A DNA stretch of 64,000 nt from a virus (taxonomy: Duplodnaviria > Heunggongvirae > Uroviricota > Caudoviricetes), in the IMG/VR virus record IMGVR_UViG_3300019487_000021, one strand, 5' to 3'. The notes under the pieces are model-generated. The model ran no database searches. It was not told where the DNA came from and was given only the letters and a program-made list of their open reading frames with translations. Both the position numbers and the translations under genes were made by a program. This document shows, piece by piece, positions 1 through 64,000 of this stretch. Position 1 is the first letter of the stretch; every line of letters starts with the position of its first letter.

Positions 1-87
1 TTGAGTTTGTTGATCACCTTGTCACGTTCGTGATTGAGTTGCTGAAGAGTCATCGTATGCCACTGATCAGCACGTAACTCAGTATCT

Positions 88-507
88 TCATTCATAGTCA
101 CTTTCACATGCCTCAATCAATAAGTCAAGTCCAACAGTTCGTTTAATCCGTGATTTCCAAGACATAAATCGCTTACCATGTCCCGAAACGGTGTGATGTT
201 GATGCTCCCAGGCATGAACCATTTCATGAACAAGAACGTCAAGGAACATTCTTCGGTTTGTGAATTCATCGTTAAGTTCCAAGCACAAAACTCTTCGTTC
301 GCCGTTCAGTCGGTGAATACAACGCCCCCAGACTCCACGCAGCCGTCGAGCCTCGAATTTCTTCGGCTTGTCCAGTCGACCATAAAAAACAGCAGTGTTC
401 AAAACATTGAACCACCGAGCCATCATTCGCTCGGTAACTTCTGCTTTTCGATGCCCGACACGCTGAAGGTGGCCCTTCACGTATTCACGAGCTTCGTCAT
501 GTGTCAT
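88..507 (-). CDS. SprT-like zinc metalloprotease
   Basis: HEMVH (HExxH) motif preceded by 'DVLV'; SprT-like size and basic composition. Confidence 0.8.
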   Translation of the reverse strand: MTHDEAREYVKGHLQRVGHRKAEVTERMMARWFNVLNTAVFYGRLDKPKKFEARRLRGVWGRCIHRLNGERRVLCLELNDEFTNRRMFLDVLVHEMVHAWEHQHHTVSGHGKRFMSWKSRIKRTVGLDLLIEACESDYE

Positions 508-1502
508 TTATTACAGTAGAGTTTTGCCTTGACAGCTCCTTCATAGCCACTTGAAGTGCTGTCTTTAATTGTTCGCAAAGTGTACAACAATCCATACTTT
601 ACCACCGCATCACTAACGTCTTTGCAAGAGCCAACGTCTGGAGTAGAAATCGACCAACCGAGATCTAACGCTTGCTCGGCGAGAGCAATACCATTGCCGT
701 ATCTGTCAGGAACTACTACTTTGGGGCGTCTGGACTGGTTAATCCATCGCAGCTGATTAGGAGTAAGTTTGCTGCCGAAGATTGCTACACCCTTCAGTGC
801 ATACGCATCAAAGAATCCTTCTACCACGTACAATGGTGTGTCAGTCTCCTCCTCTAGTCGTTCATATCCGTAGAGCACGTTCTCGCGTGGAACGTCAGGA
901 CTTAAGTATTTACGCGATCGTGTGCCAGATAAATCGCGGCCCTGCCAGAAAACGACAGTTTTCCCTTTGTAAACAGGGACAATGAGCCGCCCAAACCATT
1001 TCTTGAGCTCTGGCTCATCAGTCTTTTTGGACAAGTAGAATGGGTAATCTTCCCAAGTCATCCTACGTTTTTCCATTAGGTGATTGTTTGCAGCAACTGC
1101 CCACTCATCGTCGGGATCGTCTGTTAATGGATAGAATGTAGGGGGGAGTTGCAACACGGTTGGCTCGATATCAGCCAAAGGATGGACAAATCGGTGTGAA
1201 ATATCTTGATTGGCTAGAGCTTCAAAAACAACACGCTGCCAATCATCCTTCGAAACACCAAAAGCGTCGAGGACTGTTTTCATATCGCGCGACAAGAATC
1301 CGTTGACCGTCGGATCGTAAACAGCAGCGTGACCACAGTTGAAGCAATTATAGCCTACTTTTGGACCGTCGAAATTGAATCCAGCACGTTGTCCTTTACG
1401 GCCATGATCGTTACAGACTTTGCACAGAACTGAGTACCACCCATTACTTGCTCGTCGGGAGAGTGGGACGTACTGTCGGATGATTTGTTCGAGTGATGTC
1501 AT
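504..1502 (-). CDS. DNA primase (T4 gp61-like, Zn-binding plus TOPRIM)
   Basis: N-terminal CKVC...CFNC zinc motif; 'VVEGFFDA' TOPRIM motif; 'D..CKDVSD' C-terminal acidic motif. Confidence 0.85.
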   Translation of the reverse strand: MTSLEQIIRQYVPLSRRASNGWYSVLCKVCNDHGRKGQRAGFNFDGPKVGYNCFNCGHAAVYDPTVNGFLSRDMKTVLDAFGVSKDDWQRVVFEALANQDISHRFVHPLADIEPTVLQLPPTFYPLTDDPDDEWAVAANNHLMEKRRMTWEDYPFYLSKKTDEPELKKWFGRLIVPVYKGKTVVFWQGRDLSGTRSRKYLSPDVPRENVLYGYERLEEETDTPLYVVEGFFDAYALKGVAIFGSKLTPNQLRWINQSRRPKVVVPDRYGNGIALAEQALDLGWSISTPDVGSCKDVSDAVVKYGLLYTLRTIKDSTSSGYEGAVKAKLYCNK

Positions 1503-1546
1503 TTGTTTTTGTTCTCAACATACGATATCCCCCAAGGGTCGTCAAC

Positions 1547-2242
1547 TCACTTTGCAGGACGACCCTTGTCATCACCCTCGTAGCGCAATTTACCAGGTGG
1601 TGGTGTTGGCTTTGTGATTCTTGTAGCTTTATTGGGTTTCTTCGACTCTGACATCTGCTTGATCATTACATCAAGACGTCGTCGAATTTCAGGGGAATGA
1701 ATGTAGATGTCTTCGCCTCGCAGAATACGATTAAACTCTTCCTCTGTCAAGAAGGGAATGTAAAGGTTCTTTGCAAGAGCGGTGAACCATTTCATTGTTG
1801 CCTCAAGTTGGGCTGCAAGTTCCTGACCCTTGCCTAAGATACCACTCTTGAAGTTGTGGAACATCAACATACAATGATCGTTGACGATCATTTCGTCGCC
1901 TGCCAAGAAGATCAATGTACCAAGTGAGAATGCCATTCCTTCGAGAACTGTGATGATCTTGCCCTGAGAATTTTGCATGGCGTTGACAATTTGAACACCA
2001 GTATCGAGCCGACCTCCAGGTGTGTTCAGGTGGATAAAGATGATGTCATTCGGACCAGCGACGAGGATCCGATGAATCATGTCGGTGTATTCGTTTGGTT
2101 CGCCAATTTCTTCGCTAAGGTAAAAGTGGACCTGAGCCGCTGTGAAGGTAGTCTCATACGCGTTGTATGGCTTCTTCTTCGGATCTTTTTTCGGCTGTTC
2201 TTCTTCCTCAGCCCGAGAATTCTTGTAGGTATATGTAAACAC
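1547..2242 (-). CDS. clpP: ClpP-like serine protease
   Basis: 'HLNTPGG', 'GMAFSLGTLIFLAGD', 'MLMFHN' match ClpP catalytic Ser/His regions. Confidence 0.8.
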   Translation of the reverse strand: MFTYTYKNSRAEEEEQPKKDPKKKPYNAYETTFTAAQVHFYLSEEIGEPNEYTDMIHRILVAGPNDIIFIHLNTPGGRLDTGVQIVNAMQNSQGKIITVLEGMAFSLGTLIFLAGDEMIVNDHCMLMFHNFKSGILGKGQELAAQLEATMKWFTALAKNLYIPFLTEEEFNRILRGEDIYIHSPEIRRRLDVMIKQMSESKKPNKATRITKPTPPPGKLRYEGDDKGRPAK

Positions 2243-2293
2243 ACTCGCCTCCTGATGACGATGTATTTACGGCGTTGTTCCGATGTGTACTAT

Positions 2294-2599
2294 TCAGAAC
2301 AACGCCGTAAGTATATCGTCAGGATAAGGGGTAAGCGATTGAGATTTCGCGGTTTTAATGCGGATCATTGATTGGTCATATTCGCCAAGTACGTGTACAA
2401 ACTCATCCTGTTTAGAGAACTGATTGAATACGTAACGTGGTCCGACTTGGTAGAACGAATCAGTATGTGACGCAACCGCCGTAACGAACGGAACGCCCAA
2501 CACTGTTTGAACTTCCTCCTTCATTTCTTCGAAGAGATCTTGAGCACGTGTGCGCCAGTACTTAGCCCGCTTTTCATCTAGTTGTAATATTCGGTCCAT
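2294..2599 (-). CDS. hypothetical protein
   Basis: 101-aa ORF in the minus-strand run, SD-like AGGA upstream. Confidence 0.6.
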   Translation of the reverse strand: MDRILQLDEKRAKYWRTRAQDLFEEMKEEVQTVLGVPFVTAVASHTDSFYQVGPRYVFNQFSKQDEFVHVLGEYDQSMIRIKTAKSQSLTPYPDDILTALF

Positions 2600-2610
2600 G
2601 ATGTGTCCTA

Positions 2611-2640
2611 AAGAAAGAGGAGCACGAGGCTCCTCTTTCT
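2611..2640 (-). terminator. intrinsic terminator downstream of tmRNA
   Basis: AAAGAGGAGC/GCTCCTCTTT hairpin with T-rich tail. Confidence 0.6.
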
Positions 2641-2649
2641 GACGTTTCC

Positions 2650-2990
2650 TGTTCCCAAGCAGTCACGCTCGGTCGAGGCAAGGCTGCTGTTAAGCAGCTA
2701 CTCCGTAGAGTTCCTCAACATTGTACGCAGAGTCGTTTGCGTTTAACGTTTTACGCTGATTACGTCAGTCGTCTCTCGCACTGTCCACTGGCCACTCGCA
2801 CGTCAATCAATTCCATTCACCCCCATAGGTGGTTCGTGTGTGAGCTTTGCTAGCATTTCTCACAATGGCAGTGTCTCACAACTGTTGTACCTCTGCCCTA
2901 GACTCAACTTATCATTCGAACCGTGTTGGTGGAGATGCCGAGATTCGAACTCGGGTCTTGTCCGCCTTGCAGCTGCTTCACACAGTGTTA
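2650..2990 (-). ncRNA. ssrA: tmRNA, circularly permuted (two-piece); tag ANDSAYNVEELYGVAA
   Basis: Acceptor piece with T-arm and CATCTCC-A-CCA ends at 2927, upstream of coding piece starting GGGGGTG at 2824 (G3:U70 pair); tag frame 2740-2690 ends in AA-stop. Confidence 0.9.
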
Positions 2991-2994
2991 GGTG

Positions 2995-3002
2995 TATTTA
3001 TA
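2995..3002 (-). promoter_or_regulatory. T4-type late promoter TATAAATA driving tmRNA
   Basis: Exact TATAAATA just upstream of the acceptor piece. Confidence 0.7.
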
Positions 3003-3133
3003 CCTCAAAAGAAACGGGGAGTCAACTTGCCAGTTGCTAACCGTCGCTGCAATCTTGTGGCCGTTCTTTTTGTTATTTGGTCTTTTTGTAGTGGAATGCC
3101 TTTGTTCCAAGCTGGTAGATGTAAAAATCCATT

Positions 3134-3667
3134 TTAACTGCCTTTGCGGACACCTTTGTTTCGTGCCCAATCAAGGTCAAGATCCTCACCATATTCCTCG
3201 ACAATTTTGATCTCCTTCACCGTGTCTTTGATGTCCGGCAGATCTTTGATGTTCATATCGCCAATGTCGTACGAAAGAGTGATGTGTGGATAGTATTCGT
3301 CGTAGTCATACTGAGCGCTATGCTCCTTCATCAGCTCTTTGTGGCGCGTTTCAAGTTCGGGGCACGAATATTTCAACACAAGGCAGTTTGTTGGTTTACC
3401 ATCAGAGCCGGCCGGTGGACGAGTCTTCCACACCTCAAAGCTTTTTGGGGTGCCAATCAATGGTTTGTCAAGCTTACCAGCTGGCTTGTAGTTAGGAAGG
3501 TATTTCCTGCTATACAAGAGCGTACTGTGTAGCCGATCCGGACGTACCGAGGTTGGGATTTTGTTATCGTGGATATACTTGTGTATCGCTTTGTTCGTCG
3601 CCGTGTCAAATCTCACTCCTGCGTACGAACCCTTCTTCTCTTTGTCAGTCACTTCCCATAGTAACAT
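3134..3667 (-). CDS. acb1: 2H phosphoesterase, T4 gp57B/Acb1-like anti-CBASS nuclease
   Basis: 'LHSTLLYSR', 'FEVWKT', 'YYPHITLSYD', 'EYGEDLDLDW' parallel T4 57B motifs as I recall them. Confidence 0.8.
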   Translation of the reverse strand: MLLWEVTDKEKKGSYAGVRFDTATNKAIHKYIHDNKIPTSVRPDRLHSTLLYSRKYLPNYKPAGKLDKPLIGTPKSFEVWKTRPPAGSDGKPTNCLVLKYSCPELETRHKELMKEHSAQYDYDEYYPHITLSYDIGDMNIKDLPDIKDTVKEIKIVEEYGEDLDLDWARNKGVRKGS

Positions 3668-3688
3668 CACTCGTCTCCAGCTCCCGTT

Positions 3689-3844
3689 TTAGTTGTTTTT
3701 TCCGAGACGGCGGTTCAACTTCTGAGTCTGTCTCTTCCATACTCGCTTACCTTCACGAACACTTCGCTCGATCTCATAAGGAAGATCGTCTTCCTCTTTG
3801 AACCTTCGTTGGAAGTGTGCTTCTTTTCGATTCTGCGGTTTCAT
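3689..3844 (-). CDS. small basic hypothetical protein (about 51 aa, MKPQNRKE...)
   Basis: Below track cutoff; ATG abuts the upstream stop, fills the gap. Confidence 0.45.
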   Translation of the reverse strand: MKPQNRKEAHFQRRFKEEDDLPYEIERSVREGKRVWKRQTQKLNRRLGKNN

Positions 3845-4002
3845 TATAGTTTCTCAAAGCCTGTTAGTCCAGGCTTGAGCTCATTCGGCTCGACTGGTTG
3901 TCCATACATCCAATGTTTGGTGGTCTGGATGTGCCCCTTACGAACGTATTTACCAACTTTCATCCGAAACTCGCGGAACTGCTCTCGAGTTAACTGTGCC
4001 AT
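3844..4002 (-). CDS. small hypothetical protein (52 aa, MAQLTREQ...)
   Basis: GGAG SD, ATG at 4002, TAA at 3844. Confidence 0.5.
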   Translation of the reverse strand: MAQLTREQFREFRMKVGKYVRKGHIQTTKHWMYGQPVEPNELKPGLTGFEKL

Positions 4003-4073
4003 GTCTTTTCTCCATTGAAACCAGAGAATTATACGACAAAAGGGTCAACTAGGCAACGCTGAATCGAGTGATA

Positions 4074-4733
4074 TTAGTCGTTTCGCTTCCAAGTTGTGAA
4101 ACGCAACTTGTCGTTCGTGTTGACTTTGTATGTATGTTCCTCAGTGAAGTGTTCCGTGACAAATGTGACAGGAAAGTGTTGATCGCAATTGTAACCGTCG
4201 TTGATGATTGTCATGTACACCGTGTTGGCGAGTGCCAATGCTTCACGGAATAGCCTTTCGCCTCCAATGACAAACACCGTTTCACGTTCATCAGCAACTA
4301 GATGTTTTTCGATTTCTGTCAGCGACTTGATCACCTTTGCGTTCGGAAGATCTGCGAGCGTTGAAGATACAACGAAGCATTCACGATCAGGCAGCACGCT
4401 GTCCTTGGCCTTCTCATCGAGAATCGTGTTAATCTCTTCGTAAGTGTGGCAACCCATCACACATTTGTGCCCCTTTGTATGATTTTGGAACCACTTCATG
4501 TCTTCTGGAAACCGCCACGGAATCGTTTTGTCCTTAGCGATTCCGCCGTATTGATCAACTGCCACAATCACAACAAAGTCACAATAACGAGAAGGCGCTC
4601 TGTCAATGTCCTTCTGCGTTTGAATCGCTTTACGACGGGCTTCTTGAAGCTTTCGTTTTGTGTCAAAGTGTTCATCGAGCAACTTTTGAAAGTAAGCACA
4701 TTCTTCTTCTGTCATCGGACGTTGCTGTCTCAT
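4074..4733 (-). CDS. folA: dihydrofolate reductase with N-terminal helical extension
   Basis: 'GIAKDKTIPWRFPEDMKWF', 'VMGCHTYE', 'VIGGERLF', 'CDQHFP'. Confidence 0.9.
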   Translation of the reverse strand: MRQQRPMTEEECAYFQKLLDEHFDTKRKLQEARRKAIQTQKDIDRAPSRYCDFVVIVAVDQYGGIAKDKTIPWRFPEDMKWFQNHTKGHKCVMGCHTYEEINTILDEKAKDSVLPDRECFVVSSTLADLPNAKVIKSLTEIEKHLVADERETVFVIGGERLFREALALANTVYMTIINDGYNCDQHFPVTFVTEHFTEEHTYKVNTNDKLRFTTWKRND

Positions 4734-6691
4734 ACCATTGTCCTCATTTCATCCGGAGAGATCACTTTCACACCCAGCTCACGAGCCTTTGCTGCTTTTC
4801 CAGACGTGCTATCCGGATCTGCTGCAACGAGCAATGATGTATTTTTGCTGACGGTCGACCCGATCTTTCCACCAGCCGACTCGATCGCTTTTTCGAGATC
4901 TTCGTCACGGAAACCAGTGAACACGACTGTCAAGCCGGACAGTTGGCCTTGAGCGGGCGCTTGATAAGGCGCAATCGTAACGACGCGTTTCACGTCGTCA
5001 AGAAACTGCATGAATGTTTGATATCCGTTAGCAATCTTTTGTGCCGTCTTCGCTTCAAATCCTTCAATCAGAACAATGTTAGACGGGAAGCGGAACATTT
5101 CGAGCTTGCCTTCGAACTTGTCGTACAGCTTCTTCATCTTGCGAACACCAACGCCTCGCCCGAAGGATGGGTGAGCACCCATCAACAAATACAGAGGGAT
5201 GTTTGTGAACTTTTCGCGAAGCCCTTGTTGAATTTTTGCGCCGATTGACCGGCCGAGTAACGATTGCAGCTCAGCACCAGTGAGATTGAGGACATCTTCT
5301 GGTGTTGTGAAACCAGCACGAAAAATCTCTTGCAAATTGCCTTCCTTCATTGCTGGAATGTCGATTGTATTGAAGAAGTCGAGCAAACGTTCAAACTGTA
5401 CTTTCTCATTGCTAGCCGCATCAACAAGGATTACATCAACACCAGTTTCGGTCCATTTCCAGTCGCCATATGCCTCGAATTGCATCTCGAACCACGTGTT
5501 GAAATCACTGACGATCGCAGGTGAAACCACACCAGTGATGAATGGAATCACATCGCCGCTGCGCGTGATTTTGATCACAGCGCCTGGCCCGATTTGATTG
5601 TCATAGATGAACTTGGCATTGAATCCTGTTGCATATTGAACTGTTACACCGACCAATTCAACGGGCTCAATCTTAACGCGCGGTTTGAAGTAACCGTCCT
5701 TCGATAGGTTCAACTCGACTTCAACAACAGTCGCCTCGGCAAGATTTGATGCCTCCGCAATTTTGAACTTGCGAGCGTATTTTGGATTGAGCGAACTAGT
5801 ATCGTATCCCTGACGATAGTCAGAATTGTTGAAATCGAGAACAAGCCCATCAAGTTCATATACCGATTCGGTTCGTCGTTGGTTGAGACGATCGATTAGA
5901 ATCGTGTCGTTTAGTTCGTGTGCGTTGTACGACTGCCAACCAGGCACGAGGAAGCCATGTTTGATAACCAGTTCATCAAGCATCAGCGATTTCATAGTGT
6001 GGTCACCTCCTGCCACGATTTCGTAAGCAACGAAATCGAGCAGTTGGTAGATTGCAGCTGGATTGGAACTGCTGTTCATCAGACCGGCGGTCATATTCCG
6101 TGAGTTCTTGTACAGCTGACCACTTCGAGTTTTCATCGTTGATTGCGCCGTCGGGAAGTTTAGCTTCTTCATGATCACTTCCCCACGCACAACTAAATTC
6201 GCGTTACGAACTTGTTGAGGAACAGACGGAATCAACGAGATGTGCCGAGTGATATCAGCTCCCTCGATACCATCTCCTCGTGAATAGGCGATTTGAAGCT
6301 TGCCCTGATGATCATAGACAAGCAATGCACTTAGCCCATCTAGTTTGTCCGTAATGATGACTGATGTACTGTCAGCTCCCGATTGTGTAATCCATTTGGC
6401 GGTTTCGCCCTCGTAAACTTGCGTGAGCGATCCCATCGGATACGGAAGCTTAATCTTACTTCCACGCACCTTGCTGCCCGTTCCGAGGAAGTATGTGTGA
6501 GTCGGTTCTTTTCTCTGCGCGAATCGATAGGCTTCGTCATATTCGGAATCGGATAGGAAGCTCTCTTCGACACCGTGATAGAGTTCATCCGCTGCTCGAA
6601 GCATTTGAATGACTTCGTCGAAGGGAATATAATCAATACCGAAGACGAGATAATCTTGGGCGATTTGAAGTGACGTGCGAGTCTTAGTCAT
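4730..6691 (-). CDS. ligA: NAD-dependent DNA ligase
   Basis: 'TDKLDGLS' KxDG, 'SRGDGIEG', 'VRGEV', 'ELDGLV', 'ITRSGDVIP', C-terminal BRCT 'VVFTG...GSTVSKNT'. Confidence 0.95.
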   Translation of the reverse strand: MTKTRTSLQIAQDYLVFGIDYIPFDEVIQMLRAADELYHGVEESFLSDSEYDEAYRFAQRKEPTHTYFLGTGSKVRGSKIKLPYPMGSLTQVYEGETAKWITQSGADSTSVIITDKLDGLSALLVYDHQGKLQIAYSRGDGIEGADITRHISLIPSVPQQVRNANLVVRGEVIMKKLNFPTAQSTMKTRSGQLYKNSRNMTAGLMNSSSNPAAIYQLLDFVAYEIVAGGDHTMKSLMLDELVIKHGFLVPGWQSYNAHELNDTILIDRLNQRRTESVYELDGLVLDFNNSDYRQGYDTSSLNPKYARKFKIAEASNLAEATVVEVELNLSKDGYFKPRVKIEPVELVGVTVQYATGFNAKFIYDNQIGPGAVIKITRSGDVIPFITGVVSPAIVSDFNTWFEMQFEAYGDWKWTETGVDVILVDAASNEKVQFERLLDFFNTIDIPAMKEGNLQEIFRAGFTTPEDVLNLTGAELQSLLGRSIGAKIQQGLREKFTNIPLYLLMGAHPSFGRGVGVRKMKKLYDKFEGKLEMFRFPSNIVLIEGFEAKTAQKIANGYQTFMQFLDDVKRVVTIAPYQAPAQGQLSGLTVVFTGFRDEDLEKAIESAGGKIGSTVSKNTSLLVAADPDSTSGKAAKARELGVKVISPDEMRTMV

Positions 6692-6803
6692 TTTTTGCCT
6701 CGTACATTGTATCCACGAGCGATGCACTCACGGATCGCATCACCAACGGTTTCGGACTGAAGTAAGATTTTGCCCGTTTTGTTGCTGCGAATACGATAGA
6801 TGA

Positions 6804-8570
6804 TCATACAGCTACGTCCATTTTGACCGGTGGATGAGATATGTACCCTTCAACAACGAAGTCATCGTACTTGAAACCATCAATTGAGTCAACCCTTTTG
6901 TTGAATCGAAATTTTGGCGACTGATACGGTTCTCTTGTGATCTGTTCTTGCAAAGATTCAACGTGGTTAACATAGATGTGTACATCAGCACCACTCCAAA
7001 TGAAATCGCCTGGTGACATATTTGCAACCTCGCAAAACATTCGAAGCATTAGACTGTATTGAACGATATTAAATGGAACACCAAGTCCAACATCACATGA
7101 CCGTTGATTCAGTAACAGCGACAATTCGTATTTTGGGACTTTGTTTTCATCGAGGATTTGTTCTATGTTATCCATTGATCCATCATCCGGAATGTGATAA
7201 AGACGTGTCATTGAATACAACCTCTCTTGAACAGTTAGTGGTTTTGCATATAGTTGAAACGTATAGTGACATGGAGGCAATGCTTGACGACCAAGAGAAG
7301 CGTTTTCAGAAGGAGAAATGCCATCGAAGGGCAAGAGCCCTGGATGCCAACCCGACACAATGAGACGGCGGTCGTTTGGTGTGTTCTTCAGTTTCCAAAC
7401 GATAGTAGCGACTTGATCAATCGTGTTTGGATATCGAACAACGAAGTTTTTATTGACAAATGGTTCAACCTCAAAACCGTTTATAAGTGTTTTTACTTTT
7501 CCAAGACGTCTCGCTTTGATTACTACTGCTGTTGTCCCCACAAACTTTGCCGCGGTGTTTTCACATGGAAAGAACAGTGTGCTAGATGGTGAAGATAAAA
7601 CAATAGGCACAGCATCCTTGCGGTAAAGATTGTTGTGTGATCTTGGAAGCCACACACACGTTTCAGGATGGTAAAGTTTTGAAGAACCGTAATAGTCTTT
7701 GTCAAGGACATAGTTCTGTTTTTGTTGCTTGACAAACCAGTTGGGCAGCAGTTTGACGTCTTCAAGAAAATCGCTCAAAACTTTCCAGCGTTCGCACACT
7801 TTTACGCCTTGCTTGCCGTGTGTTTCAAAAGCTATATCATTAGGATTATAACATCGAGACAGCATCAGTTCCCACGTTCGTCGTAAGTGTTTGTTTTGTT
7901 CCGTTTCTTTTTTGTTTCGATAGTTACCAAGTGCTCCAATCCCATAGATAGACGGCACCGACTGATCCACAAATCGACCTGAACGAACCAATCTTGTGCT
8001 AACACCATGTTTTATCCAGCCACTTTGTTCAAACCGAACAGCATAAGTTGTCGTTCGTCCTTTAGCCCCATTATTTTGAAAACCATCTACACCAAGAACA
8101 ACATAGCACCTTCCCTGTATGTTTGTAAATCGTTTGTTTGAATATTTTCCTTCCGATAAGATCATTGTTGGTACAACATCTTGCCAAGAGCGCATCTTCG
8201 TATTGTCTATAACGTTTCGAATGGGCGTTGGTGAAAACGTTGGAGGGGGCGGATAAGCTCTCCACATGGCGCCGTAAACTGGACCTAGTTGACTTTTGTT
8301 ATTCTTCCATTCATCCCATATCGTGATTTGGTGTTGTTCAAGATATTTCACATCTTCGCGACCTGACATCATCCACAATAGTTCATGAATTATCGACTTT
8401 GTGTGCACCTTCTTGGTCGTCAGTAATGGAATCGAATAGTCGCGCAGATCGAAACGCATTTGATAGCCGAACACACCGATCGTGTCGATCCCTGTGCGGT
8501 TTGGTTTTTGAACGCCGTGCTCGAGAATGTGCTTAACGCACGCAATGTATTGTTCGTCGTGTGTTACCAT
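6804..8570 (-). CDS. thyA: thymidylate synthase with about 274-aa in-frame HNH insertion
   Basis: 'NRTGIDT', 'LLTTKK', 'ELLW', 'LGPVYG', 'ALPPCH', 'QRSCDVGLGVPFN', 'DVHIYVNH'. Confidence 0.95.
   Translation of the reverse strand: MVTHDEQYIACVKHILEHGVQKPNRTGIDTIGVFGYQMRFDLRDYSIPLLTTKKVHTKSIIHELLWMMSGREDVKYLEQHQITIWDEWKNNKSQLGPVYGAMWRAYPPPPTFSPTPIRNVIDNTKMRSWQDVVPTMILSEGKYSNKRFTNIQGRCYVVLGVDGFQNNGAKGRTTTYAVRFEQSGWIKHGVSTRLVRSGRFVDQSVPSIYGIGALGNYRNKKETEQNKHLRRTWELMLSRCYNPNDIAFETHGKQGVKVCERWKVLSDFLEDVKLLPNWFVKQQKQNYVLDKDYYGSSKLYHPETCVWLPRSHNNLYRKDAVPIVLSSPSSTLFFPCENTAAKFVGTTAVVIKARRLGKVKTLINGFEVEPFVNKNFVVRYPNTIDQVATIVWKLKNTPNDRRLIVSGWHPGLLPFDGISPSENASLGRQALPPCHYTFQLYAKPLTVQERLYSMTRLYHIPDDGSMDNIEQILDENKVPKYELSLLLNQRSCDVGLGVPFNIVQYSLMLRMFCEVANMSPGDFIWSGADVHIYVNHVESLQEQITREPYQSPKFRFNKRVDSIDGFKYDDFVVEGYISHPPVKMDVAV
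7428..8249 (-). mobile_element. in-frame HNH homing-endonuclease-like domain inside thyA
   Basis: 'TWELMLSRCY...VKVCERW...F...LDKDYYG...YHPETCVWLP..HN' between ThyA 'WRAYP' and 'NTIDQ'; no intein termini. Confidence 0.75.
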
Positions 8571-8890
8571 GATGATTTCTCGTCAAGGAATTGCGCGACC
8601 ATCGGTCGCCACTCATCTTCGTAGGGCTCGACTGCATCGTCTTTCGCTTTCTGAATTTCATCTGCCAGATACCCCTTGATATATTCGACCAGGTTTGGAT
8701 ATCTGTCTTTCTTTGGGAGCTTGCCATTAAGCCATTCCCATGTTTCTGCCCACATATCTGCTTCTGTCATGTCTTCACCGTTGTCGTACATGCAGAATCG
8801 TGCATGTGGATAGATGAAGTTGTGAGCTGCTTCTTTGAGTAGTTCTTCGATTGTTTCCTTGCTAACTACTGACGCTTCTCTTTTAGTCAT
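8564..8890 (-). CDS. hypothetical protein
   Basis: ATG (MTKREAS) with GGAG SD; overlaps thyA start. Confidence 0.6.
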   Translation of the reverse strand: MTKREASVVSKETIEELLKEAAHNFIYPHARFCMYDNGEDMTEADMWAETWEWLNGKLPKKDRYPNLVEYIKGYLADEIQKAKDDAVEPYEDEWRPMVAQFLDEKSSW

Positions 8891-9077
8891 TGTCGTCTCC
8901 TTTTGTGTCTTCGACAGTAAACAAGACTCGCTCTGGAATCCACTTGTGCCAAGTTCCATCGCGGTCATGCACAGGAGTGATTTCAACAAGAACTTCATCT
9001 TTCTTTGAAGATAAGGTACGTGTTGCTTGTCGACCAGTCTTTTTGACTTCAATGTGTTCGTAAACGTATGATTTCAT
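8883..9077 (-). CDS. hypothetical protein
   Basis: 64-aa ORF coupled (ATGA) to the Thg1-like stop. Confidence 0.6.
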   Translation of the reverse strand: MKSYVYEHIEVKKTGRQATRTLSSKKDEVLVEITPVHDRDGTWHKWIPERVLFTVEDTKGDDND

Positions 9078-9999
9078 TCAACAGGTCTCCATTGTAGGCC
9101 ATCCCATTCTATGGTCAGACCTGTTACCACGTCGACAAATCTCGCACCTTCCTGTGGTCCGTCAGGACCATTCGAAATAGGCGACAAGTGTCGTTCAACA
9201 AATGGACGATCTTGGGAGAATATTGGTGGATCGTCGTCAATCATTCCCCGCGGGAATGACATAAATGGACTCCAGTCAGCGCGCTGATAAACACACGCTC
9301 CGCGTTTCTTCCATGTCGTGAGCGCGTCCCAATTAACTTGATGCTTAGACCACAACATTTCCTGAACCTCGCTGATGCTCTTACCGTGCATTTCTTTCTG
9401 CGAGAAGTAGAATCGACCAAGCATGTTCACGCTGTTACGTGAAGCGTCTTGTTGTCGCCACAAGAAATAGTTGGTGACTTCTTCTTTAGGAAGATTGTAC
9501 GCACGAGCGTCAAACTGTGCAAGTTCTTGAGTTGAACAAGGAACGAACTTCGCAACGTGATTTAGGAGGTAATTGAATGCTGTTGCGGCAATTGATGACG
9601 ACAGGGAGACGATCTTCTGTAAGTTCCCTCCGAACCATTGCTGTGTTTCCAATCGGTCCCAGTCACGTAACAAAATGGAGATCTCATCACTTTGCGTGTA
9701 AACAAATACTGCTGTTTGTAGTTGGTTGAACAATGTTGCAGCTGTGTAGGTCATCGTCTGGTGAAGCATTTCACTAAATGGACCTAAGCGCAACGACGGG
9801 TCCTCAATTTTGTTCGATGTAAGCGAGCTTCATCGAAACTATCAGGAGGAATTGGTTGTGGAGCAACAAATCGTTTTGTGAATGTGTGGAATGCTCGTCC
9901 ATCAACACGAACAATAATCGGGGTGCGTCGGAGCAATGTTGATTGAGACGTTGCTTCGTACTCCTTCATGCGATCGCCGAGGGTTGTTTTGTCTGTCAT
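9074..9999 (-). CDS. Thg1-like 3'-5' nucleotidyltransferase, split in two frames (9999-9784 and about 9826-9074)
   Basis: 'LGDRMKEYE', 'RVDGRAFHTFTK' in ORF1; 'YTQSDEISI', 'QFDAR', 'YFLWRQQDASRNS', 'WKKRG' in ORF2. Confidence 0.85.
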
Positions 10000-10040
10000 G
10001 GTGGATTCCTTGAATCCACCACCTTAACATCAAAATCGAC

Positions 10041-11897
10041 TTACCTCAACGATTCAGATGCGATGATCCACTGTTTGACGAACTCGCTTCGAACGATATC
10101 GTGATGTGTAAAGCGGATTGTGTTGAAAGAAGGAAGGTGGGGTAGAACTCGTAAAAAGTCCCCCATACCCGATTTGTCGTGTGAAGATCGTAGATCTGTC
10201 TGCGGCACGTCACCAACAAAAATCACTCGAGTGTATTTGCCAACCCTCGTCATGATTGTGTTGATTTCATCCCATCGCATGTTTTGTCCTTCGTCGACCA
10301 CAACAACGGCATTGTCCCATGTTAAGCCGCGCAAATATGATGTTGTGCAGAACTCAACTAGTCCTGCCGCTTTCATATCATCATATGTTGAGTACTTTCC
10401 AAAGAAGTTGTGGAACATATCACGATATGGTGTCTCATACACTCCGGATTTCTCTTCCAAAGTGCCTGGTAGGAAGCCTTGTTCGCGACTAGGTACAGCA
10501 GAACGTACGATGATAATACGATCGATTCCGCTATCTTTACGAAGCAGTTCGTTAAGAGCGAGCCATAATCCGACGAATGTGTTGTGGGTAATGACGTAAT
10601 CATCGGTAATATATAGATGATCCTGATCATCTATCATAATGCATTGTGCTTCCTCCTGACTTGTTAGTTCAACACTAATAACTTGGCGACATAGTTGTTT
10701 TTGTTGATATGTGTCGTGACACAGGTCACGTTTTCGTGGTAGAGAAAAAAGTTCTTTGGGTTTGGGATAAGAGATAAACAACGTATATGCGACTCGCCCA
10801 ATTTTTCTTTCATCTTTGTAAGTGTATGTAGGCTGTCGTGTTTTTATTGAACATTTTGCACCAAGCGACCAAAGAATTTCTTGAACGTCACAAGCAAGGT
10901 GTGGACTGGTTGTAGTAAATGAAACCCCTCCGTTTCGCTTACTAACGGTTCCGTCAGTATCCATAAGACCACGTAGGAGTTCCAAACGTTGCTCTATACT
11001 TCCTTCTTTATAAGACTTAGGAATAAATTTTTCGTGCGAGCGTTTTCCATATAAAGCAAGCTCTTTCAACTTATCGGTGTAATTGTTGGTCTTCTTCCTC
11101 CCTCCACGTTGATATATTCCATCACGGTAATGAGTAAGATTTACGATATTGTAATCGTAAGTTCCTGTTGATTGTTTTAGACTATATTCTTCTTTTTGAA
11201 GAATTGTTTGAATTGTTTCAACAATGTGTCGGTCAGCAGATGATAGTTTGGGCGTGCTCTGTGAAATGTGTCCATCCCCCAACAACACACCTAACAAATA
11301 CGGATCAATAAGTAAATATTGTGTTGGCTGTTCAATGGCATTAACAAGATCAATAGAAATGTTAGCAGGACTATTTCGTGTAGTTTTTTCATCCAACCAC
11401 ACCGAAAGAAACTCTGTATTAACAATTTTTTCAGTGCTATCCTTTGTATTCCAAAAATCACTTGGAACGTGACATTTCCACAAATGTTCCGCACAAGCTT
11501 GGGCTGTGGCACCATCACTAAAAGTAATGGTAAAAATATCCTTTTTACCTTGTGAGAAAACACCAATAACGGTCGCAGAGGTATTTTTAGGTGTGAGCAC
11601 CTTATCCCCAACAACGATATCGCCCATAAATTTCCACCCTTTTGGTGTGAGAATTTTACTATGAAGAGGTTGTGCTTTTCCTGTTCCGGCAGAGCCGTGT
11701 GCACAGATGTTTTTACCCATGATGAAGTCATGAAACATCTCTTCTTGTGCGGGGGTAAGTGGTTTAATTTGTCTCAAGTCGTGCATTGTCCATGTTTTAC
11801 GGCGCGGTCCTTCCTCCATTGCTTTTCCATTGAGGACAAGTGCCTCAGTAATGTCATAAAGTTCATTGCGCTTCGAAGCTTTCCTTCTCTTGGACAT
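10041..11897 (-). CDS. phoH: PhoH-family ATPase with intein
   Basis: 'GSAGTGK|TF', 'GFLPGTLEEK', 'YLRGLTW', 'VDEGQN', 'GDVPQTDL', 'DIVRS'. Confidence 0.95.
   Translation of the reverse strand: MSKRRKASKRNELYDITEALVLNGKAMEEGPRRKTWTMHDLRQIKPLTPAQEEMFHDFIMGKNICAHGSAGTGKAQPLHSKILTPKGWKFMGDIVVGDKVLTPKNTSATVIGVFSQGKKDIFTITFSDGATAQACAEHLWKCHVPSDFWNTKDSTEKIVNTEFLSVWLDEKTTRNSPANISIDLVNAIEQPTQYLLIDPYLLGVLLGDGHISQSTPKLSSADRHIVETIQTILQKEEYSLKQSTGTYDYNIVNLTHYRDGIYQRGGRKKTNNYTDKLKELALYGKRSHEKFIPKSYKEGSIEQRLELLRGLMDTDGTVSKRNGGVSFTTTSPHLACDVQEILWSLGAKCSIKTRQPTYTYKDERKIGRVAYTLFISYPKPKELFSLPRKRDLCHDTYQQKQLCRQVISVELTSQEEAQCIMIDDQDHLYITDDYVITHNTFVGLWLALNELLRKDSGIDRIIIVRSAVPSREQGFLPGTLEEKSGVYETPYRDMFHNFFGKYSTYDDMKAAGLVEFCTTSYLRGLTWDNAVVVVDEGQNMRWDEINTIMTRVGKYTRVIFVGDVPQTDLRSSHDKSGMGDFLRVLPHLPSFNTIRFTHHDIVRSEFVKQWIIASESLR
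10581..11675 (-). mobile_element. 365-aa LAGLIDADG intein (Ala1, class 3 WCT signature) in the PhoH Walker A motif
   Basis: Starts AQPL, block B 'AEHLW', LAGLIDADG-like 'GVLLGDG' and 'RGLMDTDG', block F 'AQCI', ends 'ITHN|T'. Confidence 0.92.
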
Positions 11898-12001
11898 AAT
11901 GCGCCCTCCTTAGCGAAAAGGTAGTACAAAGTTACGGATGGCAGGGAACTGCGAGGTGTGCTATTGTCTTGTCATTAAAGACGTTCAATCTTATATCCTA
12001 T

Positions 12002-12057
12002 GCCTGTTGTTAACGGCCTGTTGTTAACGGCCTGTTGTTAACGGCCTGTTGTTAACG
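12002..12057. repeat. 4 x 14-bp perfect tandem repeat GCCTGTTGTTAACG
   Basis: Directly read; non-coding, between late promoter and phoH. Confidence 0.95.
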
Positions 12058-12064
12058 GCATCGG

Positions 12065-12072
12065 TATTTATA
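12065..12072 (-). promoter_or_regulatory. late promoter TATAAATA
   Basis: Exact motif upstream of the repeat and phoH. Confidence 0.65.
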
Positions 12073-12101
12073 TTCTGCTCGGAGAAAAACAAGAATTCGT
12101 G

Positions 12102-12449
12102 TCAAAACAAACCGACTAGAAGCTTTTGCGGATCCTCGTTTCGTCGACGAATCTCGTCTGCACATTGATCACGAAACGAGACCCAGTCTTGAAGAACATC
12201 ACGAACTTGAAACGTAACTCGAAGAATGCTGATCATGTGCAGGATGGTTAGCCGAACAGGATCGGCCGTAAGGTAGATGTTGACGATGTCAAGTACTTCT
12301 CGTTCAAAGATCGAGTTCTTTGCGTGTCGATACTGCCATGCATCAACAAGTAAATCCCCAATGTCATACATTACTCGTCGCATGAGCTGACGGTTGACTG
12401 TTTCGGAGTCAACTGTGTACGCCAACTGAATCCATTCTTGTGGGGTCAT
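12102..12449 (-). CDS. hypothetical protein
   Basis: 115-aa ORF coupled to the upstream gene. Confidence 0.6.
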   Translation of the reverse strand: MTPQEWIQLAYTVDSETVNRQLMRRVMYDIGDLLVDAWQYRHAKNSIFEREVLDIVNIYLTADPVRLTILHMISILRVTFQVRDVLQDWVSFRDQCADEIRRRNEDPQKLLVGLF

Positions 12450-12802
12450 TTATCCCAGTTTTCCTTTGCCCCCAACGAATACACTTCCGTGAAGCCGAAC
12501 TGACTGATGTAGTTGAGAATGTGCTTCAAATTTTCGTCATCGTTTGAAGCGCCGAACAAGATCAATTTAGTGTCTTTTGGAAGCTTCATCAGCGTTGACA
12601 CCTGACGAAGAGGTAGGTTCACCGCACCTGGCAAGGTCCCATCCCGAAATGCAACTGCATCACGAACGTCATACAGTTTGGCGCCGTTCTCCAGGAGTTT
12701 CTGAGCGCGTTTACCGTTAATCTTCTGACCGAACATCATTTCTTTCTCCTTGGAAGAATTTCGATCCCTTCCTCGAAACTGTTGACCCAAACTGGACAAC
12801 AC
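12446..12802 (-). CDS. rhodanese-like domain protein
   Basis: 'LYDVRD..F..GTLPGAVNLP', 'GFTEVYSLG'; active-site Cys appears absent. Confidence 0.75.
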   Translation of the reverse strand: MLSSLGQQFRGRDRNSSKEKEMMFGQKINGKRAQKLLENGAKLYDVRDAVAFRDGTLPGAVNLPLRQVSTLMKLPKDTKLILFGASNDDENLKHILNYISQFGFTEVYSLGAKENWDK

Positions 12803-12922
12803 TCTCTAATCATAGCGTGATCGTGAGGGTTAGATCCATCCTTTCATCAGAAATCACCTCCGCCAAATTCCATAGCATCAGCATAACGTCGTGCATCACA
12901 ACCAACTTGTGCGCATACGAAG

Positions 12923-13498
12923 TCACCAACCGCCTTCAAGGATACTTCTCTCTTTCCTGAGATCTCGATTGATGGCATTTTCACTAGTGAATTTTTCTGG
13001 ATAACGCGCGCGGAGTTTTGCGATATTTGTTTCGAGAATTTGTTCCCAGTCTGCATTTGTGGCGTCAACACCAATCGCCTGATACCATGCAAGATCGCCG
13101 AACTCTTCTTGTACATTTACAACGTCGAGTTTCCCCTCACCTTTCACGTGTTGCAGAAGGGCCTCAATCAACTCACCACTCTCCGTAGCAATTCCGACAA
13201 TTGAGTGAAGAATTCGTGGGTCTGAGGCAACAATGTCGCGAGGCGTAGCCGTCAGTGGAAGATATGTGCCGCGGCCTAGCTGGCTTAGAGCTTGTTCGAG
13301 ACTGGGTTTTGCTGCAAACCACTTTTCTTCGTTGATTGGTTTCTTGTAGAAGATGTTCTTCTTGTACAAATCGAGCAACCGTCCAACAGCGGCGAATGCT
13401 TCAAGTACAGAAATGAATGCGAAGATGTCGTTGACTTGTGCGTATTGGATGCGACTTTCTGTACGGATCGCTCCCTGGACGTATTCTTGTAGTTTCAT
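12923..13498 (-). CDS. MazG-like nucleotide pyrophosphohydrolase
   Basis: 'GIATESGE', 'EEFGDLAWY', 'NIAKLRARYPEKF'. Confidence 0.85.
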   Translation of the reverse strand: MKLQEYVQGAIRTESRIQYAQVNDIFAFISVLEAFAAVGRLLDLYKKNIFYKKPINEEKWFAAKPSLEQALSQLGRGTYLPLTATPRDIVASDPRILHSIVGIATESGELIEALLQHVKGEGKLDVVNVQEEFGDLAWYQAIGVDATNADWEQILETNIAKLRARYPEKFTSENAINRDLRKERSILEGGW

Positions 13499-13551
13499 TA
13501 TTATTCTCCAACAGAGTACAGATTGTCTGTACTCTGTTGGGGTTTGTCAAC

Positions 13552-13776
13552 TCAACCTAGGCAATGGTCGTAGGTTTGCGAATCAGGAATGTAAACTCTG
13601 CGGTCAGTAGGATTAACTGGAGGGGGACCGTATACTCGTTCCTTGTAACTTTTGTCATGGCCGCACACAGGGCACTCGCCGATGTACCGACGATACCAGT
13701 GTGGCTTACTTTGGGGGCGCAAAGAACGCATCACACCACGCATTGTAGAGATCCTGACCAAGTTGCCACTTGGCAT
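13552..13776 (-). CDS. small Cys-containing hypothetical protein
   Basis: CPVCG motif; start uncertain. Confidence 0.45.
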   Translation of the reverse strand: MPSGNLVRISTMRGVMRSLRPQSKPHWYRRYIGECPVCGHDKSYKERVYGPPPVNPTDRRVYIPDSQTYDHCLG

Positions 13777-13934
13777 TGAAGATTAGTCGGCGTTGGACCG
13801 AACACAATTTATGTAGAACTGTTCATGTAGAACTGTTCAGGCGTTTGGAGGAAGGGCTTGAGATCGGGAATCATAGTGGTCGAGGATGTGGAGGATCGAT
13901 TGGAGGTGTTACTGGGCCCATCATATTCTCCTAA

Positions 13935-14008
13935 TGGAGCGGGTAGGGAGAATCGAACTCCCGCATACACCATGGCAAGGTGTCAGGCTGCCATTACATC
14001 ATACCCGC
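13935..14008 (-). tRNA. trnG: tRNA-Gly(GCC)
   Basis: Cloverleaf, ACACC-TTGCCAT-GGTGT arm, CCA encoded; TATAAATA 7 nt upstream (14016-14023). Confidence 0.9.
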
Positions 14009-14373
14009 ATCTGCGTATTTATAACTTGTTGAAATGGTTTCACAATCACTTCCACAAGTGGACTAAAATGCTGAATGAACAGCTCCTTTTCTTTCTTGTC
14101 AACGAAAAAGAAGAACTTGTGATCTCCTTCCTCATTCACATCAACAATTCCATAAAGGACTCGTCGAGAAATATACGTTTCACCAGAGGATCCGCTTTCA
14201 ATCGAAACGTCCCGAACGACAAGATTGCCTGCAACATCATCCCTCCAAGCGTTCCATGTATTCCAGAATCGTTCGTCGATTCCGTTGACTTCAACGATCT
14301 GTGCATACTTTTGCAGCATATCATGCACGTATCTCAAAGTTTGATCAGTCAAAACGCCATCGTATAGTAACAC
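13999..14373 (-). CDS. hypothetical protein
   Basis: 124-aa ORF with alternative start. Confidence 0.5.
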   Translation of the reverse strand: MLLYDGVLTDQTLRYVHDMLQKYAQIVEVNGIDERFWNTWNAWRDDVAGNLVVRDVSIESGSSGETYISRRVLYGIVDVNEEGDHKFFFFVDKKEKELFIQHFSPLVEVIVKPFQQVINTQMRV

Positions 14374-14451
14374 TTGATCTCCTCATTGTCTTCAAACATT
14401 AATCAAACTCACGGATAATGTCAACCAGGGCAAATACTGGATTCTTCTTCT

Positions 14452-15048
14452 TTAGTGTTTGCCCTTCAAGCCTGTTGGAGGGTTGTGTAGACGAGATGTC
14501 TGTGGTACACGAGCCAGCAAGAACTCCATCTGATGTGCGAGAATCTCGCGGTTCATCAGAATCAGGTGTTCAGCTCGGTTCGGTGCGTACGGCACGTACA
14601 GGAGTTTCATACCTGAATCTTCAGGTGTACGGTTGTCCTTCGCCTTGTTGCAACCACCACAAGACGTAACAGCGTTTGTCCACTTGTCTGGACCGCCCTT
14701 CGACCGTGGGTGGACGTGATCACGTGTAAGGTCCTGTTTGCGGAACAAACCGCCACAGTACGCGCACACGTTATGGTCACGACGGAACAGCGCAGCGTTC
14801 GTCAGCGTTGGGACACGATGGAGATGGTTTGCCTTTGTGTCACCGTCGACAGCGATGATCGTGTTGAGGTCCATGAACGAACGATCCCCTGTCTGACGCG
14901 ACTTGCCGCCGTAAATCGTGAAACCGTCATCGCCGATTGTCCACGCAACTAGTCCTTTTGCGTAGTAATACGCAGCGTCTTCGTACGTGATCCAGCGCAT
15001 TGGTTCGCCAGCTTTGTCGAGTTGCAGAATTTGTGGGTGTTCAGTCAT
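14452..15048 (-). CDS. HNH endonuclease
   Basis: 'CAYCGG', 'TRDHVHPRSKGG', 'NAVTSCGGCNKAK'. Confidence 0.9.
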   Translation of the reverse strand: MTEHPQILQLDKAGEPMRWITYEDAAYYYAKGLVAWTIGDDGFTIYGGKSRQTGDRSFMDLNTIIAVDGDTKANHLHRVPTLTNAALFRRDHNVCAYCGGLFRKQDLTRDHVHPRSKGGPDKWTNAVTSCGGCNKAKDNRTPEDSGMKLLYVPYAPNRAEHLILMNREILAHQMEFLLARVPQTSRLHNPPTGLKGKH

Positions 15049-15125
15049 GATTCCCTCCTATTGATATCCCTATGCTATTATTTAGCGTTCGGACGTGTGC
15101 ATAATACTTAAAGCTACCCCAAAAG

Positions 15126-15458
15126 TCAACCATGTTTTTCCTCCTGCAGTAACTGAAACTTACGCATTGGTTTACGTTCATCACCGTACAACGGTCGTGT
15201 TGCAATTGCAGTATGCCCAGTATTGTAGTCGGGCTCAAAGAACATTTCATGGTCGATTTGGTGACGGTTAAGATAGTCAGCAATCTTCAACAGATCGTGT
15301 TCACTCTTCGCGCCGATCAACACGATGAATGATGTCTCAGCTGGCTTTTGAAAGCGAAAACCAGCTTCCAAAGCTGCATGAGAGGCTTGCACAATCTGTT
15401 GCGGTGTGGACAAGTCCTGCCGCACGAAGATGTACGTGTAAGGTTTCGCCTAGGTCAT
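15126..15458 (-). CDS. Pth2-like peptidyl-tRNA hydrolase family protein with in-frame TAG at codon 3
   Basis: ATG ACC TAG GCG AAA...; 'YTYIFVRQDL...QIVQASHAA', 'HTAIATRPL'; ATG overlaps upstream TGA. Confidence 0.7.
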
Positions 15459-15808
15459 TTTGACACCTCCAGACCGATTTTGATGGCTGACCACATATCG
15501 TCTGGAATTGCATCGCCGTAACGATTACAGAACGCTTGAACGAACGAGCTTTTCGAATTTGACGCTCGTTGTTGGGCGATCCATTTCAGATCACTCATGG
15601 CTCGCGTGTAGCCTTGCCATGCGTCTTTGTAGTATGGGTCGATTTTACGCTCGTTTTTGAACGGCGAAAAGCCGTGTTTCAGATCCTTGGCGCGGAGAAG
15701 GTTGTAGAGAATATGGTCCTTCGCCGTCAACTGTTTCTGTCGAGCGATCTGTTTGTACGCTTCTTGGTACGTGTGAAACTTCTGTTTGTCTTGAAAAATG
15801 AACTTCAT
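15455..15808 (-). CDS. conserved-looking phage hypothetical protein
   Basis: ATG 15808 with AGGAG SD; 117 aa, 'HILYNLLR...GFSP'. Confidence 0.7.
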   Translation of the reverse strand: MKFIFQDKQKFHTYQEAYKQIARQKQLTAKDHILYNLLRAKDLKHGFSPFKNERKIDPYYKDAWQGYTRAMSDLKWIAQQRASNSKSSFVQAFCNRYGDAIPDDMWSAIKIGLEVSK

Positions 15809-15927
15809 TTGCAATCTCCTAATGTCATGGTTAAAGATGTGGAACCGAAACGACAAAGAGATTGCGGAGGATCGCGAGCGCGAACCTACGTGAAACCAGC
15901 TACCTATGCTTTCTTGACACGCTTCAT
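15805..15927 (-). promoter_or_regulatory. putative leader ORF with two amber codons and SD-sequestering hairpin
   Basis: MKRVKKA*VAGFT*VRARDPP...K(TGA); GCAATCTC (15865-15858) pairs with GAGATTGC (15818-15811). Confidence 0.6.
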
Positions 15928-16171
15928 TTGTTTCTCCAAAGTTAAGAACAACGAAACACTACTATATATGCATTCGACATTATGGTCAACTCAATGTGAT
16001 TCGAGTTCGACGATTCTTCGACTAAGAGTACGAACAACGGCCTCTATTCCATGACTTGTCGCTGTAACGGCACGGTTTGATTCATCTCATTTGTGAGACG
16101 TGAATACAAACTCCTGTTTGCTTCTTGGAGGACATTGAGTTCCACACGAAGTTTTTCTATTTCATTCATAA

Positions 16172-17134
16172 CTACTCCAAAATTTGACTGATTGATTGTT
16201 TGTCGTCAATTCGCACGATCGTTTCCGCGAGCAGGCCAGCGATCGAAATTTGACGAACCTTGACCATATTTGACACCATAGGAATCGTGTCTGTTATTAC
16301 GAGCTCGTGCAGCTTGGATCCTGCAATATTGTCTGCGGCTTTTCCTGACAACACTCCGTGTGTCGAATATGCGACGACACGACGAGCTTGGCCCACGTCG
16401 ATCAGCGCGTTTGCCGCTTTAGCAAGCGTTCCGGCTGTATCGACCATATCGTCTATCATGATACAAGTTTTGTCTTTCACGTCGCCGATGATGTTCATCA
16501 CTTCGCTTACGTTTGCCCTGGGGCGCCGTTTGTCGACAATTGCCAGGTCCATGTTATCGAGTTGTTTTGCAATTGCTCTAGCACGAGCCACACCACCAAC
16601 ATCCGGTGAAACGACAATTGGATTCTCATTCATCCAATGTTTATAAATGTCGGCAACAAAAAGAGGAGTGGCGGAAATGTTGTCGACAGGGATTGTGAAG
16701 AAGCCCTGAATCTGTGTTGCGTGAAGATCAACAGTCAAAATGTGACGGATGTCGACGCTCTGCAGCATACCTGCAACAACGTTTGCAGAGATTGGAACTC
16801 GTGAGTATCCCGGGCGTCGGTCTTGTCGTGAATACCCAAAGTAAGGAATGACGGCAATGATTCGTTTGACAGCGGACCGACGAAGAGCATCCGCCATCAA
16901 CATGATCTCCATCAAAGTATCATTTGTTGGAAAGCAAGTCGACTGAAGGATAAAGGCCTTCTTTCCTCGAACGTTGTTTTGAACCTCAACCTTTAGTTCA
17001 CCATCGCTAAACTTGGATACTTCACACCGTCCGATTTGAATTGGACTACCTGTAACTCGTGCGTTGAGGTCCTTTGCAACCGCCTTTGCGAGGAACGGAT
17101 TGGATGTACCAGTGAAGAGAATCGAGTTCGTCAT
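16172..17134 (-). CDS. prs: ribose-phosphate pyrophosphokinase
   Basis: 'FSDGE', '[10 protein letters not shown]', '[11 protein letters not shown]', 'VSPDVGG', 'DDMVDTAGT'. Confidence 0.95.
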
Positions 17135-17227
17135 GACTGTCCTTTTCTTTCGAGGGAAACGGTTGATTCTCCACATGGTTTAGGGGCAGATCAACTAAAT
17201 ATGTGGTAAACCAACAAGGAGAAGATA

Positions 17228-17797
17228 ATGGCAAGTTTCGATCAAGCAATAGGGCTAATCCTTAAACACGAGGGCGGATGGGTTAACAATCCGAACGATC
17301 CAGGTGGTGCTACAAATTTCGGTATCTCTCTTCGTTTCCTAGTCGATCATCCTGAAGCTGGTGACTTTGATATGGACGGAGATGTTGATGCGGAAGACAT
17401 TGCTGGCATGACTATCGAACAAGCTTCTGACATTTACCGTCAGTTCTGGTGGGACATGTACAGGTACGATCAATTCGCTGACCAAACGATTGCAACGAAA
17501 GTATTTGACCACGCTGTTAACATGGGAGCAAAGCGCGCGCACATCCTTCTTCAAACAGCTATGAATAAAGCGTTTGGATTGAAGCTAACTGTTGATGGGG
17601 CACTTGGTCCAGCATCATATCGTTCTATCAATGCAGTTCATGATGGCGATGAGGAACAAATTCTTTTGCGGACATATTGTGATGAAATTTGGGCGTTCTA
17701 TCAACGTCTGATTGCGAACAATTCCAAGTTGAAGGTGTTTGCAAAAGGATGGCAACGTCGAGCTTACGACTTGGGAAAAGCTAATCAACTAGGTTGA
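17228..17797 (+). CDS. GH108-family lysozyme (probable endolysin)
   Basis: 'HEGGWVNNPNDPGGATNFGI', 'FDHAVNMG', 'KGWQRR'. Confidence 0.9.
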   Translation: MASFDQAIGLILKHEGGWVNNPNDPGGATNFGISLRFLVDHPEAGDFDMDGDVDAEDIAGMTIEQASDIYRQFWWDMYRYDQFADQTIATKVFDHAVNMGAKRAHILLQTAMNKAFGLKLTVDGALGPASYRSINAVHDGDEEQILLRTYCDEIWAFYQRLIANNSKLKVFAKGWQRRAYDLGKANQLG

Positions 17798-17884
17798 TTG
17801 TTTCAGCCTGTTGAGGGATAGTCGATCGTTTGTATTCTCATGTAGAGAATAAAAGACGTCGATCATATAATCGTTGGTTTATTT

Positions 17885-18697
17885 ATGCTTATAAGACCTC
17901 ACAGTGATCTCCATTTGGAGTTCGCTCCGATTCTTCGTATGATTGAACTCGAGACAGACAAGGACACTGTCCTTGTGCTGGCGGGCGATGTGTGTGCCGT
18001 CTCGTTGTGGGATCGCATCGGGGAACCATTTTTCAAGATGGTGGCAAGCCAGTTCAAACACGTGATCTATGTGTTTGGAAATCACGAGTTCTACAGTGGT
18101 GGCTCATTCCTGTATTCGCGGCAAAAGTTCAAGGATGCTCTAATGAAAGCTGGGATTACCAATGTCTATCTCCTCGAGAAAGAAACCATGGTGATCGACG
18201 ACGTTGCTTTCGTTGGAGCAACTCTCTGGACTGATTTCAAGCGCGGCAATCCGGGTGTGATGGCGATGTCGAAGGTGTACATGGCGGATTACAGCCAAAC
18301 ATATTTTGATGGCCCGCCATCACAAGGATGGCCAGTCGCTCCCGATTGGCGTGGGTTGCACCCGCAAGATGTGTACCGTGATCATGCTGATGCAAAGGAT
18401 TACGTGTTTTCGGCCGTAAAGGAACAGAAACAACTTGGAAGAAAGGTGGTGTTGGTTGTTCATCATGGTGTAAGTGAACAATCAGTTCATCGCCGCTTCA
18501 AAGGGAATCACATGAATCCAGCATTCGTCTCTGAGTTAGACGCAGAGATTATCGATGCCCAACCAGACATACTGGTGCATGGTCATGTGCACAATGTGTT
18601 CAACTACAAGATCGGCAACACACAAGTGATTGTTAATCCGCGCGCTTACCCTAATGAACACTTTGATTGGGATGAAGCGTTGGTTGTAGAGTTGTAA
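17885..18697 (+). CDS. calcineurin-like metallophosphoesterase
   Basis: 'SDLH', 'AGD', 'GNHE', 'VHH', 'HGHVH'. Confidence 0.9.
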   Translation: MLIRPHSDLHLEFAPILRMIELETDKDTVLVLAGDVCAVSLWDRIGEPFFKMVASQFKHVIYVFGNHEFYSGGSFLYSRQKFKDALMKAGITNVYLLEKETMVIDDVAFVGATLWTDFKRGNPGVMAMSKVYMADYSQTYFDGPPSQGWPVAPDWRGLHPQDVYRDHADAKDYVFSAVKEQKQLGRKVVLVVHHGVSEQSVHRRFKGNHMNPAFVSELDAEIIDAQPDILVHGHVHNVFNYKIGNTQVIVNPRAYPNEHFDWDEALVVEL

Positions 18698-18753
18698 GAG
18701 AAGGGTGAGTTTTCTCACCCTTTTCTCTTTTCTTCCATAAATAGCAATAGGTT

Positions 18754-19020
18754 ATGGAGAAACACATGGATCTTAACTACTACCGCAAAGCTGCTGGTCT
18801 TTCTCTTGTAGAGAGTGATGCTTCACCGGAGCATATCAAGAGTGAAAAGGCTCTATTCGAAACGTGTATCGGTCATTGCGACAAGATTATTGCAATGTGT
18901 GAAGCACGCCTTCAACAGAACGATCTCTCGGACGAGCACAAAAAGCAGTACACAGAACTTTGTAAGTGCACAAAAGAGCACGTAGCTCTTTTGAGGAAGC
19001 ATCTTGCAAGTTACAAATGA
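18754..19020 (+). CDS. hypothetical protein
   Basis: 'YYRKAAGL' N-terminus; late-promoter-like CATAAATA upstream. Confidence 0.65.
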   Translation: MEKHMDLNYYRKAAGLSLVESDASPEHIKSEKALFETCIGHCDKIIAMCEARLQQNDLSDEHKKQYTELCKCTKEHVALLRKHLASYK

Positions 19021-19103
19021 GTGGTTGACCTTAACCACTAAGTAGCTTAAAGTAACAGCAAATCGGAATAGACCGATTTGTCTTCGATATCGAGGAGTTC
19101 GAT

Positions 19104-20126
19104 ATGTCATACATCTACGACTATGTTGTTTTCATTGGACGGTTTCAGCCGTTCCATATTGGTCACAGACAAGTGGTCGAGACCGCCTTGTCGATCTCCG
19201 ACAAAGTTATCCTGTGCATTGGTAGCTCATTTGCGCCTCGTACTCCAAAGAATCCGTTTGTGGCTGATGAACGTATTGCAATGATTTACGACTCCATGCC
19301 GCATGCGATTGATCGAATCAAAGTCTCGCTTATCCGCGATCAGCTGTATAATGATCAACTTTGGGCAGCGAGCATTCAAGAAGAAGTTGAACGAACTGTT
19401 CGGGCCGGCGGGTGGCGTGACAAACCAGCAAAAATCGCAATCATCGGCCATACGAAGGACCACAGCAGCTACTATCTCAAGATGTTTCCGCAGTGGACAA
19501 TTGTTGAACATGAGATGAACGAAATCGTCAATGCAACGGATATCCGCGAACTGTTCTTCGAAGGAAAGAATCTGAAGTTCTTGCAGACGCTTCTTTCACA
19601 ACCTGTATATCGCTGTCTCGAAGTGTTCAAGATGACGGAAGATTATCGAACGCTCGCTAAGGAACACGAGATCATCAAGCGATACAAGAAGAGCTGGGAG
19701 GGTGCTCCGTTTCCGGCTGTGTTCGTTACTGTCGACGCAGTTGTTGTCCAATCGGGACACCTTCTGATGGTCACGCGTGGTGCTGCTCCTGGGATGGGCC
19801 TGAAAGCGTTACCTGGCGGATTTATCGAACAAGGTGAAACATTGATAGAAGCTATGATTCGCGAACTTCGCGAGGAGACTCGTCTCAAGGTTCCGGCACC
19901 AGTTCTTAAAGGCTCGATCAAAGCACAACACGTTTTCGATGCACCGAAACGATCGCTTCGTGGTCGAACGATTACACACGCATTTCTGATCGAATTGCCG
20001 CCTGGACCATTACCAGAAGTGAAAGGCAGCGATGATGCGAAAGATGCGTACTGGGTGCCTGTAAGCGAGGTTCGAAGCGACGAATGCTTTGAAGATCACT
20101 ACGACATCATTCACTATTTCTTGTGA
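19104..20126 (+). CDS. nadM: bifunctional NMN adenylyltransferase / Nudix hydrolase (NadM-Nudix, NatV-like)
   Basis: '[12 protein letters not shown]', 'KNPF', Nudix box '[22 protein letters not shown]', 'GSDDA', 'FEDH'. Confidence 0.95.
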
Positions 20127-20249
20127 GGAATACAAGGCTTTGCCGAATACGTTTCATTGACGTTTAGGTTCACAAGAAGGAAACCGAGCAACCGTTTAGT
20201 TGAGTAACCCAAGAGTGAGAAGTACAATAGACGCTCTTAGGGGCTCTCC

Positions 20250-20804
20250 ATGTACGATAACAAAAAACTGACTGTAATCAACTTCTTTGCTGGTCCTTCC
20301 GTAGGCAAATCAACGATTGCACCTGCGTTATACGTCAAAATGAAGAAGAAGGGAATGAAAGTCGAACTCGTACACGAATTCGCAAAAGATTGTGTGTGGG
20401 AAAGTATGACGCACATCTTCACCGAGCAAGACTACATTTTTGGCCAACAACATCGGATGATTCGTCGCCTGATTCGACATGACATCGATTATGCGGTGGT
20501 CGACAGCTCAATTCTGTTGGGATTGTTGTACATGCCAGAATGGTTTCCGAAATCGTTTGAGCCGTTCCTTCTTGATGTGTTCCATTCGTACAACAACATC
20601 AATATCTTCTTAGAACGCAATCCAGCAATCCCTTATGTCCAGGCTGGACGTAATCAAACAGAAGAACAGGCAAAACATAAAGACGTTGAGTTGAAGACCC
20701 TTTTGCATAAGCATGCTATTCCATACTTTTCCTTTCTGTCTGAAGATGGTGTAGAGGACAAAATTCTAAAGTACATTGAGATGCTTCACACAGGACATCG
20801 TTGA
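20250..20804 (+). CDS. P-loop nucleotide kinase/ATPase (NadR-like AAA_28)
   Basis: 'INFFAGPSVGKST', 'VHEFAKD', 'YVQAGRNQ'. Confidence 0.7.
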   Translation: MYDNKKLTVINFFAGPSVGKSTIAPALYVKMKKKGMKVELVHEFAKDCVWESMTHIFTEQDYIFGQQHRMIRRLIRHDIDYAVVDSSILLGLLYMPEWFPKSFEPFLLDVFHSYNNINIFLERNPAIPYVQAGRNQTEEQAKHKDVELKTLLHKHAIPYFSFLSEDGVEDKILKYIEMLHTGHR

Positions 20805-20840
20805 CATGACCCTCAAACATAAATAACATATTGTTTCTAT

Positions 20841-20913
20841 TGCGGGATAGAGCAGTGGCAGCTCGTTAGGCTCATAACCTAAAGGCCGGGGCGTTCGATT
20901 CCCTCTCCCGCTA
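20841..20913 (+). tRNA. trnM: tRNA-Met(CAT)
   Basis: TTAGG-CTCATAA-CCTAA arm; 1:72 mismatch; no encoded CCA. Confidence 0.8.
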
Positions 20914-20920
20914 CTTTCGG

Positions 20921-20962
20921 ACCTCTCAGTTCGATCCTGATATTTAGATCGAACTGAGAGGT
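20921..20962. repeat. 16-bp perfect inverted repeat
   Basis: ACCTCTCAGTTCGATC / GATCGAACTGAGAGGT directly after the tRNA. Confidence 0.85.
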
Positions 20963-21144
20963 TGCCATGGAAAAGATTTTACGATTTCGAGCCAAATGGG
21001 TGGTAGATTGGCTCGTGTTCTTAAAGAAATTGCCAAGTGTCGACGGTTGTGTGCAAATTGCCATCGAAAAGTTCATGCAGGCTTGTTGACAATTTCATGA
21101 CCTTAAATGATCGTTGCGCTGATTAGTGTTAGGACCATCTACAT

Positions 21145-21369
21145 ATGCCAAAAGTTGAACTGACCCTTGAGCGACAGTCCTCAAAGGACATCGATAACGC
21201 ATTGCGAAAGCTGAAGAAGAAAGTTGAAGCTGGTGGCGTTCTTCGAAAACTTCATGAGCTGGAAGCTTATGAACGTCCAGGCGTGAAACGCAATCGCAAA
21301 AAGTCTGCGGCCATCATGCGTTGGAAACGCGATCAGCAGAAAAACAAACTTCCTCCGAAATTATACTAA
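21145..21369 (+). CDS. rpsU: ribosomal protein bS21
   Basis: 'IDNALRKLKKKV', 'YERPGVKRNRKK.AA..R'. Confidence 0.9.
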   Translation: MPKVELTLERQSSKDIDNALRKLKKKVEAGGVLRKLHELEAYERPGVKRNRKKSAAIMRWKRDQQKNKLPPKLY

Positions 21370-21677
21370 TGAGGCTTAGCAGCGTAATTCGAGGCTTAAT
21401 TGACCGCGCGTGGTTCTTCCAATGGCACCATCCTTTACACGTAGGTAGCCGGAAAATCAACAACACGCACTTTCACAAACCTGGAGAGCTTGTTGAAAAC
21501 CTTTCTCCTGGTGAACGGGACACTCTTAAAGACTTGAAAGCAGAACATCTTAACGATCGTTTGGATGTTGCAACAATGTATCAAGTTGAACGTCCTGGCC
21601 GCCGTGGTCGCTATGGTCAAGCTCTTGACGATCAAAGAGAATGGGCTCGCAAGCAAGCGGAACGAAACAAGAAATGA
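21369..21677 (+). CDS. hypothetical protein
   Basis: ATG overlaps bS21 TAA. Confidence 0.55.
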   Translation: MRLSSVIRGLIDRAWFFQWHHPLHVGSRKINNTHFHKPGELVENLSPGERDTLKDLKAEHLNDRLDVATMYQVERPGRRGRYGQALDDQREWARKQAERNKK

Positions 21678-21863
21678 ACAATAAAGCAGAACGCTTCCTT
21701 AGAAGAACTAGAACGTATTGCAAAATCTTGGCTTGTCTTAGTTGAGCAAAGGAGGTATAAATAGTCGACCACATGACTTCTGGATTGGGTAATAGTACCG
21801 AATCCAACTTCACCGACTTTAATTTTGGGCGTTTAGTCGGTACGCCGTTGAAGAGGAGTCACA

Positions 21864-22784
21864 ATGATGTATGGCAATAAGCTCGCCGTAGCTATTAAAC
21901 ATAACGGCAAAGTCCTTCGCGAATTCAAGGACATCATCTATCTGCCTTTCGGTGCAGAATACTCAATCTATATCAAGAACATGGACACTGTCCGTGCATT
22001 GGTCAAAATTTCGATCGATGGCACGGACATTGGCGATGGCACAGAGTTTGTTGTGCCGGCTCGTGGCTCGATTGAAATTGAGCGTTTTGTCAAAAATGGC
22101 AACTTCAACCAAGGCAATCGTTTCAAGTTCATTGAACGAACTGCACGTATTGAGAATCATCGTGGGATTGGTTCTGAAGATGGTATCGTTGTCATCGAGT
22201 ACAAATTCGAGCAGCGACCGCCAAAAACTGAATTCGTGATCAAGAAAGAGATCATTGAACGCGAATATCACGATAAGTGGGTTCACACACCACGGCGTCG
22301 TTCGCCTGATTGGCCTTTTCCATATAATCCGCCGATTATTTGGTGTTCCAATACGTTAGGTGGCAACCGTTTAATGAATAATGCTGACACGGTGACCGTC
22401 AATAATTTGATGGCTCAGAATGCTCAGGGTGTAACATTTAGTGCAAACGATGGTGCTCAACAAATTTCTTGCAGCGCGCCCGCAAGCGCAATGAGTCATT
22501 CAGTGATGGATTCAGCACAGATCCCGATGAACGCAATCAACGAGAACGGAATTACGGTAGCAGGTGGTGTTTCTGATCAACAGTTTCACACTGTTGCTTG
22601 GTTTCCTACCGAAGCAGATAGCTACACACTTGTTCTTCGTTTGCTTGGCAAAGTCGAGACCGGTAAGGCAGTTGTTGAAGCTATTACTGTGAAGAAGAAG
22701 CAAAAATGCACCAGTTGCGGACACGTAAACAAGGCTAGCGCTAAGTTCTGTGCCGCGTGTGGTACTTCATTAGAATTGATTTGA
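21864..22784 (+). CDS. hypothetical protein with C-terminal double zinc ribbon
   Basis: 'CTSCG...AKFCAACG'; GAGGAG SD. Confidence 0.75.
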   Translation: MMYGNKLAVAIKHNGKVLREFKDIIYLPFGAEYSIYIKNMDTVRALVKISIDGTDIGDGTEFVVPARGSIEIERFVKNGNFNQGNRFKFIERTARIENHRGIGSEDGIVVIEYKFEQRPPKTEFVIKKEIIEREYHDKWVHTPRRRSPDWPFPYNPPIIWCSNTLGGNRLMNNADTVTVNNLMAQNAQGVTFSANDGAQQISCSAPASAMSHSVMDSAQIPMNAINENGITVAGGVSDQQFHTVAWFPTEADSYTLVLRLLGKVETGKAVVEAITVKKKQKCTSCGHVNKASAKFCAACGTSLELI

Positions 22785-22863
22785 TTTTGGGAACATGTCG
22801 GGGCGGGAAAACGCCCCGACTTTTCCGGATGAATATAAATACCCCACTAACTGGAGGGGTATA

Positions 22864-23244
22864 ATGTCATCTTTGTCCGACTTTGTCGCTGCCAACAAAA
22901 CACTAACTAAGATCGCGGCCGAAGTTGCTGCAATTGCGACGCTTGCAACAGCAGCCCAGGCTTTTGATGGCCGATACGTTAAGACAGCAGACTTCGAGAA
23001 CTATCAAGCACGTCAAGAACAACTCAGCCAAAAGATTGTTGTTCGTCAGGACATGAACACGGCTCAACTTCGTGTTCAACAACTCGAAGACAAACTATTC
23101 GAACTCCGTCAGATCGAACGACCAACTCAGGCTCAGCGTGCTTTGATCCTTCGCTATGAAGATCAGTTGCGAGCAGCGTCAGCTGCTCTGCGGGAAGCTG
23201 AACTTACACTTCGTAACCTTGAAGTTGGTAAACCGGTTCGTTAA
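22864..23244 (+). CDS. hypothetical protein, N-terminal hydrophobic helix plus coiled coil
   Basis: GGAGG SD; heptad-rich C-terminus. Confidence 0.6.
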   Translation: MSSLSDFVAANKTLTKIAAEVAAIATLATAAQAFDGRYVKTADFENYQARQEQLSQKIVVRQDMNTAQLRVQQLEDKLFELRQIERPTQAQRALILRYEDQLRAASAALREAELTLRNLEVGKPVR

Positions 23245-23915
23245 TTGTTGAACACTTTTGGCACCAGACCACCAAGATGCTCTGGTGTTGGCTGTCCTGT
23301 GGCCAATCGTAAGAATGCTCGAATCTTGACAATCGACACAGCTATTGACATGTAATGGTGGAAAGCTTGAATGCCATATTGTCTCGGTCCTTGTGGGATC
23401 GCGATGATCGAATCAACAAGTCCAACGAGCTCATTAGTGTTCACGATGAACACTCCACCGCCTGAGTTGCCGAAAGAAATGTTAACGGTCATTACCAATT
23501 GTCCCGCTGTGTTTAATCCTTGAAACCGTCCGTCGGTTGCAAATTGAACTTGTGTTAATTCTGGCAACGGAAATCCTACAGCGACGAGAGGTTCGTCGAT
23601 CATCGGAAGTCTTTCTGAAAGTGAACCGCATGGACAGTGTATGTCAGGCGCGTGTAAAAGTGCGATGTCGGCTGCTTGATCAATCTTGACGATTTTTGCT
23701 GTGGCATTATTTGGACCTATATAGATCTGTGCTTTGGGAACAGCTTCGACAACGTGTGCAGACGTAAGCAAATATCCGTTAGCAATCACCACTGCCGATC
23801 CGTGTGCACCACCAATTGATACCCCATACACCGTTTGGCGTACAACCGAATAATCTTGGGCATTGGTATTGGTGAAACACAACAACATTGCAACGAACAC
23901 TAGTACTTTCTTCAT
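23241..23915 (-). CDS. secreted trypsin-like serine protease
   Basis: Signal peptide; 'LTSAHVV', 'DIALL', 'GNSGGG' catalytic triad. Confidence 0.85.
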   Translation of the reverse strand: MKKVLVFVAMLLCFTNTNAQDYSVVRQTVYGVSIGGAHGSAVVIANGYLLTSAHVVEAVPKAQIYIGPNNATAKIVKIDQAADIALLHAPDIHCPCGSLSERLPMIDEPLVAVGFPLPELTQVQFATDGRFQGLNTAGQLVMTVNISFGNSGGGVFIVNTNELVGLVDSIIAIPQGPRQYGIQAFHHYMSIAVSIVKIRAFLRLATGQPTPEHLGGLVPKVFNN

Positions 23916-24033
23916 GTGTTTCCTCCGTCCGATAACCCTATTTATGTTGACACTTTCTGTCGAATCTTGGAAAGTCACATTCGACTTGTTCTGACAAGGG
24001 TAATGGGGATTTGTTTTCTTAAGCCATAAATAC

Positions 24034-24112
24034 GCTCGAGTAGCTCAGTGGTTTCAGAGCGGCGGTCTCTAAAACCGAATCGGTCGGGGGTTCGAATCCC
24101 CCCTCGAGCACC
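24034..24112 (+). tRNA. tRNA with CTA anticodon (amber suppressor)
   Basis: GCTCGAG acceptor, GCTC/GAGC D-stem, loop CT-CTA-AA, GGGGG-TTCGAAT-CCCCC, ACCA; CATAAATA directly upstream. Confidence 0.85.
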
Positions 24113-24173
24113 AACACTAAGCGCTCAAGACTTGAAACAGACCTTTCACTTTTTACTAGACGGGAGTATTATC

Positions 24174-25511
24174 ATGACAAAAGCGTACAAGACTTACATC
24201 GGCATTGCCCGCGATCGAAGCGGTTCCATTCGCAGCTACGGACTCGAGCGTCCATGCGCAAGAGATTACAACTCACAGCTGCAAGAAATTCAACACAACA
24301 CTCAACAGCATCAACTCGACAGTATCATCAGCGTCGTCGATTTCGGCAGCTCCATCGAACCTTTCGTCACTGTGCTGCCCGTGATGTCTGTTCAACCTCA
24401 ATCTGAACACCTGTTCAAAGCAACTCTCGGTCAGACTCGTCTTTACGATGCGGTTGGTTACCTGATCAATCAGTTCTCACGTATGCCGGATGCGAACGAT
24501 CCGAACGTATCGTTCCTGATCCTGGCAATCACCGACGGTGAAGAGAATGCTTCATACGAGTGGCTCGGCAGCCGTCTCGGTGGTGAGATCTTCAAGCTCC
24601 ACGCAACCGATCGCTGGACGTTCACGTTCCGCGTCCCTCATGGATACAAACGTTCGCTTGTAAACATGGGGATTCCTGCGAACAATATCATGGAATGGGA
24701 ACAAACGGAACAAGGTCTCCGCGTTGCTGAAACTGCAACTCGTGCGGCCACAGCGTCGTATTTCAGCGCACGTGCAACAGGTGTTGGTTCGACTAAGGCA
24801 TTCTACACGACTGACCTAAGTGGTGTTGACGTCAAAGCGATTCAATCGACGATGACGGACATCTCCGCCCAAGTGAATGAGTGGAAGGTCACCGCATCCC
24901 ATTGCTTTGAGATTCGTGACTTCTGTGAACGCATGACCGGCAAGCCAATGCTTCGTGGTGCAGCGTTCTATGAACTCGTTAAGAAAGAAGACGAAGTTCA
25001 AGAGTACAAGCTGATCATGATTCGTGATCGTGCAACGCGTGCTGTCTACGCTGGTCATGGTGCTCGTCAGCTTCTTGGTCTTCCGACAACTGGAACGATT
25101 CAACTGCGTCCAGGTGATCATGCTGCGTACGACGTATTCATCCAGTCAACATCTGTAAACCGTAAGTTGCCAGTCGGCACAACTCTGATGTACTGGCCGA
25201 ATGTTGGCGTTGGTTATATCGATGGCAAAAGCTCAGCAAAAGCTGCTCCTGTGCATGCGAAGATTACAAAGGTCCGCAAAGCTGGTGATCCAGCTCAATT
25301 GATTCGCAAAAAACAAATTGCGGCTGGTTTCACTCAACCAACAGCTTTGGCAAATAGTGTCGACTATAATGTCGGCTACAAGATCGGCTACAAAGACGGC
25401 CGTGGCAAGAAGAAGAATCTTGCTAATGCTGGTCAGTATTCTGGCAACGTTGCTGGGTATTCACATGGTTTCGCCGATGGAAAGGCGAAGAAGCCAATGG
25501 CAGTAAAGTAA
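24174..25511 (+). CDS. vWA-domain protein
   Basis: 'ARDRSGSI' DxSxS, 'TRLYDAV', 'ITDGEENAS'; C-terminal 'GYKDG' repeats. Confidence 0.75.
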   Translation: MTKAYKTYIGIARDRSGSIRSYGLERPCARDYNSQLQEIQHNTQQHQLDSIISVVDFGSSIEPFVTVLPVMSVQPQSEHLFKATLGQTRLYDAVGYLINQFSRMPDANDPNVSFLILAITDGEENASYEWLGSRLGGEIFKLHATDRWTFTFRVPHGYKRSLVNMGIPANNIMEWEQTEQGLRVAETATRAATASYFSARATGVGSTKAFYTTDLSGVDVKAIQSTMTDISAQVNEWKVTASHCFEIRDFCERMTGKPMLRGAAFYELVKKEDEVQEYKLIMIRDRATRAVYAGHGARQLLGLPTTGTIQLRPGDHAAYDVFIQSTSVNRKLPVGTTLMYWPNVGVGYIDGKSSAKAAPVHAKITKVRKAGDPAQLIRKKQIAAGFTQPTALANSVDYNVGYKIGYKDGRGKKKNLANAGQYSGNVAGYSHGFADGKAKKPMAVK

Positions 25512-25522
25512 GGCCCTACGTT

Positions 25523-25561
25523 CTAGGACAAACGCCGCCTTCGAGCGGCGTTTTCTTTTTT
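25523..25561 (+). terminator. intrinsic terminator
   Basis: AAACGCCGC-CTTCGA-GCGGCGTTT followed by T-run. Confidence 0.7.
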
Positions 25562-25633
25562 CGGTTCAGAGGGATAGAAAACGTTCACTTGCCCCTTGTC
25601 TCCTATAAATATCCTAAACACAGGAGATCCTCA

Positions 25634-27064
25634 ATGAAACAAGGGTTCATCATTTCCAAGAACAGAACCAGCAAACTGTTCTTCAGCTCACGCAGCTCCT
25701 ACAACCGTCCTGTCTGGACGGACAACCTCGAAGAAGCAGCGATTTATCATAGCGACGCATCTGGTTCTGATGCTGTGAAAAAGCTGTGGGTGCGAGGCTC
25801 CTACAGTGCCAAACTAACACCGTTAGCTGAACTCGAAGCGTTTAAGATTGACCCTGAAACCGAAGAGAAGACCCCAATCGAACCACATCACGACGATGTC
25901 GATTCAGCAGTGTCGCCGGATTCAGACATCCCTACTGACGATGCAGATTCCGACATGGATGCAGATTCCGATGATTTACCATCCGACGTGGATGCAGATG
26001 CTGATTCCAGCGAAACTGAAACCGAGAAGGAAACTTGTCCGAAATGCGGCAAAGCAGGACAACACAAAGAAGATTGTGAAATGGCTTTTGTTGCGCAGGA
26101 TGAAGAGCGTTCAGCCGTTAATACAGGCAACCTGTTTCACGCTGACGAGCCGGTGATGTGGAACGGACACAACGCAACAGTTATCGTACCAAACGCACAA
26201 GCTGATTTCGTTGTAATTCGTGTTGATGGACTTGACAAAAAGGTTCCATATAAGGATGTTCAGAAGGTTCGTTCAGAATCTATTGAAGGTGTTAATCCGC
26301 AAATGGCATATGCTGCTCGTGCCGCTGCATGGGATCGCGCTGGATTGGGTGCAGGCGAACGAGCAGGTCAAGCACGCGCTGGAGAACATGCATGGAGTGA
26401 TCGTCCGAAGCGCGTTTACGTAATCTATAACGGTCGCAAGTACGATTTCGAAAACAATGCACCAGCTGCCGTTCAATTCATTCGTAAACTGACTCCAGAC
26501 GAACAGAAATTAGCCAAGTTGGTTACTGAAGATTCTCACATGCCTAAGCGTCCTGGCAATGATCCAGCTCCTCCAAGTGAGAATGATGACACAATTCCAA
26601 ACCTAACAGAACCAAAGGTTAGTGAGGTTGATTTCGACGACCCAGTTGGTGAGGAAAACAGGCCAGAAACAGATCTGACATATGCAACAGCTATGAATCA
26701 TGATGAGAAAGTCAAGATTCCTGGCAACGTTATGTCAGCACTCAAGGCAAGTATCGACACGTTCCGCAAGGCAGCTGACTACAACAACACGCGTGATGAT
26801 GCACAGGCGTCATTCTGCATGACAGTTGCTGGTGCTATGGAAGAGTTGCATGATCATCTTTCACAGGGCACTGTTGCAGGTATGAAGCAAGCTCAGATCA
26901 AAATGTCTTCTTGGATGAATCCAATCACAACAAACATTCCTGAGGTTGTTCGATTGTTTGTTGTCAATGGTGGTCGTCAGCCAACGTTGAAGGATATGTT
27001 TGACTTCAAGCGTGGTCAAGCACTGTTGAAGCGTGCATCAAAGGGCTTCGGTTACAAGGACTAG
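25634..27064 (+). CDS. large acidic hypothetical protein
   Basis: Asp-rich low-complexity middle; TATAAATA and AGGAG upstream. Confidence 0.75.
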   Translation: MKQGFIISKNRTSKLFFSSRSSYNRPVWTDNLEEAAIYHSDASGSDAVKKLWVRGSYSAKLTPLAELEAFKIDPETEEKTPIEPHHDDVDSAVSPDSDIPTDDADSDMDADSDDLPSDVDADADSSETETEKETCPKCGKAGQHKEDCEMAFVAQDEERSAVNTGNLFHADEPVMWNGHNATVIVPNAQADFVVIRVDGLDKKVPYKDVQKVRSESIEGVNPQMAYAARAAAWDRAGLGAGERAGQARAGEHAWSDRPKRVYVIYNGRKYDFENNAPAAVQFIRKLTPDEQKLAKLVTEDSHMPKRPGNDPAPPSENDDTIPNLTEPKVSEVDFDDPVGEENRPETDLTYATAMNHDEKVKIPGNVMSALKASIDTFRKAADYNNTRDDAQASFCMTVAGAMEELHDHLSQGTVAGMKQAQIKMSSWMNPITTNIPEVVRLFVVNGGRQPTLKDMFDFKRGQALLKRASKGFGYKD

Positions 27065-27068
27065 TCGA

Positions 27069-27416
27069 ATGCGACTAATAGAGTTGTTCCATAGAGGTGT
27101 TTTGAGCGTCCCAACGATGTCGCCACAGCAATTAGCGTTGCGTCACAATGTTCCGTTGTCGGTGATCAATGCACAACTGTACAAAGGAATTCAACACGAA
27201 CTCGAGCACACAAAATCACGCGCCGCTGCTCGTGAAATTGTGCTTGACCATCTTAAAGAGAATCCACGTTATTACGACAAACTCGAAATGGTCCTTCCAG
27301 AAGATGTTGCACCACGTGCAACATCTGCGGTGGCAAAATCTGCGAACAAAGGAAAGCAGAAGACAACCAAACGTGCAAAAGCACGTAGAGTTACGTTTCA
27401 ATGGTCCGGTGGTTGA
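27069..27416 (+). CDS. DUF5661-like hypothetical protein
   Basis: 'GIQHELEHT...A.EIVLDHLKENPRYYDKL'. Confidence 0.65.
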   Translation: MRLIELFHRGVLSVPTMSPQQLALRHNVPLSVINAQLYKGIQHELEHTKSRAAAREIVLDHLKENPRYYDKLEMVLPEDVAPRATSAVAKSANKGKQKTTKRAKARRVTFQWSGG

Positions 27417-27501
27417 TTTTTCGAAACGAATCATATATACTGCACAACACGTGTAGCCAGTGTGTTCTGGTCACGTGTTTTCAAAACTGTTGACCTTCTA
27501 C

Positions 27502-27771
27502 TATAAATAGAGGTACAGTTTGATTTCTTTGGAACTAACTTTGAACTTTGAACATGGAATATGAAGGGTAACGAAATGCAACGCTGTCAATCACTACATA
27601 GCTGGCATCTGAGTGATACGTCACTCGGGCAGGGCTCCATGCGTTCGTATCGATTCGAACGTCCTGAGCAGCCTAACAGCGCCCTTCGTGGAGATCCGAC
27701 CTGGGACTAAAACGGATCTAAGCAGAACAAACACGAAGGGCTCTGCGAGAAATCCAGAGCCCTTCCTTTTT
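27502..27771 (+). promoter_or_regulatory. late promoter plus leader peptide plus terminator/antiterminator at the head of the tRNA array
   Basis: TATAAATA 27502-27509; ORF 27576-27710; 27681-27690 pairs 27732-27741, competing with terminator 27735-27765 + T-run. Confidence 0.7.
27735..27771 (+). terminator. intrinsic terminator (attenuator)
   Basis: GAAGGGCTCTG / CAGAGCCCTTC 11-bp stem + CTTTTT. Confidence 0.85.
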
Positions 27772-27784
27772 GGTAAGTTCAATT

Positions 27785-27990
27785 TTAAGGCGGCATGCAG
27801 GATTAGACGTAACGTCCAGATTGGAAACGAGATCCGACTGTGGACGATAAACATACAGGAATGGTCGGCGGTGAGGATGAAAGTGCGGCGAAAACGCATG
27901 AGTAAGAATCATCACCGTAGGGAATGCCTACGGTGGAGTACGAAAGTATTCTAGAAGAACACTACAGGAGAAATCCTTGTAGCGTTCTTA
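27785..27990 (+). ncRNA. candidate structured RNA before first array tRNA
   Basis: Series of hairpins, several closed by GAAA loops; no credible ORF. Confidence 0.45.
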
Positions 27991-27992
27991 GG

Positions 27993-28067
27993 GGTGATTG
28001 TAATGTAGCGGTTAGCATCCGACTCTGTGAAAGTCGTAGGGCGAGTTCGAATCTCGTCGATCACCCC
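27993..28067 (+). tRNA. trnH: tRNA-His(GTG), G-1 encoded
   Basis: CGACT-CTGTGAA-AGTCG; G-1:C73 pair. Confidence 0.9.
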
Positions 28068-28204
28068 TAAGAACGCATCAACACATGACATTCTGTTTGT
28101 TCCAAATCGAGAAACTGGAAACTGTTGGGAGTGTAACGTTTCGAACAAATCGCAACGGAAAGATTCGAGAGAGCCACAAAGCTCGATGGGTTGAAGATTT
28201 TTAT

Positions 28205-28297
28205 GGAAGATTGGATGAGTGGATTATGTCGGCACCCTGCTAAGGTGTTGAGCGTCGTCAAGATGCTCCGTGGGTTCGAATCCCACATCTTCCTCCA
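28205..28297 (+). tRNA. trnS: tRNA-Ser(GCT)
   Basis: Long variable arm, CCA. Confidence 0.9.
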
Positions 28298-28298
28298 A

Positions 28299-28359
28299 TG
28301 TCTCGGCTGATGGATACAGAACTAACCCTGCGAAGGTTCGATTCCTTTCCGGGACACCA
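28299..28359 (+). pseudogene. tRNA-like RNA lacking proper D/anticodon arms
   Basis: TGTCTCG/CGGGACA acceptor, T-arm, CCA. Confidence 0.55.
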
Positions 28360-28413
28360 GAACGTTGGGCGGAGCCGCTGGTGTGGGCGGCTCCGCCGGT
28401 GCCAAAGAAATAT

Positions 28414-28488
28414 GGAGCGTTGGTATATCGGCGATTATTCCTGACTGTCTATCAGGAGAGACGGGTTCGACTCCCGTACGTTCCGCCA
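28414..28488 (+). tRNA. trnD: tRNA-Asp(GTC)
   Basis: CCTGA-CTGTCTA-TCAGG, CCA. Confidence 0.9.
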
Positions 28489-28656
28489 TATTAATTAAGA
28501 GATACCGTGATCTTCCAGCCAACAAGGAGCTGGTGACTTCCACAACTCGGGAAGTCTAACAAATGCACGGGCCAATTTGGCCGAACCCCACCGGCGGAGC
28601 GAAGAGTAGGGAACAACATCTACGGATGCCTTTATTCGGTTGCAGAATGGGGAAAT

Positions 28657-28740
28657 GGATGACGAGTAGCATTGGCGACTGCAGCGGGCTGTAACCCCGT
28701 GTCCTCTGGACGCTAGGTTCGAATCCTAGGTCATCCACCA
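28657..28740 (+). tRNA. trnY: tRNA-Tyr(GTA)
   Basis: Long variable arm, CCA. Confidence 0.9.
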
Positions 28741-28774
28741 CGAATTCAATGTAGCGGCTGGGCAGACTTTCTAC

Positions 28775-28849
28775 GGTGGATTGGTGAACTGGCTATCACG
28801 TGACCCTCATAAGGTTGAGTAGGCGGATCGTAACCGCCATCCACTACCA
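28775..28849 (+). tRNA. tRNA with CAT anticodon (Met or Ile2)
   Basis: CT-CAT-AA loop, atypical ATCGTAA T-loop, CCA. Confidence 0.75.
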
Positions 28850-28858
28850 GGAGATGAC

Positions 28859-29074
28859 ATGAATAAGTGGGACGAACAAGCAGATGGGAATGCAAGGGAG
28901 AAGTGTTATTTTAACAATCGTCGTGACGAACGAATCTTTAATGAAGACTCTTCTCCAGAAGAAAAGATTCGTTTAATCGGAGAACAAATCGCTTTTGTGG
29001 ACGGACTTCATGAAGCTGTGAACATCTTGTACAGAATGAGCGAATCCAATACCGTAAATGGTGAATTGAATTGA
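28859..29074 (+). CDS. hypothetical protein
   Basis: AGGAG SD, 71 aa. Confidence 0.55.
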   Translation: MNKWDEQADGNAREKCYFNNRRDERIFNEDSSPEEKIRLIGEQIAFVDGLHEAVNILYRMSESNTVNGELN

Positions 29075-29098
29075 TCGCTATGATCAAACAGAAATAAT

Positions 29099-29184
29099 GC
29101 CCTTGTGTGTAATTGGTAAACGCACGACGTTGAGAGCGTCGGCCACATAAGTGGGTGCAGGTTCGACTCCTGTCAAGGGCACCA
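29099..29184 (+). tRNA. trnL: tRNA-Leu(GAG)
   Basis: CGACG-TTGAGAG-CGTCG, long variable arm, CCA. Confidence 0.85.
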
Positions 29185-29188
29185 AGTT

Positions 29189-29213
29189 GTTGCGCAGTAA
29201 GACAGTTACTTCA
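29189..29213 (+). repeat. dispersed element GTTGCGYAGT-N6-GTTACTTCA, copy 1
   Basis: Same spacing at 30474 and 31757. Confidence 0.8.
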
Positions 29214-29274
29214 CTTTATGCAAAAGCGAGTTAGGGCGTTCGATTCCCCTCTAGAATCCTGGTGGAACTTGATT

Positions 29275-29342
29275 GGCGAGGTAGTTTAATGGAGAACAGC
29301 CCCGCGGGGCTAACGGGGGTTGGAATCCCTCCTTCGCCGCTA
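29275..29342 (+). pseudogene. tRNA-like RNA with collapsed anticodon loop
   Basis: GGCGAGG/CTTCGCC acceptor; AGCCCC-GC-GGGGCT in place of anticodon arm. Confidence 0.55.
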
Positions 29343-29346
29343 ATAT

Positions 29347-29423
29347 CAGGGTGTAATGTCAATTGGTAGACGGCCTGTTTTGGAGACAGGAGGTTGGAAG
29401 TTCGAGTCTTCTCACCCTGACCA
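29347..29423 (+). tRNA. trnP: tRNA-Pro(TGG)
   Basis: CCTGT-TTTGGAG-ACAGG, CCA. Confidence 0.9.
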
Positions 29424-29429
29424 TATTAT

Positions 29430-29594
29430 CGGATGTGGCGCAAATGAAGACGGCTCCCCACTAGCGGGAGAGAGGTGGATATGCGACTAAGTCGGTGAGT
29501 TGAGGGATAACCGCTCGAGAGGCCCTTCGACAAGAGTTCCGAAAGAAAGGTGTCTGTATATCTTATGCAGGTTCAAATCCTGTTCATCCGCACC
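29430..29594 (+). ncRNA. tRNA-like RNA with about 90-nt expanded variable region
   Basis: CGGATG/CATCCG acceptor, CTCCC/GGGAG arm, T-arm CAGG-TTCAAAT-CCTG. Confidence 0.5.
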
Positions 29595-29631
29595 CTGTTT
29601 CATCTTATAAGTAATGTATCACTTATAAGAG

Positions 29632-30408
29632 ATGGAAATGATTGTTGTCACAGGTGCTCATGGTTTTATTGGAAGTCATGTTGTCAAAACACTGCAGACG
29701 CGAGGACGTCAAGTAGTATCGATCGATATCGACAACCGAAACACGTTGTTTGAACTTACTGATGTTGAGGCTGTCATTCATCAAGGCGCGTGTGCAGACA
29801 CAACCGAAACAGACGTATCGCGCATGATGGAGTTAAACTATGACTACTCTAAGCGTGTGTTAGAGTACTGTCAGAACATTCCTTTGATCTATGCATCGTC
29901 GGCCGCTGTGTACGGTAACACACCAGGACAGGAACATCCGTTGAATCTTTACGGATGGTCAAAGCTGATGTTCGACGACCTTGTTCGAGCGACTAAACTG
30001 CCACACGTCGTTGGACTACGATATTTCAACGTGTACGGTCCTGGTGAGCATTGCAAAGGACGTATGGCGTCGATGATACATCAACTGTGTGAGCAATACA
30101 AAACAACTGGTAAAGTCAGACTGTTTGAGAGCGGTGAACAACAACGAGATTTCATTCATGTCGAAGATGTCGTGAATGTTATCATGTCCTTTCTCACCAA
30201 TCCTATTGGCGGAATCTACGATGTTGGAACAGGTGTGGCAATATCATTTAACGAATTAGCGCGAATCATCACGCAAGATTCGAGCAATGCAATTGAGTAT
30301 TTTCCGATGCCAGAACAGATCAAAGGAAAATACCAAACATATACACAAGCTGACCTCACGCAATTGCGTCGTGTAGGTTATGCAAAAGACATTCTTGGTG
30401 TAGGCTAG
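29632..30408 (+). CDS. hldD: ADP-L-glycero-D-manno-heptose 6-epimerase-like SDR
   Basis: 'VTGAHGFIGS', 'HQGACADTTE', 'YASSAAVYG', 'PLNLYGWSK', 'LRYFNVYGPGE', 'GRMAS'. Confidence 0.85.
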   Translation: MEMIVVTGAHGFIGSHVVKTLQTRGRQVVSIDIDNRNTLFELTDVEAVIHQGACADTTETDVSRMMELNYDYSKRVLEYCQNIPLIYASSAAVYGNTPGQEHPLNLYGWSKLMFDDLVRATKLPHVVGLRYFNVYGPGEHCKGRMASMIHQLCEQYKTTGKVRLFESGEQQRDFIHVEDVVNVIMSFLTNPIGGIYDVGTGVAISFNELARIITQDSSNAIEYFPMPEQIKGKYQTYTQADLTQLRRVGYAKDILGVG

Positions 30409-30470
30409 TCTGGTTAGTCACTCCGTTTGGGGCGGAGACCACGCAGGTTCGACTCCTGTCACCAAGACCA
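30394..30470 (+). tRNA. trnP: tRNA-Pro(TGG), overlapping hldD stop
   Basis: CTCCG-TTTGGGG-CGGAG, CCA. Confidence 0.85.
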
Positions 30471-30473
30471 ATC

Positions 30474-30498
30474 GTTGCGCAGTAGTAGAGTTACTTCA
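30474..30498 (+). repeat. dispersed element copy 2
   Basis: GTTGCGCAGT-AGTAGA-GTTACTTCA. Confidence 0.8.
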
Positions 30499-30719
30499 TT
30501 TAGTTCGACTCTAAAATTCGCCACAAAGAGCATCGAGGTGTTTTTTGTGGCGAATCGGCCGTGGGGCCAAGCGGGCTCATAACCCGAGCGGGAAACCGCA
30601 TGTTCTCTGCACGTTTAATCTCGATTGATGTTCCTAACAGTCATCCGCCAAGCGTTTATAAGACAAAGTAGCGTCCCACAGCCACGCACACAGAGGTGGT
30701 TTTGTCGTGCTACAAATTT

Positions 30720-30794
30720 CTCCGTAGAGCGTGAGGGTTAGCGTACAACGTTTGGGGCGTTGTGGACAAGATTCAAGTTCTTGTACGGAGACCA
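30720..30794 (+). tRNA. trnP: tRNA-Pro(TGG)
   Basis: CAACG-TTTGGGG-CGTTG, CCA. Confidence 0.85.
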
Positions 30795-30798
30795 TTAT

Positions 30799-30818
30799 GT
30801 AGTGTTCGTCTATTGGTA
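30799..30818 (+). pseudogene. 5' fragment of a tRNA-Glu-like gene
   Basis: GTAGTGT-TC-GTCT-ATTGGTA resembles Glu D-arm; interrupted by HNH cassette. Confidence 0.4.
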
Positions 30819-30860
30819 TGCCCCTGATGGTGTCCTATAAATACTATCAGGAGGACTTAT

Positions 30861-31514
30861 ATGGATTGGGACAATAAAGAAATATTAGAACGAGCGATAT
30901 CTACAGCAACAAATCTAAAACAGGCGTTGGCAAATCTTGGCTATAAAAATGGTGGAATGACGCGGGAAAGATTGTTAACTGCAATCAAACAACACAAAAT
31001 TTCAACCGAACACTTTGCACCACATAAGCGACAACAGACAAGCGTGTTTGATAACACCGAGTTGTTGAAACAAGCTGTTCAACGATCAAAGTCGCGCGCA
31101 GAAGTTGTTCGGCGAATGGGTATGAGCGTTTCAGGAGCATCATACAAAATTCTTCAAGCACGATTATTTAAACATAACATTTCGACTGATCATTTTGATC
31201 CGTACAGTGCTGGTTATGAAAGGAAACGATTGAGCAAACGCTTGCGAAAAATAGCGTTGAAGGATATTCTTACCAAAAACTCAACGTATGATCGAAAAGA
31301 TCTGAAAAAGCGTCTCGTTGAAGAATGTAGACTTGATTATAAGTGTGCAAAGTGCGAAAATGGTGGTATATGGCAGGGAGAAACGTTAACTTTGCAGCTT
31401 GAACACAAAAATGGTGTGAATAATGACAATCGTCTGCAAAATTTGGAATTTCTTTGTCCAAACTGTCATTCACAGACAGCAACATATGCTGGACGAAACA
31501 GCAAAAAACATTGA
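30861..31514 (+). CDS. free-standing HNH endonuclease
   Basis: 'CAKC...LQLEHKNGVNNDNRLQNLEFLCPNCHSQT'; own TATAAATA at 30836. Confidence 0.9.
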   Translation: MDWDNKEILERAISTATNLKQALANLGYKNGGMTRERLLTAIKQHKISTEHFAPHKRQQTSVFDNTELLKQAVQRSKSRAEVVRRMGMSVSGASYKILQARLFKHNISTDHFDPYSAGYERKRLSKRLRKIALKDILTKNSTYDRKDLKKRLVEECRLDYKCAKCENGGIWQGETLTLQLEHKNGVNNDNRLQNLEFLCPNCHSQTATYAGRNSKKH

Positions 31515-31586
31515 ACGGTTGGATTTCTGGAGAGATCCTCGGCCCTTCAAGCCGAAGAGACGGGTTCGATTCCCGTACCGTTCACA
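31513..31586 (+). tRNA. trnE: tRNA-Glu(TTC)
   Basis: TCGGC-CCTTCAA-GCCGA. Confidence 0.8.
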
Positions 31587-31658
31587 GCTGTTTTGGTGAA
31601 ATAGCTCGCCATTACGGAAGGTTGAAACACCGGATTCGAATCCGGTTGGGAACGCCAC

Positions 31659-31749
31659 GGAAGGTATTGTTCCGGCGAACAGGCTTGCCTTGAAAACAAG
31701 TGAACAGCGGTGAAGAACTGCTGGGGGATCGACACCTCTACCTTCCGCT
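31659..31749 (+). tRNA. trnS: tRNA-Ser(TGA)
   Basis: CT-TGA-AA loop, long variable arm. Confidence 0.75.
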
Positions 31750-31751
31750 GA

Positions 31752-31858
31752 AGCTTGTTGCGTAGTACAACGGTTACTTCATTGGTTGAAAATCTGACTA
31801 CAAATCAGACATAGCTGGTTCAAATCCAGCGTCTTCCGTGTACACAATAACTCAAGCT
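31752..31858 (+). ncRNA. dispersed element copy 3: end-paired RNA enclosing tRNA-like arms
   Basis: AGCTTG/CAAGCT and GTAC-A-ACGG/CCGT-GTAC pairings enclose TCTGA/TCAGA and GCTGG-TTCAAAT-CCAGC arms. Confidence 0.55.
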
Positions 31859-31862
31859 CTTT

Positions 31863-31926
31863 GTACAGGTAGCTCAGTTGGTAGAGCAGCGTGCGTGTCG
31901 GTGGTTCAATTCCACCCCTGTACACA
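31863..31926 (+). pseudogene. tRNA-like RNA lacking the anticodon arm
   Basis: GTACAGG/CCTGTAC acceptor, canonical D and T arms. Confidence 0.65.
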
Positions 31927-31948
31927 CAAACCACGTAAATACTTAACT

Positions 31949-32419
31949 ATGAAACTCAACGAAATCTCATGGACGCCTGGCACAGCCCGAATGTTTCACA
32001 GCAATCGGCCTGGCAAACAAGTGCTTCGTAAGTTGCCTGGTTCGTTTCGCATCACGAAAGATCAGGACACATACTACTTGTACAACGGCAATTCAATTGT
32101 GTCGCGAATAAGTTTGTTCAAACTTCGTGGGCGAGGAAGAGGATATGTGTTTATGGACAACGTTCGTACGTGGCCTCGATATCAAGGTCAAGGATATATA
32201 AAAACGTTAATGGACCACGTGTTTGATGGTTACAAGGAACGGCCTGTATATGTTAATGCTCGGCCCGGTCATGAATCGATCTATCGAAGTGTTGGTTTTC
32301 AGGAAATTCCGCTTGATGAAATAACACCCGAAATGCTCGACGTTTTAGACTACCATCACAAGGCACTTGATTATCAAGGACACAATCCTTATGATTATGT
32401 ATTGATGGTACTGAGATGA
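31949..32419 (+). CDS. GNAT-like acetyltransferase
   Basis: 'VRTWPRYQGQGYIKTLM' acetyl-CoA motif A. Confidence 0.6.
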   Translation: MKLNEISWTPGTARMFHSNRPGKQVLRKLPGSFRITKDQDTYYLYNGNSIVSRISLFKLRGRGRGYVFMDNVRTWPRYQGQGYIKTLMDHVFDGYKERPVYVNARPGHESIYRSVGFQEIPLDEITPEMLDVLDYHHKALDYQGHNPYDYVLMVLR

Positions 32420-32453
32420 GAAATAAATAGGGTTATCCAACAGGAGGAATACA

Positions 32454-32624
32454 ATGTATTGGATAATCGTTATTATGACGTTTCACGGATGCAGTGGTCC
32501 GATTGAAATACCGTCACAACTACGCTTTGAAACGCAACAGGAATGCACACTTGCGATTGCGCAGCATAAGGATCTTCTTGAAGATGATCCTAACGCAACA
32601 TTGAAGTGTGAACAAGCAGACTAA
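32454..32624 (+). CDS. small membrane/secreted protein (56 aa)
   Basis: AGGAGG SD; hydrophobic N-terminus, two distal Cys. Confidence 0.6.
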   Translation: MYWIIVIMTFHGCSGPIEIPSQLRFETQQECTLAIAQHKDLLEDDPNATLKCEQAD

Positions 32625-32755
32625 TCTTGGCATTAAACGTTGTTGGTTTCACAGAAGTCGATTCGCTCATTATGACATTCCCAAGAAGAGAATAGCTGAA
32701 GAGTGAGTGGAAAATGGTTGTGGTAAGTTCTAAGGAACTATTAGCGTTGATTAAA

Positions 32756-32830
32756 GCCGGTTTAGCTGAGATGGATTAGCGCCACGCTGAAGACGTGGAG
32801 GGGTTGGCTCGATACCAACAGCCGGCACCA
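32756..32830 (+). tRNA. trnF: tRNA-Phe(GAA)
   Basis: CCACG-CTGAAGA-CGTGG, CCA. Confidence 0.9.
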
Positions 32831-32912
32831 GTATCGAATGGTGTTCATAGTTTTCAGACTACTAAATAGTTCATGAAAACTAAACTAGGCGAAGCAGAAC
32901 ATCGGGTTAAAG

Positions 32913-33179
32913 ATGCTGGCAGAGGCTAAAGAAGTGAAGATGTTCGGCACCACTGGTTGGTGTGGGACCTACAAAGGGATGCCCGCGCTCATCACGAGCT
33001 ATTACGGTGGGGCCGACCTTTGGGTCTACGGAGAAGACGGTTGGGAGAAGCTGTACACTTCATCAGCGGGAGCTTTCACCCTGTACGAAGACCTGAAACA
33101 ACACTTAGTGCCCCAATACGTGAAAGTAGGGCCCACGGCAGTTGGTTGGCTGGACACCGAGACAAATGTTCGAAGATAG
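32913..33179 (+). CDS. hypothetical protein
   Basis: 88-aa ORF on the array strand. Confidence 0.5.
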   Translation: MLAEAKEVKMFGTTGWCGTYKGMPALITSYYGGADLWVYGEDGWEKLYTSSAGAFTLYEDLKQHLVPQYVKVGPTAVGWLDTETNVRR

Positions 33180-33381
33180 AGCCAGTACTCGAATCTCTTT
33201 CCTGGAGATTCACACCGGCCGGAACGGGGTGGGCCTCGTTTTGTACGAAAGAATGCTTCAAAGCGAGATGGATTACAAGTACATTGTTAATACATGATTT
33301 AACATTACACAAATGAACCGGCTGGATATGTCGAGTCGGGCATTGCGTATGTTGTTCATGAACGATCGGAATGAATTGAAT

Positions 33382-33467
33382 GGTCTCGTGGTGAAATTTG
33401 GTAGACACGCCATCTTGAGGGGGTGGTGCCGATAGGTGTGAGAGTTCGAGTCTCTCCGAGACCACCA
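33382..33467 (+). tRNA. trnL: tRNA-Leu(GAG)
   Basis: CCATC-TTGAGGG-GGTGG, CCA. Confidence 0.9.
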
Positions 33468-33485
33468 AACATAGGAGAAATAGAC

Positions 33486-34034
33486 GTGAAAGTGTACATC
33501 GGGAAATATCGTAGTTGGGTTGGTCCTTACCAGCTCGCACATCTGTTGCAACACGTTGGCGTTTCAGAAGATCGTTGTCATCAACTTGGTGACTGGTTGG
33601 CTAACACTAACACTTGGGTCCGTTCTTTGTGTGACTGGTTGGAGAGCAAAAAGAAACGAACCATCAAAGTTCGCATTGACAACTACGACGTGTGGTCAAT
33701 GGATTCAACATTGGCGTATATTGTTCTTCCAATGTTGAAGAAGCTTCAAGAAGTGAAACATGGATCACCATTCACGGATGACGCGGATGTACCAGAACAT
33801 CTTCGGTCGACTGCGGCTCCTCCTGTGGAACATGCATGGGACACGGACGAATTGTTTCACCAACGATGGGATTACATTCTTAGTGAGATGATTTGGGCTT
33901 TTGAACAAATCCATCCTAGCAATGAGCGAGATGAGTACAATGAGCGAGATGAGTACAAACGAGAACAACGAGAACAACGCATCGACAACGGAATGAAATT
34001 GTTTGGTAAATACTTACGAGCATTGTGGGACTAA
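33486..34034 (+). CDS. conserved-looking phage hypothetical protein
   Basis: GTG start with AGGAG SD; 'WDYILSEMIWAFEQ'. Confidence 0.7.
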   Translation: MKVYIGKYRSWVGPYQLAHLLQHVGVSEDRCHQLGDWLANTNTWVRSLCDWLESKKKRTIKVRIDNYDVWSMDSTLAYIVLPMLKKLQEVKHGSPFTDDADVPEHLRSTAAPPVEHAWDTDELFHQRWDYILSEMIWAFEQIHPSNERDEYNERDEYKREQREQRIDNGMKLFGKYLRALWD

Positions 34035-34057
34035 ATTGGTCACGCAAAGATACACTG

Positions 34058-34149
34058 GGAAGATCAACTGGACAGGCGCGCCAGAGCTGATTCGAAATCA
34101 GATTGAACCGTGAGAGCGGTTTGGGCTTCGAGTGCTCGGTCTTCCGCCA
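34058..34149 (+). tRNA. trnS: tRNA-Ser(CGA)
   Basis: CTGA-TTCGAAA-TCAG, long variable arm, CCA. Confidence 0.8.
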
Positions 34150-34158
34150 GGAGACTGT

Positions 34159-34455
34159 ATGAAACGAAGAGACGTTCTTGGATTATTGTTGGCGTTGATT
34201 GTACCTAGCATTGGATCCAGTCAACCAACTGTGACGATGTATGGTACATCGCGGTGTCCGTATTGCCGTCAAGCGCGAGTGTTCTTCGGACGAAATAACA
34301 TAGTTTACTTTGACTACGATATCGAAAAAGATTTCGATGCAGCAGCTAGATTCAAACGACTGGGTGGGCATGGTGTTCCACTGATTGTTGTTGGAAACAC
34401 TATTGTGTACGGGTTTAACGAAAATCGACTAAAACAACTACTCAGCATTAACTAA
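34159..34455 (+). CDS. exported glutaredoxin/NrdH-like protein
   Basis: Signal-like N-terminus; 'CPYC', 'GVPLIVVG'. Confidence 0.85.
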   Translation: MKRRDVLGLLLALIVPSIGSSQPTVTMYGTSRCPYCRQARVFFGRNNIVYFDYDIEKDFDAAARFKRLGGHGVPLIVVGNTIVYGFNENRLKQLLSIN

Positions 34456-34504
34456 CTTTGGCCTTGTGGTGGAATCGGTATACACGCTCATAAAGACACG
34501 AAAC

Positions 34505-34590
34505 GGGCTTGTGACGTAATTTGGTAGCCGTGCAAGATTCAGAATCTTGTGATCTGTGATCGTGTGGGTTCGAGTCCCACCTTGCCCACA
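34505..34590 (+). tRNA. trnL: tRNA-Leu(CAG)
   Basis: CAAGA-TTCAGAA-TCTTG; preceded by a Leu-like 5' fragment (about 34460-34488). Confidence 0.9.
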
Positions 34591-34635
34591 AAGGTAGTTC
34601 CCTAAGGTGGAACGAAGATATAAAGATAGTACACT

Positions 34636-34710
34636 GCCCTGTAAGGTGTAATGGAATGCACGCAACGCTTCGAACGTTGAAGAGCCGTCCGATTCGGATA
34701 CAGGGCGCCA
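34636..34710 (+). tRNA. trnR: tRNA-Arg(TCG), atypical T-arm
   Basis: CAACG-CTTCGAA-CGTTG, CCA. Confidence 0.7.
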
Positions 34711-34735
34711 ATTCGAAAATAGGTTGTTTTTCCAA

Positions 34736-34909
34736 GTAGAGAAATTAGTCGCTGCGAGATTAGCAGCTGAGAAAGGATTTACGGCGGTGAAACACCAACG
34801 TGAAGTTGGTACAAGTTACTTCGATGAAGTTACTCAAGTAATTCAATCAGGTAAATCTTCGACAACGGCTTTGAAAGGTTCAACAGAAGAAGAGCAATTT
34901 CACAAGTAA
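34736..34909 (+). pseudogene. aceA: 3' fragment of isocitrate lyase
   Basis: '[22 protein letters not shown]...[14 protein letters not shown]' is the AceA C-terminus. Confidence 0.85.
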
Positions 34910-34914
34910 TCAAT

Positions 34915-34998
34915 GGCGGAGAAGTGGAACGGATATCATTGACCATAGGTGGCTCATAACCACCTGATAGCAGGTTCGACTCCTGACCTCCGCAACCA
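34915..34998 (+). tRNA. trnM: tRNA-Met(CAT), initiator-like
   Basis: GGTGG-CTCATAA-CCACC; 1:72 mismatch; CCA. Confidence 0.75.
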
Positions 34999-35004
34999 AA
35001 CAAT

Positions 35005-35106
35005 GCGGTCCTCGTACAACGTTAGTACGCCCGACAGTGAATCGGGAGATGGGGCACTTAAATTCTAGATCTATAGTGCTAGGTTCAATTCCCCCGGTCC
35101 GCTCTA
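35005..35106 (+). pseudogene. tRNA-His-like gene with hairpin insertion in the T-stem
   Basis: CCCGA-CAGTGAA-TCGGG arm; GCAC...GTGC insert splits GGGG/CCCC stem. Confidence 0.5.
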
Positions 35107-35117
35107 AGGAGAAGCAC

Positions 35118-35327
35118 ATGAGTACATTGAAAGAAATGGTTGTTGACAACAAAAAGGTTAAGTTCATTTTTTATCGTGAAAGAGAATTGTGGTACGAGAC
35201 GGAGACTGGATTTCAGTTTCCTGTGCCTATTGACGATATCGGCAATGCTATCTTCCTTGCGGAGGACAAAGCACTGCTATTCGTGCGATATATCCGCAAG
35301 CATCTCGAGTCAATCGTGAAGGTTTGA
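35118..35327 (+). CDS. hypothetical protein
   Basis: AGGAG SD; 'FPVPIDDIGNA'. Confidence 0.7.
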   Translation: MSTLKEMVVDNKKVKFIFYRERELWYETETGFQFPVPIDDIGNAIFLAEDKALLFVRYIRKHLESIVKV

Positions 35328-35411
35328 GTCCTTCTAGCACGTAAGTGCTATGGTGGAATGGTAGACACAACGGTCGTAAGACAGTTATTCCGACAATCAA
35401 CTCTGTTGTAA

Positions 35412-35484
35412 TTGGGGCGAGGCTTGGAGCTACTTTTGCCTTTGAAGCAAATAGGATAGGGTTCGATTCCCTACGCCCTTGCCA
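35412..35484 (+). tRNA. trnQ: tRNA-Gln(TTG)
   Basis: TTTGC-CTTTGAA-GCAAA, CCA. Confidence 0.75.
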
Positions 35485-35575
35485 ATCTTTGAAGGTCTCG
35501 TTTCGTTTCAAAGACATAAATACCGTAAGAGGTGTTTATGACTACAAAAATTACCCGTTTTGAAGTCGGCAATTT

Positions 35576-36304
35576 TCATTTAGCCCTATCTTTCAACGTC
35601 TTGAGTGCGTTTCGCATTCCTGCTGTTTTGCGGGTTATCAGGTGATCGCCCTTGAACACCACACCAAGAATCGAAAGTCGTGTGCTTCGTTCCTTACCAG
35701 GCCGACGATACCACACGATTGAACCACGTTCGCCAACAGCAGCAAATCGTCTTGTCACACTATCTGAGCTGGCGTAAACAGTGTCGATTTTCATGTTGTA
35801 GCGAGCAAGTAATCTCTTCAGTTCGAAGTATTCGAGTCCAGCTGATGCATCCCACTGATAACCTTCAGGAGGACCAGCATAGCGATCAGAGGTGAATTCG
35901 TAGTATGGATTGTCAATTGAATTAAACATAGACAATGAGATCTTTGCAGGAATTCGATTTTGAGGAATCTGTGATACTGGTGTTGTTACTGGTTTGACGT
36001 CTTCTCTCTTTACGTTGCGTTGTGCTGTCTCGTTCTTCTTGATTTCCCGCTCTACCCGACTAAGACCAAGTATTGCAATCTGGTACAATCGACGAAATTC
36101 GATGTTTTGCGGAATGTTTTCGATCCAAAATACTGGTTTTCCTGTTGCGTCAACAACCTCTAAGTATCCAGCGGTTTTTTGCCGAGTTCCAACCAGCTTC
36201 GAGTTAAGATCCTGCAACTCGTTGCGGTAATGACGCTCTCGATGAACCAATGCTTTATGTGCATGGGCGAGACGCTTAAGCTGCTGTTCAGGACCGTTTT
36301 CCAT
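35576..36304 (-). CDS. hypothetical protein, paralog of 38735-39595
   Basis: 'NPYYEFTSDRYAGPPEGYQW', 'GSIVWYRR'. Confidence 0.7.
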   Translation of the reverse strand: MENGPEQQLKRLAHAHKALVHRERHYRNELQDLNSKLVGTRQKTAGYLEVVDATGKPVFWIENIPQNIEFRRLYQIAILGLSRVEREIKKNETAQRNVKREDVKPVTTPVSQIPQNRIPAKISLSMFNSIDNPYYEFTSDRYAGPPEGYQWDASAGLEYFELKRLLARYNMKIDTVYASSDSVTRRFAAVGERGSIVWYRRPGKERSTRLSILGVVFKGDHLITRKTAGMRNALKTLKDRAK

Positions 36305-36332
36305 TGAATGTTTTCTTTTGACGATGATTGGT

Positions 36333-36350
36333 GGATATTTATAAATATCC
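36333..36350. promoter_or_regulatory. palindromic bidirectional late promoter
   Basis: GGATATTTATAAATATCC carries TATAAATA on both strands between divergent genes. Confidence 0.75.
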
Positions 36351-36373
36351 CTAAATCCAGGGGAAAAGACACC

Positions 36374-37279
36374 ATGCGAATCAAAGATCTCAAGAAGCCT
36401 CTCACCGAGATGGCAAAGAAGCAAGATGTGGAAGCGGCCTACCTTCAACATGTTGTTCAGGGTGGCATGTCTCGCCAAGACTTTCTTAAGCTATTGCAAC
36501 AACCACCATTTAACATGACGCCTGCGGGTGCTGGTACATACTATCAGAACGCAAAATCCGCACACGGAAAAGGAGCAGTAGCTGGTAGTGCAACCCCTGC
36601 AGCTCCGGTATCTGTTGTAGCAAAAACAGCAGTAGCAAAAACAGCAGTGCCTGCCGCAGCGTCACCAACAAGCGGCGAAGGATGGCTTAAACAACACAAA
36701 GTTGCCAATGCTTCCTTGAATAAAGCCGGAGCGTACGACGTAAACGGTGACGTTCACTTTGACGCTGGTGCAGTTAAGGAAGAGAAGTTTCCAGTGCAAT
36801 TCGGACACGTTACAGGAAACTTCATTTGCGCGGGTGGTGAATTGAAGACCGCGGAAGGCTGTCCAACGCAAGTAGATGGTGAGTTGTTTATTAACCACAA
36901 CCATCTAACCTCTCTATTTGGAATGCCAGCTGTTGTTGGCACACACTGTTCGATTGCAGGTAATATCGAATTGCGATCGCTTGAGCATTGCTCACAGCAC
37001 ATTGGTGGAAAGATGTACATGCAGATGTTGCCTGAAATTACATCGTTGCAGGATATTCACAAAAACATCAAATCGGTCGGTGGTATTCTTGACGTGACCG
37101 ATACACCATTGAAGTCGCACGTGTTGGGACTATTGTTAATCAAGAAACTTCCAGCAGTGCGTATGGATAATAAGAAGGTAGAAGAGATTATCAACAAGCA
37201 TCTTGCTGGTGAGCGTGACATTCACACTTGCCAGGAAGAGCTAATCGAGGCGGGGTTTGCAGATTTTGCCCGCCTGTAA
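36374..37279 (+). CDS. hypothetical protein with short solenoid-type repeats
   Basis: 'GNFICAGGELKTAEGCP', 'HLTSLFGMP', 'LRSLEHCS' repeats. Confidence 0.75.
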   Translation: MRIKDLKKPLTEMAKKQDVEAAYLQHVVQGGMSRQDFLKLLQQPPFNMTPAGAGTYYQNAKSAHGKGAVAGSATPAAPVSVVAKTAVAKTAVPAAASPTSGEGWLKQHKVANASLNKAGAYDVNGDVHFDAGAVKEEKFPVQFGHVTGNFICAGGELKTAEGCPTQVDGELFINHNHLTSLFGMPAVVGTHCSIAGNIELRSLEHCSQHIGGKMYMQMLPEITSLQDIHKNIKSVGGILDVTDTPLKSHVLGLLLIKKLPAVRMDNKKVEEIINKHLAGERDIHTCQEELIEAGFADFARL

Positions 37280-37288
37280 GCGGACAAT

Positions 37289-37363
37289 TGCCCTGTCGTA
37301 TAACGGCTAGTATGACTGGCTCTGAACCAGTAGATCACAGTTCGACTCTGTGCGGGGTTGCCA
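37289..37363 (+). tRNA. trnQ: tRNA-Gln(CTG)
   Basis: ACTGG-CTCTGAA-CCAGT, CCA. Confidence 0.9.
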
Positions 37364-37678
37364 ATGAAATGGGTGTTGATGATTACATTATTTTGGGGTG
37401 GTGACCAACACTTGGCTGTAGTAGGGCCGTTTGATTACTTCACATGTCATTTCGTACGGAACAACATGTCGAAGAAAACAATTGATGTGGATGATGAACG
37501 CGTGGTGATCATTGCAACGGAGTGTAAGGAGATGACCAGTGAAGACCCTTCTAAACGCAATTCTCTCCCTGCTCCGAGATCCACTACCACCGCCACCTGT
37601 TCAAAGGACGAGAATCGAGACAATGGCAGAATTGCGAGCTCGTCGTATAGAAAATGGGGTTGTCAAACCACGCAATAA
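37364..37678 (+). CDS. small membrane-associated hypothetical protein
   Basis: Hydrophobic N-terminus. Confidence 0.5.
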   Translation: MKWVLMITLFWGGDQHLAVVGPFDYFTCHFVRNNMSKKTIDVDDERVVIIATECKEMTSEDPSKRNSLPAPRSTTTATCSKDENRDNGRIASSSYRKWGCQTTQ

Positions 37679-37701
37679 GAAGTAAGGTGTTTGTTTCGAA
37701 C

Positions 37702-37952
37702 GCACACGTGCCAGAGAGGCTAATGGAGCTGCCTGCAAAGCGTATTTCAGATTTTGCAATATTACGAGAAGCAGAAAAGTGTATTCCAGTTTGTGCTAAT
37801 TGTCATCGTAAAATACACAAGTATGGGTTGGAAAATGTGAGAAATGCACTAGTGGCAGAAAGATAATGCATTCGCCTGCAAAGCGAAATTGTGCTGGTTC
37901 AAGTCCAGTCTAGTGCTCCTAATGTAGGGTTCGAATCCCTCCGTGTGCTTCA
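37702..37952 (+). pseudogene. split tRNA-Cys(GCA): 5' part 37702-37742, 3' part 37921-37952, with HNH remnant between
   Basis: GCACACG pairs CGTGTGC; intervening 'CIPVCANCHRKIH'. Confidence 0.7.
37846..37919 (+). tRNA. trnC: tRNA-Cys(GCA)
   Basis: TTCGC-CTGCAAA-GCGAA; GCACTAG/CTAGTGC. Confidence 0.9.
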
Positions 37953-37972
37953 TAAACAGATGAGAGGTCACT

Positions 37973-38320
37973 GTGGCTGAAAATCCATTTGACATAGATA
38001 AAGATCAGGAACAGAAGCAGGGCGATTCGGGTACGGCGATTCTTGAACGTGAAGAAGTTCGCACGAAAGAACCACCGATGTATCAGGTTGTGTTGTTGAA
38101 CGATGATTACACACCGTTCAACTTCGTCGTCGAAGTCTTGATCAAGTTCTTCAATATGGATAGCCAGAAAGCATTCAATGTCATGATGAGTGCTCACACG
38201 ACTGGGAAAGTAATTTGCGGTGTATATCCAAAGGATATCGCTGAAACGAAAGCAAAGCAAGCAACTGATTACTCAAGGGATCACAATCATCCTTTGACGT
38301 TCAATGTTGAAGAAGTATGA
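37973..38320 (+). CDS. clpS: ClpS adaptor
   Basis: 'PPMYQVVLLNDDYTPFNFVVEVL', 'H..G..ICGVYPKDIAETK'. Confidence 0.95.
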   Translation: MAENPFDIDKDQEQKQGDSGTAILEREEVRTKEPPMYQVVLLNDDYTPFNFVVEVLIKFFNMDSQKAFNVMMSAHTTGKVICGVYPKDIAETKAKQATDYSRDHNHPLTFNVEEV

Positions 38321-38321
38321 T

Positions 38322-38355
38322 GCGGGATTGGCCCATTGGCTGGGTTCTAGCCTTC
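38322..38355 (+). pseudogene. 5' half of tRNA-Gly broken in the anticodon
   Basis: GCGGGAT...CTAGC-CT-TC then unrelated sequence. Confidence 0.55.
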
Positions 38356-38422
38356 ACCAAGTTCTGGTTTAGCAGTCAATACTAACGGTTGTGTTAAATC
38401 TTGGGCAAAAGCACTAACGGAA

Positions 38423-38623
38423 ATGATGAGACTTGCAATGAATTTAAAGACGTCCGGTTCGAACGCTCGTAAAACCGATACGAGGCCGTTTAGTGAAGAG
38501 ATTGATCGGTTGTTTGTGTTAGCAGAAGACGGGACCTGTTGGTGCATCCCAACAGCAGAGTTCAAGGCACGGCATGCACTTACTTTGAATGAAGCTTGGG
38601 ATCCTTATAAGGTTAAAGTTTAA
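38423..38623 (+). pseudogene. C-terminal remnant of PD-(D/E)XK-type homing endonuclease
   Basis: 'NLKTSG', 'IDRLFVLAEDG.CWCIP', 'DPYKV'. Confidence 0.5.
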
Positions 38624-38626
38624 CCT

Positions 38627-38701
38627 GCGGGTGTCGTATAGTGGCTATTATCTCTGACTTCCAATCAGAGGAGGAGGGTTCGAATCCCTCTACCCGCTCC
38701 A
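38627..38701 (+). tRNA. trnG: tRNA-Gly(TCC)
   Basis: TCTGA-CTTCCAA-TCAGA, CCA. Confidence 0.9.
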
Positions 38702-38734
38702 AAGGACTAAAAATAAGCCAAGGAAATATACCCC

Positions 38735-39595
38735 ATGAAGTTAATACATGTCCGTGAATCGCTTGAGGCGATTGAACGGCAGCAACGTGCGATTGAACAT
38801 CGAAAGAAGCACATTGAGGGTCAAATCGATGATATCTTCCTCACCGTGGCACCGGGACTGGCCATCAGACCGGGACTGGCCATCAGCCCCTGGATCTCGA
38901 CGTCGCTCTCCACGCCAGATGATTTGGTTTTTGGAGGCAGGCATGGTGTGATCATCATCAATAAACGGACGCATCCAGATCTTGCAGCTCGTCTCGAAAA
39001 ATTAACAACCGAGTATAAGACGGTTGCAAACCGTTTGAAGGCTGTAAAAGCAGCGTACATTGATGCCAAGGTGAACCTCAATTCGCAGCAGACTCGAGAA
39101 GCAAAGGCCCAGGTGCGTGGGAAACCAATAACTGCTTCACAAATTGCGCCGGAACAAGTTCCGACACGAATTCAGTTTGACTATATCGTTAAAGATGTTC
39201 GAGGCCCTAAAGTTAGTTACACAGCTCGGCAAGGTACATTTGTTAATCCGTACTTCGAAAATACGGAGGGACAGTACGCTGGTGATCCAGAGTCGTATCC
39301 GTGGTGGGAAAAAGATGCTGTGTACTATAATCGTTTCAAATCCATGCTTGCAAAGCATGGATTGAAGTTTGATGTTGTTTATGCTTCAAATCCAAATCTA
39401 ACAAAGCGTCCAAATTTTATAGCAGTGGCACAAACAAAGCGCGGGAACATTGTTTGGTATCGAAGAAATAGCACTTTCGCTAGTGCATCGTACATGCAAA
39501 TGCCGAACATGGGGGGAGAGGGTTGGTATGTTGCTGATACAGCATTCAGTTACTTAGGTAAAAAACTAGATGAGTTAGCAAAGCGGCTAAAGTAA
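38735..39595 (+). CDS. hypothetical protein, paralog of 35576-36304
   Basis: 'NPYFENTEGQYAGDPESYPW', 'GNIVWYRR'. Confidence 0.7.
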   Translation: MKLIHVRESLEAIERQQRAIEHRKKHIEGQIDDIFLTVAPGLAIRPGLAISPWISTSLSTPDDLVFGGRHGVIIINKRTHPDLAARLEKLTTEYKTVANRLKAVKAAYIDAKVNLNSQQTREAKAQVRGKPITASQIAPEQVPTRIQFDYIVKDVRGPKVSYTARQGTFVNPYFENTEGQYAGDPESYPWWEKDAVYYNRFKSMLAKHGLKFDVVYASNPNLTKRPNFIAVAQTKRGNIVWYRRNSTFASASYMQMPNMGGEGWYVADTAFSYLGKKLDELAKRLK

Positions 39596-39601
39596 ACACA
39601 T

Positions 39602-39675
39602 GACGTGGTAACAGAGTGGCTATGTGACACCCTGCAAAGGTCGTCAAGGTAGGTTCGATTCCTACACACGTCTCA
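39602..39675 (+). tRNA. trnC: tRNA-Cys(GCA)
   Basis: CT-GCA-AA loop; GACGTG/CACGTC acceptor. Confidence 0.75.
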
Positions 39676-39692
39676 CAGAAGGATTTTTCATC

Positions 39693-40169
39693 ATGAAGCA
39701 CTTGAATCGTGACGGGATGTCTGTCGACTATCTCGACGGATATGGTACGATTGTTTACGATCCGTACCGAGGCGATATGAAGAATCGCACTAAGTGGTGG
39801 TGTGTTGTTGACGTTGATAAAGAAATCACACGGTATTACCGTTGGTGGCTTCAACGCGAAAAGCACATTATTCTTCACAAGCCAGCTTGGGATGCACACA
39901 TCTCGGTTATCCGAGGCGAACATGCCTGTGCTCAGCATCCCGAACTTTGGAAGAAATATCAGGGAAAAAAAGTCAATTTCCGATACGAACACGGTAATCT
40001 TCGTGCAGCAGACGATCCAGACGGTGGATTTTTCTATTGGATCGATGTAGACTGCGCTATGTTGAACCAAATCCGTGCAGAGTTTGGGTTGCCGCGTGGT
40101 TGGCGGTTTCACATCACGATTGGTCGCACCTACGAGTATGAAGCTCGTGTGCCCAAAACAAGAAAATAG
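39693..40169 (+). CDS. 2H phosphoesterase-like protein
   Basis: Two Hx(S/T) motifs: 'AHISV' and 'FHITIG'. Confidence 0.6.
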   Translation: MKHLNRDGMSVDYLDGYGTIVYDPYRGDMKNRTKWWCVVDVDKEITRYYRWWLQREKHIILHKPAWDAHISVIRGEHACAQHPELWKKYQGKKVNFRYEHGNLRAADDPDGGFFYWIDVDCAMLNQIRAEFGLPRGWRFHITIGRTYEYEARVPKTRK

Positions 40170-40240
40170 CCCCGTGGTGTAATGGCAGCATACCGGTCTC
40201 CAAAACCGTTGGTTGCGGTTCGAGTCCGTACGGGGCTGCA
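40168..40240 (+). tRNA. trnW: tRNA-Trp(CCA)
   Basis: CGGT-CTCCAAA-ACCG. Confidence 0.9.
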
Positions 40241-40251
40241 GAGGAGATAAC

Positions 40252-40476
40252 ATGGTAGACATTTTCTTCGCGAATGTGTGGAGAACGAAACCAGTAGAAG
40301 AAGTTCCTGAGATTCAGCTGAAATCATCGAGCGTGATGGAGCTTCCTGACGGATCTCGCCACTTCGTCGGATATAAGATAACAAGGCTCTCACCAAGAGA
40401 GGAAGCGTTTGTTCTCGGTAAGGACTATGAAGAAGCACCAAAGGAAGAACCCTTTATTATGGTGAAGACAATATGA
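40252..40476 (+). CDS. hypothetical protein
   Basis: GAGGAG SD; 'DGSRHFVG'. Confidence 0.6.
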   Translation: MVDIFFANVWRTKPVEEVPEIQLKSSSVMELPDGSRHFVGYKITRLSPREEAFVLGKDYEEAPKEEPFIMVKTI

Positions 40477-40898
40477 ACGATATTCAACAAATGTGTCTTG
40501 ATCACTTTAACGAGCCAGTACTCCTGAGCTTTGAGCTTGCTCGCTTGATAGGCTATGCCGAAGACGCCGATGACTGTTATTTGATTGTCAAGTATCCAAG
40601 AAAAGGCGTTGTATGGCATACAGCTGTTGGTGGATATATATTTCTTGATAAATTAAAAGGACAAGGTGCTGTGGTACCGTCATGCCCTTCTTACGAAGGT
40701 GAAGTGTGGGATGATTTTTACCGTTTGGATAATTTGTTAGAAATAACCGGTGTCACAAAGGAAAAAGAATTTATCGTAGATATAAGACCGCATCAAGTAT
40801 ATACGAAAATATCGAGGGAGTTTGGCGCAGCGGTAGCGCAAGATCCTTACAAGATCGAGGTCGTAGGTTCGATCCCTACAGCTCCTACCATGGATTGA
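40473..40898 (+). CDS. hypothetical protein ending inside tRNA-Val
   Basis: 141-aa ORF. Confidence 0.6.
   Translation: MNDIQQMCLDHFNEPVLLSFELARLIGYAEDADDCYLIVKYPRKGVVWHTAVGGYIFLDKLKGQGAVVPSCPSYEGEVWDDFYRLDNLLEITGVTKEKEFIVDIRPHQVYTKISREFGAAVAQDPYKIEVVGSIPTAPTMD
40816..40890 (+). tRNA. trnV: tRNA-Val(TAC)
   Basis: GATC-CTTACAA-GATC, CCA. Confidence 0.9.
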
Positions 40899-40902
40899 AA
40901 AG

Positions 40903-41127
40903 ATGAGCAAAGATCAAGAATTGATACCAAACTTTCTCAGTGTGTTTGAACACAAACTGGAACGTTTGAAGAAACAGATCAAGACCGAACTTGCGAAGCC
41001 AAAACGCGAGCGGCATCGTGCTCAACTGAAAGACATGTTGAACAATGCAAAGACATTGAAACATGCTGTGCACAAAGTGAGGAAGCAACAAACAAAACTC
41101 TGCCCGCATTGTGGGAGGGAGATTTGA
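40903..41127 (+). CDS. hypothetical protein with C-terminal CPHCG
   Basis: 74 aa; frameshifted diverged copy at about 41379-41500. Confidence 0.7.
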   Translation: MSKDQELIPNFLSVFEHKLERLKKQIKTELAKPKRERHRAQLKDMLNNAKTLKHAVHKVRKQQTKLCPHCGREI

Positions 41128-41286
41128 GACGGGAGTATGGTGTAATCGGTAGATGCGCGAGCCTGGTGATCTGTCGAGAAGCTTGGATACGAGTTTGGCG
41201 AGCTGTCGGAAAAGAAATATGAACAGTTTCGCAAGAAGTTGGTGAAGGAAATACAAAAGATTATGGGTGGTTAGCTCAGCGGTAGA

Positions 41287-41361
41287 GGGAGCTTAGCTCA
41301 GCGGTAGAGCAACTCGTTTCACCGAGAAGGTCGTAGGTTTCAATCCCTACAGCTCCTACCA
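41287..41361 (+). pseudogene. degenerate tRNA-Val copy (6-nt anticodon loop)
   Basis: 3' end nearly identical to tRNA-Val 40816-40890. Confidence 0.6.
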
Positions 41362-41506
41362 ACCATATGGGGATTTTGTGACTAAACCAATTCCGAATTT
41401 TCTTAACATTTTTGAGGGAAAATCACTGCTCTCAAGAAGCAAATCGAAAAAGAGTTGGATAAGCCAAAGAAAGATCACTCAAAGTCGATTTTAAATAAAT
41501 ACCAAA

Positions 41507-42034
41507 ATGCATCGAACTATAACGAAAGAACAGATTATCGAAGCCGTAAGGACTTCTGCTTCCATGCAGGAGGCTGCTAGACAGCTTGATTTACCGTATC
41601 AAACGTTTCGGTATCGTGCAACACAACTTCGTGTGTACAGACCAAGGCCAAATCCCACACGAATAGAGGGACTGAGCAACGCTCGAAAAGAATACCTGGA
41701 CCGTATCACGACACCGCTACAAGAGATTTTAACTGGTAAACACCCAACTTATCCAACACGCTCTCTTAAAGAACGATTGTTTAGGGAAGGACTGAAGAAA
41801 TCTCAGTGTGAGGAGTGTAAGATCGAAACTTGGAATGGTAAAAGATTGGTACTGGAGCTTGACCACGTGGACGGAAACAAGGAAAATCACAGATTAAGCA
41901 ACCTTAGGATATTGTGCCCAAACTGTCATTCGCAAACACCAACGTTTCGAAAAAGCAAAGGGGCAAAGAAACGGGTAATGAAACAATTACGGCCACGTGG
42001 GGGAATTGGTAGACCCGCTAGTCTTAGGAACTAG
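41507..42034 (+). CDS. free-standing HNH endonuclease
   Basis: 'CEECK...LELDHVDGNKENHRLSNLRILCPNCHSQT'. Confidence 0.9.
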   Translation: MHRTITKEQIIEAVRTSASMQEAARQLDLPYQTFRYRATQLRVYRPRPNPTRIEGLSNARKEYLDRITTPLQEILTGKHPTYPTRSLKERLFREGLKKSQCEECKIETWNGKRLVLELDHVDGNKENHRLSNLRILCPNCHSQTPTFRKSKGAKKRVMKQLRPRGGIGRPASLRN

Positions 42035-42073
42035 TGCTTTATGCGTGTAGGTTCGAGTCCTACCGTGGCCACA
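41991..42073 (+). tRNA. trnL: tRNA-Leu(TAG)
   Basis: CTAGT-CTTAGGA-ACTAG; overlaps HNH C-terminus. Confidence 0.9.
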
Positions 42074-42556
42074 CTGGAGATATGATAAGATGGTTTCGTC
42101 CAACGATACAACTTGCGAGCGTTCTATAATCTCGACGACGAGAATGTCGTGGTTGGTGGCAATCTTGAGCCAAATGAACAGGAGCATAGAAGCTCGTGTC
42201 GAGAGGCGTGTGGGTTCGAGTCCCTCTACTCCCACCAAAAAGGAGAGAAAAATGCATTCAGTATTACATATTGTGAAATGGGCTGTGATTGTTGCAGTTG
42301 TCGTCGCGGCATTGTGGCTAGGTCATGGTCTGTGGGAACAACTAACACACATGATGTAACAATGGCACGCGCATGTTGGCAGTGTTTACGACCAATCTAC
42401 GAGTGCATGGGTGCTGTTAGCGCTGGTGATTTGCTGCGATTTATGCGTGGAGAAATCCCAGGTGCGTTAGTACGCGAAACATGTGGGCATTGTGTTATGC
42501 GGAACATACTGTTAGACATTCAAGTCTATCCAAGTACTCCTTTATTGGAGTATAAG

Positions 42557-42649
42557 GGAAAGAGTGGCTGAGTCCGGCTTAAGGCACTACGTTGGAAGCG
42601 TAGCGAGCGGGTAACTGCTCCATGGGTTCGAATCCCATCTCTTCCGCCA
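42557..42649 (+). tRNA. trnS: tRNA-Ser(GGA)
   Basis: CTACG-TTGGAAG-CGTAG, long variable arm, CCA. Confidence 0.85.
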
Positions 42650-42704
42650 AACGGGCATATATACGGTCGAGTACTCCCATCAAAGTGGAGTTAAAGGAGG
42701 TCGT

Positions 42705-43085
42705 ATGAAACATATCATTGCAACTCTCGCATTTGTCGCTGGACTGTTCGCTGCATCAGGCAGCTGGGCACAAAGCGAAAACCTTCCGAATGATGTTTGT
42801 AAATTCCGTGCAAACATTGCGTCACAAATCGTTGGCCAACACGTTGAGCATGGTGTGCCGCTTGAAGCACTCAAAGGCTCTTTCGCAGCCTGGATTGTAT
42901 CTGGTATGGCAGGAGCGAACGATTTGCTCCGAGCTCAGATGAAGGAGTGGTACACCACATGGACTGGCCCAGTGTTCGAGAAATGGTTTGGTGATGTGTA
43001 TGCAAAGTACGACTCGTATCAAGTTGCGCATGATGCAGAGCTAGCAGCGTGCCGAGCAAACAACAACGCACCGCCCGTTGACTAA
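42705..43085 (+). CDS. secreted hypothetical protein
   Basis: GGAGG SD; signal peptide 'MKHIIATLAFVAGLFAASGSWA'. Confidence 0.75.
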   Translation: MKHIIATLAFVAGLFAASGSWAQSENLPNDVCKFRANIASQIVGQHVEHGVPLEALKGSFAAWIVSGMAGANDLLRAQMKEWYTTWTGPVFEKWFGDVYAKYDSYQVAHDAELAACRANNNAPPVD

Positions 43086-43304
43086 GTCGCTCCAGCTCAG
43101 TAAGGTATTGGTTTGAGGATACGTGCCCGAATCCCTAGACTGGTTAAGACACGTATCCAATAGTCTGATCTTAGGCAACCGCAGAATGGAATGCAGAGAG
43201 TGAAAGCGCCTAAACGTTGATTTGCATTCTTGCCGCAAGGATTGGCGAACTGGAAGCCGTGTACGGGCTCAAAACCAGCGGGTGGGTGCAAAGCCTACAT
43301 TTTT

Positions 43305-43379
43305 GCCCTCGTAGTTCAGTGGATAGAACGCAACGCTACGAACGTTGAAGTCGGGAGTCCGATTCTCTCCGAGGGTACA
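43305..43379 (+). tRNA. trnR: tRNA-Arg(ACG)
   Basis: CAACG-CTACGAA-CGTTG. Confidence 0.85.
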
Positions 43380-43382
43380 TAT

Positions 43383-43457
43383 TCGCGATTAGTTTAGAGG
43401 CAAAACACTAGCGTGACATGCTAGAGACCGAAGGTCCGAGTCCTTCATCGCGAACCA
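43383..43457 (+). tRNA. trnV: tRNA-Val(GAC)
   Basis: CTAGC-GTGACAT-GCTAG, CCA. Confidence 0.8.
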
Positions 43458-43507
43458 ACTTCCCGCCATAAATATCTCCACAAAACAGCATTTTCCGTGG
43501 AGATGTC

Positions 43508-43729
43508 ATGAAAATCCTCGAAATCCTTGAAATCCAAGAGCGCAAGCTACAAGAAGAGCAACATGCAAAACAACCAGGCGCTGACCCTATTGTGGAACGT
43601 GTACAATCACGTCCAACATCTCACATTTACGGTCTTGACCCAATCCTTGATGCAGAAACGATCGAACGTATTGAATTATACAAACATTCCGATCCAGCTC
43701 TGTACAAGAAAATCACCAGCATGGAATAA
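43508..43729 (+). CDS. hypothetical protein
   Basis: 73 aa, GGAG SD. Confidence 0.55.
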   Translation: MKILEILEIQERKLQEEQHAKQPGADPIVERVQSRPTSHIYGLDPILDAETIERIELYKHSDPALYKKITSME

Positions 43730-43732
43730 CAT

Positions 43733-46291
43733 ATGAACCAAGCTTCCCGTCTCATCGAGAAAGTCCTTGGGCACATGTCCCACTATAAAGAAGGACATCA
43801 CAAAGGTGGTATTCTGCTCAAGGGCGATCCTGGCGTTGGCAAGACGACAGCAGTTGAGACGATCGCCTCATTACTTGGCATGAACGCTGTTGTGATTGAA
43901 GTTCCGCACATCACAGAAGAACATTTGATCAACATCCCGTTTATCGTCTTCAGTTCCGCCACAAACAGTTCCCATACCGGTGTTCAGCAAGTGACACCTG
44001 AAAACAAATTGGTATTGGCACAATCGAATCTCTACACGTTACTCACATCAACGAAATCGATGAATGATGCTCAGTACCTTGAACACATCAAACATGCACC
44101 AACATACATTCAACGCCTATTCCAACAGTTTGGGGGTACAGCGACGAAGATTCCCGATGCTTTCCATCAGGCACGACAAGCCTACTCAGTCATCTTGTTT
44201 TTAGATGAATATTACCGTCAAACATCGACGAGAATTCGTAACATTCTCCGTGGTATCCTCAACAATAAGATCGGCATGCACGACATCCCCGACAACGTGT
44301 ACATCATCTACGCATCGAACATGAAAGATCAGGGTTTGGAGCAGATTGCTCCCAATGCACAATTCACAGGAGTGAAGTACGCCACGCCACAATCAAAGGA
44401 TTGGTTTGACTGGCTTGTAGCGAAGTTTGAAAAGGACGAGCACGTACGACTCCACGATGACGTGCTTAAAACGTTCAAGAAGATTCTCAAAGACGAGCAT
44501 ATGAGCTATATTGATGTTGCAAAAGAAGTCCGTACATCACCTCGCCGCTGGGAACAATTGATACTGTACGTTAACTCTTCAATTCCTGTTCGTGATGAAG
44601 CACAAGCCCGTGCTTTGTTGACAAATGTCAAGCACAATTTTATCAACTATCAAACCGGTGAACACAGCGATCTTGCGAATAAGATTGTTGACGCTGTAGC
44701 GAAGCTGATTCAAGAAACATCAAATGTAAAAGTCGATGCAAGCAATGTACTTGAAGGCCACGAGTGGCGCAATGCTCTCAACCACCAAGTTGAACAAGCA
44801 ATGAAGCTTGGTCCTCGCCGCAAGTACATTCCTGTCGTCGCTGGTTTGCCAGGCATTGGAAAAACTGCTCAAGCTGCTGCGGTTGCAGAGAAACACAACA
44901 TGCGACTGATTGAGATCGAAGTTAGCCAGTTGAACCCGGACGATGTTATCGGACTTCCGTTGCCAGGCTCACGGTCTGACGATGATGACATTTCCGTCAA
45001 GTTCTCGGTGCCGAAGCTATACCGAGAAATCATGGGTAAGATCAAACATGCTGATGATGCCTACATTACTGAGCTGAAAAAGAAGCACGGAGCTGATGCG
45101 AACAAGTATATCAGTCAGTATCTTGATCAACGCTGGAAATATTTGATCTTCTTTGACGAAATCAACACTGTTGATGAAAAGACATTTAACTCGTTGCGTC
45201 GTGTTGTTCTCGAAAAGAACTTCGGACCATCGGGTGATGAGAAAGGTGGTCTACTCGAACTGCCAAAAGGGTCAATTGTCGTTGCCGCTATGAATCCACA
45301 AGGATTTCACACGACAGAAATGACACATCACTTCAAAGACGTTATTGATGTGGTTCCTGCAACAGCAAGTTGGCGTCAGACAAAACAGTGGCTTCAGGGC
45401 AAGAAATTCACCAACGTTTCAACTGATATTCCCACTGTTGCAATGAACGTTCTGCAAGAGTTTGTCGACAAATTTAAAACACGTGAGTCCGAATATCCAC
45501 AAGACCAACGTCCATTCCACTTGAATGTTGGTTCTCCTTTGTACATTTCTCCTCGTGAGTACACAGACGTTTATGCAACACTTGTTCGTGAACTCAACGC
45601 TGGGATCTCAAAGGTGCTGCAGGACGAAACGATTAAGGCTGACGAAATTCGCGACAAGGTTGATACTGTCATCGCTGATGCGTTGGAGGATTCGTTGAGC
45701 TTTATCTTCGACAAGCACGGTCTGGAGGAGGAAGAATTCATGCACCAGCTTCGTGCATGGGTCAGTTCACTCGATGAAAGCTTTTTGGGTGGTGTTCTGT
45801 CTAAGAAAGCAAAAACAACGCCTATGGCTCATACGCTGAAGTCATATATGGACGGTCACAACGTAACGGGCATGCCGGAAGATATTGACATCGTCAATGC
45901 AAACAACAACACGAACAACGTACAGTTCATTGAAGATGTTCGTGACATGATTGTTTCGAAACTTACCGACAAGAATGCTATCAAGAAGTATATTCTCGAC
46001 GAGAATCAACCAAAGGTAACTTTGAAAGGTGACACAATTGTCGCAGACTTGATGTCGACAGTGTCATTGTTCGAGAACTTCATTCTTGCTCTATTGTACA
46101 CACTTCACATTCACAAGTACCAGAACGACCGTGTTGCCTCCGTTGGACGTGCATTGTCACAAGCGCTATCTGAAACAGTAGGCAAATTAGTCAAGGCAGG
46201 AAAAATCGACGATGACACCCGAGATGATGTTGCGTCGTCAACTGTTCAACTCCGAAGCGACATTCACGATCTTGTCAGCTCTTTGAGGTAA
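43733..46291 (+). CDS. tandem AAA+ ATPase (MoxR-like)
   Basis: Two modules: 'GDPGVGKT'/'FLDEYYR' and 'GLPGIGKT'/'FFDEIN'. Confidence 0.85.
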   Translation: MNQASRLIEKVLGHMSHYKEGHHKGGILLKGDPGVGKTTAVETIASLLGMNAVVIEVPHITEEHLINIPFIVFSSATNSSHTGVQQVTPENKLVLAQSNLYTLLTSTKSMNDAQYLEHIKHAPTYIQRLFQQFGGTATKIPDAFHQARQAYSVILFLDEYYRQTSTRIRNILRGILNNKIGMHDIPDNVYIIYASNMKDQGLEQIAPNAQFTGVKYATPQSKDWFDWLVAKFEKDEHVRLHDDVLKTFKKILKDEHMSYIDVAKEVRTSPRRWEQLILYVNSSIPVRDEAQARALLTNVKHNFINYQTGEHSDLANKIVDAVAKLIQETSNVKVDASNVLEGHEWRNALNHQVEQAMKLGPRRKYIPVVAGLPGIGKTAQAAAVAEKHNMRLIEIEVSQLNPDDVIGLPLPGSRSDDDDISVKFSVPKLYREIMGKIKHADDAYITELKKKHGADANKYISQYLDQRWKYLIFFDEINTVDEKTFNSLRRVVLEKNFGPSGDEKGGLLELPKGSIVVAAMNPQGFHTTEMTHHFKDVIDVVPATASWRQTKQWLQGKKFTNVSTDIPTVAMNVLQEFVDKFKTRESEYPQDQRPFHLNVGSPLYISPREYTDVYATLVRELNAGISKVLQDETIKADEIRDKVDTVIADALEDSLSFIFDKHGLEEEEFMHQLRAWVSSLDESFLGGVLSKKAKTTPMAHTLKSYMDGHNVTGMPEDIDIVNANNNTNNVQFIEDVRDMIVSKLTDKNAIKKYILDENQPKVTLKGDTIVADLMSTVSLFENFILALLYTLHIHKYQNDRVASVGRALSQALSETVGKLVKAGKIDDDTRDDVASSTVQLRSDIHDLVSSLR

Positions 46292-46296
46292 GCGCC

Positions 46297-48096
46297 ATGG
46301 GACGCTTTCGTCGATTGATTCGTGAAGGACTTGAAACGAGAAAGTTTCAATCAGGACAGGTGAGATTTGCACTTACGACTCTCCATGATCCTCACATTCG
46401 TTTGATCATTGACTTAATCGCGAAAACAGCTGGTATTCAACCGAGTGAGGTCATTCAGGACATCGAAGACAAGAAGAAAGAGTTTGAAGACGTTGCCAAG
46501 GTAGCACCGCTCTTGTATGGCACGATTGAGAAGAACATCGTTGAAGACACGGTGTTCAAGCTGTTCGAGAAAACTCCGGTTCAAGTCGATCAAGCACCAA
46601 AATTCAACGTTGTGACATTTCAGAAACTGATGAGAAGTATTCGCGCAGACCACGATGAATTCCTTCCGCTTCGAAGCTTCATCGACCGTCGGACGCTAAC
46701 GGCACCAAAGATCATCTTTACGAAGGAAGGTGACACAGGCCCGTATCGCACCGTTAAAACAGCAGCGGCAACGCCGACAGGCGACTTCATTTTCTACGTT
46801 CCGTTCATGGAGAAGTTGCTGCAATATGCACATCTGAAACAGCTTACGCCTAAGGGAAGGAAGTATGTTGGAAATGGGGGTGACATTCCGAATGAATATG
46901 GTTATATTGAGTTCCTTATCATGCATGAGTTCATGCATTACAGTAACGATGACTTCTTCTACCAGAAAGTGATTCCAAACGCAAGGCAGAAGATTATCAA
47001 CTGGGTTGGTGATTTTCGTTCAAACTATCTCCTCGTGAAAAGTGGTTACGAGCAACTTCCTATCGGTCTTTACAATGACGAAATCAACTACGATCGACAA
47101 GCGCACTATATCGACATGTACCGTCTCGTTGAAGATGAGTTCAAAAAACTAAGCAAAGACCAGCAAGAGAAAGTTGGTGGTCAGTTAGACGACATGTCGG
47201 ACGACCACGAACCAGGCCAGCAGCAAGGCGAGTCAGAAGAAGTTACAGGTGAAGCTACGCCAGCAGATATTGATGAGAACGCAAAGACCATCGAACGCAA
47301 GATGGGCGAGGCGAAAGACTCTTCTGAACACGAGCGTGATGCTCCTGCCACACCTCCCAAGGCACAACCGAGCGGCTCTCCTGGAACTGGCAAGCACGAT
47401 AAACCACAAGGAATCGATTACTCAAAGATTATGCCAACGTTTAACTGGCAAACGCTGATTCGTCGATTCGTTCAATCTGCGCAGCCTCGCTCTGAAGAAA
47501 CGTATGCAAAGCCGCACCGTCGAAATGTATCGGGATTGGACATTGCTCGCCAGGTTGGCGCTTCAGCTATTAAGCCGGCAGAAAAGCCAATGGACTTTTC
47601 TGACGTGCGGCTTGGGTTTGTTATCGACTCTTCAGGGTCGATGAGTGGTGTGATTACGACCGTGATGTCAAACGTTGTCAATCTGATGAAGACGCCCGTA
47701 TTTCGACGATCACAGGTTCTGTTTTTCCGATTCAGCGGATCATATGAAGTTTACAAGATGGTATTCAGTACGAATCAAGCTGGCAAAGTGGCAACATGGA
47801 AAGATAAGCCGAAGTATGATCATAAGGCGACCGATCTGATCAATCAGCACTTTGGTGCGGGTACAGTTTTCTCGGCCAGTCTTGCAGGAGAAATTGGCGA
47901 AGCTCTTGGTGCAGGATACAACATGGTGTTCTTTCTCGACAGTGACATTCTTGCTGGTGAAAACCTAAAGAATTTCCTCGGGCTGATTAAAGCAGCTCCC
48001 AAGAACGTTTTTGTGATCTTTGATACACGGGACACGTACATTAGTTTTCGTCAAAATGCCGGTGTAACGACACCAAACATCACATATTTTCAGTAG
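46297..48096 (+). CDS. metallopeptidase-like plus vWA protein (DUF2201-like)
   Basis: 'MHEFMH' HExxH; 'IDSSGSMS' MIDAS. Confidence 0.75.
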   Translation: MGRFRRLIREGLETRKFQSGQVRFALTTLHDPHIRLIIDLIAKTAGIQPSEVIQDIEDKKKEFEDVAKVAPLLYGTIEKNIVEDTVFKLFEKTPVQVDQAPKFNVVTFQKLMRSIRADHDEFLPLRSFIDRRTLTAPKIIFTKEGDTGPYRTVKTAAATPTGDFIFYVPFMEKLLQYAHLKQLTPKGRKYVGNGGDIPNEYGYIEFLIMHEFMHYSNDDFFYQKVIPNARQKIINWVGDFRSNYLLVKSGYEQLPIGLYNDEINYDRQAHYIDMYRLVEDEFKKLSKDQQEKVGGQLDDMSDDHEPGQQQGESEEVTGEATPADIDENAKTIERKMGEAKDSSEHERDAPATPPKAQPSGSPGTGKHDKPQGIDYSKIMPTFNWQTLIRRFVQSAQPRSEETYAKPHRRNVSGLDIARQVGASAIKPAEKPMDFSDVRLGFVIDSSGSMSGVITTVMSNVVNLMKTPVFRRSQVLFFRFSGSYEVYKMVFSTNQAGKVATWKDKPKYDHKATDLINQHFGAGTVFSASLAGEIGEALGAGYNMVFFLDSDILAGENLKNFLGLIKAAPKNVFVIFDTRDTYISFRQNAGVTTPNITYFQ

Positions 48097-48135
48097 TTGA
48101 CCCAATGCAATAAATACAGGATAGTGTGCATTCTT

Positions 48136-48222
48136 GGCCGCGTGGTGTAATCGGTAGATGCGCGAGTCTCAAAAATTCGTGTCCTTACGGGCGTGTGGGT
48201 TCGAATCCCACCTCGGCCACCA
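48136..48222 (+). tRNA. trnL: tRNA-Leu(CAA)
   Basis: CGAGT-CTCAAAA-ATTCG, CCA. Confidence 0.9.
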
Positions 48223-48248
48223 GATAAACGCACTTTGTAGGAGTAAAC

Positions 48249-48470
48249 ATGTCAATTGGAAAGACGGCATCAAACAAGAACGTTCAGGCGCGTGTTCGAA
48301 TGCTTGACGGAAAGAAAGTTGTTGCTACGTTTTTTAACGGACGTGCAACTAGCGAAGGAAAGTATCTCGCTGGAATGGTTGACGATCAGCTTGTACTAGA
48401 TGCAAACGGACGTCCAGTACCATTTCACCAAATTGGTGAACTGGTGAATCTAGTAGTAAAGAAGAAGTAA
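48249..48470 (+). CDS. hypothetical protein
   Basis: AGGAG SD. Confidence 0.7.
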   Translation: MSIGKTASNKNVQARVRMLDGKKVVATFFNGRATSEGKYLAGMVDDQLVLDANGRPVPFHQIGELVNLVVKKK

Positions 48471-48727
48471 TGGAAAACGCGGAAATCGTTACGGTTAATG
48501 GTCTGCCGCTGCCAACTCGGCGCACTCGTCGTGCATTTGTCATTACAACAATGTTGTTCTGTTGGGCCGTCATCGTGTATGTTGTTGTTTGGGGCAATCC
48601 CGCAAACAGTTTACACACATCTGCTTTGGCTTGGGCGTTCGGAACATCAACAGCGACGTTATTCGCTTACGTATTCGGAGCGGTGATCGATAACTGGAAT
48701 GTGTTGCGAAACAACACAGCTAAGTAA
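48470..48727 (+). CDS. two-TM membrane protein
   Basis: Two hydrophobic segments. Confidence 0.65.
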   Translation: MENAEIVTVNGLPLPTRRTRRAFVITTMLFCWAVIVYVVVWGNPANSLHTSALAWAFGTSTATLFAYVFGAVIDNWNVLRNNTAK

Positions 48728-48811
48728 GCCCTCGTGGTGTAATCGGTAGATGCGGAAGGCTTAAACCCTTCTGCCGCAAGGCGTGCAGGTTCGAACCCTG
48801 TCGAGGGCACA
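48728..48811 (+). tRNA. trnL: tRNA-Leu(TAA)
   Basis: GAAGG-CTTAAAC-CCTTC. Confidence 0.9.
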
Positions 48812-48823
48812 GATGGAGGACGT

Positions 48824-49138
48824 ATGCTGAAGTTTACAGACGAGAACTTCCAAGCGGAAGTGTTACAATCAACCCAACCCGTCGTGATTGACTTTTGGGC
48901 TGAATGGTGTGGACCGTGCCGAATGATCGCACCTGTGTACGAACGAATCGCCGAACAATTCAAAGACAAGGCAAAATTCGGCAAAGCAAACGTTGACGAA
49001 ACCGGTCTCGGTGCTGAGTTTGACGTTCGCGGCATTCCAACGTTCGCGATCGTGAAGGACGGAAATATTGTTGATGTGCTCGTCGGAGCACAGTCCGAAG
49101 GCAAGATCAAACAGTGGTTGGAGAAGACTCTCGGGTGA
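48824..49138 (+). CDS. trxA: thioredoxin
   Basis: 'DFWAEWCGPC', 'VRGIPT'. Confidence 0.95.
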   Translation: MLKFTDENFQAEVLQSTQPVVIDFWAEWCGPCRMIAPVYERIAEQFKDKAKFGKANVDETGLGAEFDVRGIPTFAIVKDGNIVDVLVGAQSEGKIKQWLEKTLG

Positions 49139-49142
49139 TGTG

Positions 49143-49520
49143 ATGTTTATCCAACTCATGAGCGACAACCCGTTCCGTGCCTGGCGTTACATGTCAGAGG
49201 ATGAAATTGTCACCGATCTACTCACAATGCGTCTCACAAAAGAGGACAAGGAGGCGCTTGTCAAACTTGAATATGATGCTCTTGTAACTGTTCACTGGTC
49301 GTTCGGACGGTATATCAAAGAAACGTATCGCTTGAACGAACCTGATCATCCTCTTGTCGCAAAACGCTCCGCAGATGAAACGGCAGTTCGTCTGATCGAA
49401 CGGGTTTGGGCAACGATCACCAACAAAGAAATACCGATCAAGGACTCCTCAAAGGCTGTTGTGTCGGAGGAGAAAGAAGACATCCACCTCCCATTTATTG
49501 ACTTCTCGATAGACTGTTGA
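49143..49520 (+). CDS. hypothetical protein
   Basis: 'VHWSFGRYIKE.Y.L' motif. Confidence 0.6.
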   Translation: MFIQLMSDNPFRAWRYMSEDEIVTDLLTMRLTKEDKEALVKLEYDALVTVHWSFGRYIKETYRLNEPDHPLVAKRSADETAVRLIERVWATITNKEIPIKDSSKAVVSEEKEDIHLPFIDFSIDC

Positions 49521-49588
49521 CATAAAGGTTAAAGCTCTGTAAAGTCGCTTTTTTGTTGTGGGACTCAGCAATAAATAGCACCCACAAT

Positions 49589-49680
49589 GGAAGTGTGGCA
49601 GAGCGGTTGATCGCACCTGTCTTGAAAACAGGCAAGGGCTGATGAGGTCCTTCGTGGGTTCGAATCCTACCACTTCCGCA
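49589..49680 (+). tRNA. trnS: tRNA-Ser(TGA)
   Basis: CCTGT-CTTGAAA-ACAGG, long variable arm. Confidence 0.9.
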
Positions 49681-49709
49681 GAGTTGGATCTAATTTCTCG
49701 GAGATTCCG

Positions 49710-50555
49710 ATGCGTAAAGATTTGAACAAGCAGCTCTGTGAGCGCCAGCGTCGCAGATCAAGCATGAAATACAACGACTGGCGCCGCGACAAGCATTACG
49801 AAGAACACTACCGTGTGAATGATAACGACTCCGTAGAGGACTTTCATGGTGTCGCCAGTGGTCATCGCGAAAGCATGACTAAGCGCTACGGCTGGGACCG
49901 CAAGGAGTTTAACGAAAATCTTAAGCCGCTTTACGGCTTCATCCACAAGTCGGTCGGTCGCAAATGGAATGACGTTTACAGTGAGATCTGCCAAGTTTTC
50001 GACAAGCGCTCTGTCATCAATCAACACATCTTGATCCACCTCGACCAGTACGTCGAAAAGCAAATCGAAGTTCGTGCTGATGGCAAGTTGTACATCATTG
50101 ACTATCAGTATGCGTGGCGCAACGGTCTGCGTCTTCTTGAAGAAGATCGCTCGGTTGAGTACTATGTCGATCCTCGTGATGGGATCTTGAAGCGTAACAC
50201 CGTTAGTATTTCTCGGCGCGTTAGCCGCAAGCGTGAACGTGCTCGCTATGAAGCCGAACAGGCCAAAACTCATCGTGTTCTCAACAAAACCACAGAGCTG
50301 TGGAAGCTTGACGGACTTCAACGGAGCGAAAACGGTGTGTGGTTCGAGGTAAAGTTCATCGAACAGAAGCCTGTTCGTCGCTTCGAGTATTGGCAACCCA
50401 CCAGGGCAAAGCATCCGATGGCTCGTGAGATCACTGAATATCCCCTCATTCTGGACGTTCTTAAAGGGCATGTTCGTGAAAAGCGCGTTGCTGCGTCCAA
50501 GCGTCAGCTTTCCAAGAAGGAACTCAAACAACATGGTTTGACAAACGGTCAGTAA
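49710..50555 (+). CDS. basic hypothetical protein
   Basis: 'FNENLKPL..F..KSVGRKWNDVYSEI', 'YYVDPRDGIL'. Confidence 0.75.
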   Translation: MRKDLNKQLCERQRRRSSMKYNDWRRDKHYEEHYRVNDNDSVEDFHGVASGHRESMTKRYGWDRKEFNENLKPLYGFIHKSVGRKWNDVYSEICQVFDKRSVINQHILIHLDQYVEKQIEVRADGKLYIIDYQYAWRNGLRLLEEDRSVEYYVDPRDGILKRNTVSISRRVSRKRERARYEAEQAKTHRVLNKTTELWKLDGLQRSENGVWFEVKFIEQKPVRRFEYWQPTRAKHPMAREITEYPLILDVLKGHVREKRVAASKRQLSKKELKQHGLTNGQ

Positions 50556-50564
50556 CCCTGGATA

Positions 50565-51014
50565 GTGATCTCCAAGGAGAGAATCATGATTCGAGAATGG
50601 ATTGCTAGTCTAACCCGATTGTGTCATCAATATCCAGTGTGGATTGCCGTTTCGATTGTTGTTACGATAGTTTTCTCTGTGTGGACGTTCGCGATTATAG
50701 TGCAACGTCCGAAGCCGGTGAAAGAACTACCAAAGGTTGCGATTCCGATAGACGAGTATCTGCGTGCAGCACAAGACGCTTACGTGTGGGCTGATAAGGT
50801 ATGTTGGGATGGTGAAAACGGTATTCTTCTAATGCATTTCTCAGACAAGGAACCAGCTGAAGAAGCACGCGGCTGGTGGATTGTCGAAGGCAATGTGTTC
50901 TACAAATTCGGTAACGGCACACTCGGTTATTTGTCGGATGAGGAACGGACAACGCGTGTTAATAGCGTAAAGACGGATGGACTAAAGTGCAAAGACGACG
51001 GAGCGAGGCGATGA
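50565..51014 (+). CDS. membrane-anchored hypothetical protein
   Basis: Single TM segment. Confidence 0.65.
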   Translation: MISKERIMIREWIASLTRLCHQYPVWIAVSIVVTIVFSVWTFAIIVQRPKPVKELPKVAIPIDEYLRAAQDAYVWADKVCWDGENGILLMHFSDKEPAEEARGWWIVEGNVFYKFGNGTLGYLSDEERTTRVNSVKTDGLKCKDDGARR

Positions 51015-51280
51015 ACATTTTCAGCTTGGATGTCGAGCAGATTGAAAAGATTAACACCTGGGCAGAAGAACAAGATCGAATCGTTCTCGAGCGACAACGT
51101 CGGACAATGACTCCAGAAGAGTTTGACCATCTAACGATGAACGGTCAGTATCCGTACTACGGTGCAATCGGAGGTGGGCTCACATATTCGTTTACTCCAA
51201 CTGGTCTAGGAGTAGTTGTGAAAATCACCCACAATGCTACAAATGCTGTCCTTGATGCGTCTGACTATGATAACTGGTAA
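51011..51280 (+). CDS. hypothetical protein
   Basis: 'YYGAIGGGLTYSFTPTGLG'. Confidence 0.7.
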   Translation: MNIFSLDVEQIEKINTWAEEQDRIVLERQRRTMTPEEFDHLTMNGQYPYYGAIGGGLTYSFTPTGLGVVVKITHNATNAVLDASDYDNW

Positions 51281-51500
51281 ATACCCAAGACATTCAATTG
51301 GAGACGCACGAAAGGTTCTAGGACTTGCGTTGTGTTGCCAACCACCGACAGACGCGGCTGATCTTAGAGTTCGTGCTCGTGATGTTCTAAAAGACTATCC
51401 GATGCCGGAACAGATGTTGTCCGACTTTGTGATCGAACATGCTGTCGATTCATGGTTTCCGCCTGATGAACGAGGTGCGAAACTAACGGTGATTAAATGA
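51234..51500 (+). CDS. hypothetical protein
   Basis: Fills gap; start uncertain. Confidence 0.4.
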   Translation: MLQMLSLMRLTMITGKYPRHSIGDARKVLGLALCCQPPTDAADLRVRARDVLKDYPMPEQMLSDFVIEHAVDSWFPPDERGAKLTVIK

Positions 51501-51707
51501 ATGCCTCGTCTGGTGGAGTTCCAGAGGCGACGGTCCTAACATTGCCTAAGAGGTCCGATTCCTCTACGGGGCACAGAAACCCCTGCTGTGGCAATTGTCG
51601 TCACAGCTATCAAAACTGTTCAGCAGTGCTGATTCGACTTGGCTGTTGGAAAGGCCACGTTCACTGGTTTGCTATGCCATTCTGATTGCAAAGACTTTGA
51701 GCCAAAA

Positions 51708-52421
51708 ATGAACGTCGTTAATCCCTGGCCCACTCCCATCTTGATCGACGAGTGGCAAGTTCCCCACCACACGGACATTCTCGCTGATCTTGTTCAGTAT
51801 CCTACTCGTCTTGAAGATGTTGCTGCCGATCAGGTTTATCCGTCCGATTTGTTTTCAAAAGCACGTGAACATAAACTACAGAATGTGTGTGACTTTTGCA
51901 CGTATGTTGTCGAGCCATTCTTCCGGCGCGCCGCGTTGGAAATCTTCAAAGAGCAACTGGACAGCTATGATTTCCATGTTGTAGGTTGGACGGTAGGTAG
52001 CCTTGGGCCTGCAGAGCATCTTCCGCGCCAACTCCACTCACATCCGGAAGCAATCCTAAGTGCAGTGTTCTACATCTACATCCCGAAGCACGACATGGAA
52101 GGTGGTAAGTTGACGTTGTACGATCCTCGCTGGAATGCCGATCGTGGCTATCCACAGAAGATGCGACATCTATTTGCTCCTCTTGATGTAATGCCTGAGG
52201 CAGGTAAGATGGTTGCATTCCCTTCGTTCATTCATCATGCAATCGAACCGCACAGAGGGCCTCGTTTGGCAATCGCCGCTGATCTAATCATCGTTCCGGA
52301 ATACAAGCAGACGTTGGATAACTTTAATGACAAGAAGTGTCCAGAGTGTGGTGGATGGGGCGATGTTGCTGGTGGTCGCCGGTGGTGTTCTGAATGTAAT
52401 GGCACGGGAATCCAGAAATAA
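51708..52421 (+). CDS. 2OG-Fe(II) oxygenase-like protein with C-terminal Zn finger
   Basis: 'HSHPEAILSAVFYI', 'LYDPR', 'FPSFIHH', 'RLAIA'; CPECGG...CSECNG. Confidence 0.75.
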   Translation: MNVVNPWPTPILIDEWQVPHHTDILADLVQYPTRLEDVAADQVYPSDLFSKAREHKLQNVCDFCTYVVEPFFRRAALEIFKEQLDSYDFHVVGWTVGSLGPAEHLPRQLHSHPEAILSAVFYIYIPKHDMEGGKLTLYDPRWNADRGYPQKMRHLFAPLDVMPEAGKMVAFPSFIHHAIEPHRGPRLAIAADLIIVPEYKQTLDNFNDKKCPECGGWGDVAGGRRWCSECNGTGIQK

Positions 52422-52669
52422 TGTGGTGGACGATCTTTGTTCTCGACGTAAATGACGTTACATTGGAGCATCGTGTTCAGTATGATCCTCGAGACCGTCA
52501 GTTCTACGGAGCAGAGAATTTATATCGATTGTTCTCTTCATCGAAAGATTGGACAACTTTCTTGCATCGCTTGTTCATGGAACAATCGGGAACAGTTGAT
52601 TGTATAAGTAAAGAGGGTGAGAATAGCCGCATCACATGGCAAGTAGATACATCAAATATGCCCTGTTAG
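52421..52669 (+). CDS. hypothetical protein
   Basis: Coupled ORF. Confidence 0.45.
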   Translation: MWWTIFVLDVNDVTLEHRVQYDPRDRQFYGAENLYRLFSSSKDWTTFLHRLFMEQSGTVDCISKEGENSRITWQVDTSNMPC

Positions 52670-52733
52670 TTAAGTGGTATAACAGTTGATTTGTAATCAT
52701 CAGTCCGGTGTTCGATTCACCGCCGGGGCACCA
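52660..52733 (+). tRNA. trnT: tRNA-Thr(TGT)
   Basis: TT-TGT-AA loop, CCA. Confidence 0.85.
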
Positions 52734-52736
52734 ACT

Positions 52737-53012
52737 ATGACACAACCGAAAACACTAAAGGAACTTCAGAAATCCTTGCAGATTCTTGATCTGCAAGATA
52801 CACTACCTTTTGGTCGGTACAAAGACTGTAAAGTATTTGCTGTAATGGATGAAAATCCAAGTTATCTCGTATGGCTGCACGACAACACCTCATGCAAAGT
52901 TCGTGACAAGATTTACACATTAGCATGTAAACTTGCTGAAGACCGAGCTTACAGACGACGTGACGGTTGGATATGGGATGAATACTGGGATTGGGAGGAA
53001 CAACCCTGGTAG
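52737..53012 (+). CDS. hypothetical protein with 'LPFGRYK' motif
   Basis: 'PFGRYKD...V...NPSYLVWL' small domain. Confidence 0.6.
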   Translation: MTQPKTLKELQKSLQILDLQDTLPFGRYKDCKVFAVMDENPSYLVWLHDNTSCKVRDKIYTLACKLAEDRAYRRRDGWIWDEYWDWEEQPW

Positions 53013-53046
53013 TTGACTTTGACCCTCAACTCATAGATACTTTTGT

Positions 53047-53310
53047 ATGGAAGACTGGTCTATCGCTGCGCGCACGAAAGTGACGTGTTGAGGAAAGTCA
53101 GGACTGCATAGAGCAAGATGCAATGCTCTGTGGGAGGGGCCAAACTCAATGTCCCGTTTGTACCACAACATTGACTGCAGCAAGCCGAACAGGAATCGTT
53201 GACGTTGCTCGCCGAGGTTCCGGGTTGGCGCAGCTACTCGTTGGAGTAGCCAGTGGAAACGCTGAGTCGAATGATAGACTAAAACAGAATCCTGCTTACG
53301 GGTCTTCCAT
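53047..53310 (+). ncRNA. rnpB: RNase P RNA, compact
   Basis: P1 ATGGAAGAC/GTCTTCCAT; GAGGAAAGTCAGGAC and ACAGAATCCTGCTTA with compensating P4 (CAGGA/TCCTG). Confidence 0.88.
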
Positions 53311-53330
53311 AATTTTTCGGACTTAAGAGT

Positions 53331-53525
53331 ATGGCGCTTGAAACCAAGAAACTTACCATTGAGGTCGACGCTCTCGATGTAAACGCATATATTGCGTCAC
53401 TTGATATGGCGATCGCATTGTGCATGCAGAAGACAACTCATTGTCGGGCAGGTGACTACCTGTCGAAGTTTCGTCTCGAACTAATGGAAGCGTACATGGA
53501 GCAAGTCCATCCAAAGAAGGCATAA
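53331..53525 (+). CDS. hypothetical protein
   Basis: 64 aa. Confidence 0.55.
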   Translation: MALETKKLTIEVDALDVNAYIASLDMAIALCMQKTTHCRAGDYLSKFRLELMEAYMEQVHPKKA

Positions 53526-53549
53526 ATACCCCCTAAAAGTGAGGGCAAC

Positions 53550-54623
53550 ATGCAGTTTCTTCAGCAATTAGAAGGCAACAGAATCGTTGCCAAGTCGATC
53601 GAAAAGTCATACTTCAACGTCAGATTTGCCGAGCCATTCGGTACGTTTCTTGAAGCGCTTCGACGGGAAAATCTCATCACGGAACACACGTCCAGAATTG
53701 TTGTGGAACGAGGCCATATGTGGGCTGATTGTCGCCGTGAAGATGGTATTCAACTTATCACGCAGCAAAATCCACTTTTATACGCAAGTCCGACGAGACT
53801 ATACGCAAGTGCTACTCGATCAACACTTGAGATCTTCGAGCATGTTCTGTCGCGCTATGCATCATATTGTATTTCAGAAGACATCGCGCCCGAAGAAGTC
53901 AAAATCAATGCCCAATATCATGAAAAGTTGAATCCAATGTTGTGGGATCAGTACGACGATGGTTTTCATTTGAATGAGCAAATGCGTCGGGCAATGCTTG
54001 ACATTTCACACGCATTTTTGAAATACTTGAAGATGCCAGAAATGGTGATCGAAGACATCATTTTGACAGGCAGCAACGCAAACTACAACTGGACCAACGA
54101 CAGTGACATTGATCTCCATATCGTAATCGACATGAAGCAAGCTGAGGATGAGTATGGCAAAATTGTCCCAGAGTATCTTGAGTCTAAGCGCCGTCTTTGG
54201 GGAGAGCAGCATGAGATTAAGTTACATGATGCTGATGTCGAAGTTTACGTTCAGGATCAACAAGAGCCGCACACATCGACGGGAATCTATTCACTGAAAG
54301 ATGATACATGGATAACACAACCAAAGCATGAACAGCCAACATATGACTCGATTGACGTTCGTACAAAAGCAGCAAAATGGGCGAACCACATCGACGATCT
54401 TGCAGACTCAGAACATTGTGATCCAAAACGTGCAGAAGAAATGACGAACAGACTGAAACGATATCGCAAAGCAGGTCTTCAAGAGAGCGGCGAGTTCTCA
54501 GTTGAGAACTTGGTGTTCAAGTATCTTCGCAACAATGGCTATCTGGAGAAACTCTCAGATTGTAAGCGAAGGGGAGTTGATGTTCGATTGTCATTAGAAG
54601 ACGAAGAATGGTGGAAACCTTAA
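53550..54623 (+). CDS. Pol-beta-superfamily nucleotidyltransferase
   Basis: 'ILTGSNANYNW..DSDIDLHIVID', 'VEVYVQD', 'GEFSVENLVFK'. Confidence 0.8.
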   Translation: MQFLQQLEGNRIVAKSIEKSYFNVRFAEPFGTFLEALRRENLITEHTSRIVVERGHMWADCRREDGIQLITQQNPLLYASPTRLYASATRSTLEIFEHVLSRYASYCISEDIAPEEVKINAQYHEKLNPMLWDQYDDGFHLNEQMRRAMLDISHAFLKYLKMPEMVIEDIILTGSNANYNWTNDSDIDLHIVIDMKQAEDEYGKIVPEYLESKRRLWGEQHEIKLHDADVEVYVQDQQEPHTSTGIYSLKDDTWITQPKHEQPTYDSIDVRTKAAKWANHIDDLADSEHCDPKRAEEMTNRLKRYRKAGLQESGEFSVENLVFKYLRNNGYLEKLSDCKRRGVDVRLSLEDEEWWKP

Positions 54624-54708
54624 ATAAGGAGAATACAATGGATGTAGTCACACTTGTACTTGGTATCGCAGTTGGTGCAGTCTTCTCGCCTTTCTGGATG
54701 AAAGTTTG

Positions 54709-54760
54709 GGGAATGGTAAAGGGCTGGGTTAGCAGGGAATGGTAAAGGGCTGGGTTAGCA
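54709..54760 (+). repeat. 26-bp tandem duplication at the end of a small membrane ORF (54638-54746)
   Basis: GGGAATGGTAAAGGGCTGGGTTAGCA x2. Confidence 0.9.
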
Positions 54761-54782
54761 AGTAAGGTGAGAGGTATGTGAA

Positions 54783-55130
54783 ATGGCGTCGCTGCTTCGC
54801 TTGGTTTTTTGGGGTGGTCTCTGGCTTGTAGCCTGGGTTTTCACAACTTTACTCCGAAAAATCAGACGAAAAGCACGCTTAGACAATTGTCTTACATGGT
54901 CAATCCGTCGTTGGGATGCGGAAGGTGGCTATCTCGTTGTCAGGTGGGGACGTAGCGCAAGATATCACTGGATGAGATGGCCACACTTCTTGTGGCTGCC
55001 TGAAGATCAACATGAACACCTTCGTCATTTTCTCCCGCGAGACGACAAACACGATCAGGTCGTTTTGCCAGCCCCGTGGTTTGAAGGGTATGTACAAAAG
55101 GGTGATCCAAAAGATGTGATTGAGAATTGA
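54783..55130 (+). CDS. hypothetical membrane protein
   Basis: N-terminal TM; Trp-rich. Confidence 0.65.
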   Translation: MASLLRLVFWGGLWLVAWVFTTLLRKIRRKARLDNCLTWSIRRWDAEGGYLVVRWGRSARYHWMRWPHFLWLPEDQHEHLRHFLPRDDKHDQVVLPAPWFEGYVQKGDPKDVIEN

Positions 55131-55276
55131 ACGAACATAAATACGTATGTTGACAAACGAGTGGAACACTCGTAGTGTGTAATACATTAAGGTGAGTTTG
55201 AGAACCTTAGATCTCAAACAAAAGTAGTACTCAAGCGGATAGACTGCTTGAGCGTTTACGGCAAAGGAGCTTTGCT

Positions 55277-56659
55277 ATGAAATCAACTCTTCTCCTCAAC
55301 GGTATTCTCAATACCGACAGCTACAAACCTTCGCACTGGCTTCAATATCCTCCTGGCACAACGATCGTCCAGTCATACATCGAATCACGTGGTGGTGAGT
55401 GGGACTTTACACAGTGGTTCGGCCTCCAAATCTGGCTGAAAGAGTATCTCTCAAAGCCCATCACTCAAGAAATGATCGAACAAGCTGAGATCATTCTCAA
55501 AGCACACGGCGAGCCTTTCAACCGAGAAGGCTGGGAGTACATCGTCAACGAACACCGCGGCTATCTACCAATCCGCATCCGTGCTGTCCCTGAAGGCACG
55601 AATCTACCGACCAAGAACGTTCTCGCGATCATCGAGAACACTGACCCGAAATGCTTTTGGTTACCTTCATATGTCGAAACTGCTGCACTTCGTGCAGCAT
55701 GGTACGGCACAACCGTTTCCACACTCTCCAAGAGCATCAAGAAAATGATTCTCCGCTACTTGGAAGAGACCGGCGATCCAAGTTTGATCAACTTCAAGCT
55801 GCATGACTTTGGAGCGCGTGGTGTTTCGTCGAAAGAATCAGCAGGCATCGGGGGAGCAGCACATCTGGTCAACTTCATGGGTACAGATACGATCGAGGGC
55901 ATGTTATACTCGATGGTGTACTACAACACCTCGGAAGTTACCGGCTTCAGCATTCCTGCAGCCGAACACAGCACGATCACCGCATACGGCCGCGAAGGTG
56001 AAGTTGAAGCGTTCCGCAACATGCTTCACCAATTTGCCAAGCCTGGTGCGTTGGTAGCTGTTGTGAGCGACAGCTACGACATCTACAACGCCTGCGAGAA
56101 CCTGTGGGGCGGCGTTCTGAAGCAAGAAGTTATCGACAGCGGTGCAGTTGTCGTTGTACGTCCTGACTCGGGTCATCCTGCAACGGTCGTTGTCAATTGT
56201 GCCCGGATTCTCGCCTCGAAGTTTGGTTATACAACCAACGACAAGGGCTACATGGTGTTGAACAATGTTCGCATCATTCAGGGAGACGGCATCAATGAAA
56301 CCAGCATCCGCGAGATCCTCTTCTCTCTGAAAATGGCTCGTTTCTCTGCAGACAACATCGCGTTTGGCATGGGTGGTGCACTTCTGCAAGGCATCAATCG
56401 CGACTCTTTGAAGTTCGCACAGAAAGCATGCGCGATGTTGATCAACGATACGTGGGTTGACATCTTCAAAGAACCGATTACTGACCCAGGTAAGAACAGC
56501 AAACGTGGACGTCTTGACCTGTATAAAGATGAGCAAGGGCAGTACGATACGCTGCGTGAAGACCCAACAAAAGAAAGTCAACTCGTGACCGTGTTCGAGA
56601 ACGGTAAACTTACGAAGGAGTGGACATTTGCAGAAGTGCGAGCTGTCTCAAATTCGTAA
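55277..56659 (+). CDS. nadV: nicotinamide phosphoribosyltransferase
   Basis: 'TDSYKPSH', 'LHDFGARG', 'SIPAAEHS', 'VSDSYD', 'VRPDSG', 'IQGDG', 'FGMGG'. Confidence 0.95.
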   Translation: MKSTLLLNGILNTDSYKPSHWLQYPPGTTIVQSYIESRGGEWDFTQWFGLQIWLKEYLSKPITQEMIEQAEIILKAHGEPFNREGWEYIVNEHRGYLPIRIRAVPEGTNLPTKNVLAIIENTDPKCFWLPSYVETAALRAAWYGTTVSTLSKSIKKMILRYLEETGDPSLINFKLHDFGARGVSSKESAGIGGAAHLVNFMGTDTIEGMLYSMVYYNTSEVTGFSIPAAEHSTITAYGREGEVEAFRNMLHQFAKPGALVAVVSDSYDIYNACENLWGGVLKQEVIDSGAVVVVRPDSGHPATVVVNCARILASKFGYTTNDKGYMVLNNVRIIQGDGINETSIREILFSLKMARFSADNIAFGMGGALLQGINRDSLKFAQKACAMLINDTWVDIFKEPITDPGKNSKRGRLDLYKDEQGQYDTLREDPTKESQLVTVFENGKLTKEWTFAEVRAVSNS

Positions 56660-56735
56660 CCTGTAGTAGAATCATGTAACAAATCAGGTGATCCATGGAG
56701 GATCACCTGATTAAAAAGCAGTCAAGGAGATAATC

Positions 56736-57425
56736 ATGAGTATGGACAACCTTTTCAGCAACGACAAGCTGATGAACCGGTTCTTCCGTCCGGTTAAAAA
56801 TGTCGTGTGGGATCTGATGTCAGGCAAGATTGGCGTCCTCACAAAAAACAACGAGATCGCAACACTCGAGCTCGATGCAGACGGAAACGCAGCAGTCAAT
56901 ATCAACCTGTTCAACCAGTTTGGTGTTGCGATTCCAGCATTCGCTCAAAACACACCCAAAGCAGCAGTCGTCGCCGGCGATCTGATCTACGTCGACGGAA
57001 AAGTGAAGGGTTGGGTTCTTGAGAACACCGACAAGGGCTTCCAGCTAATGCATCCAGATGGTGGTCGTCATCATTGGACTCCACCGAAGGTACAGATGTT
57101 CGGTCTCGATGGTGGTGTGATGGTCGCTCGCAGCCTGATCAACATGCTTCCAGGTGGTTCCACTGGTCTGAGCGGAATGCAGGCAAACTTGCTTCCACTG
57201 CTTGCGATGGGTGGCGATCTTGACCTCGAGAAGATGATGCCTCTGATTCTGATGTCGCAGATGGGCACGCCTGCAGCTGACCCAGCAAATCCAGGCGTTG
57301 CAGCAAATCCAATTGGTAACATGCTGCCAATGCTGATGATGATGCAGATGTTTAAGGGTGGAAAGAGCGACTCGAAGGGTTCGACTTTTAACTTCTTCGA
57401 TGACAAATACAACAATGGCCGATAA
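56736..57425 (+). CDS. hypothetical protein with Met/Gly-rich C-terminus
   Basis: AGGAG SD. Confidence 0.75.
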   Translation: MSMDNLFSNDKLMNRFFRPVKNVVWDLMSGKIGVLTKNNEIATLELDADGNAAVNINLFNQFGVAIPAFAQNTPKAAVVAGDLIYVDGKVKGWVLENTDKGFQLMHPDGGRHHWTPPKVQMFGLDGGVMVARSLINMLPGGSTGLSGMQANLLPLLAMGGDLDLEKMMPLILMSQMGTPAADPANPGVAANPIGNMLPMLMMMQMFKGGKSDSKGSTFNFFDDKYNNGR

Positions 57426-57436
57426 GGAGAACAATC

Positions 57437-58312
57437 ATGGGAAGCGGATCATTCAATGTTGACGCATATCGTTCGTTTACCGCACCGTTGATGAGGATGT
57501 CTCGTGAGCAGGTTTTCGCGAGCCGTTCGATGAAGGATTACCTCAATCCGTATGGTGTTACGCTGCGCGAAAGTCGCGATAACGATGAACATCCTGAGTC
57601 GCGCGCAATCATTCTCGCTCTAGACGTAACAGGCTCGATGGGAAAGATTGCAGAGATTCTTGCAAAGAAACAACTTGGCACTCTGGTCGAAGGTATTCTC
57701 GAACGTAAGCCTATCACCGACCCACAAATCATGATCATGGGCATTGGTGATGCATACTATGATGAAGCTCCACTGCAGGTTTCGCAGTTTGAGTCCGACA
57801 TTCGGATTGCTCAACAGCTTGTTGACATCTGGCTTGAGGGTCATGGCGGTGGTAACGATTGCGAGAGCTACGATTTGCCATGGTACTTCGCAAGTCAGCG
57901 TACTGCAATCGACTGTTTCGAGAAACGTGGCCAAAAGGGCTACTTGTTCACAATCGGCGATGAAATGCCTCCAAGCGGAATCCACAAGCACCACATCACA
58001 AAGGTGTTTGGCGGTGAACAGGTGCGTGGATATAAACCCGACGAAACTCTGATAGCGGCACAGGAAAAGTATGAAGTGTTTCATGTGATCGTTGAGGAAG
58101 GTAGTTATGCTCAGCAGTATCTGTCATCTGTTAAGCGTGCTTGGCGTGGACTTCTTGCCAAACGAGCAATCCTGTTATCGAACTACGATCACCTGTCGCA
58201 AGTGATTCTGTCCGTTCTGGAGGTTGCAGAAGGTGCTGATCCAGAAGACGTGATCGCAAAATGGCAGGATCGTTCAGTTCAGAAGACTGTTCGGCACGCT
58301 TTGTTCGACTAA
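57437..58312 (+). CDS. vWA-like protein
   Basis: 'LALDVTGSM', 'EGHGGGND.ESY', 'FTIGDE'. Confidence 0.75.
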   Translation: MGSGSFNVDAYRSFTAPLMRMSREQVFASRSMKDYLNPYGVTLRESRDNDEHPESRAIILALDVTGSMGKIAEILAKKQLGTLVEGILERKPITDPQIMIMGIGDAYYDEAPLQVSQFESDIRIAQQLVDIWLEGHGGGNDCESYDLPWYFASQRTAIDCFEKRGQKGYLFTIGDEMPPSGIHKHHITKVFGGEQVRGYKPDETLIAAQEKYEVFHVIVEEGSYAQQYLSSVKRAWRGLLAKRAILLSNYDHLSQVILSVLEVAEGADPEDVIAKWQDRSVQKTVRHALFD

Positions 58313-58320
58313 GGTGCTCT

Positions 58321-58527
58321 ATGGCTTATAAGTCGTTTTTAGATTGCCCGCACAAAAACGTGCAACAGTTTACCGAGTATTGCCTTGACTGTGGGTGTAA
58401 CGTGTACATGACGAACGAAGAGTATTATGCCGAGCTTCGTCGTCGAGCGAAAGTCAACGAGGCGGCCATTCGTAAACTAGAACGAAAACTCGGCATTGAA
58501 CAGAGATCAGACGATAGCGACTGGTGA
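58321..58527 (+). CDS. small Cys-containing hypothetical protein
   Basis: 'CPH...YCLDCG'. Confidence 0.55.
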   Translation: MAYKSFLDCPHKNVQQFTEYCLDCGCNVYMTNEEYYAELRRRAKVNEAAIRKLERKLGIEQRSDDSDW

Positions 58528-59687
58528 AAGCAAAAATCGTAATCGGTGCAAACTTCGGTGACGAGGGAAAGGGTCTCGTCACCGATTATCTTTGTGCACA
58601 TGAAAACCAATGTGTCGTTGTACGATTCAACGGTGGTGCGCAAGCTGGACACACTGTTCTAACTCCCGATGGAAAACGACATGTGTTTAGCCATTTTGGA
58701 GCAGGAACATACAGCAACGCTCCAACATTTCTCTCACAGTACTTCGTTGTCAATCCGTTCTTGTTTGTCAAAGAACTTCAACTGCTTGGAAACGATCAAC
58801 GACCGACATACGTTGATGCACGAGCTCAAGTCACCACACCCTACGATATTCTAATCAACCAAGCTATTGAACAAAAACGTGGCAATGGCCGACATGGAAG
58901 TTGTGGTGTGGGAATTGGAGAAACGGTAGAAAGAAGCCTAAACCACGAATTTCAATTGACTGTCAAAAATGTGATCGATGGTGATATCGTCGATCGGTTG
59001 ACGATAATTCGTGATCAGTGGGTTCCTATTCGTTGCTCCAAACTTGGTGTACAAGTAGAAGAACAGCTGTTATTCTCCGATCGACTCATGACTGATTACC
59101 TGCAGTGCTGTGCTAGGTTTACATCAGAATGCATTTTAGAAGATGATGAAAGCTCTTTGTACCGGTGCGGTCAGACTCTCATTTTTGAAGGGGCACAAGG
59201 ACTGTTGCTCGACGAAATGCATAAGTGGTTCCCTTATGTTACACGTTCTCGTACAGGTGTACACAACGCAATATCGATCCTTGACGAACTTGGAATCGAA
59301 GAAGCAGAAGTGTACTACGTCACGCGAGCATATCTGACTCGACATGGAGCAGGTCCACTTCCGTTTGAAACTCCACAGCTATACGATACAATCGACGATC
59401 CAACAAACCAACCTCATACCTTCCAAGGGAACCTTCGGTTCGCTCCGTTCAACCTCGATTTGTTCAAAGAGTCAGTTGACATGGATCTAGATGAACGGAT
59501 TCGAGGAGTCAAGTTAAGACCGAATGTCGTTGTAACGTGCATGGATCAAGTACCCACAAAATTGAAATATGTTGACAAAGGGGGCATAGTTGAGGATACT
59601 GAGCTCCTTCAAAAGCTGAACCGGTTGTGGTTTGAATCGCTGCTGGTATCAAATGGACCGACTCGATCAACTGTTTGGGAGCTGTGA
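58524..59687 (+). CDS. purA: adenylosuccinate synthetase-like protein
   Basis: 'GANFGDEGKG', 'RFNGGAQAGHT', 'GSCGVG', 'FEGAQGLLLD', 'TRHGAGP'. Confidence 0.8.
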   Translation: MKAKIVIGANFGDEGKGLVTDYLCAHENQCVVVRFNGGAQAGHTVLTPDGKRHVFSHFGAGTYSNAPTFLSQYFVVNPFLFVKELQLLGNDQRPTYVDARAQVTTPYDILINQAIEQKRGNGRHGSCGVGIGETVERSLNHEFQLTVKNVIDGDIVDRLTIIRDQWVPIRCSKLGVQVEEQLLFSDRLMTDYLQCCARFTSECILEDDESSLYRCGQTLIFEGAQGLLLDEMHKWFPYVTRSRTGVHNAISILDELGIEEAEVYYVTRAYLTRHGAGPLPFETPQLYDTIDDPTNQPHTFQGNLRFAPFNLDLFKESVDMDLDERIRGVKLRPNVVVTCMDQVPTKLKYVDKGGIVEDTELLQKLNRLWFESLLVSNGPTRSTVWEL

Positions 59688-60544
59688 TCATGTTTGGCTG
59701 TGTGTACATGATTGTTTCAAATCGTCCTGAAGTGAAGCACATTGCCGAAATGTGCTGGCAAGCAATCGCGAGTGCTGCTCGTAACTGCGGAATTCGCGTT
59801 CTAACAGACCCATCAGAAATTCCAGATGGTTACGGGCGAGATGTGCTGATCATCGCTATTGGGGGTGATGGCACGATGCTCGAAGCAATGCGTCTTGCTG
59901 TCAGCAAAGACGCAACAGCTGTTGGCGTCAATCTTGGGCGTATCGGATTCTTAACCGACATCAACGTTCGTAACTATGGACAAGAGCCGTTCACACAGTT
60001 ATGGGACAAGATTTTGCGTGACAAACAGCCATACCGCAAAGAACAACGCACAATGTTGATGGTTGCGGAACCAAGCGGTCCGATTTCTCTTGCAGGAAAC
60101 GAAGTGTCGATCTCTCGTATCAAAGCCGACAGCATGATCGAATACTCAATCCACGTTAATGAAGATTCGCTTGGCACACATCGCGCTAACAGCATTCTGA
60201 TTTCAACAGCAACTGGTTCAACGGCGTATGCATTATCTGCGGGTGGAGCGCTGCTTCTTCCATCAATCCACGCATTTCAAATCGTTTCCATTGCGTCGAC
60301 GACGCTCACCTCAAGGCCGATCGTCGTTGACGGAACTTCGTTCATCACGATTGAAGCGTGGGGCAAGGGTGTGTCTGTGCGAGCAGATGGAACCGTTGTT
60401 GTCGAAAATCCCAAAACGTTCACGAAAAATGATCCTTTTTACGTAACGATGAAGGCTTTCCCGCGTCGATGTAATATTTTGCATCTCGAAGGCTGGAACT
60501 TCTTCGATACTCTCTCGAGTAAGCTGGGATGGATTAAAGAGTAA
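59675..60544 (+). CDS. nadK: NAD kinase
   Basis: 'GGDGT', 'NLGRIGFL', 'NE', 'TATGSTAYALSAGG'. Confidence 0.9.
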   Translation: MGAVIMFGCVYMIVSNRPEVKHIAEMCWQAIASAARNCGIRVLTDPSEIPDGYGRDVLIIAIGGDGTMLEAMRLAVSKDATAVGVNLGRIGFLTDINVRNYGQEPFTQLWDKILRDKQPYRKEQRTMLMVAEPSGPISLAGNEVSISRIKADSMIEYSIHVNEDSLGTHRANSILISTATGSTAYALSAGGALLLPSIHAFQIVSIASTTLTSRPIVVDGTSFITIEAWGKGVSVRADGTVVVENPKTFTKNDPFYVTMKAFPRRCNILHLEGWNFFDTLSSKLGWIKE

Positions 60545-60570
60545 ATACCGGAAAGTGAGGGATTTATCCG

Positions 60571-61224
60571 ATGAAGCTGCTCGAAGTCAGCGAAATGGAA
60601 CCGAAGGAAGTTTCACAGACGTACAGCCAATACCAGAAACAGCTCGAAGGTATGGCAAAGTGCCAATTGATTAAACAGCTAGGAAGTCCAGGTGTTTTTG
60701 GTGCTGCCTATCAATCTCCAACCGATCCTAAAATTGCCGTCAAAACGTATCAGTTAACACCTGAATATCCTGATTATCAATGGGATGCGTATACGCAGTG
60801 GTTGATCCAAACGATGAATCGTTCACACAATCCGTACTTTCCTCGTGTACATGATGTGCAGATTTTTGTCTGTGCGCCCGGCCGAGGCCGACGTCGTGTA
60901 ATGTATGGTGTTGTTCACATGGAAAAGCTTGAACCACTCGATGATAATGATTTCGGTCAATACTATCCATTCAATGATCGTGATTACTTAATCAAAAATC
61001 CTCGTCAATTCTCGTATCCAATGGGTGTGTACACCCAGCACTTTATGCGACAGGCAAGAGCCAAAGATCCGGCATTGTATGATGCCGTTTCCTTAATTCA
61101 TCGCCTTGCGGATAATCACAGTTTCCAACTCGATACACACGGCGACAATGTAATGTGGCGCATGGAACCCGGACTTGGCGGTAGTGACCGTCAATTAGTA
61201 TTCACAGATCCGCTAGCTTGGTAG
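60571..61224 (+). CDS. protein kinase-like fold protein
   Basis: 'LGSPGVFGAAY', 'IAVK', 'DTHGDNVM', 'FTDP'. Confidence 0.65.
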   Translation: MKLLEVSEMEPKEVSQTYSQYQKQLEGMAKCQLIKQLGSPGVFGAAYQSPTDPKIAVKTYQLTPEYPDYQWDAYTQWLIQTMNRSHNPYFPRVHDVQIFVCAPGRGRRRVMYGVVHMEKLEPLDDNDFGQYYPFNDRDYLIKNPRQFSYPMGVYTQHFMRQARAKDPALYDAVSLIHRLADNHSFQLDTHGDNVMWRMEPGLGGSDRQLVFTDPLAW

Positions 61225-61261
61225 TTGTCATTTCGCTGCTGTTCAGTGATAATGAACGACT

Positions 61262-61702
61262 ATGGAAAAAATCTCTACATTCTTTGGCAAGTACCGCTTC
61301 CTTTCAAACTTCTGGCCGTGTGAGTTTGTGTGGGATAACATCGTCTGGAATTCCAGCGAACATGCGTATGTCGCTTCAAAGACGCTTGATCGTGCTTTGC
61401 GCCTGAAAATCTCGAAGATGGCCGGCAAAGGTGAGGTGAAACGTTTCGGTCGTACAATTGAATTGCGTCCGGATTGGGAACAAGTCAAGTACGATATAAT
61501 GCTTGAAATCGTACGCGCTAAGTTTCGTCAAAACCCCGACCTCAAGCAAAAGTTGTTGGAGACAGGTGATGCAGAACTGGAAGAAGGCAACACGTGGGGC
61601 GATCGTGTGTGGGGTGTTTGTCCGCCAAACAGCGGTAATGGGAAGAACTGGCTAGGAAAGATCCTGATGATCGTCCGAAAGGAGCTACGAGATGCAAGGT
61701 GA
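61262..61702 (+). CDS. NADAR (YbiA-like) protein
   Basis: 'FLSNFWP', 'SEHAY..K', 'TGDAELEEGNTWGD..WG', 'NWLGKILM'. Confidence 0.9.
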   Translation: MEKISTFFGKYRFLSNFWPCEFVWDNIVWNSSEHAYVASKTLDRALRLKISKMAGKGEVKRFGRTIELRPDWEQVKYDIMLEIVRAKFRQNPDLKQKLLETGDAELEEGNTWGDRVWGVCPPNSGNGKNWLGKILMIVRKELRDAR

Positions 61703-62258
61703 CAAAACGATCTACTACGCGGGAATCGGTTCACGAGAAACACCTTCAAATGTCCTTGTGTTGATGGAGGAGTTTGCTGTAGAGGCTGCTTCGAGAGGTG
61801 TCGTGCTTCGTTCTGGTGCTGCTCCTGGTGCTGACGCAGCATTTGAAAAAGGATGTGGCAGCGAGCCAAAGCAAATTTTCATTCCGTGGAATGGTTTTCA
61901 AGAGAAACGTGAAGACAACATAGCAACATTCTTACCGCTTGATGAATCTGGCGATCTTGCAGCAAAAGTTCATCCATACTATCGCACGATGCGACGTCCA
62001 AACAAACTGCTGATCTCACGAAACATGCACCAAGTCATGGGCCCCGACCTTACAACGCCCGTTGAATTTGTTGTTTGTTGGACGAAGGACGGTTGTACGG
62101 ATCATTTCTCTTACTCACCTGAGAAAACAGGCGGAACGGGCTCTGCAATCGCGTTAGCATCGATGCAGAAGATCCGTGTGTTCAATTTGTTCAACCGTCA
62201 TAGTATATGGCAGGCATACGAGAAACTTGTTGAACTAACGGGTTGGTTGCCTCGATAA
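61692..62258 (+). CDS. SLOG/DprA-like protein
   Basis: 'YAGIGSRETP', 'LRSGAAPGADAAFE', 'GGTG.A'. Confidence 0.75.
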   Translation: MQGDKTIYYAGIGSRETPSNVLVLMEEFAVEAASRGVVLRSGAAPGADAAFEKGCGSEPKQIFIPWNGFQEKREDNIATFLPLDESGDLAAKVHPYYRTMRRPNKLLISRNMHQVMGPDLTTPVEFVVCWTKDGCTDHFSYSPEKTGGTGSAIALASMQKIRVFNLFNRHSIWQAYEKLVELTGWLPR

Positions 62259-62434
62259 TCAAGACTCGTAAACCTTTTTGGGGAGTCCAATGTTACTTGT
62301 TATCATGCTTCTCGTCCTGCTATTCGTCGACTTTTGCTTGTTCACGTTTTGGGACAAGTACATTTTGTCGGTTGTTCTTACCAAGAAGTTCAGCGTATAG
62401 TTTACGACTGAACCAGAAAAGGAAGTTCAAAAAC

Positions 62435-63145
62435 ATGATAGAACAACCGTTGTATCCCAACGGAAATCTTTACCTCTCTGGAGGTATGCAGTTTGCCGAC
62501 AATCTAGGAGCATCTTGGCGCGAGCAATGTTCACAGCGACTCAGAGAGTTGAAGTTCTACCCGATCGACATCACATCCCTCGACAAAGCCTACTCAGCAG
62601 CATACGGCCACCCGTACACGTTCCTTGAGACGACCGACTTGCTTCAATACAAGTCCAACATTCGTCGTCAAATCGTTCGCGCTGATATTGAGGTCGTTCG
62701 TCACCACAGCCATGGTGTAATAGTATATTTCGATGTAGCAGCACAGAGGGGTGCTGGTACACAAAGCGAATGTCAAGAAGCCTACGACTATGATGTCCCC
62801 TACTTCTTAGTGCGCGGCCTTCCGACATGGAAGGAGGTTCCAGGCTGGATCCGAGCGAACTCTACCAAAATGTTCGACACGTTTGACCATCTATATGCCT
62901 ATCTTGGTAGCCTTCCGCCAAAGATTCTGATTCGCGATGTGTACGGCAATCGTCACGCGGCGCCATACTATTTGTGTTCATTGTGTGGCGACCCGTTTGT
63001 GAAGCGTGGAATGCAGTTTGTGTCCAAATTAACCCCAATGTATTGCCGGACGTGTGTTGAAATTGTCAAAGCGACCCATGAAGCGCACGCTGATCGATAC
63101 GAATTCTTTATCCAGCAGATGAAGAAAGATGCAAAAGGAGACTAG
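62435..63145 (+). CDS. nucleoside 2-deoxyribosyltransferase-like protein with C-terminal Zn ribbon
   Basis: 'LYLSGGM', 'ADIEVV', 'GAGTQSE'; CSLC...CRTC. Confidence 0.6.
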   Translation: MIEQPLYPNGNLYLSGGMQFADNLGASWREQCSQRLRELKFYPIDITSLDKAYSAAYGHPYTFLETTDLLQYKSNIRRQIVRADIEVVRHHSHGVIVYFDVAAQRGAGTQSECQEAYDYDVPYFLVRGLPTWKEVPGWIRANSTKMFDTFDHLYAYLGSLPPKILIRDVYGNRHAAPYYLCSLCGDPFVKRGMQFVSKLTPMYCRTCVEIVKATHEAHADRYEFFIQQMKKDAKGD

Positions 63146-63147
63146 AC

Positions 63148-63432
63148 ATGCCGTATATTAAAGAAGAGAAAAGATTAGTACTAGATCCGCATATCAACGC
63201 GGTTCTAAATGCCCTCAGAGAGTTGGAGTCCGATGATGCTTCCAATAATATGGAAGGCAATATCAACTACATCATCACACGAATCCTTCATCGGGTGTAC
63301 AAAGATGGCGGATATCGTGGCGTTAACGACGCAATTGGAGCTACATTCTGTGCAGCACTGGAATTTTATCGGAAGGTAGCTGCTCCGTACGAAGATCAAA
63401 AAGAGTTCGAAAACGGAGTGATTGAAGGGTAA
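63148..63432 (+). CDS. conserved-looking hypothetical protein
   Basis: 'MPYIK', 'GNINYIIT', 'EFYRKVAAPYED.K..ENG'. Confidence 0.75.
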   Translation: MPYIKEEKRLVLDPHINAVLNALRELESDDASNNMEGNINYIITRILHRVYKDGGYRGVNDAIGATFCAALEFYRKVAAPYEDQKEFENGVIEG

Positions 63433-63891
63433 AGGATACCTGCTCAGTGAGCGTGCTATATAATCAACAGTTCTAGGAGAATAGCATGCTTACAGAAGTA
63501 GCACCAACCCGTTATGTCGTCAAGGTAAACGGAATGGTTGTTTGCGCCCCGCAGGCAACCCGTCCGCTAGCAGAAGCAATCATTCTTACGCTTCCTGAAT
63601 CACAACGTGCACTTGCCGTTGTTGTGCCTGTAACGTCTGACAACAGAGAACTTTTGCTCGGATAAGTTAGCTCCTCCGTAAATAGCATCACTTTTTACGG
63701 AGGGAGCATGACTTCTGTCGAAGATTGCATCGATTGTCTTGACACCATAATTGCGATTATTAGATGCTCTTCAAAACCTTTGCGATCTGCTTTCGTTGAA
63801 ATATGCGCGATTTCCGGTGGTTACACAAACAGGCGAACCCGCTTGTTACATTACGCGCGTGCCTCTATTGAGCATTGCATAAGGAAAGTTT

Positions 63892-64000
63892 ATGCCACTA
63901 TATGTGTACAAGTGCCACCAATGTCAGTACAACATGGAAACACTGCAAAAGCTCTCGGAGCAGGTTGCACCGATGTGCCCTGACTGTAAAATCGTGATGG
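63892..64000 (+). CDS. FmdB-family zinc-ribbon protein (runs off window)
   Basis: MPLYVYKCHQC...MCPDC; AAGGA SD; not in the ORF track. Confidence 0.7.
   Translation, partial: MPLYVYKCHQCQYNMETLQKLSEQVAPMCPDCKIVM

Follow-up and report, generated by a model that had tools for sequence, protein, structure and literature searches.

A candidate leader-peptide attenuator whose codons match the tRNA cluster behind it in an uncultured large phage and its relatives

Leader-peptide attenuators are known from amino-acid operons, among them those headed by trpL, hisL, leuL, pheL, thrL (Thr/Ile) and the leader of ilvGMEDA (Ile/Leu/Val). In the trpL type, a short translated ORF led by a Shine–Dalgarno sequence (SD) contains a hairpin, and its codons name the amino acids whose supply the downstream genes secure. 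The terminator 5′ arm has an alternative partner in a strand inside or just after the ORF, and slow decoding leads to read-through. Attenuation of this kind also reaches the translation apparatus, as in the pheST operon of E. coli, an aminoacyl-tRNA synthetase operon with the leader pheM, where the level of charged tRNA is sensed. The T-box (RF00230) is another terminator/antiterminator switch that reports on the tRNA pool for translation-related genes, and it does so by direct binding of uncharged tRNA, which is recognised by a specifier codon and the T-box sequence with no translation involved. The regulation of phage tRNA arrays is poorly understood, and the usual view is that they are cargo under constitutive co-transcription, either correcting codon bias or making good the tRNAs that host shut-off or anticodon nucleases remove. 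Our literature search found no publication on leader-peptide attenuation, or on attenuators, in front of tRNA genes.

Our study concerns a cassette that heads the tRNA array of an uncultured, distantly T4-like large (giant) phage from a cave metagenome (IMGVR_UViG_3300019487_000021). The whole stretch of 64 000 nt that was analysed is called the window here. The two DNA datasets that carry the window's DNA are both cave metagenomes, and T4-like Caulobacter phage Cr30 holds the nearest cultured relative of the neighbouring gene (46 % amino-acid identity). A first-pass annotation had proposed a leader peptide with mutually exclusive antiterminator and terminator helices ahead of the array, and every part that it named, namely the T4-late-type motif TATAAATA, the 44-codon ORF, the 10-bp antiterminator and the 11-bp terminator with its T-run, lies where it had been placed (Table 1). 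The two antiterminator strands, R2 and R3, are exact complements (GCCCTTCGTG and CACGAAGGGC), and a gap of 223 nt separates the cassette from tRNA-His. There is, in our judgement, a good probability that the cassette is a ribosome-mediated transcription attenuator for the tRNA cluster directly behind it (cluster 1). The conserved coding ORF and the covarying antiterminator described below support both this reading and the sign that the annotation had given the switch.

Table 1. Features of the leader cassette, its surroundings in the window and the second cassette of two relatives
Feature	Position	Strand	Details
Terminator-like hairpin with T-run	27446–27481	+	−16.5 kcal/mol; predicted to end the upstream gene (27033–27416) and to insulate the cassette
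Putative promoter region	27490–27519	+	TTGACC 27490–27495; TATAAATA 27502–27509; TACAGT 27514–27519
Shine–Dalgarno-like GAAGGG	27564–27569	+	6 nt 5′ of the ATG
Leader ORF	27576–27710	+	ATG at 27576, TAA at 27708–27710; 44 codons plus stop
H1 hairpin	27609–27628	+	8 bp and tetraloop; within the ORF, codons 12–18
R2, antiterminator 5′ strand	27681–27690	+	GCCCTTCGTG; codons 36–39 of the leader ORF
Inner helix, AGATCCG/CGGATCT	27692–27698 with 27713–27719	+	stop codon (27708–27710) in the loop
R3, antiterminator 3′ strand	27732–27741	+	CACGAAGGGC; overlaps the terminator 5′ arm
Intrinsic terminator	27735–27771	+	11-bp stem (27735–27745/27755–27765), 9-nt loop, C, TTTTT
Structured conserved spacer RNA	27806–27993	+	on the read-through transcript; fold z −5.2; this subgroup only
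First tRNA block	27994–30794	+	His, Ser(GCT), Asp, Tyr, Met, Leu, an Rfam-only tRNA hit, Pro ×3; one inserted ORF
Leader-2 cassette, G001	L042:12560–12765		
Leader-2 cassette, G002	L046: about 3030–2830	−	

Set against the trpL type, the locus has the same short SD-led ORF with a hairpin inside it, a predicted intrinsic terminator between the leader and the tRNAs, and a mutually exclusive antiterminator whose other strand lies within reach of the leader ribosome; slow decoding would here, too, give read-through. The regulatory codons match the genes behind them in a new form, as many amino acids are named without runs, and the leader samples about 14 of them once or a few times each, whereas a trpL-type leader carries a run of one to three. 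No conserved counterpart was found of the 1:2 pause/anti-antiterminator hairpin of the trpL type, which shares strand 2 with the antiterminator. As H1 and R2 have no strand in common, the locus departs from the trpL plan: RNA that is not being translated would by default allow read-through, and the loss of the ribosome should have this effect and not super-attenuation. Further differences are that tRNAs rather than enzymes would be regulated, that the element is phage-borne with a T4-late-type promoter motif, that the middle of the peptide is conserved in sequence, and that the Rfam leader families for Trp, His, Leu, Thr and Phe gave no match. With pheST the locus would share leader-peptide attenuation of a component of the translation apparatus and the sensing of charged tRNA, but pheST responds to Phe alone and encodes a synthetase, whereas here many amino acids and the tRNA genes themselves are involved. 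It resembles the T-box in being a putative terminator/antiterminator switch reporting on the tRNA pool, yet it contains a selected, conserved ORF, and cmscan found neither a Stem I specifier loop nor a T-box antiterminator sequence (RF00230). Across 26500–29500, with E values up to 5, cmscan returned no known leader family, T-box or riboswitch; its matches were tRNAs and a sub-threshold Bradyrhizobiaceae sRNA model on the terminator hairpin, and nothing else.

Copies of the element were recovered by way of neighbouring proteins, by nhmmer against the fetched loci together with one metagenome pattern scan, and by a peptide profile search with contig look-ups. Seventeen distinct DNA copies were obtained in this way, along with 43 variants of the peptide, all from uncultured large phages; the architecture, which the annotation had suggested looking for ahead of other phage tRNA arrays, does recur there. 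The exhaustive profile search yielded 36 peptide clusters at 50 % identity, nearly all of 42–68 residues. The layout is common to all copies and runs from the promoter motif (cut off in L034) through an SD-like word, ATG, ORF, R2, stop codon and R3/terminator to the tRNA array. Wherever the DNA extends far enough, the copy heads an array beginning with tRNA-His: this was the first tRNA called by ARAGORN behind the leader in 16 of the 17 copies, and in L024 a His-like sequence is present, though uncalled. A nucleotide search of INPHARED with positions 27000–28100 matched tRNA-His only, revealing no nucleotide relative among deposited phages, and tblastn of the leader peptide against INPHARED gave no match and no cultured carrier. 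Pattern scans of IMG/VR returned just two contigs of the L001 type and, for the second leader described below, just the genomes G001 and G002. The metagenome match L028 was rejected as a family member, being a chance match in high-GC coding DNA.

Comparative evidence indicates that the leader ORF is translated. It is open in all 17 copies, at 43–47 codons, whereas the other frames hold stops; its length differences are whole codons, arising from in-frame indels, and a GG-containing SD-like word stands about 6–11 nt before every ATG. The pN/pS ratio (Nei–Gojobori, nine neighbour pairs) was 0.50 in the leader frame and stood at 1.27 and 0.89 when the frame was shifted. For the middle segment it was 0.29 against 1.00 and 1.30, and the tail after R2 evolves neutrally, at 1.10. 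Taken together, the open frame, the whole-codon indels and the frame-specific pN/pS indicate that the ORF is read by ribosomes and that the middle of the peptide is constrained. The ratio of 0.29 represents more constraint than a pure codon sampler would need, and it points to an added requirement at the level of the peptide or of the RNA.

The leader ends in TAA in 15 copies, in TAG in L035 and in TGA in L032. A tRNA with a CTA anticodon (amber-suppressor type; called Pyl by ARAGORN) lies at 24034–24113 in the window, just behind CATAAATA, and relatives have one at the same position (L001 4392, L007 9811, L009 9883 and L010 9606), with more copies within some arrays. Read-through of the leader stop in L035 is conceivable, since these phages carry such tRNAs.

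The antiterminator was tested in a 17-sequence alignment (A5), in which its 10 pairs make up 170 cells. Standard pairs filled 98.2 % of these cells, a value reached by none of 500 shuffles, and controls in which the strands were slid gave 26–67 %. Two pairs have changed on both sides: 16–75 is UA in 11 copies and CG in 5, and 14–77 is UA in 15, CG in one and UG in one. In L035 a near-invariant Leu has become Pro and the pair is restored as C–G, so that at this position RNA pairing outranks the peptide. The exceptions are a C–A mismatch in L033 and a weakened end in L032. Base pairs of the terminator are 99 % conserved across the copies. When RNAalifold was applied to the whole leader of the 17 sequences, it returned two conserved helices only, R2:R3 and H1. 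The latter is paired in 87 % of cells, compared with 49 % or less in slid controls and with none of 1000 shuffles reaching the observed value, and its compensatory changes alter encoded residues, such as Ser to Trp. From its position, which fits, we infer that H1 acts as an RNA polymerase pause or synchronising hairpin that lets the ribosome catch up. A helix at the site of the inner helix is predicted in most copies, with differing sequences.

Structure prediction places the terminator in the fold of the full-length transcript, and if the transcript is truncated at 27750, so that the 3′ arm of the terminator is missing, the R2:R3 antiterminator and the inner helix are predicted instead. The predicted terminator (−22.7 kcal/mol) is the strongest found on the + strand within 13000–64000, and the antiterminator of the window is about equally stable (−23.5 kcal/mol); across the 17 copies the ranges are −19.5 to −28.6 kcal/mol for the antiterminator and −17.3 to −22.7 kcal/mol for the terminator. 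With two structures of about equal stability, the outcome would depend on which strands are made first and on what occupies R2. Forcing the terminator in RNAalifold revealed no conserved RNA partner for R2 among the 17 sequences. The GAAGGG of the window can pair with CCCTTC in R2, but pairing of the SD with R2 was rejected as a conserved anti-antiterminator, as it is available in some members and not family-wide. With no conserved RNA partner, the masking of R2 that terminator function requires must come from a non-RNA factor, and since R2 lies within a translated ORF, the ribosome is the obvious candidate. A translating ribosome is likely to be the switch. A terminating ribosome covers about 15 nt behind and 12–15 nt ahead of the A site. 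Over the family the end of R2 lies 11–17 nt before the stop codon, and R3 starts 18–32 nt after it (21 nt in the window). With this spacing, a terminating ribosome would melt the inner helix and part R2 from R3 without reaching the terminator.

The leader had also been described as using many different amino acids and interpreted as a general translation-stress sensor. The variety is real, at 17 kinds, although it is not unusual when compared with 16.6 ± 1.5 in random 44-residue windows of the phage's proteins, and codon usage is ordinary (CAI-like score of 0.716 versus 0.773 ± 0.048). The notion of a general sensor did not hold up, as the leader avoids six amino acids and matches its own tRNA cluster, and as relatives possess a second, reciprocal leader. 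Lys, Asn, Ile, Ala, Val and Thr make up 7.4 % of the residues encoded before R2 in the 17 DNA copies, and the figure is identical in the 43 peptides. The same six make up 45 % (+1) and 42 % (+2) in the other frames of the leader DNA, 30.8 ± 1.8 % in mononucleotide shuffles (minimum of 1000, 25.8 %) and 37 % in the long ORFs of the window, our measure of the proteome. In the window leader alone they are named by 2 of the 34 codons before R2, where 10.3 would be expected, and none of 5000 shuffles was as low. Depletion relative to the proteome is strongest for Ile, Asn and Lys (0.15–0.22×) and weaker for Val, Ala and Thr (0.4–0.56×), while Cys, Gln, Ser, Met, His, Trp and Leu are enriched.

The tRNA genes show the same omissions. 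Within 3 kb behind the 17 leaders lie 174 of them, one for Lys, one for Thr and none for Asn, Ile, Ala or Val. The whole window holds 34 tRNAs and the closest relative's cluster 1 holds 36, in both cases with none for Ala, Asn, Ile or Lys. A His-specific attenuator was considered and dropped, as the leaders have 1–3 scattered His codons only and the other cluster-1 amino acids are equally represented. The element is thus better described, by inference from codon content, as a sensor of tRNA shortage matched to its cluster than as a sensor of general stress.

Two relatives show where the missing tRNAs are encoded. In the complete 350-kb genome G001, which holds copy L009, the tRNA genes form two clusters, and they are split likewise in G002, which holds L007. 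Cluster 1 of G001, directly behind the leader, serves His, Ser, Pro, Gln, Arg, Asp, Tyr, Glu, Cys, Phe, Gly, Leu and Met, with one Val and one Thr tRNA at its far end; cluster 2, 22 kb beyond, serves Lys, Asn, Ile, Ala, Val and Thr only. The window ends 11 kb past its last tRNA, and the contig of its closest relative (G003, 54 kb) ends before a possible second cluster; given the gap of 22 kb in G001, a second cluster of the window would fall beyond its end. The partition by amino acid is clean in G001 (L040–L043) and G002 (L046–L048), with Val and Thr partly common to both clusters, and cluster 2 corresponds mostly to the ANN codon families plus GCN and GTN.

Directly 5′ of cluster 2, each of the two relatives has a further cassette built to the same plan (leader 2), comprising a CATAAATA promoter motif, an SD, an ORF of 25–27 codons, an antiterminator and a terminator. 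A strand in the last codons pairs with the terminator 5′ arm, and the stop codon stands beside the inner helix. Among the codons before the antiterminator strand, 15 of 18 and 17 of 20 (about 85 %) name the six amino acids that the first leader avoids; shuffles give 7–8 such codons, and none of 5000 reached the observed count. In G002 an HNH-endonuclease-like ORF lies between the leader-2 terminator and tRNA-Lys (L046, about 2780–2290, minus strand). This insert has its own TATAAATA and terminator, and it is followed by a repeat of the attenuator terminator's 3′ half, a pattern that would arise had the ORF inserted into that terminator.

The annotation had envisaged read-through into about 30 tRNA genes. 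ARAGORN called 31 on the + strand, from tRNA-His (27994) to tRNA-Thr (52733), but control over all of them is uncertain. YATAAATA is absent between 27509 and 30836 and occurs inside the array at 30836, 35515, 36340 and 43467, where it may restart transcription or give the distal tRNAs promoters of their own; clear dependence on read-through would be confined to the first block, from His to Pro. Between the terminator and tRNA-His, YATAAATA is absent in 17 of 17 copies, and sigma-70-type promoters may be present. The same interval holds a hairpin-dense spacer RNA that the window has in common with L001, L027, L029 and L030, and for which Rfam gave no match. Its stems change on both sides, for example CGTCCA/TGGACG in the window versus CGTGTTG/CAACACG in L027, as judged by eye in comparison with L001 and L027. 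Members of the other subgroup have a short hairpin spacer in its place. In this second subgroup an RNA-like motif, GAGTAYTCTTCAG ... GAGTGCGATAAAGG, recurs near the starts of arrays, downstream of tRNA-His or the terminator in L024, L026, L034 and L036, and at 18790–18830 in L007.

Transcription of the cassette can be related to a motif found throughout the window. The sequence TATAAATA, the T4 late-promoter consensus, belongs to the 8-mer YATAAATA, of which the window has 19 copies where 2.2 would be expected, most of them just 5′ of ORFs or tRNAs and in the correct orientation. By its distribution, this 8-mer is a general promoter motif in this phage; the extended motif ATAAATAGNNGTACAGT was rejected for that role, as it occurs once in the window whereas the 8-mer recurs. 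The motif is kept in 16 of the 17 copies, the contig of L034 beginning too late to show it. A terminator-like hairpin 5′ of the promoter makes the cassette look like a separate transcription unit, and relatives have a hairpin at the same upstream place, often without the T-run.

Two further observations concern this region. A short inverted repeat flanks the ATAAATA of the promoter, both in the window (27496–27516) and at the same place in 16 relatives, and it covaries (CATCTA/TAGATG, CCATCT/AGATGG, CTTAT/ATAAG), pointing either to a hairpin, formed in RNA or in single-stranded DNA, or to an operator that is co-evolving. A sigma-70-like TTGATT-17-TATACT, with a CATATATACT core that is conserved in relatives, lies at 27413–27441, directly after the stop codon of the upstream gene. 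An early promoter ahead of the late-type one is a possible reading, although in the window the terminator-like hairpin sits between the two.

From these sequence comparisons a mechanism can be proposed. Transcription would begin at the TATAAATA promoter region and ribosomes would translate the 44-codon leader. Were a ribosome, moving at full speed, to occupy R2 or the stop codon while R3 and the terminator 3′ arm (R4) are made, the inner helix would be melted, R3:R4 would form and transcription would stop at 27771. Were it delayed at any codon further upstream, R2 would be free to pair with R3 as the latter emerges, the terminator would be blocked and RNA polymerase would continue into tRNA-His and the genes beyond. 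As the codons upstream of R2 are nearly all served by cluster 1, the signal would be a shortage of the corresponding aminoacyl-tRNAs; lack of any one of them would delay the ribosome and raise transcription of cluster 1, a negative feedback on tRNA supply. In the relatives, the second cassette would act in the same manner ahead of the Lys/Asn/Ile/Ala/Val/Thr cluster. The phage thus probably makes matching tRNAs when its ribosomes run short of them. We lean, if only slightly, towards a wider view in which the system is a modular tRNA homeostat, each cluster standing behind a leader of its own in which the amino acids served by that cluster are represented and those served by the other cluster are avoided.

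Other explanations were weighed. The cassette could be a small-protein gene with its own terminator, the peptide acting in trans, R2:R3 being incidental or stabilizing the 3′ end, and the tRNAs being expressed by leakage or from other promoters. A peptide family of 36 clusters with a middle under purifying selection (pN/pS 0.29), followed by a strong predicted terminator, is what such a gene would show. Its product, though, would hardly end in a tail that evolves neutrally, nor would it account for an R2:R3 helix that covaries and is kept despite radical residue changes (Arg/Cys, and Leu to Pro in L035). Nor does a small protein explain why the leader composition mirrors the tRNA cluster, why the cassette always lies directly 5′ of tRNA-His, or why a second cassette with an unrelated peptide and the same architecture stands before the complementary cluster. 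We give this explanation a small chance.

We rate just as low the idea that the nascent peptide arrests its own ribosome, the middle of the peptide contacting the exit tunnel and setting a halt near R2 in response to a signal other than, or besides, tRNA supply. Sequence conservation is typical of regulatory arrest peptides, TnaC and SecM among them, and the segment with pN/pS of 0.29, some 10–25 residues before the stop, would reside in the tunnel with the ribosome on R2 or the stop codon. No known arrest motif was found in the peptide, however, and the residues that would lie beside the peptidyl-transferase centre at the stop are variable. The peptide of leader 2 is different and shorter, with the architecture unchanged, and arrest leaves the codon matching unexplained.

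A third possibility, which we regard as slightly less probable again, is an attenuator independent of translation, in which a TRAP- or PyrR-like protein, or another ligand, bound to H1 or R2 makes the decision and the ORF is incidental. H1 is conserved and covaries, and with no conserved RNA anti-antiterminator some factor must mask R2, both of which would suit a binding protein. The behaviour of the ORF argues otherwise: the frame stays open through in-frame indels, substitutions are frame-specific, and the amino-acid bias (7 % in frame versus 42–45 % in the others) indicates that selection sees frame 0. No Rfam riboswitch, T-box or leader family matched at E values up to 5. Logic of the pyrBI type, with the opposite sign, in which a closely following ribosome blocks the terminator hairpin and efficient translation gives read-through, is very improbable: a 44-codon leader is indeed close to the length of the pyrBI leader, but the stop lies 21 nt before R3 (18–32 nt in the family), beyond the 12–15 nt that a terminating ribosome reaches, the conserved R2:R3 helix would be left without a role, and a shortage of tRNA would lower tRNA synthesis.

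In summary, ribosome-mediated attenuation, if confirmed, would mean that these phages gauge the speed of decoding for defined sets of codons and provide tRNAs as they are needed. Attenuation, a mode of control familiar from amino-acid and synthetase operons, would extend to tRNA genes in the form of a multi-amino-acid sensor. If each cluster does stand behind its own matching leader, the phage would sense limiting aminoacyl-tRNAs cluster by cluster and transcribe only the matching tRNA block, whether the limitation arises from host shut-off, a mismatch in codon usage or a tRNA-targeting defence; a link to host anticodon nucleases or other defences is speculation. The hypothesis is testable with small reporters, and the element would provide a compact natural sensor of tRNA availability. 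The clustering of phage tRNA genes would then follow a regulatory logic, with His, Ser, Pro, Gln, Arg, Asp, Tyr, Glu, Cys, Phe, Gly, Leu, Met and Trp in one group and Lys, Asn, Ile, Ala, Val and Thr in the other.

Follow-up and report, generated by a model that had tools for sequence, protein, structure and literature searches.

A predicted HNH homing-endonuclease gene and a complete tRNA-Leu(UAG) nested within a split phage tRNA-Leu(UAG) gene

We analyzed a 64,000-nucleotide stretch of a tailed phage genome (hereafter, the window; the parts of the locus described below lie on the plus strand) and found that a tRNA-Leu(UAG) gene in its tRNA array is split exactly between U33 and U34 by a 1,022-bp foreign insert, which carries an intact, predicted HNH homing-endonuclease gene and a second, complete tRNA-Leu(UAG). 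With a probability of roughly 0.7, we interpret the locus as the footprint of a homing-endonuclease invasion, in which a 1-kb donor piece from a third, related phage was acquired and the two halves of the resident gene were left as relics. This reading builds on direct observations, namely, the insertion and what it contains, a relative in which the site is empty, the link of the nuclease family to tRNA-Leu and to an intron site therein, and the recurrence of the nested layout.

The resident tRNA-Leu(UAG) and its intact counterpart

The 5' half of the resident gene (41131–41164; 34 nt) comprises the 5' strand of the acceptor stem, the D-arm, the 5' strand of the anticodon stem, C32, and the terminal U33, and the 3' half (42187–42237; 51 nt) extends from U34, A35, and G36 through the 3' strand of the anticodon stem, the variable arm, the T-arm, and the 3' strand of the acceptor stem to the ACCA end. 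Joined without gain or loss of a single nucleotide, the halves yield an 85-nt sequence that ARAGORN calls as tRNA-Leu(tag), with 7/7 pairs in the acceptor stem and 5/5 in the anticodon stem, a degree of pairing that excludes a chance joining. An unbiased scan, in which orphan T-arms were paired with matching 5' acceptors, recovered the same two halves. The split gene is native to the phage, given that a D-arm block of 24 nt is identical between the rejoined tRNA and the tRNA-Leu(CAA) of the same phage at 48136; with the tRNA-Leu(UAA) of the phage, 20 nt are shared. A first-pass annotation, made from the sequence alone, had proposed both the exact split at 33/34 and the D-arm common to the other Leu tRNAs of the phage, and the ARAGORN call, the stem pairing, and the orthologue described below agree with it. 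The halves are nearly undecayed. The T stem of the rejoined tRNA contains one mismatch, U50:U64, which we considered as a sign of decay and rejected as such because the intact orthologue carries the same mismatch, indicating that it is native.

The window phage is uncultured. Upstream of the broken gene lie a resident tRNA-Val(UAC) (40816–40890 according to ARAGORN; 40814–40890 as the alignment reference) and gene X (40903–41127 in the open reading frame [ORF] list), which encodes a hypothetical protein of 74 aa and ends 3 nt before the tRNA-Leu, whereas downstream is a gene for a small membrane peptide of 35 aa, peptide Z (42252–42359, by translation). The ORF at 40473–40898 reads through the tRNA-Val(UAC) and specifies 141 aa, compared to approximately 111–117 aa in its homologues. 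A scan for promoters and terminators revealed nothing above the shuffled expectation.

A distant relative, contig L106 (71% protein identity in a neighboring ORF), carries an intact orthologue of the tRNA-Leu(UAG) gene at the same place, directly after a homologue of gene X (48% by tblastx) and before a homologue of peptide Z. The L106 gene is 82.4% identical to the rejoined resident gene and displays no indel at 33/34: the 5' half aligns to L106 positions 4614–4647 and the 3' half, with 82% identity, to positions 4648–4713. Compensatory changes between the window and L106 at pairs 7-66 (A-T versus G-C) and 29-41 (G-C versus T-A) span the split. The insert is missing from this orthologous site, and comparison of the window with L106 by blastn and tblastx gave no HNH match at the L106 locus, so that one of the two relatives has the HNH gene and the other lacks it at the corresponding site, as is characteristic of an optional gene. 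Because L106 has an empty site and no ribozyme was found in the insert (see below), comparative analysis supports an insertion into a formerly intact tRNA-Leu(UAG) gene rather than an intron.

The split structure with its insert is present in two more contigs, originating from two samples, and is therefore not an assembly artefact. The assemblies of the source samples are ERZ27251176 and ERZ27251177. Over 6.4 kb, the window differs from one of these strain contigs (L005) by only two single-nucleotide polymorphisms (SNPs), both within 42073–42237: one at 42075, close to the 3' end of the insert, and the other, 42212 G/A, in the 3' half of the resident gene, where it breaks the T-stem pair 51-63 in the two other contigs. 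Neither a donor genome nor a near-identical strain free of the insert was found among GenBank phages, IMG/VR, or JGI metagenomes. The GenBank phages searched with the locus gave generic tRNA matches only; IMG/VR yielded four matches to the rejoined anticodon arm, all in unrelated phages, and no relative when searched with the upstream ORF; and neither the intact allele nor the 5' half had a match in scans of the JGI metagenomes. Homologues of gene X (71 aa, 52–55% identity) gave no empty site either because they are found in nucleotide-metabolism contexts, not in tRNA arrays.

Contents of the insert

The insert (41165–42186) opens with the tail of an ORF (41170–41274; 34 codons and a stop by translation), which lacks its 5' part and has no counterpart within the window or in L106. 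It is followed by a dead copy of tRNA-Val(UAC) (41271–41361), consisting of a 16-nt stuttered D-arm repeat and a body whose anticodon loop and T-loop measure 6 nt and 8 nt, respectively. This copy, reported by ARAGORN as "tRNA-???" and scoring 38 bits in Rfam compared to 60 bits for the resident tRNA-Val, is 78–80% identical to the latter and 73% identical to the tRNA-Val of L106. Its T-arm and acceptor end are almost identical to those of the resident gene, which could reflect a later gene conversion or an origin of the insert closer than assumed. Next is X' (41378–41506), a frameshifted and 3'-truncated copy of gene X that matches it in two frames in colinear order (BLASTP, E 2e-5 and 3e-7) with approximately 50% identity at the protein level; X' has no blastn match to the resident gene X, whereas it shares 80% nucleotide identity over 41 nt with the L106 gene. 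The remainder of the insert is occupied by the HNH gene (41507–42034), the complete tRNA-Leu(UAG) overlapping its 3' end (41991–42072), and 114 nt of passenger DNA (42073–42186) bearing the strain SNP 42075. The inner tRNA-Leu(UAG), identified by ARAGORN and scoring 59.2 bits in Rfam, shares 64% identity with the rejoined resident tRNA; no other tRNA in the window has a UAG anticodon, and the inner gene is predicted to be the functional replacement of the resident one. Thus, all 4 components that the first reading of the sequence had recognized here, the degenerate tRNA-Val, the frameshifted copy of gene 40903 (gene X), the intact HNH gene, and the diverged tRNA-Leu with the same anticodon, are borne out.

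By base composition, the insert does not stand out (44% GC versus 46%); its foreign nature is apparent from the divergence of the inner tRNA and of the X' protein and from the DNA match of X' to the L106 gene rather than to the resident one. A third, related lineage of phages is the probable source of this 1-kb chunk, in which the ORF tail, the tRNA-Val copy, and X' are dead passengers. Passenger DNA of this kind is more readily explained by imprecise repair or capture than by a discrete element whose ends are defined.

The position of the break in the anticodon loop, the group I introns of tRNA-Leu that encode relatives of the HNH, and the RNA-repair-type proteins encoded in the array, e.g., a 2H phosphoesterase, would suit an intron, or halves joined in trans, such that mature tRNA-Leu(UAG) would still be made from the resident gene. 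We regard this as barely plausible, given that no group I intron core was detected: on the insert alone, Rfam model RF00028 gave no match up to E 10, whereas the intron-bearing relatives score 52–66 bits, and an nhmmer profile built from related phage tRNA-Leu introns found nothing in the region 27000–54000 (best E 1.1, outside the insert), with positive controls at E 1e-48 to 5e-17. Group I introns follow a U and terminate in G; the insert does come after U33, yet its last nucleotide is A, and it interrupts position 33/34 instead of 34/35. Furthermore, its non-coding space is divided into three separate pieces of 102–145 nt, and it contains two tRNA genes and a gene copy. As for trans-splicing, no complementary leaders were seen beside the halves when the flanks were read by eye, and the arrangement differs from trans-split tRNAs of the Nanoarchaeum type in that the halves are 1 kb apart on one strand, with recognizable foreign genes in between. 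The long-intron mode of ARAGORN produced many chimeric calls in tRNA arrays, including one in the window that joined the 5' part of the tRNA-Val to the 3' half of the tRNA-Leu, and was used only for clear cases of tRNA-Leu introns.

The HNH family and the recurrence of the nested layout

The HNH protein is affiliated to PHROG 10822 (E 4.8e-29) and scores 20.1 bits against the Pfam HNH model, just below the cut-off of 21.4 bits. Family homology stops near position 41965, and the inner tRNA-Leu covers the last 14 codons of the gene together with its stop. In an alignment of 28 sequences, including that of the window, residues C101, C104, H120, N132, C137, C140, and H141 are invariant, and the protein displays both the beta-beta-alpha-metal motif, including its catalytic His, Asn, and His residues, and two zinc CxxC pairs. 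Solved structures and NCBIfam contained no informative relative. The protein has 1,451 homologues, and tRNAs are present in 84 of the 87 family loci, placing the HNH gene, as judged by homology and gene neighborhood, in a large phage family nearly confined to tRNA arrays. The 3' end of the HNH gene abuts a tRNA in 43 of these 87 loci, and this tRNA is Leu in 27 of the 43, against a background of 17.5% Leu. Among homologues whose contigs continue beyond the HNH gene, the closest five each abut or overlap a tRNA-Leu, which has a UAG anticodon in four cases and UAA in one. Other phages carry HNH genes with 54–65% identity to that of the window (P0002–P0005). In four contigs (L035, L040, L014, and L049), relatives of the HNH gene lie within group I introns at 34/35 of tRNA-Leu(UAA), and in three others (L045, L051, and L053), the HNH gene abuts an intron-carrying tRNA-Leu, which is the layout of collaborative homing (PMC6083498). 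The nucleases of the latter three contigs were considered as intron-encoded, an assignment that we rejected since alignment places them upstream of the whole intron-containing tRNA. Because relatives abut tRNA-Leu or are located in or beside an intron at 34/35, the homing site of the family is most likely the anticodon loop of tRNA-Leu, a target deduced solely from the positions of relatives. The correspondence with the intron-associated relatives is not exact: their site is 34/35 of UAA tRNAs, compared to 33/34 of a UAG tRNA here.

The nested layout, i.e., outer tRNA fragments surrounding an HNH gene and a complete inner tRNA, occurs a second time in the window, at a tRNA-Cys (37702–37952), and in three unrelated phage contigs (L044, L026, and L050). 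These independent nests span at least three HNH subclades in a quick tree with SH-aLRT support. In all of them, part of the outer tRNA has been lost and the outer fragments are eroded to 9–28 nt. The tRNA-Leu(UAG) instance, with both halves complete and a relative displaying the empty site, is an example of the cleanest kind. Our literature search found no paper describing this layout. The annotation had also listed Cys, Gly, and Glu cases and suggested a recurrent mobile unit. The Cys nest stands, the Gly case holds in part, and the Glu case holds only for an HNH gene abutting a tRNA; the layout does recur and the nuclease family is tied to tRNA-Leu, but the insert, with its dead passengers, is not a tidy cassette.

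Might the insert still be mobile? As an intronless element, it would home into the intact tRNA-Leu(UAG) genes of co-infecting relatives, with the halves serving as homology arms in the manner of exons and the spare tRNA taking the place of a ribozyme. Relatives with an intact target do exist, the HNH gene is intact, the junction is clean with both halves complete, and the layout is found in several subclades, beside true intron forms of the same family. Nevertheless, we consider such mobility unlikely: the insert includes dead passenger DNA, it was found in no second genome apart from the strain contigs, the outer fragments of the other nests are too short to act as arms, and a strain SNP is already degrading one of the halves.

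A quite improbable origin is chance illegitimate recombination or duplication independent of the nuclease, or SegB-type amplification within the genome followed by divergence. No more than 1 nt separates the break from the site at which introns associated with relatives of the insert's own HNH are located, and the layout recurs with the same HNH family, neither of which speaks for chance, even though phage tRNA arrays are prone to recombination, that of the window is rich in tRNA fragments, and nuclease-driven amplification of tRNA segments is documented in T6 (PMC13096335). The insert does repeat the local order Val, X, Leu; however, SegB-type amplification is recognized by tandem, near-identical repeats, whereas the copies here are nested and only 78–80% (tRNA-Val) and approximately 50% (X) identical. 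Because the copies are this diverged and the halves almost undecayed, the copies must have diverged before the split and not by internal duplication afterwards.

A proposed homing-endonuclease invasion and its relation to known systems

Under the favored interpretation of an invasion by a homing endonuclease, the ancestral order would have been tRNA-Val, gene X, tRNA-Leu(UAG), and peptide Z, as it still is in L106. A tRNA-Leu-homing HNH would have nicked or cut the resident gene, presumably in the anticodon loop, and, during a mixed infection, the break may have been repaired by copying or capturing approximately 1 kb from a third, related phage, which already had the HNH gene immediately before its own tRNA-Leu(UAG). 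The donor piece would have been inserted whole between U33 and U34 because donor and recipient were too diverged for a clean homologous replacement, bringing along the ORF tail and the copies of tRNA-Val and gene X as useless cargo. Of the acquired parts, the HNH gene would still work today, as would the imported tRNA-Leu(UAG), which restores the decoding lost with the resident gene, and the two resident halves would be inert relics, the interrupted site no longer being a target. The spare tRNA would be resistant to the HNH. Since the HNH stop codon lies inside this tRNA, its 5' processing should remove the stop from the mRNA, which would result in a low nuclease level, as proposed for T4 segB. 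The perfectly clean junction, unusual for random end-joining, counts against the invasion, as do the partial loss of the outer tRNA in the other nests, the location of the relatives' introns at 34/35 of UAA tRNAs, the failure of the above searches to reveal a donor genome or a near-identical strain free of the insert, the distance of L106, and the near-identity of the resident and the dead tRNA-Val in the T-arm and acceptor end. More tentatively, the locus may be a working "cut-and-replace" intronless homing element, in which the HNH nicks the anticodon loop of tRNA-Leu, the unit is copied in via the halves as homology arms, and the uncut spare tRNA pays for the damage, trims the nuclease mRNA, and alters the tRNA seen by host anticodon nucleases; if this possibility held, it would represent a general route for the turnover of phage tRNA repertoires.

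T4 SegB, initially put forward as the precedent, is a fair one. SegB of T4 and T6 is a free-standing GIY-YIG homing endonuclease encoded in a tRNA gene cluster, which cuts inside the tRNA genes of relatives and drags neighboring tRNA genes along (PMC2330249; PMC13096335). Like the HNH of the window, it is encoded among phage tRNA genes and is widely tRNA-associated, and its reading frame terminates at the 5' boundary of a tRNA, the processing of which trims the segB mRNA (PMC2330249). Unlike the HNH, SegB belongs to another nuclease superfamily, recognizes a T-arm motif, and acts through replacement of the region by homologous recombination; a broken target wrapped around the nuclease and a spare tRNA has not been reported for it. 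[quoted passage not shown] 2004, cited in PMC2330249), likewise encoded between phage tRNA genes; a split target with a spare copy is not known to have been described for them.

The invasion reading also invites comparison with nucleases associated with introns. As outlined in PMC6083498, F-CphI, encoded beside the intron-containing psbA of cyanophage S-PM2 (Zeng et al. 2009), exemplifies collaborative homing, whereby a nuclease with a free-standing gene is directed at the site where an intron is inserted in a neighboring gene, and the interruption confers immunity; the 3 HNH genes beside intron-carrying tRNA-Leu described above have the same layout. Compared with that outline, the site in the window is interrupted by the nuclease and tRNA segment itself, with no splicing, and a second gene copy rescues the function. 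With the group I intron of tRNA-Leu(UAA) and the intron-encoded I-SspI of tRNA-fMet (Bonocora and Shub 2001, listed in PMC3984707), the locus shares a homing site in the tRNA anticodon loop, and HNH relatives reside in such introns of phages; relative to the tRNA-Leu(UAA) intron, the insert is devoid of a ribozyme, is located 1 nt upstream, and interrupts a UAG tRNA. Finally, in fractured genes, a homing endonuclease gene splits a protein gene, the product of which is restored by split inteins (PMC2677866). As in the window, a free-standing nuclease gene lies inside its target and the break is compensated. There, however, the halves are functional through protein trans-splicing, whereas here the halves would be dead and a whole new copy provided.

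Two settings are known for homing endonucleases: their genes are found within self-splicing introns and inteins, or they stand free next to the target. The HNH of the window is located inside its predicted target without any splicing device, with an imported second copy of that target as compensation, and the nesting of a nuclease with a spare tRNA would thus be a third way for homing elements to be tolerated. Members of one nuclease family form a series, located within an intron of tRNA-Leu, next to a tRNA-Leu that carries an intron, next to one that does not, and nested in a broken tRNA-Leu, so that the conversion of free-standing into intron-borne nucleases, and vice versa, becomes open to study. 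The locus also suggests, in concrete terms, how the tRNA arrays of large phages come to be turned over rapidly, duplicated, and littered with pseudogenes, a subject of timely interest because phage tRNAs counter host defenses that cut tRNAs (PMC10264068; PMC13096335).

An interrupted tRNA-Leu(UAG) gene and its uninterrupted counterpart

The window derives from an uncultured giant phage; two ENA samples also yielded contigs with this region, 352 kb and 154 kb in length. Besides the 34 tRNA genes identified by ARAGORN in the window, positions 41131-41164 and 42187-42237, placed end to end, form an 85-nt tRNA-Leu(UAG), which is accepted by ARAGORN and has completely paired acceptor (7/7) and anticodon (5/5) stems, the anticodon loop CU-UAG-AA, a 3-bp variable arm, and an encoded CCA. 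The same halves were retrieved by a separate scan for orphan T-arms, in which the 3' acceptor strand must have a complementary partner upstream. The split at 33/34 proposed in the first-pass annotation is confirmed. The D-arm said to be common to the other Leu tRNAs of the phage was also recovered: positions 8-31 of the rejoined gene (24 nt) are identical in tRNA-Leu(CAA) at 48136, and tRNA-Leu(UAA) at 48728 has 20 nt in common with it. Judged by its sequence, it is a member of the phage's own tRNA-Leu family.

An intact orthologue was found on a 17-kb contig, L106, which encodes one of the many homologues of the ORF upstream of tRNA-Val (71% identity) and carries a tRNA array syntenic with that of the window. 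The syntenic genes are tRNA-Gly(UCC), a 2H-phosphoesterase gene, and tRNA-Trp, then tRNA-Val(UAC) (4297-4371), a homologue (4388-4612) of gene X (the resident 74-aa gene at 40903-41127, plus strand), an intact tRNA-Leu(UAG) (4614-4698), and a small membrane peptide with a homologue in the window, the 35-codon ORF at 42252; further on, tRNA-Arg(ACG), tRNA-Val(GAC), tRNA-Leu(CAA), tRNA-Leu(UAA), and tRNA-Ser(UGA) match the window. The homologue of the window's upstream ORF is placed elsewhere in L106, 3' of tRNA-Leu(UAG), and the gene order is thus not identical throughout. The L106 tRNA-Leu(UAG) is 82.4% identical to the rejoined halves, without a gap at 33/34, and pairs 7-66 (A-T in the rejoined halves versus G-C in L106) and 29-41 (G-C versus U-A), each of which spans the split with one side per half, have undergone compensatory changes. 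The U50:U64 mismatch is also present in the intact gene and is therefore native. No match to the HNH gene of the insert was detected in L106 by window-versus-L106 blastn and tblastx. The intact orthologue, the continuity at 33/34, and the compensatory pairs argue that the halves belong to one gene, which evolved as a unit and was interrupted later.

The 1,022-bp insert (41165-42186) contains all the parts that had been listed from the sequence. The 3' end of an ORF (last 34 codons plus stop, without the 5' part; 41170-41274) is followed by a dead tRNA-Val(UAC) copy, Val' (41271-41361), which has a 16-nt D-arm stutter and loops of 6 nt (anticodon) and 8 nt (T), and is 80% identical to the resident tRNA-Val at 40816 (Rfam score 38 versus 60 bits). 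A copy of gene X, X', aligns colinearly with the resident gene across two reading frames, and the similarity ends at the start of the putative homing endonuclease (HNH) gene (41507-42034). A complete inner tRNA-Leu(UAG) (41991-42072; Rfam 59 bits) and 114 nt without assignment form the right end. Identity between the inner tRNA and the rejoined resident gene is only 64%; the inner tRNA differs in the acceptor stem, D-arm, T-stem, and at position 37 (G37 versus A37), and it bears the only UAG anticodon among the ARAGORN calls in the window. An 8-mer, TGTCGAGA, and a 7-mer, AGAAGCT, are common to the left end of the insert (41172-41183) and the start of the resident 3' half (42188-42205), in swapped order; they may represent repair microhomology or chance (roughly 1-2% by our estimate).

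The insert could, alternatively, be an intron. Rfam searches for group I and group II introns were negative, both for 39500-43500 (E values up to 1) and for the insert by itself (E values up to 10). A custom profile, based on six phage tRNA-Leu group I introns with a homologue of the window HNH inside or next to them, recovered its positive controls (locus L094, E 1e-48; the intron halves of L049, E 8e-18 and 5e-17) but nothing in 27000-54000, where the best match (E 1.1) lay outside the insert. Furthermore, the last base of the insert is A rather than G. These results argue strongly against an intron and uphold the original reading of an insertion.

An HNH family associated with tRNA-Leu genes

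The HNH protein matches PHROG 10822 (E 5e-29), is full length, and retains every invariant residue; 1,451 homologues were found in a large protein collection. Seven of the closest were looked up, and the contig extends beyond the gene end in five. In all five close homologues with a readable flank, the 3' end of the HNH gene is abutted or overlapped by a tRNA-Leu: tRNA-Leu(UAG) lies 4 nt after the stop of P0004 (58% identity; L007) and 8 nt after P0008 (53%; L009), and overlaps the last 15 nt of P0003 (54%; L018) and 36 nt of P0011 (49%; L021), and tRNA-Leu(UAA) follows P0005 (53%; L019) after 11 nt. P0010 (50%; L014) lies within a tRNA-Leu intron, and P0014 (48%; L023 and L024) is found 3' of tRNA-Leu(UAA), with no tRNA downstream. 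Relatives of the HNH are encoded in 569 IMG/VR stretches, and 84 of the 87 loci examined contain tRNA genes. In 43 of the 87, a tRNA starts at the HNH stop, and 27 of these 43 are tRNA-Leu, against a background of 17.5% of all tRNAs in the 87 loci; in 21 further loci, tRNA-Leu is located at most 130 nt upstream of the HNH gene.

Phage tRNA-Leu(UAA) introns include some that bear an HNH ORF and others that are ORF-less, with the HNH gene just upstream or downstream of the tRNA. In four loci (tRNA genes at L035, 2397-3179; L040, 2383-3167; L014, 2900-3681; L049, 2304-3088), the HNH gene is carried by a group I intron that interrupts tRNA-Leu(UAA) at U34/A35, and in three others (tRNA genes at L045, 2943-3239; L051, 2941-3228; L053, 2940-3234), it is directly upstream of a tRNA-Leu(UAA) with an ORF-less intron at the same site; the introns of these seven loci have Rfam scores of 32-66 bits. 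L094 and L102 (tRNA genes at about 2184-2454) also have a U34/A35 intron. Loci L034 and L045 share the same HNH gene and are 85% identical across it and its flanks, whereas their tRNA-Leu(UAA) alleles differ by a 212-nt intron, present in one only, and by many paired stem changes. The layout of L045, L051, and L053 is that of collaborative homing, in which a free-standing nuclease targets the insertion site of a neighbor's intron and the intron protects the site (PMC6083498). A cyanobacterial tRNA-fMet intron is known to encode an endonuclease directed at the tRNA anticodon region (cited in PMC3984707). We found no published description of phage tRNA-Leu introns with an HNH gene inside or next to them, with subscription journals incompletely covered. 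The intron-borne and collaborative-type placements suggest that the family homes on tRNA-Leu genes in the region of the anticodon loop; the split in the window (33/34) is one nucleotide away from the family's intron site. In a quick tree, the window HNH groups (SH-aLRT 89) with four Leu(UAG)-abutting homologues, that of L019 (UAA), and the tRNA-less L032; the tRNAs associated with other subclades are Leu(UAA), Tyr/Glu, or Ser.

The HNH stop codon lies 44 nt inside the inner tRNA-Leu(UAG), so RNase P cleavage at the 5' end of this tRNA would strip the mRNA of its last codons and stop. For T4 segB, maturation of tRNA-Arg has been proposed to lower expression by severing the stop from the last codon, and the same has been proposed for tRNA-region endonucleases of T5 (PMC2330249). 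The ORF at 40473-40898 (141 codons) reads through tRNA-Val; its homologues have only about 111-117 aa, and its last ~28 codons are thus tRNA sequence. The HNH ORFs likewise read into tRNAs, and several genes of the array seem to lack a stop codon ahead of the tRNA that follows. At a distance of 20-35 nt upstream of the HNH start codon, L026, L034, L045, and L050 share a conserved motif, TATAAATAG, that resembles a T4-type late promoter in sequence; the window has only a loose match before 41507 (TAAATAAATA). GOLLD RNA also occurs in these phage tRNA arrays (L035, 4143-4569, Rfam 239 bits; L045, 606-1069, 206 bits).

Nested tRNA genes in the window and in other phages

Recurrence of the arrangement, which had been claimed for Cys, Gly, and Glu, is clearest for tRNA-Cys (37702-37952). 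Here, an outer 5' part running from 37702 through the anticodon loop precedes the last ~35 codons of a different HNH, the frame of which runs into a complete tRNA-Cys (37846-37919). The outer gene, which has lost a few nucleotides, then resumes with its T-arm and 3' acceptor strand. The Gly case is partial: a tRNA-Gly-like 5' fragment (38322 to ~38355) precedes ~270 nt reading as a protein C-terminal part, and a complete tRNA-Gly(UCC) comes next (38322-38701 in all), but no 3' fragment was seen. The Glu case holds insofar as an HNH paralogue with 33% identity (30861-31514; 217 aa) terminates at the first base of tRNA-Glu(UUC) (31513-31585). Several tRNA-like relics occupy the following 350 nt: T-arms at 31630 and 31814, the latter an orphan, and an acceptor-paired element of 89 nt (31659-31747). 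A 61-nt tRNA-like element at 31863-31923 has a 7-bp acceptor stem, D-arm, and T-arm but lacks an anticodon arm.

Outside the window, three IMG/VR loci have outer fragments around an HNH gene and a complete tRNA-Leu(UAA): L044 (5' fragment of about 28 nt; 3' T-arm plus acceptor), L026 (16 and 28 nt), and L050 (about 10 nt, weaker, and 28 nt). The nested loci are spread over at least 3 HNH subclades of the quick tree. The middle of the outer gene is missing from the tRNA-Cys, L044, L026, and L050 nests, and both halves are complete only in the window tRNA-Leu. Further interrupted tRNAs may be represented by long tRNA-like elements beside HNH-plus-tRNA-Leu units in L019 (about 800-950) and L018 (1139-1338), the ends of which are paired and enclose an insert.

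The T4/T6 nuclease SegB, encoded in the phage tRNA cluster, cuts in tRNA genes and carries the region with it, and shows an enrichment beside tRNAs across 296 genomes (PMC2330249; PMC13096335), consistent with its citation as a precedent for nuclease-driven spread of tRNA regions; for T5, nuclease genes in the tRNA cluster are likewise established (cited in PMC2330249). For a broken tRNA gene around a nuclease gene and a spare tRNA, we found no published description, again with incomplete coverage of subscription journals.

Origin of the insert and proposed mechanism

X' is 80% identical to the L106 X homologue over 41 nt and gives no blastn match to resident gene X, and Val' is a mosaic, with the acceptor and T-arm as in the resident gene and L106-like D and anticodon arms. 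As neither the resident nor the L106 copies fit best throughout, the donor was probably a third lineage of the same phage group; neither the donor genome nor a near-identical insert-free strain was found among GenBank phages, IMG/VR, and JGI metagenomes.

We propose that a co-infecting related phage, with the HNH gene in front of its own tRNA-Leu(UAG), supplied the nuclease, which would have broken the resident tRNA-Leu(UAG) in the anticodon loop. Because the Val, X, Leu run is too diverged for homologous replacement (78-80% for tRNA-Val, about 50% for X), the break would have been sealed around a copied or captured donor piece of ~1 kb. Several phage HNH homing enzymes are nickases. Given the exact junction, template switching at a nick is no less plausible than end joining of a double-strand break. 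Over 6.4 kb, the window differs from L005, the 154-kb contig of the same phage, at only two positions, 42075 and 42212 (L006 was also compared), both within the 165 nt comprising the 114-nt tail of the insert and the dead 3' half; the latter breaks pair 51-63 of the dead T-stem. By this comparison, the resident halves appear to be drifting.

Reading of CUA and CUG would stay as before only if the same event also brought an intact tRNA-Leu(UAG), and survivors would carry a spare tRNA because only such events preserve this reading. We read the nests as a series, in which the outer pieces would erode after an invasion until the common state, an HNH gene abutting a tRNA, is reached.
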